This document shows positions 1 to 45,298 of a stretch of 45,298 nt of DNA, in pieces. Under the pieces are notes generated by a model. That model saw only the letters and a program-made list of their open reading frames with translations. It was not told the origin of the DNA and did not search any database. Every line of letters starts with the position of its first letter. Position 1 is the stretch's first letter. A program made the translations under genes and the position numbers. The stretch is taken from contig CAZIRO010000003.1 of NCBI GenBank assembly GCA_964541595.1, positions 1-45,298 on the forward strand, written 5' to 3'. This DNA comes from an uncultured Acidobacteriota bacterium (GTDB lineage: Bacteria > Acidobacteriota > HRBIN11).

Positions 1-2
1 GG

Positions 3-122
3 TGGCCGCTCAGCATGCCGTTAATCGTGGCCGCGCCGGACGAAATACTGCTGACCGCCCGCAGGATCCGCCGGGACGGTGGTATTGCGGGCACCGGCAT
101 CGCCTACCTCTCCCTGAGATGA
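3..122 (+). CDS. Possible 3' end of a CDS that starts left of the window (…PLIVAAPDEILLTARRIRRDGGIAGTGIAYLSLR*). No family recognised.
   Basis: The frame is open from the window edge to TGA at 120-122. Third codon positions are strongly G/C, like the confident genes here. It is too short to identify. Confidence 0.2.
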   Translation, partial: WPLSMPLIVAAPDEILLTARRIRRDGGIAGTGIAYLSLR

Positions 123-243
123 AACGCGTCGACTCGACCCGCATGAGCACCCGCCTGCGCGCTTCCATACTCCCAAAAGGATACGCCTTACCTATCTGAT
201 CTGGCAGGGTTTGCCCATCGCTCTGATTGCTGCACATTGATGA

Positions 244-2151
244 TCACTTCATCGCGTGTACAGACACACGGGCACGATCCAGAACCCGATCCGGAGACTG
301 GACCAACTCACAGACAACCGTTCGCGCAGCAGACGACCAGTGAATTTCCCATCGGACCTGTTGATTGGGGACCACATCATGCGGTAAATCAAGCACGGTC
401 GCAGCCCGCGGATCGTTCTCCGAAAAACACCGAACCCGCACGGGATACGGAAAGTATTCGATATCTGCTCGATGCGGCCATACGACGTCGCCGGTATTCG
501 TTACACGCACCATGAGCCGCTGTGTTTCTGAGGCATCGTCCTGCACCCATGTCACCTGCCAGTGGGCCTGTACCTCTTCGGGGTCCAGAGGCGCCGGACA
601 GACATCGAAACGCAGCGGGATGGAGAGCAGGTGAACCCCCACATACCCCAATGCCCGGAACATCCGTTCGGCCTCGCCCGGATCCGGACGCTGCAGGCCG
701 AACGCGGGTACACGTGTCGGGGGCCAGCGTTCATGCACGTACCGTTCTATGGATAAGTGCAACCGGTGTGCCTGGTCCGGATAACGTACCGCAACGTTGT
801 GCTGCTCGCCGGGATCCCTGTCCAGATGGTATAACGCACCGCAACGCCATCGGATCCAGTACGTGTATTTCCACCGGCGTGTACGGATCGACCGTGTAGC
901 GTCTGCCATTAACATCACAAATGCACGCGACAGTCGGCGTTTCTCCGCATGCAGATGCAGGGGAATGCTATCGAACGGCACGAACGGCCAGCGGATTTTT
1001 GCAATGTTCAGCAGGGTGGCGTACAGGTCCACGAGCGAAACGAGTTCCTCATGTCGTTGATGGTGTCTCCAGGGGGGCCGGATGACCATCGGAATGTGCA
1101 GCATTTCGTCAAACGATACCATTCCGTGCATCCAGAACCGGTGTTCCCCAAACGCTTCCGCATGGTCCGCCGTGAGGATGATCCACGTCGTGCGCCCCCA
1201 GGGCTGTGCATCAATAAAACGCATCAGACGCCCGAACTCCCGATCCACCCAGCGCAAACCCGCGCGATAGTGTGCACGTAAAACGCGCCGCACTCTGGGT
1301 GGCACTCTACGGGGTTCGGTATGGATGATCTGGAACCGTCGTCGTATCTCGCTGTATGAAAGAAACGACCAGGACTCCCTGGGCGGTTGAAATGCCCACC
1401 CCGGTCCGCCGTACGGGGTATGCGGTTGAACAAAGTGAAGGTGCACGAAACACCGGTACCGGCAGACCGCCGGCAGGTCCCGAATGGCAACATCGACGAG
1501 AACATTCGGATACCATTTCGGCGTGTGCCGCGCGTGTGCATATTTGCCCAATTCCGGATGACGCACGTGAGCAAACCCCTGGGTCAGCAGAGTAAACGGA
1601 CTGAACGGTCCCGTATTCGCCGAAAGCACATAGGTCACATACCGGTGGCGTTGGAATAACTCGGCAAGCGTCACGTACGCCGGTGCCAGCAGGGGCTGCC
1701 GGGGATGGATACGATGGTGAAACGGTGTCTGACCGGTATAGAGCGACGCGATGGAGAGGGTTGTATTCGGCGCGGGTGCAAATGCACGGGTGAACACGTG
1801 CGATTCCCGGCAGAACCGCTCCACATGGGGCATGGACACCGGGCGACCCCGATGGTTTCCGCACGCCCTCGGGAACATGTCCCATCGGGCAGCATCGAAC
1901 GTGATCAACAGAATCCTTCGGGCAGGAGAAGACGGCACGCATGCCGTATTCAACAGCAGCGTAACAACCGCCAGCCCCACACCACGGATGTATATCCCTT
2001 CGATATACCGCAAACAGTCCATACCGATCGTTCGGAAAAGTGCGCGGTTTTCGGTGGATACACGATTCAACCTGTTGCGCCAGATCGCACGGATAGCAGC
2101 ACGAGAATGGCCGTTCCGTAAAAGCGTGTTTATCTTATATTGCCATCCCAT
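244..2151 (-). CDS. Sulfatase / alkaline-phosphatase-superfamily protein, membrane anchored, with a C-terminal extension of about 250 aa
   Basis: Motifs LLITFDAARWDMF and ILTADHAEAFGEHRFWMHG are typical of sulfatase-family (PF00884-like) enzymes. There is a hydrophobic N-terminal segment, GVGLAVVTLLLNT. The 744-aa track ORF runs upstream through the intergenic repeat, so I trimmed it to ATG 2151. ATG 2022 is an alternative start, and the more likely one if the promoter at 2132-2159 is real. Confidence 0.75.
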   Translation of the reverse strand: MGWQYKINTLLRNGHSRAAIRAIWRNRLNRVSTENRALFRTIGMDCLRYIEGIYIRGVGLAVVTLLLNTACVPSSPARRILLITFDAARWDMFPRACGNHRGRPVSMPHVERFCRESHVFTRAFAPAPNTTLSIASLYTGQTPFHHRIHPRQPLLAPAYVTLAELFQRHRYVTYVLSANTGPFSPFTLLTQGFAHVRHPELGKYAHARHTPKWYPNVLVDVAIRDLPAVCRYRCFVHLHFVQPHTPYGGPGWAFQPPRESWSFLSYSEIRRRFQIIHTEPRRVPPRVRRVLRAHYRAGLRWVDREFGRLMRFIDAQPWGRTTWIILTADHAEAFGEHRFWMHGMVSFDEMLHIPMVIRPPWRHHQRHEELVSLVDLYATLLNIAKIRWPFVPFDSIPLHLHAEKRRLSRAFVMLMADATRSIRTRRWKYTYWIRWRCGALYHLDRDPGEQHNVAVRYPDQAHRLHLSIERYVHERWPPTRVPAFGLQRPDPGEAERMFRALGYVGVHLLSIPLRFDVCPAPLDPEEVQAHWQVTWVQDDASETQRLMVRVTNTGDVVWPHRADIEYFPYPVRVRCFSENDPRAATVLDLPHDVVPNQQVRWEIHWSSAARTVVCELVQSPDRVLDRARVSVHAMK

Positions 2152-2159
2152 GGTGTCAA
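2132..2159 (-). promoter_or_regulatory. Putative sigma70-type promoter for the sulfatase-like gene (TTGACA-16 nt-TAAGAT)
   Basis: There is a perfect -35 TTGACA (reverse complement of 2154-2159). The -10 is weak: TAAGAT at 2137-2132. The promoter overlaps the alternative ATG at 2151. Confidence 0.35.
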
Positions 2160-2175
2160 ATACTGGTGGATCTGG

Positions 2176-2419
2176 GATCGGGAAATGGGACATGCGCACC
2201 ACCGGATCCACCGGTGTGCCGGTGGTCACCGGTCTCCGGTCCCGGATGGCGGGCATCAGGTCCCAGGTGTCAGGTGTCAGGTCCCAGGTGTTGGGTGTCA
2301 GGTATGCAGGTGTCAGGTATCCGGGACGGGAGACGGAAGACAGGGGACGGGGCATCGCATGGGCGGGGGATAGCGCATGACCGCATGGGGACCCACGGTG
2401 TCCCATGGCCTGTCCCGAT
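2176..2419 (-). repeat. TIR-bounded intergenic repeat, copy 1a, in reverse orientation relative to the copy at 24904
   Basis: It aligns by eye along its whole length with the reverse complement of 24904-25149. The right TIR is tgtcccatggcctgtcccgat (2399-2419). The left TIR, gatcgggaaatgggaca, lacks about 5 nt. An internal CAGGTNN heptamer tract lies at about 2257-2320. Confidence 0.85.
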
Positions 2420-2437
2420 TTCAGCTGGCGGATCCGG

Positions 2438-2497
2438 GATCGGGACGGGAAACGGGACAGGGGCACGACCGGATCCACTCAATGGATCCACTCAATG
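2438..2497 (+). repeat. Partial repeat copy 1b (left-end fragment only) ending in a 13-bp tandem duplication
   Basis: gatcgggacgggaaacgggacaggggc resembles the left TIR of the copy at 11667. It is followed by ggatccactcaat twice, at 2471-2483 and 2484-2496. Confidence 0.6.
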
Positions 2498-2552
2498 GTA
2501 CAGAGGAGCGTTTTTCCCAGCGCACGGTCATCCCCCGTAAGGAGAAGCGTGC

Positions 2553-3623
2553 ATGCACGATACGCTATTTCCGCCCGATCCGCTCGGATGGCCGGCCGGA
2601 TTTGCGGTTCTGGTCAGTCTGAAAGTCCTGGGGTTCCTGTGGCACGCACTGTGCATGCACATCTGGCTCATCGGGCTTCCGCTCGCAGCGGGGCTCATCC
2701 GGCGTGGGGTGCCTCTCGGCGAACGGATCCTGCGCAGTATGCCGTTCGTTCTGGCGTTCGGTATTAACGGCGGTATCGTCCCCCTGCTCTTTTTGCAAAC
2801 GCTGTACGGACCATTCTTTTTCACCACGACCATTCTGGCAGCGTGGTTCTGGCTGAGCGTCATACCGGCGCTTCTCATCGCATACAGTCTCGTGTATCTC
2901 GCCGTATCCGGATGGCGTCGTGTTCTCACGTCACTGGTCGCTTCGGGCCTGCTATTCGCCATCGGCGGGGTCTTTGCGTCGACGATGCATCATATGGCAC
3001 AACCCGACGCACTGGTGCGCACATTTCTGACAACTGCGGACGCGGGCGCGGTTGCCGGAACACATTTCTGGGTCGACGCAGCATCGATACTGCGGTATGC
3101 ATTGACCATTGGGATGGCCTGTGGCACGACGGCCGTATGGATTGCGTGGCTCGTCTCCCGGTCCGGCGAGACAGGTTTCCGGGAGGCGTCTGCGCAATGG
3201 ATATGGCACCTGTATGGTTTGGGAACGATCGTATACGCACTTGCGGGCTGGCTGTACCGTCCGTATATCCGTGCGTACGTACCCGACGTGTGGATGTGGC
3301 TTACCGGCGCCAGTGTGCCCCTCGCGTTCGGTGTGGTGGTCATATGGTCCCGTCATCCCACCCGGAGATGGCGTATGGCCATGACGATTGCGCATCTCCT
3401 CGCCGTGGGGATGAACGGGATCAGCCGGCAGATCGTGCAAACCGGGAAACTCGCCGTATGGACCGACCAATGGACGGTCCCGGTGCGATACGACTGGGGC
3501 GGGATCACGCTGTTCCTCATTACGCTGGGTATCGGCATCGGCATCGTGTACTGGATCGCCAGGAAAACCATCTGGGCGAGGTCTGCCACCGATGCATCAG
3601 GCGTGCAACCTTCCGGGAAGTGA
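2553..3623 (+). CDS. Polytopic integral membrane protein, function unknown
   Basis: A 356-aa ORF with many hydrophobic segments of 20-25 residues (e.g. FAVLVSLKVLGFLWHAL, ITLFLITLGIGIGIVYWIA). An RBS-like aaggag lies upstream of the ATG. Confidence 0.6.
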   Translation: MHDTLFPPDPLGWPAGFAVLVSLKVLGFLWHALCMHIWLIGLPLAAGLIRRGVPLGERILRSMPFVLAFGINGGIVPLLFLQTLYGPFFFTTTILAAWFWLSVIPALLIAYSLVYLAVSGWRRVLTSLVASGLLFAIGGVFASTMHHMAQPDALVRTFLTTADAGAVAGTHFWVDAASILRYALTIGMACGTTAVWIAWLVSRSGETGFREASAQWIWHLYGLGTIVYALAGWLYRPYIRAYVPDVWMWLTGASVPLAFGVVVIWSRHPTRRWRMAMTIAHLLAVGMNGISRQIVQTGKLAVWTDQWTVPVRYDWGGITLFLITLGIGIGIVYWIARKTIWARSATDASGVQPSGK

Positions 3624-4683
3624 TCTGGCGCAGCGATTGTTGCAACACTTCCGGGCGTATACACGCGATCCCGCCGTCTGGGAAGATCTGTGGCTACAGA
3701 TCTTTCACCACCAGCGGAAACACCATCCGATCTATCGCCGATTCGTTCAGGTCTATCGGACCGACGTTCGGACATATCGCGACATCCCGCCGGTGCCCAT
3801 CACCGTTTTCAAATACCACTGGATCGGCATCGGTCCGCCCGAACAGGCGGCCATGATCTTCCGCAGTAGTGGTACCACACGGGGTATCGCGGGACGGTCA
3901 CAGCACCCGTTCTTCCGCCCGGAACTGTATCGCACGGCCGCACTACGCCATTTCCAGACCATGGTGCTTCCGGACCGTTCGACGATCCGGATGCTCATTC
4001 TGGGACCGACGACCCGGTATATCGCAGACTCCTCTTTAGGACAGATGCTGGACTGGATTCGAACCGCATTCGGCACGCCGGACAGTCTACATGCCTGGAC
4101 ACCAGAAGGCCCGGACCTCGCGCGTGCTACGGAGTGGATCCTCCGGTATCGTTCGGAAGAAACGCCCATCCTGATCTTCGGGACGGCCATTGCGCTCTAT
4201 GAATGGACGGTGTGGATCCGGGAACGGCAGATTTCCGCTGGACCGCTACCGCCGGGCAGTCGTATTGTGGAAACGGGCGGATTCAAGGGACGGCGCATTC
4301 AAATCGATCGGTGGACGTTATATCGCGATCTGCATGCGCTGTTTCAGGTTCCGCTGGAACTCATCGGGAGTGAATACGGCATGACCGAACTCGGTAGTCA
4401 GTTCTACGATAATACGTTCCGGGCGCATCTCACGGGTACAACCGTGCTCCGGCGGCGGTTGATCGGTCCCCCATGGGTATACGTACAGATCTGGGACCCG
4501 CACCGGTGGCAACCCGCACCGTCAGGCGACACACCTGGACCGATCTGCGTGTTCGATCCTGTGAATCTGGACTCTATCGCTTTCATCGTTACCGAAGATA
4601 TGGGCACACTGGACGATGCCGGTCTGATCCTGCACGGTCGACTCCCGGGTGCCGAGCCCCGGGGGTGCAGCCTCATTGCATGA
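3592..4683 (+). CDS. LuxE-like acyl-protein synthetase / adenylate-forming enzyme
   Basis: The N-terminal pattern IFHHQRKHHPIYRRF…IPPVPITVFK…FRSSGTTRG…SQH matches my recollection of the LuxE family (PF04443) signature. The size, about 360 aa, fits. It overlaps the upstream membrane-protein gene by 32 nt. Confidence 0.6.
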   Translation: MHQACNLPGSDLAQRLLQHFRAYTRDPAVWEDLWLQIFHHQRKHHPIYRRFVQVYRTDVRTYRDIPPVPITVFKYHWIGIGPPEQAAMIFRSSGTTRGIAGRSQHPFFRPELYRTAALRHFQTMVLPDRSTIRMLILGPTTRYIADSSLGQMLDWIRTAFGTPDSLHAWTPEGPDLARATEWILRYRSEETPILIFGTAIALYEWTVWIRERQISAGPLPPGSRIVETGGFKGRRIQIDRWTLYRDLHALFQVPLELIGSEYGMTELGSQFYDNTFRAHLTGTTVLRRRLIGPPWVYVQIWDPHRWQPAPSGDTPGPICVFDPVNLDSIAFIVTEDMGTLDDAGLILHGRLPGAEPRGCSLIA

Positions 4684-5473
4684 TCCCACGATGAAACCAC
4701 AGGTACAATCCGACGAACTCCCCCATCAACGTGACGACCATCGCCGCATACAGAATCCCGGTGGCCGACTGGGTGGAACGAATTTTTGCCGTCTGATAGA
4801 CCATCCAGGCAAATACGGGAGCCAGGAACAGTCCCAATCCCCACCGCTGGAATAGAAAAACCGTATCCAGAGAATACCGTGTGAGCAACGGCCGTACGGT
4901 GTCCCACTGCAGCCACGTCCACCCGATCGCCCAGCACAGGCGCAGACAGGCGATGGTACAATACGCCAGGCTCATCCGTTCCAGCGCCCGGATACTCAAT
5001 GCGGGATTCACCAGGTACCAGTGCCCGAGCACCATGGCCGTACTGACCGTACCCATATCGAGCGCCGAGAGCAGATACGTCCCCGATACGGTCAACAGCC
5101 GCACCCAACCCCCCGCCGAGACGGGTCCCGTCGGCAGATCCGCACCGGCGCGCAGCCACCAGATCAAACCGATTCCGATGAGTCCCCACCAGGCCCACGC
5201 GCTCCAGCGCAGGGGAACCCATAGGGCCAACCCGATCCAGAAAAGTACCGCGATCAGCCATGTCCAGTGCCAGAACGCGACCGAATGGAAGAACGCAACC
5301 GAAACCACCGGCACCGGCTGGGCCAGGCCTCCCAGGGTGATCACCAGAATCGCGGCAATACATGCGGCGATCAGGATAAACAGACCCCGTCCCGTTTGTT
5401 GCGGACGCAACAACCCCATACTGATCGTACTGCCCAGCGCGATCCCCGTGAGACCCGCATAGAATACGGACAT
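4673..5473 (-). CDS. Trp-rich polytopic membrane protein, function unknown
   Basis: A 266-aa ORF, hydrophobic throughout. It starts 12 nt after the Rieske gene stop and is the last gene of the 7054->4673 operon. Confidence 0.6.
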   Translation of the reverse strand: MSVFYAGLTGIALGSTISMGLLRPQQTGRGLFILIAACIAAILVITLGGLAQPVPVVSVAFFHSVAFWHWTWLIAVLFWIGLALWVPLRWSAWAWWGLIGIGLIWWLRAGADLPTGPVSAGGWVRLLTVSGTYLLSALDMGTVSTAMVLGHWYLVNPALSIRALERMSLAYCTIACLRLCWAIGWTWLQWDTVRPLLTRYSLDTVFLFQRWGLGLFLAPVFAWMVYQTAKIRSTQSATGILYAAMVVTLMGEFVGLYLWFHRGIMQ

Positions 5474-5485
5474 CGGGTTTCCCCA

Positions 5486-5821
5486 TTACGATTGTCCTTG
5501 CGGGGGTTCCTCCGCGCGGATGGCGATCCATACCCATTCGTCCATTTCACGAATGGGATACACCCGTACGGTGACATCCGTACGGGTCACACATTGACCC
5601 GGGGACAGATGGAATCCCCACCCATGCCAGGGACAGTACACGACTTCCTCCCGGCGATATCCGCAGACCAGAGGCCCGCCCGCATGTGGACAGCGATTGG
5701 CAATGGCATACCACCGATTCGCCGTGCGAAATACGGCCACCCACTCGCCCTGCACAACCACCAGCCGGCCAGCACCCTCGGGAAAATCATTCCGATGCCC
5801 GATACGCACCCACGTCATCAT
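5486..5821 (-). CDS. Small Rieske [2Fe-2S] protein (NirD-like ferredoxin)
   Basis: It has the two Rieske cluster boxes, CPHAGGPL and CPWHGWGF. Its start codon abuts the stop codon of the upstream gene (5821/5822). Confidence 0.85.
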   Translation of the reverse strand: MMTWVRIGHRNDFPEGAGRLVVVQGEWVAVFRTANRWYAIANRCPHAGGPLVCGYRREEVVYCPWHGWGFHLSPGQCVTRTDVTVRVYPIREMDEWVWIAIRAEEPPQGQS

Positions 5822-7054
5822 TCAGGCCACATGCGTTGCCGCGATAATCTGCTCGATCTCGGCGTCGGAAAGGATGTGGTCCGATTTTTTCGCGTAATCA
5901 AAAATACGCTCCACGAGCGTGTCCGTCACCGGGTAACCGCGTTTTTTCAGCCAGTAGACCACATTGGACTTGCCGCTCAGGGGGCCGATTTCGATCTCCT
6001 GTGCACGTCCCACCCAGTGCGCAGGCACGCCGGAATAGACCATATTCGCCAGCATGACGTCGCCCCGGTTGAGGGCCTTGATCACGGCTGCAGCGTGCAC
6101 ACCGGTGGCCGTACGAAACGCATCCCGTCCGACGACCGGATAGTTGTTCGGAATCGGCACGCCCACGGCTTCAGAGACCGCGGCACAGTATTCCGGCAGT
6201 CGGGTCAAATCGTTATCGATATACCCGAGCAGTTTCAGATTCACGAGAATGAGCTCCATCGGCGCATTACCGGCGCGTTCACCGATGCCGATAGCAGCAC
6301 CATGCACCCGATCCGCACCACCCTCGATGGCGGCCAGCACATTTGCGATATCCAGTCCCCGGTCCCGATGTCCGTGCCAATCAATACGAATCTGTTCTCC
6401 CGTGCGGTCACAGAGTTCCCGAATAAAACGCGTGACCCGGTATGCACCTTTTGGTGTCGCATGCCCGACCGTATCCGCAATACAGACGGCCCGTGCACCA
6501 CACGCGATCGCCGTCGTATACAGCCGCGTCAGTACCTCCGGATGAGCACGCGTCGTATCTTCGGTGACAAACATGACCGGCAACCCGTGTTGTACGGCAA
6601 ATGTGACGGACTCTTCGATACATCGCAACAGAAAATCAATGGACCACCCTTCGACGTCCATACGAATCGGACTGGAACCGATGAACAGACAGGCTTCGAT
6701 CGGGCGGCCGATCTTTTCCGCAATGTCCACGATCGGTTCCACGTCACGGACAACCGTCCGGGCCGCGCAGTTCGGAGCGACGCGCAAATTTGCCTGGACG
6801 ATCTCCTGCGCCAATCGCAACGTATGTTCGTATGCACGCGGACCCGCACCGGGCAACCCGATATCCGCCGTATCCATCCCGAGTGCATCCATCAGGTGGA
6901 GGATCCGGATCTTCGCCTCGATCGGCGGATCGATCACGGATGGGTTTTGCAATCCGTCGCGCAGGGTTTCATCGTCCAGCATGACCCGTTTTTTCGGGGG
7001 CTCCGCCTCGCCGGCGGTATTCCAGTCGTAGATCAACGCATACACGTCCGCCAT
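5822..7054 (-). CDS. 2-isopropylmalate / homocitrate synthase-family (DRE-TIM metallolyase, HMGL-like) enzyme lacking the LeuA regulatory domain
   Basis: Motifs LDDETLRDGLQ, DTVGHATP and WHGHRDRGLDIAN. The start was moved to ATG 7054, which is preceded by ggggagg. The track start at 7093 lacks an RBS. Confidence 0.8.
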   Translation of the reverse strand: MADVYALIYDWNTAGEAEPPKKRVMLDDETLRDGLQNPSVIDPPIEAKIRILHLMDALGMDTADIGLPGAGPRAYEHTLRLAQEIVQANLRVAPNCAARTVVRDVEPIVDIAEKIGRPIEACLFIGSSPIRMDVEGWSIDFLLRCIEESVTFAVQHGLPVMFVTEDTTRAHPEVLTRLYTTAIACGARAVCIADTVGHATPKGAYRVTRFIRELCDRTGEQIRIDWHGHRDRGLDIANVLAAIEGGADRVHGAAIGIGERAGNAPMELILVNLKLLGYIDNDLTRLPEYCAAVSEAVGVPIPNNYPVVGRDAFRTATGVHAAAVIKALNRGDVMLANMVYSGVPAHWVGRAQEIEIGPLSGKSNVVYWLKKRGYPVTDTLVERIFDYAKKSDHILSDAEIEQIIAATHVA

Positions 7055-7246
7055 TTCGCACCTCCCCGTTGAACGCCCATGGACCGGGCGCACCGGAAAC
7101 CGTTGCCGCCTGGACCACGAGCCGGAAATACCATTATACCGTGAACTTCACGACGCAACAATTCAAACGAACGGTCGATAATGATGTGAAACGATTGAAC
7201 CCCATCCCATGGTGGTTCGGTCCATGTCCGTGTAAGGAGGAGACCC

Positions 7247-8068
7247 ATGATTTTACCTGCACTGGGCGCAGCACTCGGCCCCATTGTCTCGCAGATTGCG
7301 ACGTCGGTGCTGACTTCGGTCGTTTCACAGGCTGCCGGCCAGATTCTGCAGACCGCGCTCTCCGGGTTTCAACGTCTGGCCAGTCAGTTTTCCGGAACGT
7401 TTCAGGCAGCGTTTGCGGGTCCCGCGTTTCGCAGTACCGTATCGATCGCGGGACGCGGTACGTTCCCCGGACTGGGCATGATTCCCGGTGGACGCGTCAG
7501 TGGTCGGGTCAGCATTCGCACCCCTTTTGGACAGATCTCCGGGCAATTTGATTTCCGAACGGTGCTGGGCAACCTGTTGACCCCCACAGGTCCATTCATG
7601 GGCGCGATCCAGAGACTGCTTCCGGGTCTTGGTCCCCTGCTGAACAACATCCAGAACATCCTCCGTCGCATCTTCCCCGGTTTCTCCGGTATCCAGCTGC
7701 CGCGGTTGCCGTTCCCCGCTCGCATCCATGTCTGCGGGCAATTCGGAACGGCCGGCCCCACGGGCCATCCGACCGTAACTGCACGGCCGGCCGGTCCGCC
7801 GCCGACAGCCACGGCAGCGCCATCTACCGGCGGCGTGGGCAGAAGTGACGCGCTCAGCCAGTTGTCCGGGAACCTCTTCCGGGAAATGGGTGACATTCAG
7901 AACGAAATGAAAAACCTCAGCAAGATCAAAGACCCTGCAAAACGCATGCAAAAGATGATGGAACTGCAGATGCGCATGCAGCAGATCCAGCAGATGATCA
8001 CAATGATCTCCGAAATCCGCAAGAGCATGCACGATATGGCGATGCAGGTGCTGCGTTCGATGCGTTAA
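7247..8068 (+). CDS. Hypothetical protein. The N-terminal half is Gly/Pro/Ser-rich and the C-terminal part is helix-turn-helix, resembling type III secretion needle or translocator proteins.
   Basis: A strong RBS, taaggagg, precedes the ATG. The C-terminus is …KDPAKRMQKMMELQMRMQQIQQMITMISEIRKSMHDMAMQVLRSMR. The gene lies directly upstream of the TPR chaperone-like gene. Confidence 0.65.
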   Translation: MILPALGAALGPIVSQIATSVLTSVVSQAAGQILQTALSGFQRLASQFSGTFQAAFAGPAFRSTVSIAGRGTFPGLGMIPGGRVSGRVSIRTPFGQISGQFDFRTVLGNLLTPTGPFMGAIQRLLPGLGPLLNNIQNILRRIFPGFSGIQLPRLPFPARIHVCGQFGTAGPTGHPTVTARPAGPPPTATAAPSTGGVGRSDALSQLSGNLFREMGDIQNEMKNLSKIKDPAKRMQKMMELQMRMQQIQQMITMISEIRKSMHDMAMQVLRSMR

Positions 8069-8108
8069 ACCTCAAGACCCTTTCACCATATAGTCAGGAG
8101 GCACAATC

Positions 8109-8732
8109 ATGGCCATGGAGCCAATCAATGCACAGGAAGTGGAACAGGCCATTCAGCAGTTACAGAAAGTCATCGAGGATTTCACTGCGGGGCACGAATC
8201 GTTTCGCGCAGCACTCGGTCTGTCGGACGAAGACATCGTGGCACTGACGTTGCTTGCTGGACAATTGGCCGAGCAGGGGCAGCTGGACAATGCGCAAACC
8301 CTTCTCGAAGGGCTGATTGCCATCGAGCCCCAGGAGGGGTACCTGCACACCGCCCTGGGGTGCGTCTATATGCAGAAAGACCTGTCGGATGCGGCACTGT
8401 ATGAGTTCCGCGTGGCGGTCGACTTCAATCCGGACGATATCGTTGCTCATACGTATGCGGGGGAACTCTACCTGGAACGGGGCGATCTGGAAAATGCCCT
8501 GATCCATTTGCAACGCGCCGTCGAACTCGATCCCGACGGGACCAATCCCTACGGCAATCGGGCACGCGCACTCACCCTGCTCGTGGCCACGATCGCCAAA
8601 GAGGTGCAGGAAAAGGGACCGGAGGCGGCAAAAGCCCTTATCCAGGCGGCGCAGCAGGGGACCGCATCCTCCGCGGAATCGGTCTCCGCGCACGAGGCTT
8701 CCGACGAGGAGTCCTCGTCGGAACCGGTATAG
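8109..8732 (+). CDS. TPR protein resembling LcrH/SycD/CesD-type class II type III secretion chaperones, with an acidic C-terminal tail
   Basis: RBS caggagg. Residues of about 35-150 (LGLSDEDIVALTLLAGQLAEQGQLDNAQ…YAGELYLERGDLENALIHLQRAVEL) are collinear, without gaps, with the three-TPR core of LcrH/SycD as I recall it. Confidence 0.6.
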   Translation: MAMEPINAQEVEQAIQQLQKVIEDFTAGHESFRAALGLSDEDIVALTLLAGQLAEQGQLDNAQTLLEGLIAIEPQEGYLHTALGCVYMQKDLSDAALYEFRVAVDFNPDDIVAHTYAGELYLERGDLENALIHLQRAVELDPDGTNPYGNRARALTLLVATIAKEVQEKGPEAAKALIQAAQQGTASSAESVSAHEASDEESSSEPV

Positions 8733-8753
8733 CCCCACACTGTGGTTCGGGAT

Positions 8754-8794
8754 CGGCACTCGGGAGACCCGACACAGGGTTTCCCGGTGTGCCG
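8754..8794. terminator. Hairpin between convergent genes (possible bidirectional terminator)
   Basis: cggcac(t)cggga … tcccg(gt)gtgccg forms a stem of about 11 bp with a bulge. It is followed by cttt only, so the U-tract is weak. Confidence 0.3.
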
Positions 8795-8834
8795 CTTTCG
8801 CCCCCGCACAGGAGGGGATCATCCAGACGTACGG

Positions 8835-10751
8835 TCAACCGACCGTAATCCAACTCGTTAATACGTGTAACAACCAGCCCCACCACCGTCGTTTGGCTCC
8901 CTCCAGTCCCGGCGATGTATGGGCGACCCAGGTATTGTTCACCTGACGAAAATCCAGTGCCAGACGGTTCTGGGGGTCGACTTCCACACGCACAACGCGT
9001 GCCGGCAGATTGGATTTCTCCCAGCGCCACCACCGACGGCGACCGGGCCAGAGATACTGTTCACTGATGCCGTTGGCATAAGTGATCCGGATTTGCACCG
9101 GCCAGACAAAATCACCCCAACGGCGCACACGGACACGGCAGTACCATCGTCCCGGCCGCGGGGCCGTTTCGCGTGTTCGCCGGTTTTTGCCGTAGCCAAA
9201 GACACCCGCCAGAACGCGATCTTCCGTGCACTTCACGCGGTCCACACCGTAGTCCAGCATCTGCGTCGTCGTCAATGCCCGGCGAAGAAACCGCACCGCC
9301 GCATCACCGAGATGCCGCTGCACGTGTGCATAGAAATCCCGGGGATACGGATGACGAAACCGCCACGCCTGAAAATAGGACCGGAACATGTGCAGAACGC
9401 GTTCTGCACCGAACAGCCGTGCGAGGGTCATCAGTGTAAGCATGGTCTTCGTGTACGTATTCGTGCCGTAACTTCCGAAAGAGACAAACGCCCATGCGGG
9501 TTGATCAGCCGGGTCCAGTCCGAACGCGCGCATGGACTGCACGGCGAGATCTTCATGATATCCCCACAGCCCCCATCCCGGAATAAAAATGGCACGAGGC
9601 CCGAATCGATCGTTGATGATGCGATTCTCAAAAAACGTGTTGATCCCCTCATCCAGCCAGGCAGCTTCAAATTCGTTATTGGCCACCATACCGTACCAGT
9701 ACTGGTGGCCGAATTCGTGAATCGCCACGAGTTCGGGCACCCGCAGCCATTCTGGCAGGAAAAACGCATATGCTGTGGTGATCAGTGTGGGATACTCCAT
9801 GCCACCCGCGTTCATTCCGGCGACCGGGGGTTCGACGATCGTGAGTACGGGGTACGGATACTCGCCGATACGTTGCGCCATCCATTCGAGCGCGTACCGA
9901 ACCGCGTCCAGAATACGCTCGGCTACCGGACGGTGACCGGGAGGATAGAGCATGCGGATCCGCACGTGCCGCCACTGATCCGTGATCTCGCGAAAAAACG
10001 GCGCGGCCGTCCACGCAAAGTCATGCACGTCTTCCGCATGAAACTGGTAGATGGTCCACTCCCCTTCCGTACGGTGTGCGACCTGTTCCCCCGTGGCCCC
10101 CACGATATAGTCCGGTGGCACCTGGATCTGTACGTCGTAGACACCAAAATCGGCATAGAACTCACTGGTCGCATGAAACGGATGGCAGTTCCACCCGCGT
10201 TCCTCCAGGACCGCGATTTTGGGAAACCACTGTGCGACCATGAAAAACGATCCGGCAAATCCCGTACGCGCCACGATCCGGGGCAACCGCGTGGTGAACT
10301 CATACTGGATCTGCACTGTCTGTCCCGCACGCACGCCTTCCGGCAGTTCCACCCAGAGGACGGTTCCATCCTGCGCGTAGTGATACGTCAGGGACTGCCC
10401 CTCCGGAAAGCGCATGCCGCGAATCTCGATCCATCCCCATTCCATTTCCTCCGGGGGAATGCGACGGCCGCGGAACATTCCGCGCGATTCGCGCATGAAC
10501 ACTGTGGATTCATTTTTGAATGCATTCATATACATGTGAAAACACAGACGGTGTACCGTACGCCGTGTGGAGTTTTTCCACGTGAGCAACGCCTGCCCCT
10601 CCACGGTGCGCGTATCCGGGTGCAACCGTGCCTGAATGACGTAATTCGCGATACGGGGACTGCGCGGTGGGTCAAACCAGGGTTCCACACCGTGCGCCGG
10701 TATGGCAAGGATCAGCGCGATACCGAATGCGATTCCGGGATACACGCGCAT
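8835..10751 (-). CDS. Secreted M1-family zinc metallopeptidase (aminopeptidase N-like)
   Basis: HEFGHQYWYG followed by WLDEGINTF is the gluzincin HEXXH-x18-E signature. The start was set to ATG 10751 (MRVYPGIAFGIALILAIPAHG, a signal peptide), preceded by gggagg. The longer track ORF would overlap the next gene. Confidence 0.85.
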   Translation of the reverse strand: MRVYPGIAFGIALILAIPAHGVEPWFDPPRSPRIANYVIQARLHPDTRTVEGQALLTWKNSTRRTVHRLCFHMYMNAFKNESTVFMRESRGMFRGRRIPPEEMEWGWIEIRGMRFPEGQSLTYHYAQDGTVLWVELPEGVRAGQTVQIQYEFTTRLPRIVARTGFAGSFFMVAQWFPKIAVLEERGWNCHPFHATSEFYADFGVYDVQIQVPPDYIVGATGEQVAHRTEGEWTIYQFHAEDVHDFAWTAAPFFREITDQWRHVRIRMLYPPGHRPVAERILDAVRYALEWMAQRIGEYPYPVLTIVEPPVAGMNAGGMEYPTLITTAYAFFLPEWLRVPELVAIHEFGHQYWYGMVANNEFEAAWLDEGINTFFENRIINDRFGPRAIFIPGWGLWGYHEDLAVQSMRAFGLDPADQPAWAFVSFGSYGTNTYTKTMLTLMTLARLFGAERVLHMFRSYFQAWRFRHPYPRDFYAHVQRHLGDAAVRFLRRALTTTQMLDYGVDRVKCTEDRVLAGVFGYGKNRRTRETAPRPGRWYCRVRVRRWGDFVWPVQIRITYANGISEQYLWPGRRRWWRWEKSNLPARVVRVEVDPQNRLALDFRQVNNTWVAHTSPGLEGAKRRWWGWLLHVLTSWITVG

Positions 10752-10876
10752 GGACAGCCTCCCGCCTTTGCGATCCGTTCGATTCGTCCGGGCAAATTGA
10801 TGTTCTCCGGTCGATGGACTGCCGGGCGGCATCCGCCGCGGGGGCACGGATGCCGCCAGGTGCACATTCAGTGGGA

Positions 10877-11590
10877 TCATTCCCCGAAGGCCACCGATTC
10901 GCCGGGCTGGATGGCAATGATCTCCAGATCGGGAATGTCTCGCGTGGCCGCACGCAGTGCTTCCGGCGACCCGGTCAGTATCGGAAACGTTCCGTAATGC
11001 ATCGGAATGACTTTTCGCACACCGAGCAACCGGATGGCTTCCGCCGCTTCGGGCGGGCTCATTGTAAACAGTCCCCCGATCGGCAACAGCGCCACGTCCG
11101 GACGGTATAATTTCCCGATGAGCGCCATATCTCCGAACACGTTCGTATCGCCCGCGTGGTAGATACGCACGCCGTTTTCAAACTGCACGACGAATCCGAC
11201 CGGGTCCCCGCCGTAGACGATCTGATCGCCGTCCTGGATGCCGCTGCTGTGGTCGGCGGGGACCATCGTCACACGGATGCCGTCCACATCAACCGTACCG
11301 CCCTTATTCATTCCGGTGACATTGCGAATGCCCTTGGATTCGAGCCATACGGAGATCTCGTAGATGACCACCACCCGCGCCGCGTGCTGGCGCGCAAGGT
11401 CCACCGTATTGCCAAGATGGTCAAAATGGCCGTGCGTCACCAGAATGAGGTCCACTCGATCGAACGACTTGCGGTCGGGCGGACATTTCGGATTGTCCAG
11501 CCAGGGATCAATCAACACGACCTTTCCGGTCGGAGACACGATATGAAACGACGCATGTCCGAGCCATGTCACGGTCACTTTGCCAGCCAT
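10877..11590 (-). CDS. Metallo-beta-lactamase-fold metal-dependent hydrolase (UPF0173-like)
   Basis: WLGHASF…LIDPW…VTHGHFDHLG motif, about 237 aa, RBS ggaggt. Confidence 0.85.
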   Translation of the reverse strand: MAGKVTVTWLGHASFHIVSPTGKVVLIDPWLDNPKCPPDRKSFDRVDLILVTHGHFDHLGNTVDLARQHAARVVVIYEISVWLESKGIRNVTGMNKGGTVDVDGIRVTMVPADHSSGIQDGDQIVYGGDPVGFVVQFENGVRIYHAGDTNVFGDMALIGKLYRPDVALLPIGGLFTMSPPEAAEAIRLLGVRKVIPMHYGTFPILTGSPEALRAATRDIPDLEIIAIQPGESVAFGE

Positions 11591-11666
11591 CGTTGTACCT
11601 CCATCAGCGGTTGCTCTGCATCATGGTAAAACAAACCCGCGCGGAGGGAAAGTCATACACACCCGA

Positions 11667-11861
11667 GATCGGGACAGGCAATGGGACAGGGGATGCGCCG
11701 GATGCGCGGATGGCCCATTCGGCCATGCGATGTCCCCATCCCGGAGATGCCGGTTTCCCTGAGACCTGGGACCTGAGACCCGACACCGGACACCTGAGAC
11801 CGGTGGCCACCGGCATATCGGTGCATCCGGTGCATCCCCTGTCCCACTGCCTGTCCCGATC
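11667..11861 (+). repeat. TIR-bounded intergenic repeat, copy 2
   Basis: It has 30-nt terminal inverted repeats matching 29/30: gatcgggacaggcaatgggacaggggatgc (11667-11696) against the reverse complement of 11832-11861. There is an internal heptamer tract at about 11758-11802 and an internal palindrome, ccggtggccaccgg. Confidence 0.9.
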
Positions 11862-11875
11862 GCGGAGCCACACCA

Positions 11876-11904
11876 TTGACCGCAGCGGGGATTGCGCATA
11901 AAAT
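11876..11904 (+). promoter_or_regulatory. Putative sigma70-type promoter for tRNA(CAU)/tilS (TTGACC-17 nt-TAAAAT)
   Basis: The hexamers and the 17-nt spacer were read directly. The -10 ends 18 nt before tRNA position 1. Confidence 0.55.
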
Positions 11905-11922
11905 AAAGACGACACCCCGGTT

Positions 11923-11998
11923 GGCGGCATAGCTCAACTGGCAGAGCATGCGGCTCATATCCGCAGGGTTGGGGGTTCGAGTCCCTCTGCCGCCACCA
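11923..11998 (+). tRNA. tRNA with anticodon CAT: elongator Met, or Ile2 (the lysidine substrate). Not an initiator.
   Basis: A manual cloverleaf folds cleanly. The acceptor stem is GGCGGCA/TGCCGCC, the anticodon stem TGCGG/CCGCA, the anticodon loop CTCATAT, and the T arm GGGGG-TTCGAGT-CCCTC. The discriminator is A and the CCA end is encoded. A 1-72 G-C pair and the absence of a GGG/CCC anticodon stem argue against an initiator. Confidence 0.9.
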
Positions 11999-12021
11999 TG
12001 CGCGAATGCGCACGGATTTCA

Positions 12022-13410
12022 ATGCGTACGCTGGAAGACCGTCTCTGGCAGCAATTCCTGCGCAATCTTCGACGTTGCCGCATCCGCACCGGTTCACCCG
12101 TTGTGGTTGCCCTGAGCGGGGGACCGGATTCGACCGTACTTGCGTATCTCTTCCACCGCTGGGCGCAACATACCGATACCCCGATCGTTCTTGCGCATTA
12201 CATGCACCCATGGCCGGCGACTGCTGCCTGGGAAGCGACGGTCGCCGAAACGACCGCCCGGAAACTGCAACTCCCGCTGGAAACTGGCCGGGCGCCCCGT
12301 ACGCATCCGGGATCGCGCGTGTCTGAAACCGAACTGCGCCGCATGCGTATGGCGTTTCTCGTGGACGTCGCACATCGGCACCACGCGCAGGCCATTGCCG
12401 TGGGGCATCACCGGGACGATCAGGTGGAAACCGTGCTCCTGCGACTTGCACGGGGTGCAGGGCCTTATGGGCTGCGGGGGATGCAATGGCGTCAACCGTA
12501 TGATTCCACATGGCTGGTGCGCCCCCTGCTCAACGTTCCGGGAAGAGTTTTACGCATGTACGCGCACATGACGGGCATGCACGTGTTCATCGACCCGACA
12601 AATTGGGACGTGCGCATCGACCGTAACTGGATCCGGTACCGATTATTGCCATTACTGGAAGAGCGGTTTCCGCGTATTCGGTCCCACATCTGGCAACTGA
12701 CCCGCTGGCTTCAGCAGGACAACCGCGCACTCGTCTGGATCGTGCGCTCCCATATGGAGCACACCACGGACCGATGGTCCGTACGTGCATGGCGCCGGTT
12801 GCCCGTGGCACTGCGGGTACACTGGATTCGTATGGCGTACCGTCGCGTATGTCCCACCCGTCCGCTCGGGCGGGTGCACATTCGCGCGGCCATGCGACTG
12901 CTCATGCGTGACGGGGGGCACGGACGTCTGTTGCTCCCGGAAGGGGTCGAACTCTGGCGCGACGGTCCGGAATGGGGGTTGCGGTTGCGCGATACCGCAC
13001 CGTCGCCACCCCGACCGTGGACCGTTCCGTGGACCGGTGAAGGGGCTTTCGTGGACGGCAACGGACAGACATGGGTATTCACACGGAAACGGCGCGACCC
13101 CACATGGTCTACAGCGTGGCTGCGGGCCCGGGCGCAGCAGGGAGTGTGGTACCTTGACGCCGACGTTGTGCACCCCCCGGGAACGATCCGTACCTATCGC
13201 CCCGGTGACCGGTTTCAACCCCTCGGGACAGTTCAAACGGTGCGTTTACGGCGATTTTTCATTGCACGAAAATTACCGTATGATATGCGCAGGAGGGTAC
13301 CCATTTTAGAAACGGCACGGGGGATCGCCGCGGTGCTCGGTGTAGCGATCGCCGAGTGGGCCCGGGTGCAACCGCAGACGCAATGGGTTTGGGAGGTACG
13401 CCGTGCATGA
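12022..13410 (+). CDS. tilS: tRNA(Ile)-lysidine synthase
   Basis: The PP-loop motif VALSGGPDSTVL is present, the length is about 460 aa, and tilS-hpt-ftsH is a conserved gene order. The track start at 11998 overlaps the tRNA CCA end, so ATG 12022 is preferred, though uncertain. Confidence 0.85.
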   Translation: MRTLEDRLWQQFLRNLRRCRIRTGSPVVVALSGGPDSTVLAYLFHRWAQHTDTPIVLAHYMHPWPATAAWEATVAETTARKLQLPLETGRAPRTHPGSRVSETELRRMRMAFLVDVAHRHHAQAIAVGHHRDDQVETVLLRLARGAGPYGLRGMQWRQPYDSTWLVRPLLNVPGRVLRMYAHMTGMHVFIDPTNWDVRIDRNWIRYRLLPLLEERFPRIRSHIWQLTRWLQQDNRALVWIVRSHMEHTTDRWSVRAWRRLPVALRVHWIRMAYRRVCPTRPLGRVHIRAAMRLLMRDGGHGRLLLPEGVELWRDGPEWGLRLRDTAPSPPRPWTVPWTGEGAFVDGNGQTWVFTRKRRDPTWSTAWLRARAQQGVWYLDADVVHPPGTIRTYRPGDRFQPLGTVQTVRLRRFFIARKLPYDMRRRVPILETARGIAAVLGVAIAEWARVQPQTQWVWEVRRA

Positions 13411-13936
13411 ATTGAAAGTGTTGTATACTGCGGAACAGATCGAAGAACGGGTGGAACAACTCGCCGACCAGATCCGGCAGGATTACGGGGATCGTCCGCT
13501 GGTCGCTGTGATCGTGCTGAAAGGCGCGATCTTCTTTGCCACCGATCTGCTGCGCAAACTCACCAATCCGATCGAAATCTATTTTGTCGAACTGAAAACA
13601 TATGCGGGTACGGAGACCACCGGTGAAGTCAAGATCCATTACTGGGACGAGGATTTTGACATCGAAGGTCGGGACGTGCTCGTGATCGAAGACATCCTGG
13701 ATACCGGTATCACCCTGGATCTTATCATTCACCGTATCGAACAGCTCGGTGCCCATTCCGTGCGGGTATGCTGCTTGCTGGAAAAACCGGCACGGCGCCG
13801 CGTGGACGTGCAGGCCGATTACGTCGGGTTCATCATCGATGACCAGTTCGTGGTCGGGTACGGACTGGATTACCGGGGCAAGTACCGCAATTTGCCGTAT
13901 ATCGCCGAACTGGTACAAAAACCCGCAGGCGCTTAA
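13403..13936 (+). CDS. hpt: Hypoxanthine-guanine phosphoribosyltransferase
   Basis: The PRPP-binding motif VLVIEDILDTGITL is present, with …GYGLDYRGKYRNLPYI at the C-terminal end. The start is GTG and overlaps the tilS stop by 8 nt. Confidence 0.9.
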   Translation: MHELKVLYTAEQIEERVEQLADQIRQDYGDRPLVAVIVLKGAIFFATDLLRKLTNPIEIYFVELKTYAGTETTGEVKIHYWDEDFDIEGRDVLVIEDILDTGITLDLIIHRIEQLGAHSVRVCCLLEKPARRRVDVQADYVGFIIDDQFVVGYGLDYRGKYRNLPYIAELVQKPAGA

Positions 13937-13967
13937 ATTATGGTGAGTCCGTGAGGGAGGTCATTCG

Positions 13968-15863
13968 GTGAACAACAGCAAGGTCCTCATCTTCTGGATC
14001 AGCCTGTTTGCGATCCTCATCGCGCTGTACATGATGACGCTCGGTACCGGTACCCACGTGAAACGTTTGAAATATTCAGAATTTCTGGATGCTCTGCAGG
14101 AAGGTCAGATCCAGTCCATGATCATCGAAGGCCAGGAGGTTCGGGGGCGGTTGAGTAACGGGGACCCTTACATGGTGGTCGTCCCACCGGCCACGGAAAT
14201 GATGCCCGTCATCGAAATGGCGCGGAAACACCATGTGGTCATCGAGGCCAAAAAACAGGGCCGGTTACCGATCTACACGATCCTCATCAATGCCCTTCCC
14301 TTTCTGCTGATCTTTCTATTGCTCATCGCATTCATGCGGCAGATGCAGAGTGGTTCCAATCGCGCATTGAGTTTCGGGAAATCCCGTGCGCGTCTGCTGC
14401 AACCCAACCAGGGAAAAGTTACATTCGATGACGTGGCCGGCATCGACGAAGTCAAAGAAGAGGTCCGTGAGATCATCGATTTTCTGAAAAATCCTCAGAA
14501 ATTTCGCCGCCTCGGCGGGCGGATTCCCAAGGGCGTCCTGCTTGTTGGACCGCCGGGAACGGGCAAAACGTTGCTCGCGAAGGCGATCGCCGGAGAGGCC
14601 GGCGTACCGTTTCTCTCCATCAGCGGGTCCGATTTCGTGGAAATGTTTGTCGGCGTGGGCGCCGCCCGTGTGCGGGACTTATTCGAACAGGCGCGCAAAC
14701 ATGCGCCGTGCATCGTATTCATTGACGAGATCGACGCTGTGGGTCGACAGCGCGGCGCCGGCATCGGCGGAGGCCATGACGAACGTGAACAGACACTGAA
14801 CCAATTGCTCGTGGAAATGGACGGATTCGACTCATCGGAAGGGATCATCATCTGCGCGGCGACCAACCGGCCGGACATTCTTGACCCGGCGCTCCTGCGT
14901 CCCGGACGGTTCGATCGACGCATCTATGTGCCCCTGCCGGACATCAAAGGCCGCGAAGAGATCCTGCGCATCCACTGTCGAAACAAACCCCTGGCGGACG
15001 ATGTCGATCTGCGCAAGATCGCCCGCGGGACGCCCGGATTTTCCGGGGCGGATCTCGCCAATATGGTCAACGAAGCCGCACTGATCGCCGCACGTCGCAA
15101 CCACGCGAAGATCACCATGCAGGATTTCGAAGACGCAAAAGACAAGGTCATGATGGGACTGGAACGGAAGTCCCTGGTCATGAGTGAGGAAGAAAAACGG
15201 TTGACGGCCTATCACGAAGCCGGGCACGCACTGCTTGCGCATCTGCTCCCGCATGCCGATCCTCTGCATAAGGTCACGATCATTCCGCGCGGTGGCGCGC
15301 TCGGTATCACCATGCAACTGCCCGAGGACGATCGACACAACTACTCCAGGGATTACCTGCTCGATACGATTTGCGTATTCATGGGTGGACGTGCGTCCGA
15401 AGAGATCTTCCTGCACACACTGACAACGGGGTCGGGCAACGATCTGGAAAAGGCGTCCGATATTGCACGGCGCATGGTGTGTTTCTGGGGCATGTCAGAA
15501 CGTGTCGGCCCCATGACGGTCGGGCGCAAACAGGATGAAATCCTGTTCGGTCGCGATTTCATTCGACGCACGGAACACAGTGAACACCTGGCCGAACTCG
15601 TGGACGAAGAAGTGCGCAGAATTCTGCGTGAACAGTATGAGCGGGCAAAACGATTGATCGAAGAACACCGGGATCAGCTGGTGCTGCTGGCAGAAACGCT
15701 TCTGCAGCATGAAACGTTGACCGCGGAAGAAGTTCGGGAACTGCTGGAAACCGGTTCGTTACCGCAACCCAGCCCGGAGACGCCACCGGGAACCACGCCG
15801 AAAGTCCCGCAACCGGAAGTTCCGCCGGGATCGTCCTGGAATCCGGAACCCGTCATGGGCTGA
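13968..15863 (+). CDS. ftsH: ATP-dependent zinc metalloprotease FtsH
   Basis: Walker [14 protein letters not shown], Walker [10 protein letters not shown], the second region of homology (SRH), and the zinc motif HEAGHAL. GTG start preceded by gagggagg. Confidence 0.97.
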
Positions 15864-15940
15864 CGTGCGGCATACAACGACGGCGCCCGTAGTCTGCTGC
15901 GGATATCTGTCAGTGTAGATGCAACTGACTTCTGACCATA

Positions 15941-17155
15941 ATGGCGTCTGAGGCACCGGACATGCGTGTGCTGGCCCGCTGGGATCCGTTATCCGGTATG
16001 GTCTGGTGGCAGTTTCGTGTGGACGAATTCCTCTGGCGCAAATGGGTGCAATTGATCCAGCCGTTGACCGCACAGATGGCCGTGGTGATCCCCCCGCCGG
16101 ATCCGGAACACGGGTTTCGCATGGGTGTCGTGGCCGATGCCCACAATACGTTGTTCTCTCTGGTGCACCGGACGATCACGCAGGACGAAGTCGGTCGCAT
16201 GCACCATCAGTATGACGAAATCGAACCCCTGCTGACGGAAATGCGGACACGGTGGGAGAACCTGCAACGTCCGTCGCGCATACTGCGGACGCCCCACGGT
16301 ACGCTCTCGTTAGACCGTTCCCGACCGCTGTGGATGGGTGTGGTGAACGTCACACCGGATTCGTTTTATGCCGACAGCCGCGCGCCCACCGTGGATCAGG
16401 CGGTGCAGCACGCACTGCAACTGTATGCGGAAGGCGCGGACATCATCGATATCGGCGGACAGAGTACCCGACCCGGTTCGGAGGAAGTCTCCCCGGAAGA
16501 GGAATGGAAACGGATTGAACCCGTCCTGCGAACGCTCCGTGCCATGTTGCCGATCCCCATCAGTGTGGACACGTATTACGCGCGTGTGGCCGATCGTGCA
16601 CTGCAACTCGGGGCGGACATCATCAATGACGTGACGGCCGGTACGTACGATCCGGATATGCTCCGGGTTGCGAAGTTCCACGGCGTACCGATCGTGCTCA
16701 TGCATTATTACAAACAGATCCGGCCCATGCCGCGGGACCCGATATATGCGAACGTACTCTGGGACGTTGCGGAATTCCTCATGCGCCGGATCGACGCCGC
16801 ACTCGCCGTCGGGCTGGAACCCGATCAGTTGATCATTGACCCCGGTATCGGGTTCGGTAAACGTCCGGAGCACAACCTGACACTGATCCATCACCTGGGC
16901 TGGTTGCGCAGCCTGGGGATGCCCATCCTTCTCGGACCATCGCGGAAATCGTTTATTCAATACGCACACGAAGGAGGACCAGAAGAGCGCCTGGAAGGCA
17001 CACTGGCGGCCTGTATCTGGGGATGGGTCGCCGGGGCGGATATCCTTCGCGTGCATGACATCTGGCCGATCCGAAAGGGCATGGCCGTCTGGTTGGCCAT
17101 TCAGCATCAACAGTACCCGCCGTCCATGCCATGGAAACGCCGGGGCTGGATATGA
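15941..17155 (+). CDS. folP: Dihydropteroate synthase with an N-terminal extension of about 125 aa of unknown function
   Basis: The canonical core starts at LWMGVVNVTPDSFYADS, with …DIIDIGGQSTRPG… and …DPGIGFGK… further in. The open frame continues 125 codons upstream of the core. Confidence 0.88.
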   Translation: MASEAPDMRVLARWDPLSGMVWWQFRVDEFLWRKWVQLIQPLTAQMAVVIPPPDPEHGFRMGVVADAHNTLFSLVHRTITQDEVGRMHHQYDEIEPLLTEMRTRWENLQRPSRILRTPHGTLSLDRSRPLWMGVVNVTPDSFYADSRAPTVDQAVQHALQLYAEGADIIDIGGQSTRPGSEEVSPEEEWKRIEPVLRTLRAMLPIPISVDTYYARVADRALQLGADIINDVTAGTYDPDMLRVAKFHGVPIVLMHYYKQIRPMPRDPIYANVLWDVAEFLMRRIDAALAVGLEPDQLIIDPGIGFGKRPEHNLTLIHHLGWLRSLGMPILLGPSRKSFIQYAHEGGPEERLEGTLAACIWGWVAGADILRVHDIWPIRKGMAVWLAIQHQQYPPSMPWKRRGWI

Positions 17156-17967
17156 CCTGGACAGATGCGCTGGACATTCTGATTATGGCCTTTCTCATTT
17201 ATCAGTTCCTGCTCATGCTGAAGGGTACCCGCGCCATTCCCATGGGCCTCGGCGTGTTTACACTGGTGTTTATCTACATTGCCGCCCGTGCCCTCCGCCT
17301 GAAGACGATCTACTGGTTGATGAACCACGTGATGTCCGCATTTGTCATCATCTTCGTGATCCTCTTCCAGGACGAACTCCGTCGGTTTCTCACGACGTTC
17401 ACGCAGTGGCTCCTGCCGCGGACGCGTATCCCGCGGACGCGACTGGCACGGGAGATCGAGGAGATTCTCCTTGCGGTGCGGACCCTGGCCGACCGGCGGA
17501 CCGGTGCACTCATCGTCCTGGAACGGAAGGTCGGGTTGCAGCCGTACGTGGAAACCGGCGTGCGTATGGATGCCCTGGTATCGTACGACCTCATCGTATC
17601 GCTGTTTCATCCCGCAAGTCCGCTACACGACGGCGCCATCATCATCCGGGGCAACCGGATTGCCGCTGCATCGTGTTTTCTGCCACTCTCCACGAATCCC
17701 TATATCGCTCGACCGCTGGGAACGCGCCATCGCGCGGCCGTGGGCATTACTGAAGAGAGTGATGCCCTGGTGATCGTGGTTTCCGAAGAAACGGGCAAAA
17801 TCAGTCTCGCACAGGACGGAAAAATCCGTATGGGATTGACCATTCAACAGTTGCGGCGCATCCTCGAATCTGTACTTACCGTGCAACCGAAAATCGCCCG
17901 GGAGGGTGCCGCCGTCGCACCGCAGATGGAGAAAACGTCGACAACACCGACATCATCGAACCCTTAA
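17152..17967 (+). CDS. cdaA: Diadenylate cyclase (c-di-AMP synthase), CdaA/DacA type
   Basis: There are N-terminal TM helices followed by a DAC domain (GALIVLER…PLHDGAIIIRGNRIAAASCFLPLS…LGTRHRAA). ATG 17152 overlaps the folP stop as ATGA. Confidence 0.9.
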   Translation: MTWTDALDILIMAFLIYQFLLMLKGTRAIPMGLGVFTLVFIYIAARALRLKTIYWLMNHVMSAFVIIFVILFQDELRRFLTTFTQWLLPRTRIPRTRLAREIEEILLAVRTLADRRTGALIVLERKVGLQPYVETGVRMDALVSYDLIVSLFHPASPLHDGAIIIRGNRIAAASCFLPLSTNPYIARPLGTRHRAAVGITEESDALVIVVSEETGKISLAQDGKIRMGLTIQQLRRILESVLTVQPKIAREGAAVAPQMEKTSTTPTSSNP

Positions 17968-17983
17968 CAAACGCCAACGTGTC

Positions 17984-18937
17984 ATGCGTCGTACTATTGT
18001 GCGGCTGGTGCAATGGATGCAACGTGACTGGATGCTCAAGGTGCTCGCACTTGTCATTGCGACGGGACTCTGGTATGTCGTGACCCGGCAGAACCTGACG
18101 GATACGATGCTCGAAGTCTCTGTTCAGTATCGGTTGAAGAATCCACGAATGGTCATCCTGCGGGGCATCCAGAAGGTCAATATCACCGTACGGGGTCCGG
18201 CATCGATCCTGCAAAACCTCACGCCGGAACAGTTCTCCATCTTTATTCCGATCGATCAGCAGAAACCCGGCGAACGGATCATTCACCTTGTACCCGAAAT
18301 GGTGCATTCCCGGATTCCCGGGATCCAGATTCTGCACATCCGACCGGCGGAACTGACGCTGTTTATCGACCTGTTGACCACCAAGACCGTACCGGTACAA
18401 CCGCAATTCGTCGGCACGCCTGCCCCTGGGTTTCAGTTGACCGACGTACGGGTCGAGCCGGGTCAGGTCAGGGTCGAGGGACCCGCCTCGCTTGCCGACC
18501 GCGTGCATGCCGCATTTACCGAACCCGTGAATATCCACATGCGGCGACAGAGTTTCCATACGATTGTCCAGGTGGGCGTTCCGCATCCCGAATGGCGGGT
18601 CATCGATCCGCAGCAGGTTGATCTCCAGGTGACCATTGAGGAGATCACGGAACCCGTGAAAGTGACGCTCATCGTGGAAACCGAGGGATTGCCCTCCGGA
18701 TGGACCGTGCAGCCGCGTACGGTCGTCGGTACGTTCTGGGTACCGCGCTCGAAACGGGCGGTGTTTGATACGTTTCGGCCGCGCGCAATTGTACGATGGC
18801 TCGAAGGGGATCGGCCGAAACACGGTCTCGAACTCTCCATTGAAGTCGTGTTTCCTGAAGAAATCGGGCCGTTTATTAAACGGTGGAGTCTATCCCAGGA
18901 AACGGTAACCCTGATTCGGCAGCGGCGGCGCCGGTGA
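17984..18937 (+). CDS. cdaR: CdaR / YbbR-like domain protein (regulator of CdaA)
   Basis: An N-terminal TM helix (WMLKVLALVIATGLWYVV) is followed by repeated YbbR-like beta modules (…VNITVRGPASILQNL…, …VRVEGPASLADRV…). It occupies the conserved position after cdaA. Confidence 0.75.
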   Translation: MRRTIVRLVQWMQRDWMLKVLALVIATGLWYVVTRQNLTDTMLEVSVQYRLKNPRMVILRGIQKVNITVRGPASILQNLTPEQFSIFIPIDQQKPGERIIHLVPEMVHSRIPGIQILHIRPAELTLFIDLLTTKTVPVQPQFVGTPAPGFQLTDVRVEPGQVRVEGPASLADRVHAAFTEPVNIHMRRQSFHTIVQVGVPHPEWRVIDPQQVDLQVTIEEITEPVKVTLIVETEGLPSGWTVQPRTVVGTFWVPRSKRAVFDTFRPRAIVRWLEGDRPKHGLELSIEVVFPEEIGPFIKRWSLSQETVTLIRQRRRR

Positions 18938-18950
18938 ACGGAGCGGATGC

Positions 18951-20594
18951 ATGTCTCATGCGGAAACGGATCTGCGGGTGCAGATCCCGTGTCCCCAGTG
19001 CGGGGCCCCGACCGACTGGTCGCTTTTACAAATATTGCAAAAATGTGTGTACTGCGGTTCTGCGCTCTGGTGGCCCTTCGCGGATGACGTACCCGAGTTT
19101 TTCATGGCCGAAAACGGTGTGCACCATGCGGACGACGTGATCGATGTTCTCATCCGCTACGAAGCACTGCGCCTGGCCGGTATCATGCGGTCTGCACAGG
19201 CACACGATGACCTGACCACCGTCGTATTCGATGACGCCATTCCCGAAGACGTCTGGGCACGTGCACGCGCCCGACGGCATCTCTTTCAGGTTCACGAATG
19301 GCACCTGGTGTATGCACCATATATGCTACATGTGGTCACACTCTGCTATCGGACCCTGGGCCGTGACCGGGACCGGACACGAAAGGTGTACCGCCCGTTC
19401 TGTTTCCTTCTGCAAACACCCGAACCCGCATACCCGCGTGCATGGAACTTCCGGGACCGGGGTCTCCGGATGTCCCGGGATCGACTGCTACCACTGACTT
19501 CGTCACAGGCGGATCTGCGGGTACTCATGGCGCCTGTGGAACGGGTATCGGACACGCAGGACGTGCTGCGTCCATGGATGCGGCGACGGCAGGTGCTGCA
19601 GCCGTTCGTACAGCCGATCTGGTTTGACGCGCAGCCGATCATACACCACCGGTGGATCGTCTACCGTCCATACATCTGGACCGTGGTCCGGACACCGCAG
19701 GGAACAGAAACCCTGATCATCGACGGTGCCCATCAGATGATCGCGGGCCGCCCGCGTCCCGATGAGATGCAGCGTATACGTGCCCGCGCATGGTCCTGCC
19801 TGCGACCGGACCGGATCCGTACGGTACGCGTGCACGTGCTGCCCATCCGTTGCCCGGAATGCGCCTGGGAAGTGGATCTCCGTCCGAATGCATCGTTTGC
19901 CTTCTGCACGAACTGCGGACGTTTGCTGCAACCCTCACCGCAGGGATTTCACGTGCTATCGTATCAGACCGTAGCTCCCCGATGGATTGCTGCAAAATTC
20001 CCGCGCACGCATCCGGACGGTTGGGTCTGGCTGCCCTTCTGGCGATGCGCCTGGACCTGGACGATGGATGGAAGCACGACCACAGACCTGATCGCGTACT
20101 GGCAGTCCCTGGGCATGCGCGGTCTCAGAGGGGAAGCAGCACTGCCCATTCGCCATGGATGGGTGCCGGCCATGGATACCTGGATCTATGCCCGGTACGC
20201 CGAATGGATGCAGGAACTCGCACGGTGGTTGACCCTGCAGGCGCCGCCGTTGACCGACCGCCGTCTGGTCGTCGAAGAACCGGTCGACCACGCTGCGCAT
20301 GTAGTGCTTCCCGCGCTGGAAGCCACACCGGCCGCGCAATTGCTCGAGAGTATGGTCCCCGCGTACCTGCCGGATACCGTACAGATGCGGATGAATCCGA
20401 TACTTCTACGGTCGTGTTTCCAGCGGTCCATGCGCATTACGGACCAGCACCTCGTGTATGTCCCGATACCCCGCACCCGCGCGGATCATATCGGCGACCA
20501 GATCTGGGGACCCGGCGGTCCGATCGCATGGTCCCCACTACGGGATGGAACGTTTCCACCGGCATTACACCGCACCCTCCGCGGCCGGCTGTAG
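18951..20594 (+). CDS. Hypothetical 547-aa protein with two CxxC-x14-CxxC zinc ribbons
   Basis: CPQCG…CVYCG at residues 14-35 and CPECAW…CTNCG at residues 301-322. It starts 14 nt after the cdaR stop. No family recognised. Confidence 0.7.
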   Translation: MSHAETDLRVQIPCPQCGAPTDWSLLQILQKCVYCGSALWWPFADDVPEFFMAENGVHHADDVIDVLIRYEALRLAGIMRSAQAHDDLTTVVFDDAIPEDVWARARARRHLFQVHEWHLVYAPYMLHVVTLCYRTLGRDRDRTRKVYRPFCFLLQTPEPAYPRAWNFRDRGLRMSRDRLLPLTSSQADLRVLMAPVERVSDTQDVLRPWMRRRQVLQPFVQPIWFDAQPIIHHRWIVYRPYIWTVVRTPQGTETLIIDGAHQMIAGRPRPDEMQRIRARAWSCLRPDRIRTVRVHVLPIRCPECAWEVDLRPNASFAFCTNCGRLLQPSPQGFHVLSYQTVAPRWIAAKFPRTHPDGWVWLPFWRCAWTWTMDGSTTTDLIAYWQSLGMRGLRGEAALPIRHGWVPAMDTWIYARYAEWMQELARWLTLQAPPLTDRRLVVEEPVDHAAHVVLPALEATPAAQLLESMVPAYLPDTVQMRMNPILLRSCFQRSMRITDQHLVYVPIPRTRADHIGDQIWGPGGPIAWSPLRDGTFPPALHRTLRGRL

Positions 20595-21193
20595 ACCGTG
20601 TACATGGGGCGAGCAGTGATGGGACGCAGATACACGCAGACGTCCGCAGATCAGGCAACCCATCCGTGCGCATCCGCGTCCATCTGTGTCCCATCCCCTC
20701 AACCTCCGGCACCTTTTTCGTCAATTCACTTGGGAAACGCACCTATAGACACCTCCAAAAATTTAATTTTCAAGTAAATCAACAATAAACATTTGCCTAT
20801 CCTGAAGCAAAATGGAACCTTTTGTAATGTATCCGTCGTCCAGCGTGAATCGTACCGTCAGGCACACGTGTTCGTGCGTACACCTGTAAACGCTCAGTTC
20901 CTGAATACGATTTTGAGAAACACTTCCCGGAAAACTCCATAACATGCTTCCGATCAACCACACGGCCCACATTACGTGCACCCCCATCGGCCTGAGTTGC
21001 AGGGCAGCGGCCGGATGGGTGCATGAGCAAACCCCGTGCCGGATCCAGGTGTGTACGCAAAGGCTCACAGAACACGCACACCCATTCAGCCACTTCCAGT
21101 GGGAGTCTAAAAAGTTGGACTCCTGGCATGCATTCGGTCAAAAAAGACATACTTCACGCAGGCAGTGGAATACGGACAACGAACAGATATGGC

Positions 21194-22573
21194 TCACTTC
21201 GGGCGGCGGATGTTGTAGGCGCGGAGTTTGTTGAAGAGAGTGGCCCGGGAGATGCCGAGTTCCCGCGCGGTACGGTTGTAGTTCCATCCGGTCGCCATGA
21301 GTTTCCGCAAAATGGCTTCCCGCTCCGCGCGGGCGCGAACGTCCGCAAGAGTCAGTCGCTCTATCTCTTTTTTCTCTCCGTCGCGATCGGGTTCCTGCAC
21401 CAACCATCGGCGCAATTGTGCTCCTGTGACAGTTTCCCCAGGGTACAGAACACACAGTTTTTCCATCAAATTCCGCAGCTCCCGCACATTGCCCGGCCAC
21501 GCATACGCAAGCAGGATCTCCATTGCACTCGGATGCAGAGAGACGATCGGGATTTTTTTCTCGAATGCCAATACGGAGAGAAAATAGTCGACGAGCACCG
21601 GGATATCCTCGCGCCGTTCACGCAGGGGCGGCACGTGGATATGGATGACATTCAGGCGGTAATAGAGGTCCTCGCGAAACTGGCCTGTGTGTACGGCGTG
21701 GTGCAGGTCCCGATTGGATGCCGCAATGATCCGCACGTCTACCTGAATGGGTTTGCGTCCGCCGATGCGGTAAATGACCCCGTCTTCGATCACGCGCAGC
21801 AATTTCGCCTGCAGGCGCGGACTCATTTCCTCGATTTCATCCAGGAACAGCGTCCCGCCGTCTGCCAGTTCAAATTTACCCGGTCTCCGTTCGACTGCGC
21901 CGGTAAATGCGCCCCGTTCATGGCCGAACAGTTCGGATTCGGCGAGTTCTTCCGGAATCGCCGCGCAGTTGACCGGCAGGAAATGGCCGGCTGCACGCGG
22001 ACTGCGTAGATGAATCGCGCGTGCAATGAGTTCCTTCCCCGTACCACTTTCACCGGTGATGAGCACCCGCGCGTCTGTCGGCGCGACTTTTTCGATCACT
22101 TCAAAGATCTCCTGCATGGCCGGCGACACCCCGATCAGTCGATACTGCTGCATCGCGCGTTCCAGCAGAACGGCACGTTCCCGTTCCAATCGTGCCTGGT
22201 GGAGCGCATTGCGCAGAGCAATGAGGATGCGGGACGATTCCACGGTCTTTTCCAGGAAATCGAACGCGCCGAGTTTTGTGGCCTCCACCGCGCGCGCGAT
22301 TGTCCCGTGACCGGACAGGATGAGCACCGGCAGTCGTGGCCATCGGGCTTTCATATGTTGCAGCACTTCCATGCCATCGATGTCGGGCAGCACGAGATCG
22401 AGAATCACCGCATCCACATCAGTCCGTTCGAGCACAGCCAGTGCTTCCCGACCCGTCAGGGCGGCAACTGCGGCATATCCCTCATCCTCCAGCAGTTCCG
22501 ACAACATGCGCACGACTTTCGGATCGTCGTCCACGACGAGTACGGTCACCCGTCGCATGTCCCGCACCCTCAC
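21194..22573 (-). CDS. Sigma54-dependent response regulator (NtrC-family enhancer-binding protein)
   Basis: It has a receiver domain (VLVVDDD…D…K), an AAA+ domain with GESGTGKE and the GAFTGA loop (ERGAFTGA), and a C-terminal Fis-type HTH (NRTARELGISRATLFNKL). The GTG at 22573 overlaps the kinase stop as GTGA. ATG 22558 is an alternative start. Confidence 0.9.
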   Translation of the reverse strand: MRVRDMRRVTVLVVDDDPKVVRMLSELLEDEGYAAVAALTGREALAVLERTDVDAVILDLVLPDIDGMEVLQHMKARWPRLPVLILSGHGTIARAVEATKLGAFDFLEKTVESSRILIALRNALHQARLERERAVLLERAMQQYRLIGVSPAMQEIFEVIEKVAPTDARVLITGESGTGKELIARAIHLRSPRAAGHFLPVNCAAIPEELAESELFGHERGAFTGAVERRPGKFELADGGTLFLDEIEEMSPRLQAKLLRVIEDGVIYRIGGRKPIQVDVRIIAASNRDLHHAVHTGQFREDLYYRLNVIHIHVPPLRERREDIPVLVDYFLSVLAFEKKIPIVSLHPSAMEILLAYAWPGNVRELRNLMEKLCVLYPGETVTGAQLRRWLVQEPDRDGEKKEIERLTLADVRARAEREAILRKLMATGWNYNRTARELGISRATLFNKLRAYNIRRPK

Positions 22574-24756
22574 ACGGGGAGACGAATAACAACTCGCGTG
22601 CCAAACCCCGCGCGACTGTGGACCGCAATACGGCCCCCATGGGCCTCAATGATCCGGCGAGCGATGGTCAGCCCGAGTCCCATACCATCACGTTTCGTCG
22701 AGTAATACGGATCAAACACCCGTGGGATATCTTCTGCGCGAATGCCGCATCCGGTATCTTCAATCTCGATAATCACGGCACGCCGCTCACGCCTGAACCC
22801 GTATACCGGCGTGATCGTCACCCGCAGGTGACCGCCGTCCGGCATGGCTTCGATCGCGTTGTCAAACAGGTTCGCCAGCGCGTCGTTCAGGAGTTTTGGA
22901 TCACCCCGAATGGTCACGGGCTCCGGGGCATCTATGGAAAATTGAATCCGGTCCTGCAGGAATGACGTGTACCGCGTGAGAAGGTCTTGCAAAAGATCGT
23001 TCACCACGACTTCCTGATGTTCCGGGACGTGGGCAACAGATACAAGCATGAGACGTTGCAGATCACGTCGCAGTCTGCGCGTGTCTTCCAGCATCGAGGT
23101 TGCGATATCCATCAGCTTCTGTCGGGAAAATGGACCGTTCAGCACACGGTGCAGCCGTTCAATGGACCACAACAGGGTGGCCAGCGGTGTTTTCATCCGG
23201 TGTCCGATTTCCTGCATCATCCCCAGTGATTGAAGCCATTCCCCTCTCTGCCGCGCATGTTGTTTCCGAATGGGGCGAACGATCGCCATTGCGCTGAATC
23301 CGACCAGCCCATTGATCAGGGCAAACATCAGCACGTACACCCACCCCGCGTTGCGAAAAAACACCGCAATCTGATGGTATCGACTCGGCTTTTCAGGGCA
23401 GAAAACATATATTCGTCCATCCGCATTCACCACTGCACAACGCCGATCGCGATGGCGCATGAAGTACATCGTTCGCATGATACGTAAATCCGAACGGATT
23501 CGTTCGGGCAATGTCTGGGACCACTTGATCTGCATGTCCCGATCAAACACGAGCAGACGCGTCGAGGTCAGTGCCAGGATGTATGGCAGTGATATGGCAC
23601 TGTTTTCACCGCCGATCAGGCTCACGGGTTCCGCAACAGAGACCGAACGGATGACGCGCAGTTGAGCATCCAGCATCCAGATCTTGCCCCGATCATCGCC
23701 CACGACAATGCGAGGATAGTCAGCATGTGCCAGCACGTATGGCGCAGAGAACGAAACCCCCGTTTGCGTGATACATTTGCGCGCACGTCCTGTCAAACTA
23801 TCCAGGACACAGATCCTTCCGGGTTCAGGGGATATCGCGCGATGACATGAAAGTGTAACAATCACCTCCTGACGATAATCGCCATCCAGATCGGCCGTTG
23901 TGAACATGAGCATGGTATACCACATCCCGATCTGACGGATCCAGCGAATGCGCCCATCACTGTCCAGGACAATCACATAACTGTAGGCGTCATCTGTTCC
24001 GTTGGCGCGCACACCGTTATTCGATGCGAATGTGGACACAATGACTTCCCGGGCACCGTCGCCATCGAGATCCGCTATTTTCCACTGCCAGGGCATCGAC
24101 CCCATGGGGAATTCCCAGCGAAGTTGCCCCGTTGCCAGGTCATACGTCGCAAGCCCCCGTGGATATTTCTTCCACGCTGAATGCACCACAATGGTTAACC
24201 ATGTCGCAGCGTCATCGTTCAAGCCCCAGACGATAGGTGCCACATTATATCTGCGGGATCCCTGCATAAAGTTCGGGTATTCGAGTCGGACCAATCCCAC
24301 GTCGTCCTGATTTCCTCGAATCGTACGAAGGATCAACCCATGCCTGGAAAGCTCCAGAAACCGGTACTGAATATGTCGGTGCGCCGGATCCAGGTGCGCG
24401 TCGACGAAGATATACGATTCCGGTACCAGGATCTCAGAAAAATTCGGTGGTATGTATCCGGGGGCGAAAGGCTCTTCCGCCCCAACCACATTATACCCGG
24501 GCGGGTCTCCTGCCGGCGAGACGTATACAAGTTCATCCTCGCCATCCCGATCGACATCGAACGCATGCACATAGTGCGCTGCAAACCTGTACGCCACCTG
24601 CTGGACCCGCAACCTCGTCCGGGGTACAACTACACGTCGCCAGTACGCCCAGGCCTGCCAGATCAATACCCCGTTGAGCACCGTAAGCAGAAACAGCACC
24701 ACAAAAAACCGCGCACGCATCCTCTTATGGGTAAATGACAGAAATACATGTTCCAT
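22570..24756 (-). CDS. Sensor histidine kinase with a large FG-GAP/VCBS-type beta-propeller-like extracytoplasmic domain
   Basis: The H-box is EIGHRMKTPLATL, and the ATPase domain carries the N, G1 and G2 boxes (NLFDNAIEAM, EDTGCGI, GMGLGL). Repeated DxDxDG motifs (DVDRDGEDE, ADLDGDGAREV, ADLDGDYRQEV) lie between two TM segments. The track ORF (to 25167) reads through the repeat, so I trimmed it to ATG 24756. ATG 24720 is an alternative start. Confidence 0.85.
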   Translation of the reverse strand: MEHVFLSFTHKRMRARFFVVLFLLTVLNGVLIWQAWAYWRRVVVPRTRLRVQQVAYRFAAHYVHAFDVDRDGEDELVYVSPAGDPPGYNVVGAEEPFAPGYIPPNFSEILVPESYIFVDAHLDPAHRHIQYRFLELSRHGLILRTIRGNQDDVGLVRLEYPNFMQGSRRYNVAPIVWGLNDDAATWLTIVVHSAWKKYPRGLATYDLATGQLRWEFPMGSMPWQWKIADLDGDGAREVIVSTFASNNGVRANGTDDAYSYVIVLDSDGRIRWIRQIGMWYTMLMFTTADLDGDYRQEVIVTLSCHRAISPEPGRICVLDSLTGRARKCITQTGVSFSAPYVLAHADYPRIVVGDDRGKIWMLDAQLRVIRSVSVAEPVSLIGGENSAISLPYILALTSTRLLVFDRDMQIKWSQTLPERIRSDLRIMRTMYFMRHRDRRCAVVNADGRIYVFCPEKPSRYHQIAVFFRNAGWVYVLMFALINGLVGFSAMAIVRPIRKQHARQRGEWLQSLGMMQEIGHRMKTPLATLLWSIERLHRVLNGPFSRQKLMDIATSMLEDTRRLRRDLQRLMLVSVAHVPEHQEVVVNDLLQDLLTRYTSFLQDRIQFSIDAPEPVTIRGDPKLLNDALANLFDNAIEAMPDGGHLRVTITPVYGFRRERRAVIIEIEDTGCGIRAEDIPRVFDPYYSTKRDGMGLGLTIARRIIEAHGGRIAVHSRAGFGTRVVIRLPV

Positions 24757-24903
24757 TCTATTCCGAAATGAACGTCTCTTCCATCCCGGACTGGTTTCCT
24801 CGGGATCGGCACGGGCAGCCGAATACGAGAACACAAATATCCGATCGACGCAGAGGACAGTTCCATCACGTTCATCCACAGCGCAAAAGCCCGTTCCTGA
24901 AAC

Positions 24904-25149
24904 CGGGACAGGCCATGGGACACCGTGGGTCCCCATGCGGTCATGCGCGATCTCCCGCCCATGCGATGCCCCGTCCCCTGGCTTCCGTCTCCCGTCCCGG
25001 ATACCTGCCACCCGACACCTGGGACCCGACACCTGACACCTGGGACCTGAGACCTGGGACCTGAGACCTGTCACCCGACACCGGAGACCGGTGGCCACCG
25101 GCACATCGGTGGATCCGGTGGTGCGCATGTCCCATGGCCTGTCCCGATC
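24904..25149 (+). repeat. TIR-bounded intergenic repeat, copy 3 (reference copy)
   Basis: It has perfect 19-nt TIRs: cgggacaggccatgggaca (24904-24922) and tgtcccatggcctgtcccg (25128-25146). The internal heptamer tract at about 25010-25090 holds roughly 11 units. The palindrome ccggtggccaccgg is present. The 8-bp direct repeat cgttcctg flanks the element at 24892-24899 and 25154-25161. Confidence 0.9.
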
Positions 25150-25161
25150 CCAACGTTCCTG

Positions 25162-25190
25162 TTGCATATCCTGCAGATGCCGCCTATAAT
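25162..25190 (+). promoter_or_regulatory. Putative sigma70-type promoter of the rplM-rpsI operon (TTGCAT-17 nt-TATAAT)
   Basis: A consensus -10 and a 4/6 match at -35 with optimal spacing. It lies 265 nt upstream of rplM. Confidence 0.6.
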
Positions 25191-25286
25191 TGGATACGAA
25201 TCCCGCCGTGATCTCATGGATGCAGTTCTATCCCGACACGGGAAGGCTATATTACGTGGTCTACTGTCCGAAAAGGGGCATCATGA

Positions 25287-25356
25287 AGTGACGCGGAGTG
25301 ACGGCAGTGACGGGGTCGTCCGGCTGCGGGCGGCTCCGTCACTGATGATTTCTTTG
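25287..25356 (+). promoter_or_regulatory. Leader structure upstream of rplM: three tandem AGTGACG boxes and a terminator-like hairpin with a T-rich tail
   Basis: AGTGACG occurs at 25287, 25297 and 25306. The hairpin cagtgacgg…ccgtcactg (25305-25344) has a 9-bp perfect stem and is followed by atgatttctttgt. Confidence 0.4.
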
Positions 25357-25455
25357 TGGGATATACGAAACGGGAGCGTGTCCTGGAGCCGTTCGATGTG
25401 TCAGCACACATGACCGGCTGCAATCGACGAACGCCCTGCAGAGGAGTCGGACGAA

Positions 25456-25896
25456 ATGAAAACATATGTACCGAAACCGGCGGACATCCAGCGGAAATGG
25501 TGGGTGGTCGACGCCGGCGGACAGGTACTCGGACGTGTCGCCAGTGTGGTCGCACAACTGCTCATGGGGAAGCATAAACCGTACTATGTCCCGTATATGG
25601 ACGTCGGGGATTATGTCATCGTGATCAATGCGCGCAACGTCGTCCTCACGGGCCGTAAGGAACAGAATAAGGTCTACTACCGTCACAGCGGTTATCCCGG
25701 TGGCCTGAAAGCGGAAACGGCAGCACAGCTGCGTGCGCGTCATCCGGAACGGTTGATCGAACGCGCCGTTTCTGGCATGCTACCGAAGAATAAGTTGCGG
25801 AAGGTGTACCTGCGCAAGTTGAAGGTATACGCTGATGGGGTGCATCCGCATGCAGCGCAACAACCGGAACCCTATCCCCTGCAATCGCGTGCATGA
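25456..25896 (+). CDS. rplM: 50S ribosomal protein L13
   Basis: [20 protein letters not shown]…HSGYPGGLK is a typical L13 sequence. RBS gaggag. Confidence 0.97.
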
Positions 25897-25905
25897 GGTG
25901 TAACG

Positions 25906-26310
25906 ATGGCGGCAGCGGAATCGCTCATTCAATGGTACGGTACCGGACGCCGGAAACGCGCCGTCGCCCGGGTGTTTTTACGGCCGGGCAGTGGGAATAT
26001 CACGGTCAACGGACGTACGCTGGAAGAATATTTTCCCCGGCTATGGCATCGGGTCCGTGTGCGTGAGGCGTTGGTGCTGACCAACCTGGCCGATCAGTTT
26101 GACATTTACGCCACGGCACGCGGTGGCGGGGTCACCGGACAGGCGGATGCACTGCGTCTGGGCATTGCACGCGCGCTCGTTGCGTACAATCCAGAACTCC
26201 GGCCGTTGCTGAAAAAACACGGTTTACTGACGCGCGACCCGCGGGTGCATGAACGCAAAAAATACGGCCAGCCCGGCCGACGCAAACAGTATCAATACCA
26301 CAAACGGTGA
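25906..26310 (+). CDS. rpsI: 30S ribosomal protein S9
   Basis: …YGTGRRKRAVARV… with the C-terminal …GRRKQYQYHKR, characteristic of S9. Confidence 0.97.
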   Translation: MAAAESLIQWYGTGRRKRAVARVFLRPGSGNITVNGRTLEEYFPRLWHRVRVREALVLTNLADQFDIYATARGGGVTGQADALRLGIARALVAYNPELRPLLKKHGLLTRDPRVHERKKYGQPGRRKQYQYHKR

Positions 26311-26398
26311 ATGCCGGTGGAAGGGCATTCGGTGAGGACCATCGGATGCCATGTGTCAGAATCCAACCGGTTAATTCGTGTATGAAGGAGGCGTGACC

Positions 26399-27238
26399 TT
26401 GCCGGTAGAACTGACCATGCGTGAATTGCTCGAATCGGGAGTCCACTTCGGCCATCGTACCAGCCGGTGGAACCCGAAAATGAAACCCTTTATCTTCACG
26501 GAACGGAACGGCATTCACATTATTGACCTGCAGCAGACGCTCACACGATTCCGTGAGGCCATTGCCTTCGTAACGCATATTGCCGCCGAGGGGCAGCAAG
26601 TTCTGTTTGTTGGTACCAAACGCCAGGCGCAGGAAATCGTTCAGCACGAGGCTGAACGTTGCGGTATGCCGTATGTCATCCACCGCTGGCCCGGTGGCCT
26701 GCTGACCAATTTTGAAACAATTCGGAAAAGTATCGAAAAATATAAAGGCATCAAACAGATGCGGGAAAATGAAGAAACATGGAGTCGATTGACCAAAAAG
26801 GAACAATCGCGCATTGACAAATACCTGCAACGGAAAGCGAAACTGTACGAGGGTATCCTCCACATGGACCGTCTACCGGGGGCGTTGTACGTCATCGACA
26901 CGGAAAAAGAACACATCGCCGTGCGCGAGGCGAACAAGCTCGGTATACCGGTCGTGGCGATCCTCGATACGAACTGCGATCCGGAACCGATTCAATACCC
27001 CATCCCCGGCAATGATGACGCCATTCGGTCGATTCGACTCTTTACTTCCCGAATCGCCGACGCCATTATCGAAGGCCGCACCATTTATGAACAACAACTG
27101 GCAGAAGCGGCTGCGGCAGAACAGGAAGGCGTCTCCGAAGAAGCCGCCGGTGCATTCGGCATGGATATTGAGCGCTATGAGGAATATGAGGAACAGTTCG
27201 AGGAACTCGAAGAGGAAGAACCCTCTGCCGTGTCTTAA
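26399..27238 (+). CDS. rpsB: 30S ribosomal protein S2, with an acidic C-terminal tail
   Basis: …[22 protein letters not shown]… is typical of S2. The start was set to TTG 26399, 7 nt after aaggagg. The track start is GTG 26378. Confidence 0.93.
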
Positions 27239-27275
27239 CGAGGGTTGCCCACGCGCATAAGGAGATGACACCACA

Positions 27276-27884
27276 ATGGACAAAAAAGAACTGATGCAGA
27301 AGATCCGCGCGTTGCGCGATGAGACCGGAATCAGCTTTATGGAAATCCGCAAAGCACTGGAAGCCGCCAACGGCGATATGGATGAAGCCCGCAAGATCCT
27401 GCGCCAGCGCGGTATCCAGATCGCGGCGAAAAAGGCGCACCGTGAAGCACGCGAGGGTTTGATCGGTGCATATATCCATTTCAGCGGTCGGCTGGGATCT
27501 CTGGTGGAGGTCAACTGCGAGACAGATTTCGTTGCCCGGACACCAGAATTCAAGCAACTCGTCGACGAAATTGCGCTGCAGGTTGCCGGTATGATGCCCC
27601 GCTATATTCGACGCGAAGATGTACCGGAATCGGAGATCCAGCGATTGCGGACCGAATTCGAGGAGACGATCGCCGGTGACATTCCGGAAGCACATCGCGA
27701 ACAGGCGTGGCAGCGATACCTGGAGCGATTCTATTCGGAAACATGCCTCTTAGAGCAACCGTTGATCAGGGACCAGAGCCGAACCGTACGGGATCTGGTG
27801 ACGGAAGCCATCACGAAACTCGGAGAAAACATTGTCATCCGTCGATTCATCCGGTTTGAACTCGGGGAAGACGCCGATACATAG
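27276..27884 (+). CDS. tsf: Elongation factor Ts (short form, about 200 aa)
   Basis: …IRALRDETGISFMEIRKALEAANGDMDEARKILRQRG… is the UBA-like N-terminus of EF-Ts, and the gene follows rpsB. Confidence 0.95.
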   Translation: MDKKELMQKIRALRDETGISFMEIRKALEAANGDMDEARKILRQRGIQIAAKKAHREAREGLIGAYIHFSGRLGSLVEVNCETDFVARTPEFKQLVDEIALQVAGMMPRYIRREDVPESEIQRLRTEFEETIAGDIPEAHREQAWQRYLERFYSETCLLEQPLIRDQSRTVRDLVTEAITKLGENIVIRRFIRFELGEDADT

Positions 27885-27957
27885 TCCCTCTCAGCCACTG
27901 GAATAGACGGTTGAACAACGCATCCCCGGATTTCTGATGTGACGCGTGGAGGCAACG

Positions 27958-28692
27958 TTGTACCGCCGAATTCTTTTAAAACTCAGCGGGGAAGCGTTTC
28001 GGGGCCAGCAGCCGTACGGCATTGATTACCAGTTTCTGGACTACATTGCGAACGAGATCCGTACGGTGCACGAACTGGGTGTTCAGATCGCCATCGTGGT
28101 CGGCGGCGGGAACCTCTTACGCGGCAGTGAAGCGGCCCTGAAAGGTGTCGACCGTGCAATGGCGGACTATATGGGCATGCTGGCGACCCTGATCAACGCA
28201 CTGGCATTGCAGAGTGTGCTGGAACATCACGGGATCGTGACCCGCTGCCAGTCTGCACTGGAACTGAAAGAAGTCGCCGAACCGTTCATTCCCCGACGTG
28301 CGATCCGGCACCTGGAAAAGGGGCGCATTGTCATCTTCGCAACGGGCACGGGGAATCCCTTCTTTTCGACCGACACGGCGGCGGCCCTGCGCGCGCTGGA
28401 GATTAAGGCTGAAATTCTGCTGAAAGCCACAAAAGTCGAGGGGATCTATACGGAAGACCCCCTGCGCAGTACGCATGCCCAGAAGATCGAACATGTGACC
28501 TACCAGGAATTCCTCCAACAGGGTCTGCGGGTGATGGACTCCACTGCCGTTTCCCTGTGTATGGAACACAATCTACCCATTGTCGTCTTCAACATCTGGC
28601 AGCCGGGGAACATCCTGCGCATCGTTCAGGGAGAGCATATCGGATCTACGATCGGCCCTCGTCCGAATGTGACGCATCGGCCTCCATCCTGA
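27958..28692 (+). CDS. pyrH: UMP kinase
   Basis: YRRILLKLSGEAF…VVGGGN…FSTDTAAALRA. The start is TTG 27958, 5 nt after ggagg. GTG 27946 is an alternative start. Confidence 0.93.
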   Translation: MYRRILLKLSGEAFRGQQPYGIDYQFLDYIANEIRTVHELGVQIAIVVGGGNLLRGSEAALKGVDRAMADYMGMLATLINALALQSVLEHHGIVTRCQSALELKEVAEPFIPRRAIRHLEKGRIVIFATGTGNPFFSTDTAAALRALEIKAEILLKATKVEGIYTEDPLRSTHAQKIEHVTYQEFLQQGLRVMDSTAVSLCMEHNLPIVVFNIWQPGNILRIVQGEHIGSTIGPRPNVTHRPPS

Positions 28693-29185
28693 CATCTGAC
28701 CCATTCGCTTCCCCTGCGGATGCATTCCTGGGCCGTACCACCGGGATGACGACGGACCCCGGCGCAGGGGTTTCAACGGCAGCAGTCGCGGACTGCAGGA
28801 TTTCGTTCATGAACGCACCGAGATCCAGTTGATACGACTGCGTCACATCCAGTATGGTTTCCATTCCCCGAACGGCACATGTACTGCATCCCGTAATGTT
28901 GTAATGGGCAAAGACCGTTTGCGCTGCTGGCACGCGCTGCATGACTTCATCCACGGTCATGAATGGGGAGATGGTCACACGACCGTCCCGATATAAACGG
29001 TCCCAGAACAGGGCCTCGACGATGCGCGCCGTTTGTCGCTGTTCCCGCTGGAATTCATCCAGCCACTGGCGCAATTGAAAATCGAGCCGTTCGGTAAAAA
29101 ACCGCAGTCTCCCCACACGTCGCCACAATGCAACGACCAGTACGAGTAACACACTCCACAGTACCCATGGTACAATCCCGGGCAT
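28646..29185 (-). CDS. Membrane-anchored protein with a DUF1858-like domain (hybrid-cluster-protein-associated redox disulfide type)
   Basis: An N-terminal TM helix (IVPWVLWSVLLVLVVALW) is followed by TISPFMTVDEVMQRVPAAQTVFAHYNITGCSTCAVRGMETILDV, which matches my recollection of the DUF1858 pattern. I trimmed the ORF to ATG 29185. Its 3' end overlaps pyrH by 47 nt. Confidence 0.55.
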   Translation of the reverse strand: MPGIVPWVLWSVLLVLVVALWRRVGRLRFFTERLDFQLRQWLDEFQREQRQTARIVEALFWDRLYRDGRVTISPFMTVDEVMQRVPAAQTVFAHYNITGCSTCAVRGMETILDVTQSYQLDLGAFMNEILQSATAAVETPAPGSVVIPVVRPRNASAGEANGSDVRMEADASHSDEGRS

Positions 29186-29304
29186 GGTTGAACTCCATTT
29201 CAGAAGATGGACAGGTCCACTCCCCTCCGGGAATCGAAACGGCAACGCGGATCCTGCCAACCGTCCTGGATCCCGGGGCAGTCCGATCCCGGCGTCCCCG
29301 TATG

Positions 29305-30765
29305 TCATTGAATATACCCCAAAGCCCGGAGCTGTTCCAGCATCTCGGGGTGATCGCGCAAATTCATCCCCCGGATCACCCGATCCATCCACAACTGCGG
29401 GCCCTCGGTATCCGCTCCGATGCGCAGCCGCCGCCGTAGTCCCGAGGCCACAATGTGCGTGATCAAAAACCGCTCCAGTCGCGTGGCCACGTCTGATCTG
29501 TGGCGAAAGAGGTTGTGTCTTTCTCGCGGATCCCGCACGATCTGGAAGAGATACCGTTCGCGCCCGTGCAGGATCAGTTTCCAGGGGAAACGTACAATGG
29601 CACCGGGAATCGGCGCATGCGCACCTTCGATGAAAATACGACGTTGGCCGGGGACAGGCGGACCGCTGCCCGGAAACAGGTACGGTCGTAAACTCGTTCC
29701 CCGCAGGGGAATCGGTGGTGGAATGCCGACGAGATCCAGTAACGTCGGCACAATATCGAGATTCTGCACGGCCCTACGGATGACACGTCCCGGCCGGGGC
29801 AGGTTCGGCACATACCAGACCAGCGGTACGCGAACCTCCGTATTGAAATAACTCCGACCATGGCCGATATGCCCGTGCTCACCAAATGATTCCCCGTGAT
29901 CAGCGTTGATCACGATGATCGTGCGTCGTAACATCCCCGTCTGTTCGAGAAATCGCCACAGACGCCATAGATGGTGATCTACCCAGAAGAGCATCTCATC
30001 ATACAGGGCGATTAAATACGCTTTCTCCTCCCGCGATAGCGTCCGGTCTCCGCGATAGAACGCGTGAATCAACTTGCGACTGATATTGATGTCAAGCGTT
30101 TGACGGGTGAATAGGTGGCGCGCAGGTGTGTGTAAACGACCATACGGATAGTGGGCGTCGTTGGAAAAGATGAACGCAAAAAAGGGTTGCCGGCGGGATC
30201 GGCGAATTTCCTGAAAGAGCAACTGGAATTTCTTACCCAGATTCCCCTGCACATAATGGAACACGTCCCAGCCCTGACGGAACCCCGTGGGTTCACCCAC
30301 GAACCCGCCAACGACGGCAATGGTATGATATCCGTGTCGTTGCAGTATTTCCGAAATTAACGTGTCGTCCGGTAATACACCGGGAAAATGAAATACCATG
30401 TTCCTGCTGACCTTGCGGGTTCGAAACACGAGTTCGCTCACCGACCGGGAAGAGAGCATGGAGGACACGGACGGAAGCGTCCAGGGCGCCTGCGCGAAAT
30501 TCCACCGGAATCGCACACCCCGTTGGGCAATGAACTCCAGTATGGGCGATGTTTTCCGGGTATAGCCGTAAGCCGACAGGTGATCGGCGCGAACGGAACA
30601 GAGGGTGATCCAGACGATGTTGTACCGTTCCGGCGTGCCAATGGGGGATACCCGGTGGTCACGCATCCGGGAAGTGCCCCACCACAGAACCCATACACCC
30701 GTAACGAGAAGCATCCCGATACCGATGCCTCGAATCACGCGCGTCCTGGACCACATGGACTTCAC
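29305..30765 (-). CDS. Sulfatase / alkaline-phosphatase-superfamily protein, membrane anchored
   Basis: N-terminal TM helix; NIVWITLCSVRADHLSAYGY and VINADHGESFGEHGHIGHG are sulfatase-family motifs. Confidence 0.8.
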   Translation of the reverse strand: MKSMWSRTRVIRGIGIGMLLVTGVWVLWWGTSRMRDHRVSPIGTPERYNIVWITLCSVRADHLSAYGYTRKTSPILEFIAQRGVRFRWNFAQAPWTLPSVSSMLSSRSVSELVFRTRKVSRNMVFHFPGVLPDDTLISEILQRHGYHTIAVVGGFVGEPTGFRQGWDVFHYVQGNLGKKFQLLFQEIRRSRRQPFFAFIFSNDAHYPYGRLHTPARHLFTRQTLDINISRKLIHAFYRGDRTLSREEKAYLIALYDEMLFWVDHHLWRLWRFLEQTGMLRRTIIVINADHGESFGEHGHIGHGRSYFNTEVRVPLVWYVPNLPRPGRVIRRAVQNLDIVPTLLDLVGIPPPIPLRGTSLRPYLFPGSGPPVPGQRRIFIEGAHAPIPGAIVRFPWKLILHGRERYLFQIVRDPRERHNLFRHRSDVATRLERFLITHIVASGLRRRLRIGADTEGPQLWMDRVIRGMNLRDHPEMLEQLRALGYIQ

Positions 30766-30825
30766 TCCGGAGATCCATTAGGATAGATGCACGTTCGGAT
30801 ATCGCAAAGCATCTTTCATTCGATC

Positions 30826-30948
30826 ATGTACTGTCCCCGTTGTAAGGTCAAAATGAAAGAACAAAAACGTACGTTTCACAAACGGAGAAAATGGATCTGC
30901 CCCCGCTGTGGCAAAGTGCGTTTTCAACATAAAAAGAAACCACGATAA
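30826..30948 (+). CDS. Candidate 40-aa basic zinc-ribbon mini-protein (MYCPRCKVKMKEQKRTFHKRRKWICPRCGKVRFQHKKKPR)
   Basis: It is not in the ORF track because it is under 60 aa. Two CPRC knuckles lie 18 residues apart and 16 of 40 residues are Lys or Arg. It sits in a 234-bp lower-GC gap between two minus-strand genes. The stop is followed by the hairpin aatgctttcagcatt. No clear Shine-Dalgarno sequence is present. Confidence 0.4.
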   Translation: MYCPRCKVKMKEQKRTFHKRRKWICPRCGKVRFQHKKKPR

Positions 30949-30999
30949 TGCTTTCAGCATTGCCCTGTCCCTCCGATTCGGCATCGCACGTTTCCGCGA

Positions 31000-32415
31000 T
31001 CATGGCGTGATATCTGCTGTATGCACAGACCATATCCAGTGATCCGCAGGACAGGCCGCCGGCGGCGCCGGGGGAGGCATGCCCGGATGACGGAGGGATA
31101 TGTCCACCTGCCCGGCAGATTCGATTTTTCCGTTCACATATAATCCCCCCACGATGTGCACCTGAACGTTCGTCCATGGGATGTTCCACCGTATCGGACC
31201 ATTCAGGAAGTATTGCCCCATCCACGGAAGGGTATGCGGACGACCTCCCGACCATCGAACGATGGTGGCACCGTGATGCAGCACGATCAACACAGGTGCG
31301 TCCGGAACCACCATCGGCGGTACGGTTTGAAGCGGCAGCACCAGTATGCCGGGGTCGTTGCCGGGATGGACGATCCATAGATACCCCGGGTGCCATGCAC
31401 GCCCTGGGTGCTGCATGCAGGGGACACGCAGGGTCCCCCGCAATTCAAAACGGCCTTCGATGTAAACGATCCCGTTCCAGCCGGGCCATGGGCTCCCCGG
31501 GGAACCATCAAACGGAAACAACGGTACGTCCCGATACACAGGTCCCGAACCCTGACAGACGTCCCATTCGTTCAGATCGAATACATACCACCCATCGACA
31601 TCAAATAATCGGCGAATTTGTGCCTGATAGGTTGCGGTGCCCTCCGGTCCCAGATACAATCCGATGGCGTGCTCCGGTCCGCAGACGCTGCGTTTCTGGG
31701 TCGCCCGTTTCCATACCGTCCAGTCGTTCCAGAGGGTCCATGCGGGGAATGATGGGATCGGGTGTACCTGACCGGCAGCCATCGTATCGGGGATCCGTAC
31801 ATCATTGACATGCCAGACCTCACCCTGCCAGCGTGCCGATAACCGCAGGTGGTTTTCCGAAAATGTTCGACCGAATACAATGCGTCCGAACGGCGGCAGC
31901 TGAACCCGAAGGGGTCCCTGCGTCTGTGGCCCGATCTCGAGCAGGAACGCACCGAGAGGAAACGGTTGAAACGTCGTCTCCAACAACGACTGACTTTCCC
32001 GATCCCGATACCACAGTACCGTTGCCACATGGGGCGGCGGCGTCGCGAACGGCGGACGGGAAAAGGCCCAGACAAACACGTCAGCCGGTCGTGTATACCC
32101 TTCCGGTACCGGGACGTCCTCCGGTATCAGGACCCATGCGTCGTCCATCCGCCGATACTGCGTCGGGTCCCGTAAAAAGCGCCGCATCCCCCGGTCCGGA
32201 ATCCGGTGATGCCGATAGAGTAGCCAGCGGCTTGTATACCCGGCCCACCGGATCGCCTGCATCCGCTGCCGCCATGCGATATACACCTGTCCATGGCGCA
32301 GTTGCCACGTCAGAAGTAACGCATACAGACCGATGATGCCGACACCGAGGATCACGATCACCAGAAGGACCATCTGGCCGCGAGAATATGGTTTCACAAC
32401 GGATGCTCTCCCCAT
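31000..32415 (-). CDS. Hypothetical membrane-anchored or exported protein of about 470 aa
   Basis: An N-terminal anchor (QMVLLVIVILGVGIIGLYALLL) is followed by a Trp/Pro-rich soluble part. No family recognised. The start is ambiguous between ATG 32415 and ATG 32373. Confidence 0.6.
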   Translation of the reverse strand: MGRASVVKPYSRGQMVLLVIVILGVGIIGLYALLLTWQLRHGQVYIAWRQRMQAIRWAGYTSRWLLYRHHRIPDRGMRRFLRDPTQYRRMDDAWVLIPEDVPVPEGYTRPADVFVWAFSRPPFATPPPHVATVLWYRDRESQSLLETTFQPFPLGAFLLEIGPQTQGPLRVQLPPFGRIVFGRTFSENHLRLSARWQGEVWHVNDVRIPDTMAAGQVHPIPSFPAWTLWNDWTVWKRATQKRSVCGPEHAIGLYLGPEGTATYQAQIRRLFDVDGWYVFDLNEWDVCQGSGPVYRDVPLFPFDGSPGSPWPGWNGIVYIEGRFELRGTLRVPCMQHPGRAWHPGYLWIVHPGNDPGILVLPLQTVPPMVVPDAPVLIVLHHGATIVRWSGGRPHTLPWMGQYFLNGPIRWNIPWTNVQVHIVGGLYVNGKIESAGQVDISLRHPGMPPPAPPAACPADHWIWSVHTADITP

Positions 32416-33704
32416 CCCAACGGGATGCCCTCGGGAATTGCGCCGATCCAGCGGGGATGACAGAATACCACGCGGCCGGTTCGAATCACACATCCGATGC
32501 GTCGGAGATCCCGAACGGATCGCAAATGCCGCGTGCGCAGGATCACGAGATCCGCCGGACTACCGGGCTGAAGCGGCGTCGGCCACTCGAGGATCCTGTA
32601 CGGTGTCCAGCACGCTGCCCGAACGATCTCAGCGAGCGGCAAACCCGCACGCGCCAGCCAGGACAACTCCCAGTGAAAACTCCAGCCGGGAGGCGTATGC
32701 ACGTTGGGTACATCCGTACCCACACCGAGGACCACACCGTGGCGATGTGCCAGTCGGACAACACCCAGTATCTTATGCAATACGGAGCGATACTTCTGCC
32801 GTCGATCCGGTGCCATTCGATACGATCGGGCGGCCCACTTCCGGCGCATCCAGGTCGGCATATGACGCTCCCCGGGGCTCGCGGACTGCACCGCAACGCC
32901 ATGGACCACGATCGTCGGTACCCATATCGTTCCCCGGGCCGCCATGGCATCGAATATCCGCCGCAACCGATCGTGTTGGATATTTACGGCCGCCCAGAAG
33001 GCAAAATCCCGTTCTGGCCACGGCAACCGGTCGACCCGGACGGCCCATTTTCGGGGCAGTAAACGGTCCACCGTACCGAACCGAATGTGTTCAAGAGAGT
33101 CCAGCCCCCATGCGATCGCATCCCGCACGGGGACACGACCCAGATGGGCCATGACCCGCAGATTCCGTGCATGGGACGCCTGAATGAGCGTGCGCAATAG
33201 CGATGCGGTCAAACGCCGATACGCTTTGACCCACCGGACGCCATGCGCCACATGGGCGTCCAGGACCGCTTCGATGTCGGCCACACTGCGGACGACGACA
33301 CTGATCCGTGGCCAGCGCGGCGGATCGCCGTCGATCAGCGGTCCTGCAGCGGCAAATCGGGGGAGCACCGCAATATCCGCACGCGATCGGACCCGCGCGA
33401 TAGCCTCCCATGCTGTCCCGGCCTCACGAATTCCCGTGATACCCCAGCGAATGAGATCCGATAGACACTCGGGGTAGCGCAGGATGTGCGTATGCAGATC
33501 AACATACCCCGGCAACACGATCGCGCCACGCCCGTTCAGGACCGGCACAGGCGGCGATTCCGACTTACCCGTGGGGCGAATCGCGCCGATCGTACCATCC
33601 GATGTCACGTGGATATCCATCAGGCGATCCGAGGGAACACCGTGCGGCGTGACCGGACGGACGTGTTGTACAATCCAGACCGTTCGGTGATGACGCACAT
33701 TCAC
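32394..33704 (-). CDS. Metal-dependent amidohydrolase-superfamily protein
   Basis: …AIVLPGYVDLHTHIL… is the amidohydrolase HxH metal site, and the length fits. GTG 33704 overlaps the bcp stop as GTGA. The longer track ORF would overlap bcp. Confidence 0.8.
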   Translation of the reverse strand: MNVRHHRTVWIVQHVRPVTPHGVPSDRLMDIHVTSDGTIGAIRPTGKSESPPVPVLNGRGAIVLPGYVDLHTHILRYPECLSDLIRWGITGIREAGTAWEAIARVRSRADIAVLPRFAAAGPLIDGDPPRWPRISVVVRSVADIEAVLDAHVAHGVRWVKAYRRLTASLLRTLIQASHARNLRVMAHLGRVPVRDAIAWGLDSLEHIRFGTVDRLLPRKWAVRVDRLPWPERDFAFWAAVNIQHDRLRRIFDAMAARGTIWVPTIVVHGVAVQSASPGERHMPTWMRRKWAARSYRMAPDRRQKYRSVLHKILGVVRLAHRHGVVLGVGTDVPNVHTPPGWSFHWELSWLARAGLPLAEIVRAACWTPYRILEWPTPLQPGSPADLVILRTRHLRSVRDLRRIGCVIRTGRVVFCHPRWIGAIPEGIPLGWGEHPL

Positions 33705-34204
33705 GCACCATCGGACAGATCGTCGGATTCCTGAAGCATCTGCAGGGCTTGGAGCACCTCCGCTGCATGTCCGGGGACACGAACTTTCCGCCACACCGCG
33801 CGTATCCGGCCCGCGGGATCGATGAGAAACGTGGCACGTTCCATACCCCAGGATGTGCGTCCGTACAGGCGTTTCTGCACCCATACACCGTATTTTCGCG
33901 CAATGTCACCTTCAGGATCGGAAACCAGCGGAAAGGGCAATGCATATTTTTCCGCAAACCGCGCGTGACGAGACAGCGAATCCCGGCTCACGCCAATGAT
34001 CGCAGCGCGCATCCGACGAAACGCATCATACAGGTCACGAAACTGAACGGCCTCGTTCGTACACCCGCGTGTCATGTCCCGCGGGTAGAAGTAAAGCACC
34101 ACATACTGTCCCCGGAAATCGGAGAGGCGCAGGATACGCTCCCCGGGATGTGCCGGTGCGGCAAAATCGGGTGCGATATCACGCGTCCAGGTCCACGCTC
34201 CCAT
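33701..34204 (-). CDS. bcp: Peroxiredoxin, Bcp/PrxQ type
   Basis: APDFAAP…VVLYFYPRDMTRGCTNEAVQFRD is the canonical Bcp active-site context. Confidence 0.9.
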   Translation of the reverse strand: MGAWTWTRDIAPDFAAPAHPGERILRLSDFRGQYVVLYFYPRDMTRGCTNEAVQFRDLYDAFRRMRAAIIGVSRDSLSRHARFAEKYALPFPLVSDPEGDIARKYGVWVQKRLYGRTSWGMERATFLIDPAGRIRAVWRKVRVPGHAAEVLQALQMLQESDDLSDGA

Positions 34205-34216
34205 TGTTTCGACTCC

Positions 34217-35107
34217 TCACGTGCCGTCCGGTGTCTGGACGTACAGTACACCGTTCGGGAGATCAATACGCAACACGCCGGACCGGGAAGGGGGAACGTC
34301 TGGATTACGCAGATGATACTGGACCCGCAATTCGTACACATATGGCCCAACAATGCGCCACCGCTGTTCCCGAACACGTATCCGACGGTCATGCGGGAAC
34401 CAGACCAACCCGCGTATGGATTTGCCGATCCAATGGACCTGAAAGATTACGGAATCTTCCGTTGTGGCGACACGTTTCAGTTGTCCCGGAAACTCCTGAA
34501 GTGTGCGCGGACGACGGTGGGCAAATCGATCCCACAGTGAAACCTCCGGCGAAGACCGTGCCCGCAGGCGTACGGGCAATGCCAGTGTGACCTCGGCCTT
34601 TCCGGGAATGCATACGCGCGCACATTGCAACCACTGCACCACTCCCCGGATGCGTACCCGGGTGCCCGGTCGTGCATGGGACGGCACGTGTACGGTTCGC
34701 CAGATCAGGACCTCCCGGTCATATCCATACGTGCGCAGTCCACCCGGATCGGTGAACTCCTGCGGGCCCGGCCAGATCCATGGACCGGCACGCCACCCGT
34801 TCGGGAGGCTGACCCGTATCCGTGTGGGCAAACCGGATTCGCCGCTGTTGCGCCAGTATATATGCCAGCCGTCCGGAATGCGGAACCAGACCCCGAGACG
34901 CAGTGAGGATCCGGGCACGGCGGCCGTCTGGTCTGCCACAAGTGCAGCGCGCACACGGGGAGATGCAGACCATCCAGCGGGCAATGCAACAGCAGCCGCA
35001 ATCCATCCGAAAATCAGGGCATACCGGAAGACCGCAACAAAAATCACGTCAGCCCGCTGACGCAGAATCGTCGCCGTTCGTGGATTCCATCGGCGGTGGC
35101 GTTTCAT
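34217..35107 (-). CDS. Exported protein with a DsbD/ScsB N-terminal-like (thiol:disulfide interchange) domain
   Basis: …LRLGVWFRIPDGWHIYWRNSGESGLPTRIRVSLPNGWRAGPWIWPGP… matches the DsbD N-terminal-type pattern as I recall it. The start is ambiguous: ATG 35107 overlaps zapA, and GTG 35047 lies 1 nt after the zapA stop. Confidence 0.6.
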   Translation of the reverse strand: MKRHRRWNPRTATILRQRADVIFVAVFRYALIFGWIAAAVALPAGWSASPRVRAALVADQTAAVPGSSLRLGVWFRIPDGWHIYWRNSGESGLPTRIRVSLPNGWRAGPWIWPGPQEFTDPGGLRTYGYDREVLIWRTVHVPSHARPGTRVRIRGVVQWLQCARVCIPGKAEVTLALPVRLRARSSPEVSLWDRFAHRRPRTLQEFPGQLKRVATTEDSVIFQVHWIGKSIRGLVWFPHDRRIRVREQRWRIVGPYVYELRVQYHLRNPDVPPSRSGVLRIDLPNGVLYVQTPDGT

Positions 35108-35423
35108 CCGCCACATTCGGTTCATCCGCACTCGAAGTGAGGATGTCCACACGACCTTCCTCGCCCAGACAGGCTTCCAGTTCCTGCAGGATATTGCCCG
35201 CCGTTTGCGATAACGCCCGGTAGGTCTGACGGGTTTCGTATAATTCCAGCGCCAGGTTGAGTGCAGTGATCAGCAATACGTGTAAACGATTGGTTTCACG
35301 TGTGAGTTCCATGATCTGACGCGCCCGTGTCTCCACATCCCGCACGATCTGCATGAGGACGTCACGGGGAATATTCGTGCGCAAATGCAATGTTGTGCCG
35401 AGCACCTGAACGCGAACGGCCAT
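35049..35423 (-). CDS. zapA: Cell division protein ZapA
   Basis: VQVLGTTLHLRTNIP…LLITALNLALELYE shows the ZapA fold pattern. The size fits, and it follows a ZapB-like coiled-coil gene. Confidence 0.75.
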   Translation of the reverse strand: MAVRVQVLGTTLHLRTNIPRDVLMQIVRDVETRARQIMELTRETNRLHVLLITALNLALELYETRQTYRALSQTAGNILQELEACLGEEGRVDILTSSADEPNVADETPPPMESTNGDDSASAG

Positions 35424-35483
35424 GGGATCTCCGTGACTCGATAGTGTTCCGGACGATCAGCGGTTTGCGATGGTCCCTGGCCC

Positions 35484-35756
35484 TTATGATTCCAGTTCCA
35501 GACTCTCGAGTTCGGCAATGAGATCGCTCACCTGCATGCGGATGGCCTGGCGTTCGGCTTCAAGTTGATCCAGTGCGACCCGTAATCGCCGGTTCTCGGC
35601 TTCCAGCGTTGTCAGCCGGTCTTCAACCTCGCGCAGCCGTTCATGTAACATGCGATTTTCTTCTTCCAGTTGACGATGCTTGCGGATCAACCGCCGGACA
35701 TATTCCAAAAGACGTGTGAGCGTCTGTTCCTCTTGCGCCACGGCGTTTCCCGTCAT
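35484..35756 (-). CDS. ZapB-like coiled-coil protein
   Basis: A 90-aa Leu/Glu/Arg heptad coiled coil (…HRQLEEENRMLHERLREVEDRLTTLEAENRRLRVALDQLEAE…). ATG 35756 is preceded by gggag. The track start is GTG 35819. Confidence 0.55.
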   Translation of the reverse strand: MTGNAVAQEEQTLTRLLEYVRRLIRKHRQLEEENRMLHERLREVEDRLTTLEAENRRLRVALDQLEAERQAIRMQVSDLIAELESLELES

Positions 35757-35911
35757 TCCGGCTCCCATGTCTCTTGCGGTTTCGGTTGCATCAAAAACGT
35801 ACGTGCGGTTTTTGCCCACAGCCAGGAAAACCCGTGGATGGCGCGGGTGAAACAGGTCGCCTCACCTGCGCCATCCGAAAACCGTGTCCCCGCCCCCAGT
35901 CTCCCGCACAA

Positions 35912-35940
35912 TTGCGTTCTGAATGGAATGATTCTATTAT
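35912..35940 (+). promoter_or_regulatory. Putative sigma70-type promoter for the mglA-like gene (TTGCGT-17 nt-TATTAT)
   Basis: The hexamers and spacing were read directly. It lies about 100 nt upstream of ATG 36040. Confidence 0.4.
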
Positions 35941-36039
35941 AAAGTAGGATTCCGTTCAAATCGAGACCCACCGGCGGATCAGCACACACGGGTCTACGGA
36001 TACGGAACTCCGGACATCCCGGGTTCAAGGGGGCTTTTG

Positions 36040-37290
36040 ATGGTATTTATTCACACCGCAACGCGCCAGATGGTCGCTAAAATCGTGTATTACGGCCCGG
36101 GATTGAGCGGAAAAACCACAAACCTCGAATGGATATACCGACATACACACCCCCGATCCCGGGGTGAAATGGTTTCCCTGGAGACAGAGGCGGACCGTAC
36201 ACTGTTTTTTGACCTGCTGCCCCTGGAAGTGGGTATGATCTCCGGGTTCCGGACCCGGTTTCAGTTGTACACGGTACCGGGACAGGTATTTTACAACAGC
36301 ACACGAAAACTCGTCCTGCGGGGCGTGGACGGATTGGTCTTTGTGGCGGATTCACAGCGCCCGATGATGGAAGCCAATATCGAAAGTTTACAGAACATGC
36401 GGGACAATCTGCGTGCCCTGGAAATCGATCCGGACACCGTACCCCTTGTGTTTCAATACAATAAACGGGACCTGCACAATGTCGAAGATGTAGAAACGCT
36501 GAACCGGGTATTGAATCCGCGCCAGTTTCCCTATTTTGAAGCGATCGCCATTCAGGGTGTTGGCGTATTTGAAACCCTGAAGGCGATTGCAAAATTAACA
36601 CTTGTCTCAGTACGAAAACGCCTGGAGGAACATACGCAAACGGCACGCACCACGGTGCCCCTGCGTCCGTCCCCATCTCATTCGCAAACGCCATCACCGA
36701 AGTTCATCCCACCGCCTCCCGAGCCATCCACCGGATCGGCGGGCGCCGGTGCGCTGTCCCTCTCGCCACAGGCGTCCCCGGCACTGACGCCCGCAGCGCT
36801 CGTTCAGGAAGCCGAACGGGAACGCGTTGAGTTTGCTCCGGCCGAGTCCACCGCGTCCACAGAAACGTTTGTGGTCAAAAAAGTCGCCGTTCCCTCGATC
36901 ACCGATATCGAAAAAGAACTGGAACGGCTGCGCGCGGCCGCGCTCTCGCGCCCGTCTCCGGAAGGAGGAGCACAGCGTCGGCACGTGCGCGACGCCACGG
37001 ACCGCCTGGAAGAACTCATACAGAACGCTGTTCTGCCGCGACCCGTTCCCACTGTAAAAAAACAGGTGAAGATCCGTTTGCACCCGTCGGACATTGCACA
37101 GTTCCGGGATCTCTGGATCGATCTGGAACTGCACGGATCGGAAACGTCCAAACGGTTCACGCGGGTATTGAAGGTCGCCATCCCCGACCAGCGTGGGCAG
37201 CGAAAGGTACGGTTGATCCTTGAACTCGAACTGATACCCAAACCCGGGGATGGTCGACGTGATGCATCGCAGGATCATCGAGAGGAGTGA
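36040..37290 (+). CDS. MglA-family Ras-like GTPase fused to a C-terminal extension of about 220 aa
   Basis: The P-loop is KIVYYGPGLSGKTTN. The MglA-specific switch II is YTVPGQ, where Ras has DxxGQ. The G4 box is QYNKRDL. After residue ~195 comes a Pro/Ser-rich linker and then a small beta-rich domain. Confidence 0.85.
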   Translation: MVFIHTATRQMVAKIVYYGPGLSGKTTNLEWIYRHTHPRSRGEMVSLETEADRTLFFDLLPLEVGMISGFRTRFQLYTVPGQVFYNSTRKLVLRGVDGLVFVADSQRPMMEANIESLQNMRDNLRALEIDPDTVPLVFQYNKRDLHNVEDVETLNRVLNPRQFPYFEAIAIQGVGVFETLKAIAKLTLVSVRKRLEEHTQTARTTVPLRPSPSHSQTPSPKFIPPPPEPSTGSAGAGALSLSPQASPALTPAALVQEAERERVEFAPAESTASTETFVVKKVAVPSITDIEKELERLRAAALSRPSPEGGAQRRHVRDATDRLEELIQNAVLPRPVPTVKKQVKIRLHPSDIAQFRDLWIDLELHGSETSKRFTRVLKVAIPDQRGQRKVRLILELELIPKPGDGRRDASQDHREE

Positions 37291-38318
37291 CGTTCGGGAG
37301 GGACAGGGTGCACACCGGCCGTACCGGGTGGGTTCTCCTGCTGGCCAGTGTGTTGATCTACGGGGTGGTACACATTTACAGTCCGCGTGTGCTGGCAACA
37401 TGGAATGCACTGCGGTATTTCGACCCGCATCGTCCGGATAGTTCGGTTTTGCCGGTCGGCAAACACACACTCACGATACAACACGCATATTCCACGGACC
37501 TCTGGTTTCCGACGATACCGACCTACCGACGTGCCTGCATGGTGGTCGTGCACGGCCTGACACCGGACGGACGGCACGATCCCCGTTTGCAGGAACTCGC
37601 CCGATGGATCGCCTGGCTGGGTGTGTCCGTATACGTTCCGCACGTCGAGGAACTCGCGCAATTCCGACTGGATCCCGCCATCTTCCGGCGACTGCGCAGG
37701 GTCTATGCACGGGCGGATCGGGATTGCGACGCCTGGGTGCTGCTCGGGATCAGCGTGGGTGGTGGTCCGGCGCTTCGGACCGTATGGATGTTTCCGCAGT
37801 GGCGCCATTTGACCGGCATCGTGCTCGTCGGTACTTATGCAGACGCCTGTCGGATGATCATGATCGGCATCCTGGGAACGCGGGAACACCCCGGTCCGAA
37901 TCCGGCTGTCCGGAATCGATTACAGGCTGCCCTGCGCATGTGGGGGGATCAGCACGGGTGGACGCCGTCTGAAATCTCGAACAGCCTTCGCACATTGCAC
38001 CGGGCATCCCGGGAAGCCGACGTCCGCAAGTGGTGTGCGACAGTACCCGCGGATTTGCGCCATTTCCTGCGTGCTCTGTCACCCGCACGGGACGTCCCGG
38101 ACACCTGGCCCACGCCGATATGGATCCTGCACAGCCCGGACGACCCCTTCATTCCCGTATACGAAGGCCGCCACCTGTTCGAGTCCTTACGCCATCTTCA
38201 CACCCAATGGGTTCTTCTGCCCGCATTCCGCCATGTGGAGAGTATACGCACGTTGTCCTGGCAGACGCGATGGAAACTGCTGTGGACGACCTGGTCAATC
38301 TTTCGGCGTCTGCTGTGA
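37287..38318 (+). CDS. Membrane-anchored alpha/beta-hydrolase-fold protein
   Basis: An N-terminal TM helix, VVVHGLTPDG, a nucleophile-elbow-like GISVGG, and HSPDDPFIP near the C-terminus. The GTG start overlaps the mglA-like stop as GTGA. Confidence 0.6.
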   Translation: MTFGRDRVHTGRTGWVLLLASVLIYGVVHIYSPRVLATWNALRYFDPHRPDSSVLPVGKHTLTIQHAYSTDLWFPTIPTYRRACMVVVHGLTPDGRHDPRLQELARWIAWLGVSVYVPHVEELAQFRLDPAIFRRLRRVYARADRDCDAWVLLGISVGGGPALRTVWMFPQWRHLTGIVLVGTYADACRMIMIGILGTREHPGPNPAVRNRLQAALRMWGDQHGWTPSEISNSLRTLHRASREADVRKWCATVPADLRHFLRALSPARDVPDTWPTPIWILHSPDDPFIPVYEGRHLFESLRHLHTQWVLLPAFRHVESIRTLSWQTRWKLLWTTWSIFRRLL

Positions 38319-38350
38319 ACGACACACGCACGGGAAAAACATACAGGTGA

Positions 38351-38638
38351 CTATTCTTTAGTAAAAATCAACTGCTTGATCGCGTGTTTGTATACAATAC
38401 GAATCTCGTCGCGCAGTAAAACGGTAATGGTGAACTGATCCTCCCGGAGCAGCACCACCTGCAGGGTTTCGCCGGACATCATCTCCAGCAGAATGGGCTT
38501 GCGGGTGTCGATAGCCTGGCGGACCAGACTGTGGAATCCGAATTGCGGGTTTCCGGCTGCCGGATAGCCCCCAGGTGGTCGAAACACCTTCTTCTGGGCG
38601 GGACGCTTACCACCCCCTGGTCCCGTTGGCTGTGCCAT
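38351..38638 (-). CDS. hfq: Hfq-like Sm-fold RNA chaperone with a Gly/Pro-rich N-terminal extension
   Basis: The Sm2-like motif IVYKHAIKQL (compare YKHAIS in Hfq) is preceded by a segment LLEMMSGETLQVVLLREDQFTITVL, resembling the Sm1 strand. RBS gggagggg. Confidence 0.7.
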   Translation of the reverse strand: MAQPTGPGGGKRPAQKKVFRPPGGYPAAGNPQFGFHSLVRQAIDTRKPILLEMMSGETLQVVLLREDQFTITVLLRDEIRIVYKHAIKQLIFTKE

Positions 38639-38691
38639 GCAACCCCTCCCATGCAGTACACCACTGCATGCTGGTATGTGCAGATCAGCAA

Positions 38692-38720
38692 AGTATATTT
38701 CTCTGCTTTCGATTTGTCAA
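38692..38720 (-). promoter_or_regulatory. Putative sigma70-type promoter for hfq (TTGACA-17 nt-TATACT)
   Basis: A perfect -35 and a 5/6 match at -10 with a 17-nt spacer on the minus strand. The 5' UTR contains the hairpin atgcagtacaccactgcat. Confidence 0.6.
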
Positions 38721-38735
38721 AGATTCTTTGGTGAA

Positions 38736-38899
38736 ATCGGGACGGGAAATGGGACATGAGAACCACAGGATCCACAGGTGTGCCGGTAGCCACCGGTCTC
38801 AGGTCCCGGGTGTCGGGTCTCAGAAAGACCAGCATCTCATGGGCTGGGGATAGTGCATGACCGCATGGGGACCCACGGTGTCCCATTTCCTGTCCCGAT
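38736..38899 (-). repeat. TIR-bounded intergenic repeat, copy 4a (short version, reverse orientation)
   Basis: It has 21-nt TIRs matching 20/21: atcgggacgggaaatgggaca (38736-38756) against the reverse complement of 38879-38899. The interior is collinear with copy 1a but holds only about 4 heptamers. Confidence 0.85.
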
Positions 38900-38915
38900 T
38901 TCAGTTCATTCGCGG

Positions 38916-39050
38916 GATCGGGACAGGGGATGCACCCCCACGGGTGCCCTATCGGCCATGCGCTATCCCCGACCCATAAGATGCCCGTCTCCGGTCTCCC
39001 GTCTCCGGTCTCCCGTCTCCCGTCTTCCGTCTCCCATTCTCCATTACCGC
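38916..39050 (+). repeat. Partial repeat copy 4b (left half only) with an expanded GTCTCCS heptamer array
   Basis: gatcgggacaggggatgc…ggccatgcgctatcccc is homologous to the left half of copy 2. It is followed by 7 tandem heptamers, cgtctcc/ggtctcc (38986-39034). No right TIR is present. Confidence 0.7.
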
Positions 39051-39136
39051 TATCCTGCTGTGTTTTTGCGCCTGCATGATATATAATGGGTGACATATCA
39101 TGGAAAACCGCCACACCACTTCGGGGGGCGATTTCG

Positions 39137-39937
39137 ATGCAGAAACGTCGCATTCCGGAATCCGTCGGTTTTGACATTGCCATTCCTCGAACGACCGTCG
39201 TATTCTTACACGCGTTTCCGATGAACCGCTGGATGTGGCAACCCCAGATCGCATATCTCACAGCCTCGGGAGTACCCACGGTCGTGGTGGATTACCCGGG
39301 GTTCGGCGCCACGCCACCGTTCAACTTCCCTCCCACAATGACGGATTATGCGCAATATATCCGCGCCATACTGGACGAACTGCGCATTCCGAAAGCCGTC
39401 TTTGTGGGCCTCAGTATGGGAGGGTATGTGGCGTTTGCGCTATATCGAATCCTGCCCGAACGATTTGCAGGACTCGTCCTGGCCAATACGCGTGCATCGG
39501 CGGATACGGAAGAGACCCGCAAGCGACGCATGCAGATGATCGCGGATGTCCGACGGGCGCGTTCACCGGAACCGGTCATCGCCGCACACCTTGACCGATT
39601 TCTGACCGCATCGACACGGCAAACACGTCCCCAACTGGTCGAAACCGTGCGGGATCTGATGCAGCGAGCCTCGCCGATGGGTATCATTCAGGCACTCTGG
39701 GCGATGGCCGATCGACCGGATGCCACCCCACTGCTCGAGGAGTTCCCCTTTCCGGTTCTCGTCATTGCGGGCGCACAGGATCCGCTCACGCCGCCGGACG
39801 CAATGCGGGAAATGGCGCATCGCATCCGCGATGCGGAATTCGTATCCATTGCGGATGCCGCGCACCTGTCGAATATGGAACAGCCGGACGCGTTCAATGA
39901 TGCGCTTCTGCGGTATTTACAGCGCATCGGATGGTGA
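39137..39937 (+). CDS. Alpha/beta hydrolase (3-oxoadipate enol-lactonase-like)
   Basis: VVFLHAFPMN…, the nucleophile elbow GLSMGG, and …AGAQDPLTPP…AAHLSNMEQP. The start was moved to ATG 39137 because the track ATG 39086 lies inside a perfect TATAAT box (39082-39087). Confidence 0.8.
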   Translation: MQKRRIPESVGFDIAIPRTTVVFLHAFPMNRWMWQPQIAYLTASGVPTVVVDYPGFGATPPFNFPPTMTDYAQYIRAILDELRIPKAVFVGLSMGGYVAFALYRILPERFAGLVLANTRASADTEETRKRRMQMIADVRRARSPEPVIAAHLDRFLTASTRQTRPQLVETVRDLMQRASPMGIIQALWAMADRPDATPLLEEFPFPVLVIAGAQDPLTPPDAMREMAHRIRDAEFVSIADAAHLSNMEQPDAFNDALLRYLQRIGW

Positions 39938-40040
39938 GGGAATGGGCATGGTGCGTTCCCGAAGCGAAGTGACGAGAGAAAAGGTACCGCAGTGACCTGT
40001 GTTATCCTGTCACATTCCGGCACTTTTTGCGCCAATTCAT

Positions 40041-40069
40041 TTGAGCAACCACCGCTGAATGGGTATGAT
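40041..40069 (+). promoter_or_regulatory. Putative sigma70-type promoter for ispD (TTGAGC-17 nt-TATGAT)
   Basis: The hexamers and spacer were read directly. It lies about 50 nt upstream of ATG 40119. Confidence 0.4.
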
Positions 40070-40118
40070 GCATATTCGAAATCCGCAATCCGGCATCCGC
40101 AATCGCGCATCGCTGCCC

Positions 40119-40841
40119 ATGTCGGTGCACGGGATCATCGTTGCCGCCGGTCAGGGACGTCGGCTCGGCGGGGCACAACCCAAAGCATGGGTCCCGCTCG
40201 TCGGCCAGCCCATGCTGGTATGGACGTGCCGGGCACTCGCGGAATGGCCGAACTGGACGTCCTGGGTCATCGTATATCCCCCATACACCTCGACCGCCGC
40301 ACGGGAAGCCATTGCGTGCAGGTTTACCCCGCCGTGTCGCACGCAATGGGTGGCGGGGGGTCCCGAACGAACGGACAGTGTGCGTCTGGGGATACGCGCC
40401 CTTGCCGATCAACCGGATGACGCCGTTGTCCTGATCCACGATGCCGCCCGCCCGAACGTGTCCCCCGCGTTGATCCAGCGGGTGGTTGCCACGATCGCGC
40501 AGGGCAGCGTAGCCGTCGTGCCGGTGGTCCCCGTCACGGACACGATCAAATCCGTCACCGACACCGGTCAGGTCGAATATACCCTGGACCGTCGTCACCT
40601 GGTGGCCGTCCAGACCCCCCAGGCGTTCCGTCTGGGGGTGTTGCGCACGGCATTCGCACGTGCCGGAAATGCGGGGACATTCCCGGACGACGCAGCACTG
40701 GTTGAACACGCCGGGTATCCGGTCGATACGGTGGAGGGCGACCGATGGAATGTGAAGATCACCTACCCGGAGGACTTACCGGTCGCAGCGTATCTCATCC
40801 GGAAGCGATGGCAATGGACAGAAGCCGGAGAACCGGAGTGA
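40119..40841 (+). CDS. ispD: 2-C-methyl-D-erythritol 4-phosphate cytidylyltransferase
   Basis: IIVAAGQGRRLG…PKAW…, VLIHDAARPNV and PVTDTIK are canonical IspD motifs. The start was set to ATG 40119. Confidence 0.9.
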   Translation: MSVHGIIVAAGQGRRLGGAQPKAWVPLVGQPMLVWTCRALAEWPNWTSWVIVYPPYTSTAAREAIACRFTPPCRTQWVAGGPERTDSVRLGIRALADQPDDAVVLIHDAARPNVSPALIQRVVATIAQGSVAVVPVVPVTDTIKSVTDTGQVEYTLDRRHLVAVQTPQAFRLGVLRTAFARAGNAGTFPDDAALVEHAGYPVDTVEGDRWNVKITYPEDLPVAAYLIRKRWQWTEAGEPE

Positions 40842-40915
40842 ACGGCACCTGCACTGCTCATGCGGGCCGCGCTACACGACCGTTCACCCCGTTCCCCGGG
40901 ACGTGGGGTCAACCG

Positions 40916-43900
40916 TTACTTTTCTTCACCGCCGATCTTGGGCAATGCAAACTCGCGGGGGGGTTCCTGATACTGCGCAGGTAACAGCCGTTCCTCGACA
41001 GTCGTATCCTTTTCGATCTTCACCTGGCGGTAATACGGGTTCCCCGTACCGGACGGGACGAGACGGCCGACGATGACGTTCTCCTTCAACCCGTACAGGT
41101 AATCGACGCTGCCACGAATGGCCGCTTCTGTCAACACGCGGGTGGTTTCCTGGAACGACGCGGCCGAGATCCAGCTATCCGTACTCAGCGCCGCGCGCGT
41201 GATACCGAGCAATACCGGTTCACCCCGTGCCGGTCGACCGCCGCGGGCTTCGACTTCCGCGTTGACGTCCATAAACCGGAACTTATCGACCACTTCCCGA
41301 TACAGGAAGTCCGTGTCGCCCACGTCCGTGACCCGTACCCACCGGGTCATCTGCCGGATGATGATCTCGATGTACTTGTCGTTGATGCTGACACCCTGGG
41401 ATCGGTATACCTGTTGAATCTCGTTCAGGAGGTATTTTTCCAGCTCCCGTTCACCGAGCACGCTCAGGATATCCATCGGATTGATCGGGCCCTCCATCAG
41501 GGGTTCACCGGCTTTCACACGGTCACCATCTCGCACGATCACGTGTGCACCCCGCGGCAGGACGTACTCTTTGGAGATTCCGCCTGCGCCTTCCACACGC
41601 AGGATACGCTGTCCCTTCTCGTTGATTCCCTCATATCGGACGATACCGTCGATTTCCGCAATTACGGCGGGTTCCTGCGGCTTACGGGCCTCGAACAGCG
41701 CTTCCACCCGCGGCAGGCCTCCCGTAATGTCTTTTGTCTTGGTGGTTTCTCGCGGAATCTTCGCGAGCACATCCCCGGGAGCGACCTTCTGTCCTTCCTC
41801 CACTGTGAGGTGCGCGCCGGTCGGCATCAGGTATGTACCGACCACATTGCCGTCACTATCCACGATTTCAATCGATGGTTTCATCACGTGTTTGCCGACG
41901 GCAAAGTCCACGACAACGAGTTCCCGGTTCTTTGTGATCTCGTCGATCTCTTCCTGGACCGTCTCACCCAGACGAATGTCCCGAAATCGTACCGTACCCG
42001 CGTATTCGGAGAGGATGACGGAAGCGTACGGGTCCCATTCAACGAGAATGGTGCCCGGCTCCACGAGTTGACCGTCCTCCACGAGGACACGTGCACCGTA
42101 TACCACCGAATACCGTTCCCGCTCGCGTCCGTCCATATCGATGATCACGACCTGCCCATTGCGGTTAATGGCGATCCGCTGGCCCTCCTTGTTGATGAGC
42201 GTGTCCAGACCCCGGTACTGTACGATCCCTGCATGCCGCGCACGGTGTTGCGACACTTCACCGATACGACCCGCGGCGCCACCGATATGGAACGTCCGCA
42301 TTGTCAACTGGGTACCGGGTTCTCCGATCGATTGCGCGGCGATGATCCCCACGGGAGTGCCGATCCTGACCAGCTGGCCGTTCGCCAGATCGCGCCCGAA
42401 ACACATCGCACAGACACCGCGACGACTCTGGCAGGTCAGCACGGACCGGATCTTCACACGGTCAATGCCGGCCTCCTCGATCTGAAATGCACTCTCTTCG
42501 TCGATCATCTGGTTGGCGGTTACAAGGATCTCTCCGGTGACGGGGTCCCGGATATCTTCCGCGGCGATCCTGCCCACGATCCGCTCGCGCAGGGGTTCAA
42601 CGATTTCACCGCTTTCAATGATCGGTTCAACGTAAATCCCCTCCATGGTACCACAGTCGTGTTCGGTCACGTAGACATCCTGAGCGACATCCACCAGGCG
42701 GCGTGTCAGGTATCCGGCATCGGCGGTCTTCAGGGCGGTATCGGCCAGTCCCTTACGTGCGCCGTGCGTGGAAATGAAGTATTCCAGCACGGAGAGCCCT
42801 TCCCGGAAGTTGGAAGTGATCGGCGTTTCAATGATCTCACCGGAAGGTTTCGTCATCAGTCCGCGCATACCCGCGAGCTGCCGGATCTGCACTTCGGAAC
42901 CGCGTGCACCGGAATCGACCATGATATAAACCGGATTGACCTCGTCCTGCGCACTCTGTGCGCGCATCTCTTCGATCATCTCCTGGGTTACCTCGTCCGT
43001 TACCCGTGACCAGATAGCGACGACGTGATTGTACTTTTCACGGTGATTCATCTCACCCCGCAGGTAGCGTTCCTCGACGCGTTGCACTTCCGCGCGTGCC
43101 TTCTCGATGATTGCCCATTTTTTCTTCGGGATCACGAGGTCATCGAACACACCCATCGAAATCCCGGCGCGTGTCGCGTAGTAAAACCCGACGTCTTTCA
43201 GAACGTCGAGGAATTCTACGGTCTTGCGCATCCCGTAACGCAGATAGACGAAGTGCACGAGGGAGGCGATGCCCTTTTTCTTCAACACGCCGTTAATGAA
43301 CAAACGCACTCCTTCGGGGAATGCAGCATGGAACAACACACGCCCGACCGTGGTATGGACCCACTCGTTGTGCACTTCCCGTTTGTAACAGTACACGATA
43401 TCCTGGATATTGCCCTGGGACTCCGTATCGATCAGCAAACCGGTGAATCGGAACCGGATCGGTGTATGCACCCGCACGGCACCCTGTTCATATGCCATCA
43501 GTACCTCTTCGGAAGATCCGAAATACAGCCGCGGGGGGGTGTTACCGTCATCCCGGCGAACGGTCAGATAGTAGATCCCGAGCACCATATCCTGCGTCGG
43601 TGACGCAAGGGGCCGTCCATGCGCGGGGGACAGAATATTGTTCGAGGCGAGCATGAGGGTGGCCGCTTCGATCTGGGCCTCCGGCGAAATGGGGACGTGC
43701 ACCCCCATCTGATCGCCATCGAAGTCCGCATTATAGGCCGTGCACACGAGCGGATGAATCCGAATGGCTTTTTCGTCGATGAGGATCGGCTGGAACGCCT
43801 GAATGCTCAACCGGTGCAGCGTGGGCGCGCGGTTCAGCAAAACCGGATGGTCCTGGATAACTTTCTCCAGCGCATCCCACACCTGCGGGCGCTCCTGCTG

Positions 43901-45118
43901 CACGAATTCCTTGGCGCGGCGCACGAGTTCGATTACCCCGTCCTTTTCCAACTGGTGGTATACGAACGGTTTGAACAATTCCAATGCCATCTTCTTGGGC
44001 AGTGCACACTGCCAGAGACGCAGTTCCGGACCGACAACGATCACAGCGCGTCCGGAGAAGTCCACACGTTTCCCCAGCAGGTTCTGACGGAACCGGCCAT
44101 GTTTGCCTTTCAGGTTATCACTCAGCGACTTTAACGGTCGGCGCTGCGCCGTTTTCATCGCACGTGTACGTCGACTGTTGTCGAACAGCGCATCCACGGC
44201 TTCCTGGAGCATCCGTTTTTCATTCCGGATGATGACGTCTGGTGCACGTAACTCGATCAGTTTCTTCAGCCGGTTGTTGCGGTTGATCACCCGTCGGTAG
44301 AGGTCATTGAGATCCGATGTGGCGAACCGTCCGCCTTCAAGGGGAACCAGGGGGCGCAGTTCGGGCGGCAGTACGGGAATGACTTCCAGAACCATCCATT
44401 CCGGTTTCTGTCCGGATTTGAGGAATGCTTCCACCACGCGCAGTCGCTTGACCGCTTTCATGCGTTTCTGTCGAGAAGTCGAGGTCTTCATCTCCTCGCG
44501 CAGTTCACGGGCCAGTTGCTGCAGGTCGAGCTGGCGCAGGATATCGCGAATCCCCTCCGCACCCATCTTGGCCACGAACCGGTCGCCGTACTGCTGCCGC
44601 AGTTCACGATATTCTTCCTGGGTCAACAACTGGCCCTGTTCGAGATCCGGCACGTCTCCTGGATCGACAACGATGTAAGATTCATAGTAAATGACACGCT
44701 CAAGGTCCCGCATCGACAGACCGAGCAACAGTCCCATCCGACTGGGTACATTCCGTACGTACCAGATATGCGCAACCGGCGCAGCGAGTTCGATGTGTCC
44801 CATCCGTTCACGCCGTACGCGTTTTTCGGTCACTTCAACGCCGCACTTTTCGCATACGACCCCTTTGTATTTGAGTTTCCGGTACCGTCCGCACAGGCAC
44901 TCGTAATCGTTGATCGGTCCGAAAATGCGCGCACAGAACAGACCATCCCGTTCCGGTTTGAATGTCCGGTAATTGATGGTCTCCGGTTTTTTGACCTCAC
45001 CGTACGACCAGCTCCGGATCTTTTCCGGAGACGCCAGACCGATCCGGATGGCAACGATATCGTTGATATTCCGTGCCTTTTTGGGCTTTTCCGTAGGCGG
45101 AAAAATGGTGGCCACCAA
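40916..45118 (-). CDS. rpoC: DNA-directed RNA polymerase subunit beta'
   Basis: The zinc motif [20 protein letters not shown], the catalytic NADFDGD, and conservation along the full length of about 1400 aa. The start is probably TTG 45118, 7 nt after ggagg. The track start is TTG 45139. Confidence 0.98.
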
Positions 45119-45148
45119 GGCAACGCCTCCATTTTTCAAATGAAAGAT

Positions 45149-45298
45149 TTATTCTTCTTCGTCTTCTTCCACAAAGATGAGTTCAACATCGAGTGCCAGA
45201 CTCTGAAGTTCTTTGACCAGCACGCGGAACGATTCCGGCATCGTCGGTTCAATCCGGGGCCGACCGCGCAGGATACTCTGGAAGAGACGCAACCGTCC
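45149..45298 (-). CDS. rpoB: DNA-directed RNA polymerase subunit beta, 3' end only (the gene continues right of the window)
   Basis: The translation …RPRIEPTMPESFRVLVKELQSLALDVELIFVEEDEEE* is a typical RpoB C-terminus. It lies immediately upstream of rpoC. Confidence 0.9.
   Translation of the reverse strand, partial: GRLRLFQSILRGRPRIEPTMPESFRVLVKELQSLALDVELIFVEEDEEE

Follow-up and report, generated by a model that had tools for sequence, protein, structure and literature searches.

The 45,298-nt stretch of DNA analysed here (hereafter, the window) carries a family of intergenic repeats, present as four full and two truncated copies, which we read as a MITE whose insertions fall directly upstream of sigma-70-type promoters; this is the best account of the data that we have, and we consider it probable. 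The MITE family is previously undescribed, and what lifts it beyond a routine new repeat is its offset to promoters: the placement is precise, the sites are re-used, and the promoters appear to belong to the host independently of the element. The window itself is an ordinary bacterial chromosome segment (~59% G+C) that includes rpoC, rplM-rpsI-rpsB-tsf-pyrH, tRNA(CAT)-tilS-hpt-ftsH-folP, sulfatases, a two-component system, and other housekeeping genes. Based on L13, its closest named relative is "bacterium HR11" (82% identity), a genome without classification at NCBI, while the nearest TilS homologues, in the HR11 group, reach 58% identity at best. Within Acidobacteriota, GTDB includes a class HRBIN11 (PMC11778308), which, going by its name, is presumably founded on the HR11 genome; on that footing, the host may tentatively be placed close to Acidobacteriota.

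The element is ordered as module A, a 7-nt microsatellite of varying copy number, and module B, bounded by terminal inverted repeats (TIRs). A preliminary description of this DNA had reported four full and two partial copies, and all six were found again, close to where it had placed them:

c1: 2172..2424, + strand; full copy of 253 nt, with module A on the left, a heptamer tract, and module B on the right
c1b: 2434..2497 (end approximate), + strand; truncated copy, an intact TIR and then a 13-nt tandem duplication
c2: 11663..11865, - strand; full copy, with a B-like module on the left and module A on the right
c3: 24897..25153, - strand; full copy and the repeat originally noted, with module B on the left, ~11 heptamers, and module A on the right
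c3 heptamer microsatellite: 25003..25089, unstranded; CCTGRGA and CCYGACA units (Tandem Repeats Finder)
c4: 38731..38904, + strand; full copy, with module A on the left, a short heptamer tract, and module B on the right
c4b: 38912..39040 (end approximate), + strand; truncated copy, a B-like module and (CCCGTCT)x7, without a second end
Other heptamer tracts in the window: 2256-2318, 11758-11801, and 38984-39035 (Tandem Repeats Finder)

The density of the family in the window is about one copy per 7.5 kb. Allowing up to two mismatches, the terminal pattern ATCGGGACRGGNNNNGGGACA has eight matches in the window compared to 0.02 expected from shuffles. Copies c1 and c3 match as reverse complements over 116 nt at 96% and 119 nt at 86% identity, and copies 2 and 4 share 79-89% identity with copies 1 and 3. 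Individual copies have their own irregularities: the left TIR of c1 has a 4-nt internal deletion, c1b directly adjoins the right duplication of c1, the inverted arms of c2 reach 49 nt, and the TIR of c4b has lost one GGGACA box. The preliminary description placed all four loci in divergent intergenic regions, and each indeed lies between divergent genes. It was also correct that the elements inflate open reading frames: ORF calls such as those of the sulfatase and the histidine kinase are lengthened, and the ORFs that cross elements are all spurious. Masking the family would improve gene calls and binning.

To locate the element ends, 116 termini were aligned together with their flanks. Conservation reaches 5 nt past the earlier boundaries at each end (CTGRR...YYCAG) and then halts abruptly. 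The TIRs proposed earlier, of 19-30 nt with GGGACA hexamers, are real, but the ends lie 5 nt further out and the repeat is 26 nt long, with the consensus CTGRRATCGGGACAGGNNATGGGACA and the other end closing in ...CAG (both ends, 39 full copies). The terminus is 5'-CTG(G/A)(G/A)ATCGGGACAGGNNATGGGACA, with the opposite end ...CAG-3', and each TIR includes two GGGACA boxes spaced 12 nt apart, which are presumably transposase binding sites. Internally, two end modules predominate, module A with ...TGCGCACCACCGGATCCACCGGTGTGCCGGTGGCCACCGGTCTC... and module B with ...CCGTGGGTCCCCATGCGGTCATGCGCTATCCCCAGCCCATGCGATGCC...; the palindrome CCGGTGGCCACCGG, which lies in module A, the block GGCATCGCATGGGCGGG...CCGCATGGGGACCCACGG, and the 7-nt tandem tracts had all been described from the window and were all recovered. 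The A-heptamers-B arrangement holds in 34 of 39 full copies and a third module, C, occurs in three, in a sample that is biased by the requirement of module A for retrieval.

Full copies range from 165 to 422 nt and have no coding capacity. Their lengths form a ladder with 7-nt steps (174, 181, 188, 195, 209, 222, 229, 236/237, 244, 258, and 265), so length depends mainly on the number of heptamers. The units CCTGGGA, CCTGAGA, and CCCGACA resemble the outermost TIR hexamer, CTGRGA. As a folded single strand, the element is more stable than its shuffles (z = -3.2 and -11.6), a stability that the TIRs explain.

The corrected boundaries reveal target-site duplications. At the CTG...CAG ends, perfect direct repeats of 5-9 bp flank 13 of the 38 TIR-paired copies, and this signal is lost when the boundary is moved by a single base. 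With one mismatch allowed in repeats of at least 7 bp, duplications flank 23 of 38 full copies (7 bp, n = 12; 8 bp, n = 6; 9 bp, n = 3; 5 bp, n = 1; 6 bp, n = 1), compared to a mean of 0.05 and a maximum of 1 in 1000 trials of a swapped-flank control, in which left and right flanks came from different elements. Two more full copies, found via a six-frame query with the "spurious peptide," have perfect 7- and 8-bp duplications. In the window, duplications are found at c1 and c3:

c1 left duplication: 2163..2171, unstranded; CTGGTGGAT, with the right copy CTGGCGGAT at 2425-2433 (8/9 match)
c3 left duplication: 24892..24896, unstranded; CGTTC, with the right copy at 25154-25158

For c3, an 8-bp duplication, cgttcctg, had been claimed, but the true repeat is CGTTC, and the CTG is the element's own end. 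In contig L067 (ERZ27262647), the c3 allele closes with the canonical CCCAG, and CCGTTC comes next. The further statement that the other copies lack a clean duplication stands for c2, whose flanks have no clean direct repeat, and fails for c1; the flanking 7-mers of c4 (ttctttg and ttcattc) match at 5/7 positions. Altogether, the repeats are short and non-coding, with TIRs, duplications, and many dispersed copies at unrelated loci. Because 23 of 38 full copies have duplications where 0.05 are expected, we are highly confident that they are a genuine family of non-autonomous transposons (MITEs).

The family extends well beyond the window. A module-A pattern search recovered 53 contigs totaling 217.6 kb, every one of them from the JGI metagenome Ga0256841; these contigs have the elements alone in common with the window, and their flanks are unrelated. 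Contig L130 from Ga0256841 aligns gap-free with L129 from the ENA sample ERZ27262647 at 99.87% identity, and the ERZ27262647 contigs L067 and L128 are 99.97% and 100% identical to the window. Thus, the Ga0256841 contigs represent the window's species, and all copies considered here, the metagenome contigs having been retrieved by the module-A pattern, come from that one species. About 15 of the 53 pattern matches sit within ~130 nt of a contig end, which shows that the repeat fragments assembly; such repeats break metagenome assemblies of the lineage. In a genome-contig collection, a 21-nt TIR pattern gave at least 66 single matches, and among the matches listed there was no real copy by BLAST. 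Viral contigs (IMG/VR) gave no element matches, nor did PLSDB plasmids or a phage database.

The window proteins include no transposase domain, in line with the preliminary description, and neither the window nor 59 related contigs yielded a transposase or an autonomous partner. No TIR pairs in the correct orientation and 0.8-3 kb apart were found in the contigs scanned. The unannotated ORF beside c1b encodes a polytopic membrane protein, and the ORFs adjoining solo TIRs encode SpoVR, DUF444, PrkA, and SpoIIE-type proteins, none of them a transposase. The TIRs and staggered duplications suggest that a putative DDE-type transposase is encoded elsewhere. The CTG ends and 7-9-bp duplications presumably fit several IS families (e.g. 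IS4/IS10, IS1595/IS1016, IS256, and ISAs1). A duplication range of 5-9 bp is unusual for one DDE transposase, which counts against our reading.

The elements lie at a fixed distance from promoter motifs, which we tallied on the 91 termini that do not adjoin another element. Outside the terminal CAG, a TTG starts at +10 in 18 cases, at +11 in 15, and at +12 in six (39/91 termini), compared to a background of ~1.05 per position at +25 to +61, and TAnnnT starts peak at +33 to +35 (31 cases). The aligned flanks give the logo TTGC[ACG][TA]-N17-TA[AT]AAT. Without alignment, the information content of the flanks is weak at each position, as the offset varies by 1-2 nt, and the signal emerged from the motif-position tally. 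Outward matches to TTGnnn-16..18-nAnnnT scoring at least 8/12 occur at 36 of the 91 termini versus 1.44 in shuffled flanks, and 28 of these 36 have the -35 box at +10 to +12. An nAnnnT follows 35 of 42 (83%) element-adjacent TTGs at 16-18 nt, while elsewhere in the same contigs a -10 follows 17.7% of intergenic and 11.6% of coding TTGs; the element-adjacent TTGs are therefore -35 boxes rather than stray trinucleotides. Judged from these motifs, the flanking sequences are putative active promoters.

The offset can also be measured from the duplication. Of the 13 cases with both a duplication and a promoter, 10 have exactly 3 nt between the duplication and the TTG, and the same gap recurs at the independently retrieved loci L129 and L131. 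Since this gap is fixed, the +10/+11/+12 spread of TTG starts mirrors the 7/8/9-bp duplications. At least one side of 27 of the 39 full copies has a TTG at the fixed distance; end A faces one in 18/39 cases and end B in 9/34 (p = 0.09). In all four full copies of the window, end A adjoins an outward promoter:

c1 promoter: 2132..2159, - strand; TTGACA-16-TAAGAT, sulfatase gene; -35 box starts 3 nt past the c1 duplication; scanner-called
c2 promoter: 11876..11904, + strand; TTGACC-17-TAAAAT, 10 nt past end A; tRNA(CAT), tilS, hpt, and ftsH; scanner-called
c3 promoter: 25162..25190, + strand; TTGCAT-17-TATAAT; rplM-rpsI-rpsB-tsf-pyrH; -35 box starts 3 nt after the duplication
c4 promoter: 38692..38720, - strand; TTGACA-17-TATACT, 10 nt past end A; Hfq-like ORF at 38351-38638; scanner-called

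An independent consensus scanner calls three of these four promoters and not the rplM promoter, which it missed because TTGCAT agrees with TTGACA at just 3/6 positions.

The same sites have been used more than once. We found nine end-to-end junctions at which both termini are intact and the spacer of 6-9 nt equals one duplication length. Among them are c1|c1b, whose 9-nt spacer is the right-hand c1 duplication, and c4|c4b, with a spacer of 7 nt. Eight of these nine doublets have a promoter at the duplication plus 3 nt, on the outer flank of the full copy. Such doublets are expected if a second element reaches the same promoter-defined site, and they are hard to obtain by random insertion and selection. 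The wider context is broader: using a rough codon-usage gene caller, the element clusters fall in 13 divergent, 15 tandem, and four convergent intergenic regions, with none convincingly within a gene, so the elements are not exclusively at promoters.

The fixed offset suggests that the transposase uses promoters as landing marks, and that insertion is actively directed to promoters seems to us fairly likely. In the mechanism we favor, a trans-acting transposase would bind the paired GGGACA boxes, cut at CTG.../...CAG, and insert the element by a staggered target cut of 6-9 bp. At a sigma-70-type promoter (TTGCNN-17-TAnnnT), the promoter-proximal cut would fall 3 bp upstream of the -35 hexamer; the element end would thus come to lie at a distance of 10-12 bp from the -35 box, with the promoter left intact. 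A second hit on the same site would then yield a back-to-back doublet with one duplication between its members. The transposase could recognize the promoter either by reading the -35/-10 DNA directly or by touching RNA polymerase/sigma bound there. A stronger version, in which the transposase recognizes the promoter itself and not a mere TTG, with integration at about -38/-39, the upstream edge of the polymerase footprint, is possible but on present evidence rather doubtful.

The most serious alternative is that this is an ordinary MITE with a short target preference of about AA-NNS-[N7-8]-SNN-TT(G), in which -35 boxes match by chance, other insertions have been purged by selection, and the transposase does not recognize the promoter as such. 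Both flanks do show a weaker, partly symmetric target preference (+1 S, 39/46; +4 T, 31/46; +5 T, 28/46), with T at +4 enriched even on TTG-free sides, and about one quarter to one third of full copies (10-12/39) have no recognizable promoter at the fixed distance. Part of the promoter signal could stem from such a sequence preference together with the loss of harmful insertions through selection. However, intergenic TTGs outside promoters should be equally harmless targets, and a -10 follows 83% of element-adjacent TTGs compared to 18% of the others; in addition, the same 7-9-bp site was hit repeatedly in nine doublets. We therefore regard a short preference as an unlikely explanation of the whole pattern, though one with some weight.

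A second alternative holds that the repeats are co-opted regulatory cassettes, with GGGACA boxes near -57/-69 that would serve as binding sites for a host activator or for the alpha subunit of RNA polymerase, and with copies retained by selection. The fixed phasing to the -35 box would fit such a role, as would the presence of elements at housekeeping promoters (rplM, tRNA, and an hfq-like gene). Selection cannot create a 3-bp offset, though, which needs targeted insertion, so regulation could be at most an added layer. Copies also occur at promoter-free sites, and c4b lacks one end. The rplM locus of a ~95%-related organism (L121) also speaks to this: its 2.2-kb rplM-region contig is broken within the heptamer tract and has an intact rplM promoter (TTGCAC-17-TATAAT), upstream of which lie at least 23 heptamer units and a mere TIR remnant, end A having been deleted. 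The rplM insertion is thus old and its heptamer tract unstable, and the host can do without the promoter-proximal TIR, which argues against the TIR being kept as a regulatory site. Altogether, we find it improbable that regulatory co-option accounts for the family.

It is very improbable that the promoters are part of the element, as in a MITE with outward-firing promoters of the Correia or BrickBuilt type. Consensus promoters do point outward from many ends, but the duplication sits between the conserved element end and the -35 box, and the spacer, -10 flanks, and downstream sequence are unrelated between copies. Orthologous promoters are also found in element-free relatives: TTGCCA-17-TATACT before rplM in the HR11-like contig L124, and TTGACG-17-TAATAT before tRNA(CAT) in L126. 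(The abhydrolase gene adjoining c4 has no record elsewhere.) For these reasons, the putative flanking promoters belong to the host and not to the element, and element-borne promoters are largely refuted by the position of the duplication together with the host promoters of element-free relatives. A Correia element would also be expected to have a TA duplication, where here the duplications are 5-9 bp and of varied sequence.

Equally remote is the reading as REP/BIME palindromes spread by a RAYT (IS200/IS605-like) or as a structured ncRNA gene family: the repeats are abundant, intergenic, and G+C-rich, with internal palindromes and more stable folding than shuffles, but they measure 165-422 nt, have staggered duplications and 26-nt TIRs whose termini read CTGRRATCGGG, without a GTAG-type head, and are flanked by promoters that point away and so do not transcribe them. 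In Rfam 15, tRNA alone reaches the gathering score in the window, and nothing matches at E<=1 on 24850-25250; with folding attributable to the TIRs, we rejected an ncRNA family, as we did REP identity. The preliminary description had left the choice between MITE-like and REP-like, and here the MITE side stands, on duplications in 23/38 copies versus 0.05 expected and more than 50 further copies, while the REP side falls with the duplications, the long TIRs, and the lack of a GTAG-type unit.

Promoter-proximal insertion, our preferred reading, would have consequences for both host and element. Genes and promoters would be left intact, yet a variable microsatellite and putative protein-binding repeats would be placed where upstream elements and activators act. 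The cognate transposase, if found, could be used to mark promoters or insert cargo at them, and would make the landmark reading testable.

Several known repeat systems share parts of this architecture. Pneumococcal BOX elements have a modular build with a variable number of internal units, but are without 26-nt TIRs and duplications. Cyanobacterial STRR sequences are heptanucleotide tandem tracts in intergenic DNA that are not bounded by 26-nt TIRs with duplications. The REP/BIME/REPIN-RAYT system is likewise abundant, G+C-rich, palindromic, and extragenic, but its REP units measure 20-40 nt, lack duplications, usually follow genes, and are associated with a RAYT gene (PMC2817692); none of these traits was seen here, and the window has no RAYT (Y1 transposase) gene. 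BrickBuilt of Porphyromonas gingivalis has a tandem array between end modules (there called "leader" and "tail"), small inverted ends, a strictly intergenic location, and a variable repeat number; it differs in its 23-nt unit (7 nt here), its own promoter elements, and the absence of a reported fixed distance to a -35 box (PMC4596501). Prokaryotic MITEs such as Correia and MITEAba12 are, like the present family, small, non-coding, multi-copy, intergenic, and mobilized in trans, with TIRs, duplications, and inflated ORF calls (PMC10969869, PMC6382973). In contrast to them, the duplication here is 6-9 bp and not TA, there is no known parental IS, and the elements have no promoters of their own.

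For the placement itself, the section on insertion-site preference in a 2024 review of prokaryotic MITEs lists no MITE with a fixed host-promoter offset (PMC10969869). A full-text literature search found no promoter-offset preference of MITEs either, which, with its incomplete coverage, is absence of evidence. The ISAjo2-related IS1202-family elements have TIRs of 24-26 bp, insert 5 bp from the XerC site at dif/pdif, where a host DNA-binding protein attaches, and re-use that site as a safe haven (PMC10132070). They are autonomous 1.5-kb insertion sequences whose landmark is a XerC/D site and not a promoter. Among known systems, this group comes closest to the targeting at a fixed offset seen here. 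For bacterial transposons, inserting at a constant 3 bp upstream of -35 hexamers would be a safe-haven strategy of a new sort. In eukaryotes, the transcription machinery directs the yeast elements Ty3 and Ty1 and the Dictyostelium TRE to precise positions upstream of transcription units, and genes are thereby spared. What is shared with these is the concept alone: they are retrotransposons that use RNA polymerase III factors, and their mechanism and sequence are unrelated. If the promoter itself is recognized, the present family would be the first known among bacterial transposons for which promoters serve as a precise safe-haven landmark that can be re-used, and a prokaryotic counterpart of Ty3-like targeting.

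The elements affect both gene calls and assembly. The preliminary description held that they lengthen the sulfatase and kinase ORFs at their 5' ends, and this is borne out: both mechanical ORFs cross full copies, and the kinase gene call on an identical ENA contig starts at window position 24756, which is 411 nt downstream of the mechanical ORF's first ATG.

Window 244-2478, minus strand: mechanical ORF, sulfatase; crosses copy c1
Window 22570-25167, minus strand: mechanical ORF, FG-GAP histidine kinase; crosses copy c3

In the contigs of the same-species metagenome Ga0256841 (L068-L120), a contig ends no more than about 130 nt away from roughly 15 of the 53 matches to the pattern. In assembly of the host organism, the repeat is one of the main causes of breaks.

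Copies also vary in length. The truncated copy c1b contains a perfect 13-nt tandem duplication, GGATCCACTCAAT, present 2.2 times (window 2471-2498). A 57-nt mini-element (L103 1033-1089) is hardly more than two facing TIRs; it may have arisen by deletion, or it may be the smallest unit that can be mobilised. The window's element upstream of rplM is also present in an organism whose L13 is 95% identical. There, module A is missing, little of the TIR remains, and the heptamer units number at least 23, versus about 11 in the window; the contig ends within the tract.

L121 1-175 (ERZ23495063 scaffold_86486): truncated rplM-upstream element

The outermost TIR hexamer, CTGRGA, is found within the heptamer units CCTGGGA and CCTGAGA (window 25003-25089), in the orientation of the B-side terminus. 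The tract may have originated from element ends, or may mimic them.

Several neighbouring features were also annotated.

Window 25305-25354: G+C-rich hairpin of 18 bp with a T-rich run after it, rplM leader
Window 38351-38638, minus strand: 95-aa Hfq-like ORF (Pfam Hfq, 27.2 bits; threshold 27)
Window 11923-11998 and 11998-13410: tRNA with anticodon CAT, and tilS
L126 3462-3537 and 4001-5569: the same pair in an HR11-like relative

The rplM leader, about 265 nt from predicted promoter to start, includes a hairpin that could act as a ribosomal-protein leader or attenuator; a whole-window scan matched it to no Rfam family at gathering score. The Hfq match is barely at threshold and confined to the C-terminal two-thirds of the ORF, which is located downstream of the predicted c4-adjacent promoter. 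The CAT-anticodon tRNA immediately precedes tilS in the window, with one predicted promoter common to both, and this order is kept in relatives with TilS at 58% identity. TilS modifies tRNA-Ile2, and the tRNA upstream of tilS may be tRNA-Ile2 instead of tRNA-Met.

The element family is absent from the HR11-like relatives (L124 and L126; 65% G+C), whose intergenic DNA holds other repeats: 8-mer arrays resembling GGGCAATA, runs of the heptamer GGTNCCN, and a pair in inverted orientation around ...CACGGGGTATGCAT.

L124 3784-3837, 11151-11187, 12080-12140 and 20053-20091: intergenic repeats
L126 3560-3830: intergenic repeats

These may represent a separate MITE family, distantly related to that of the window.
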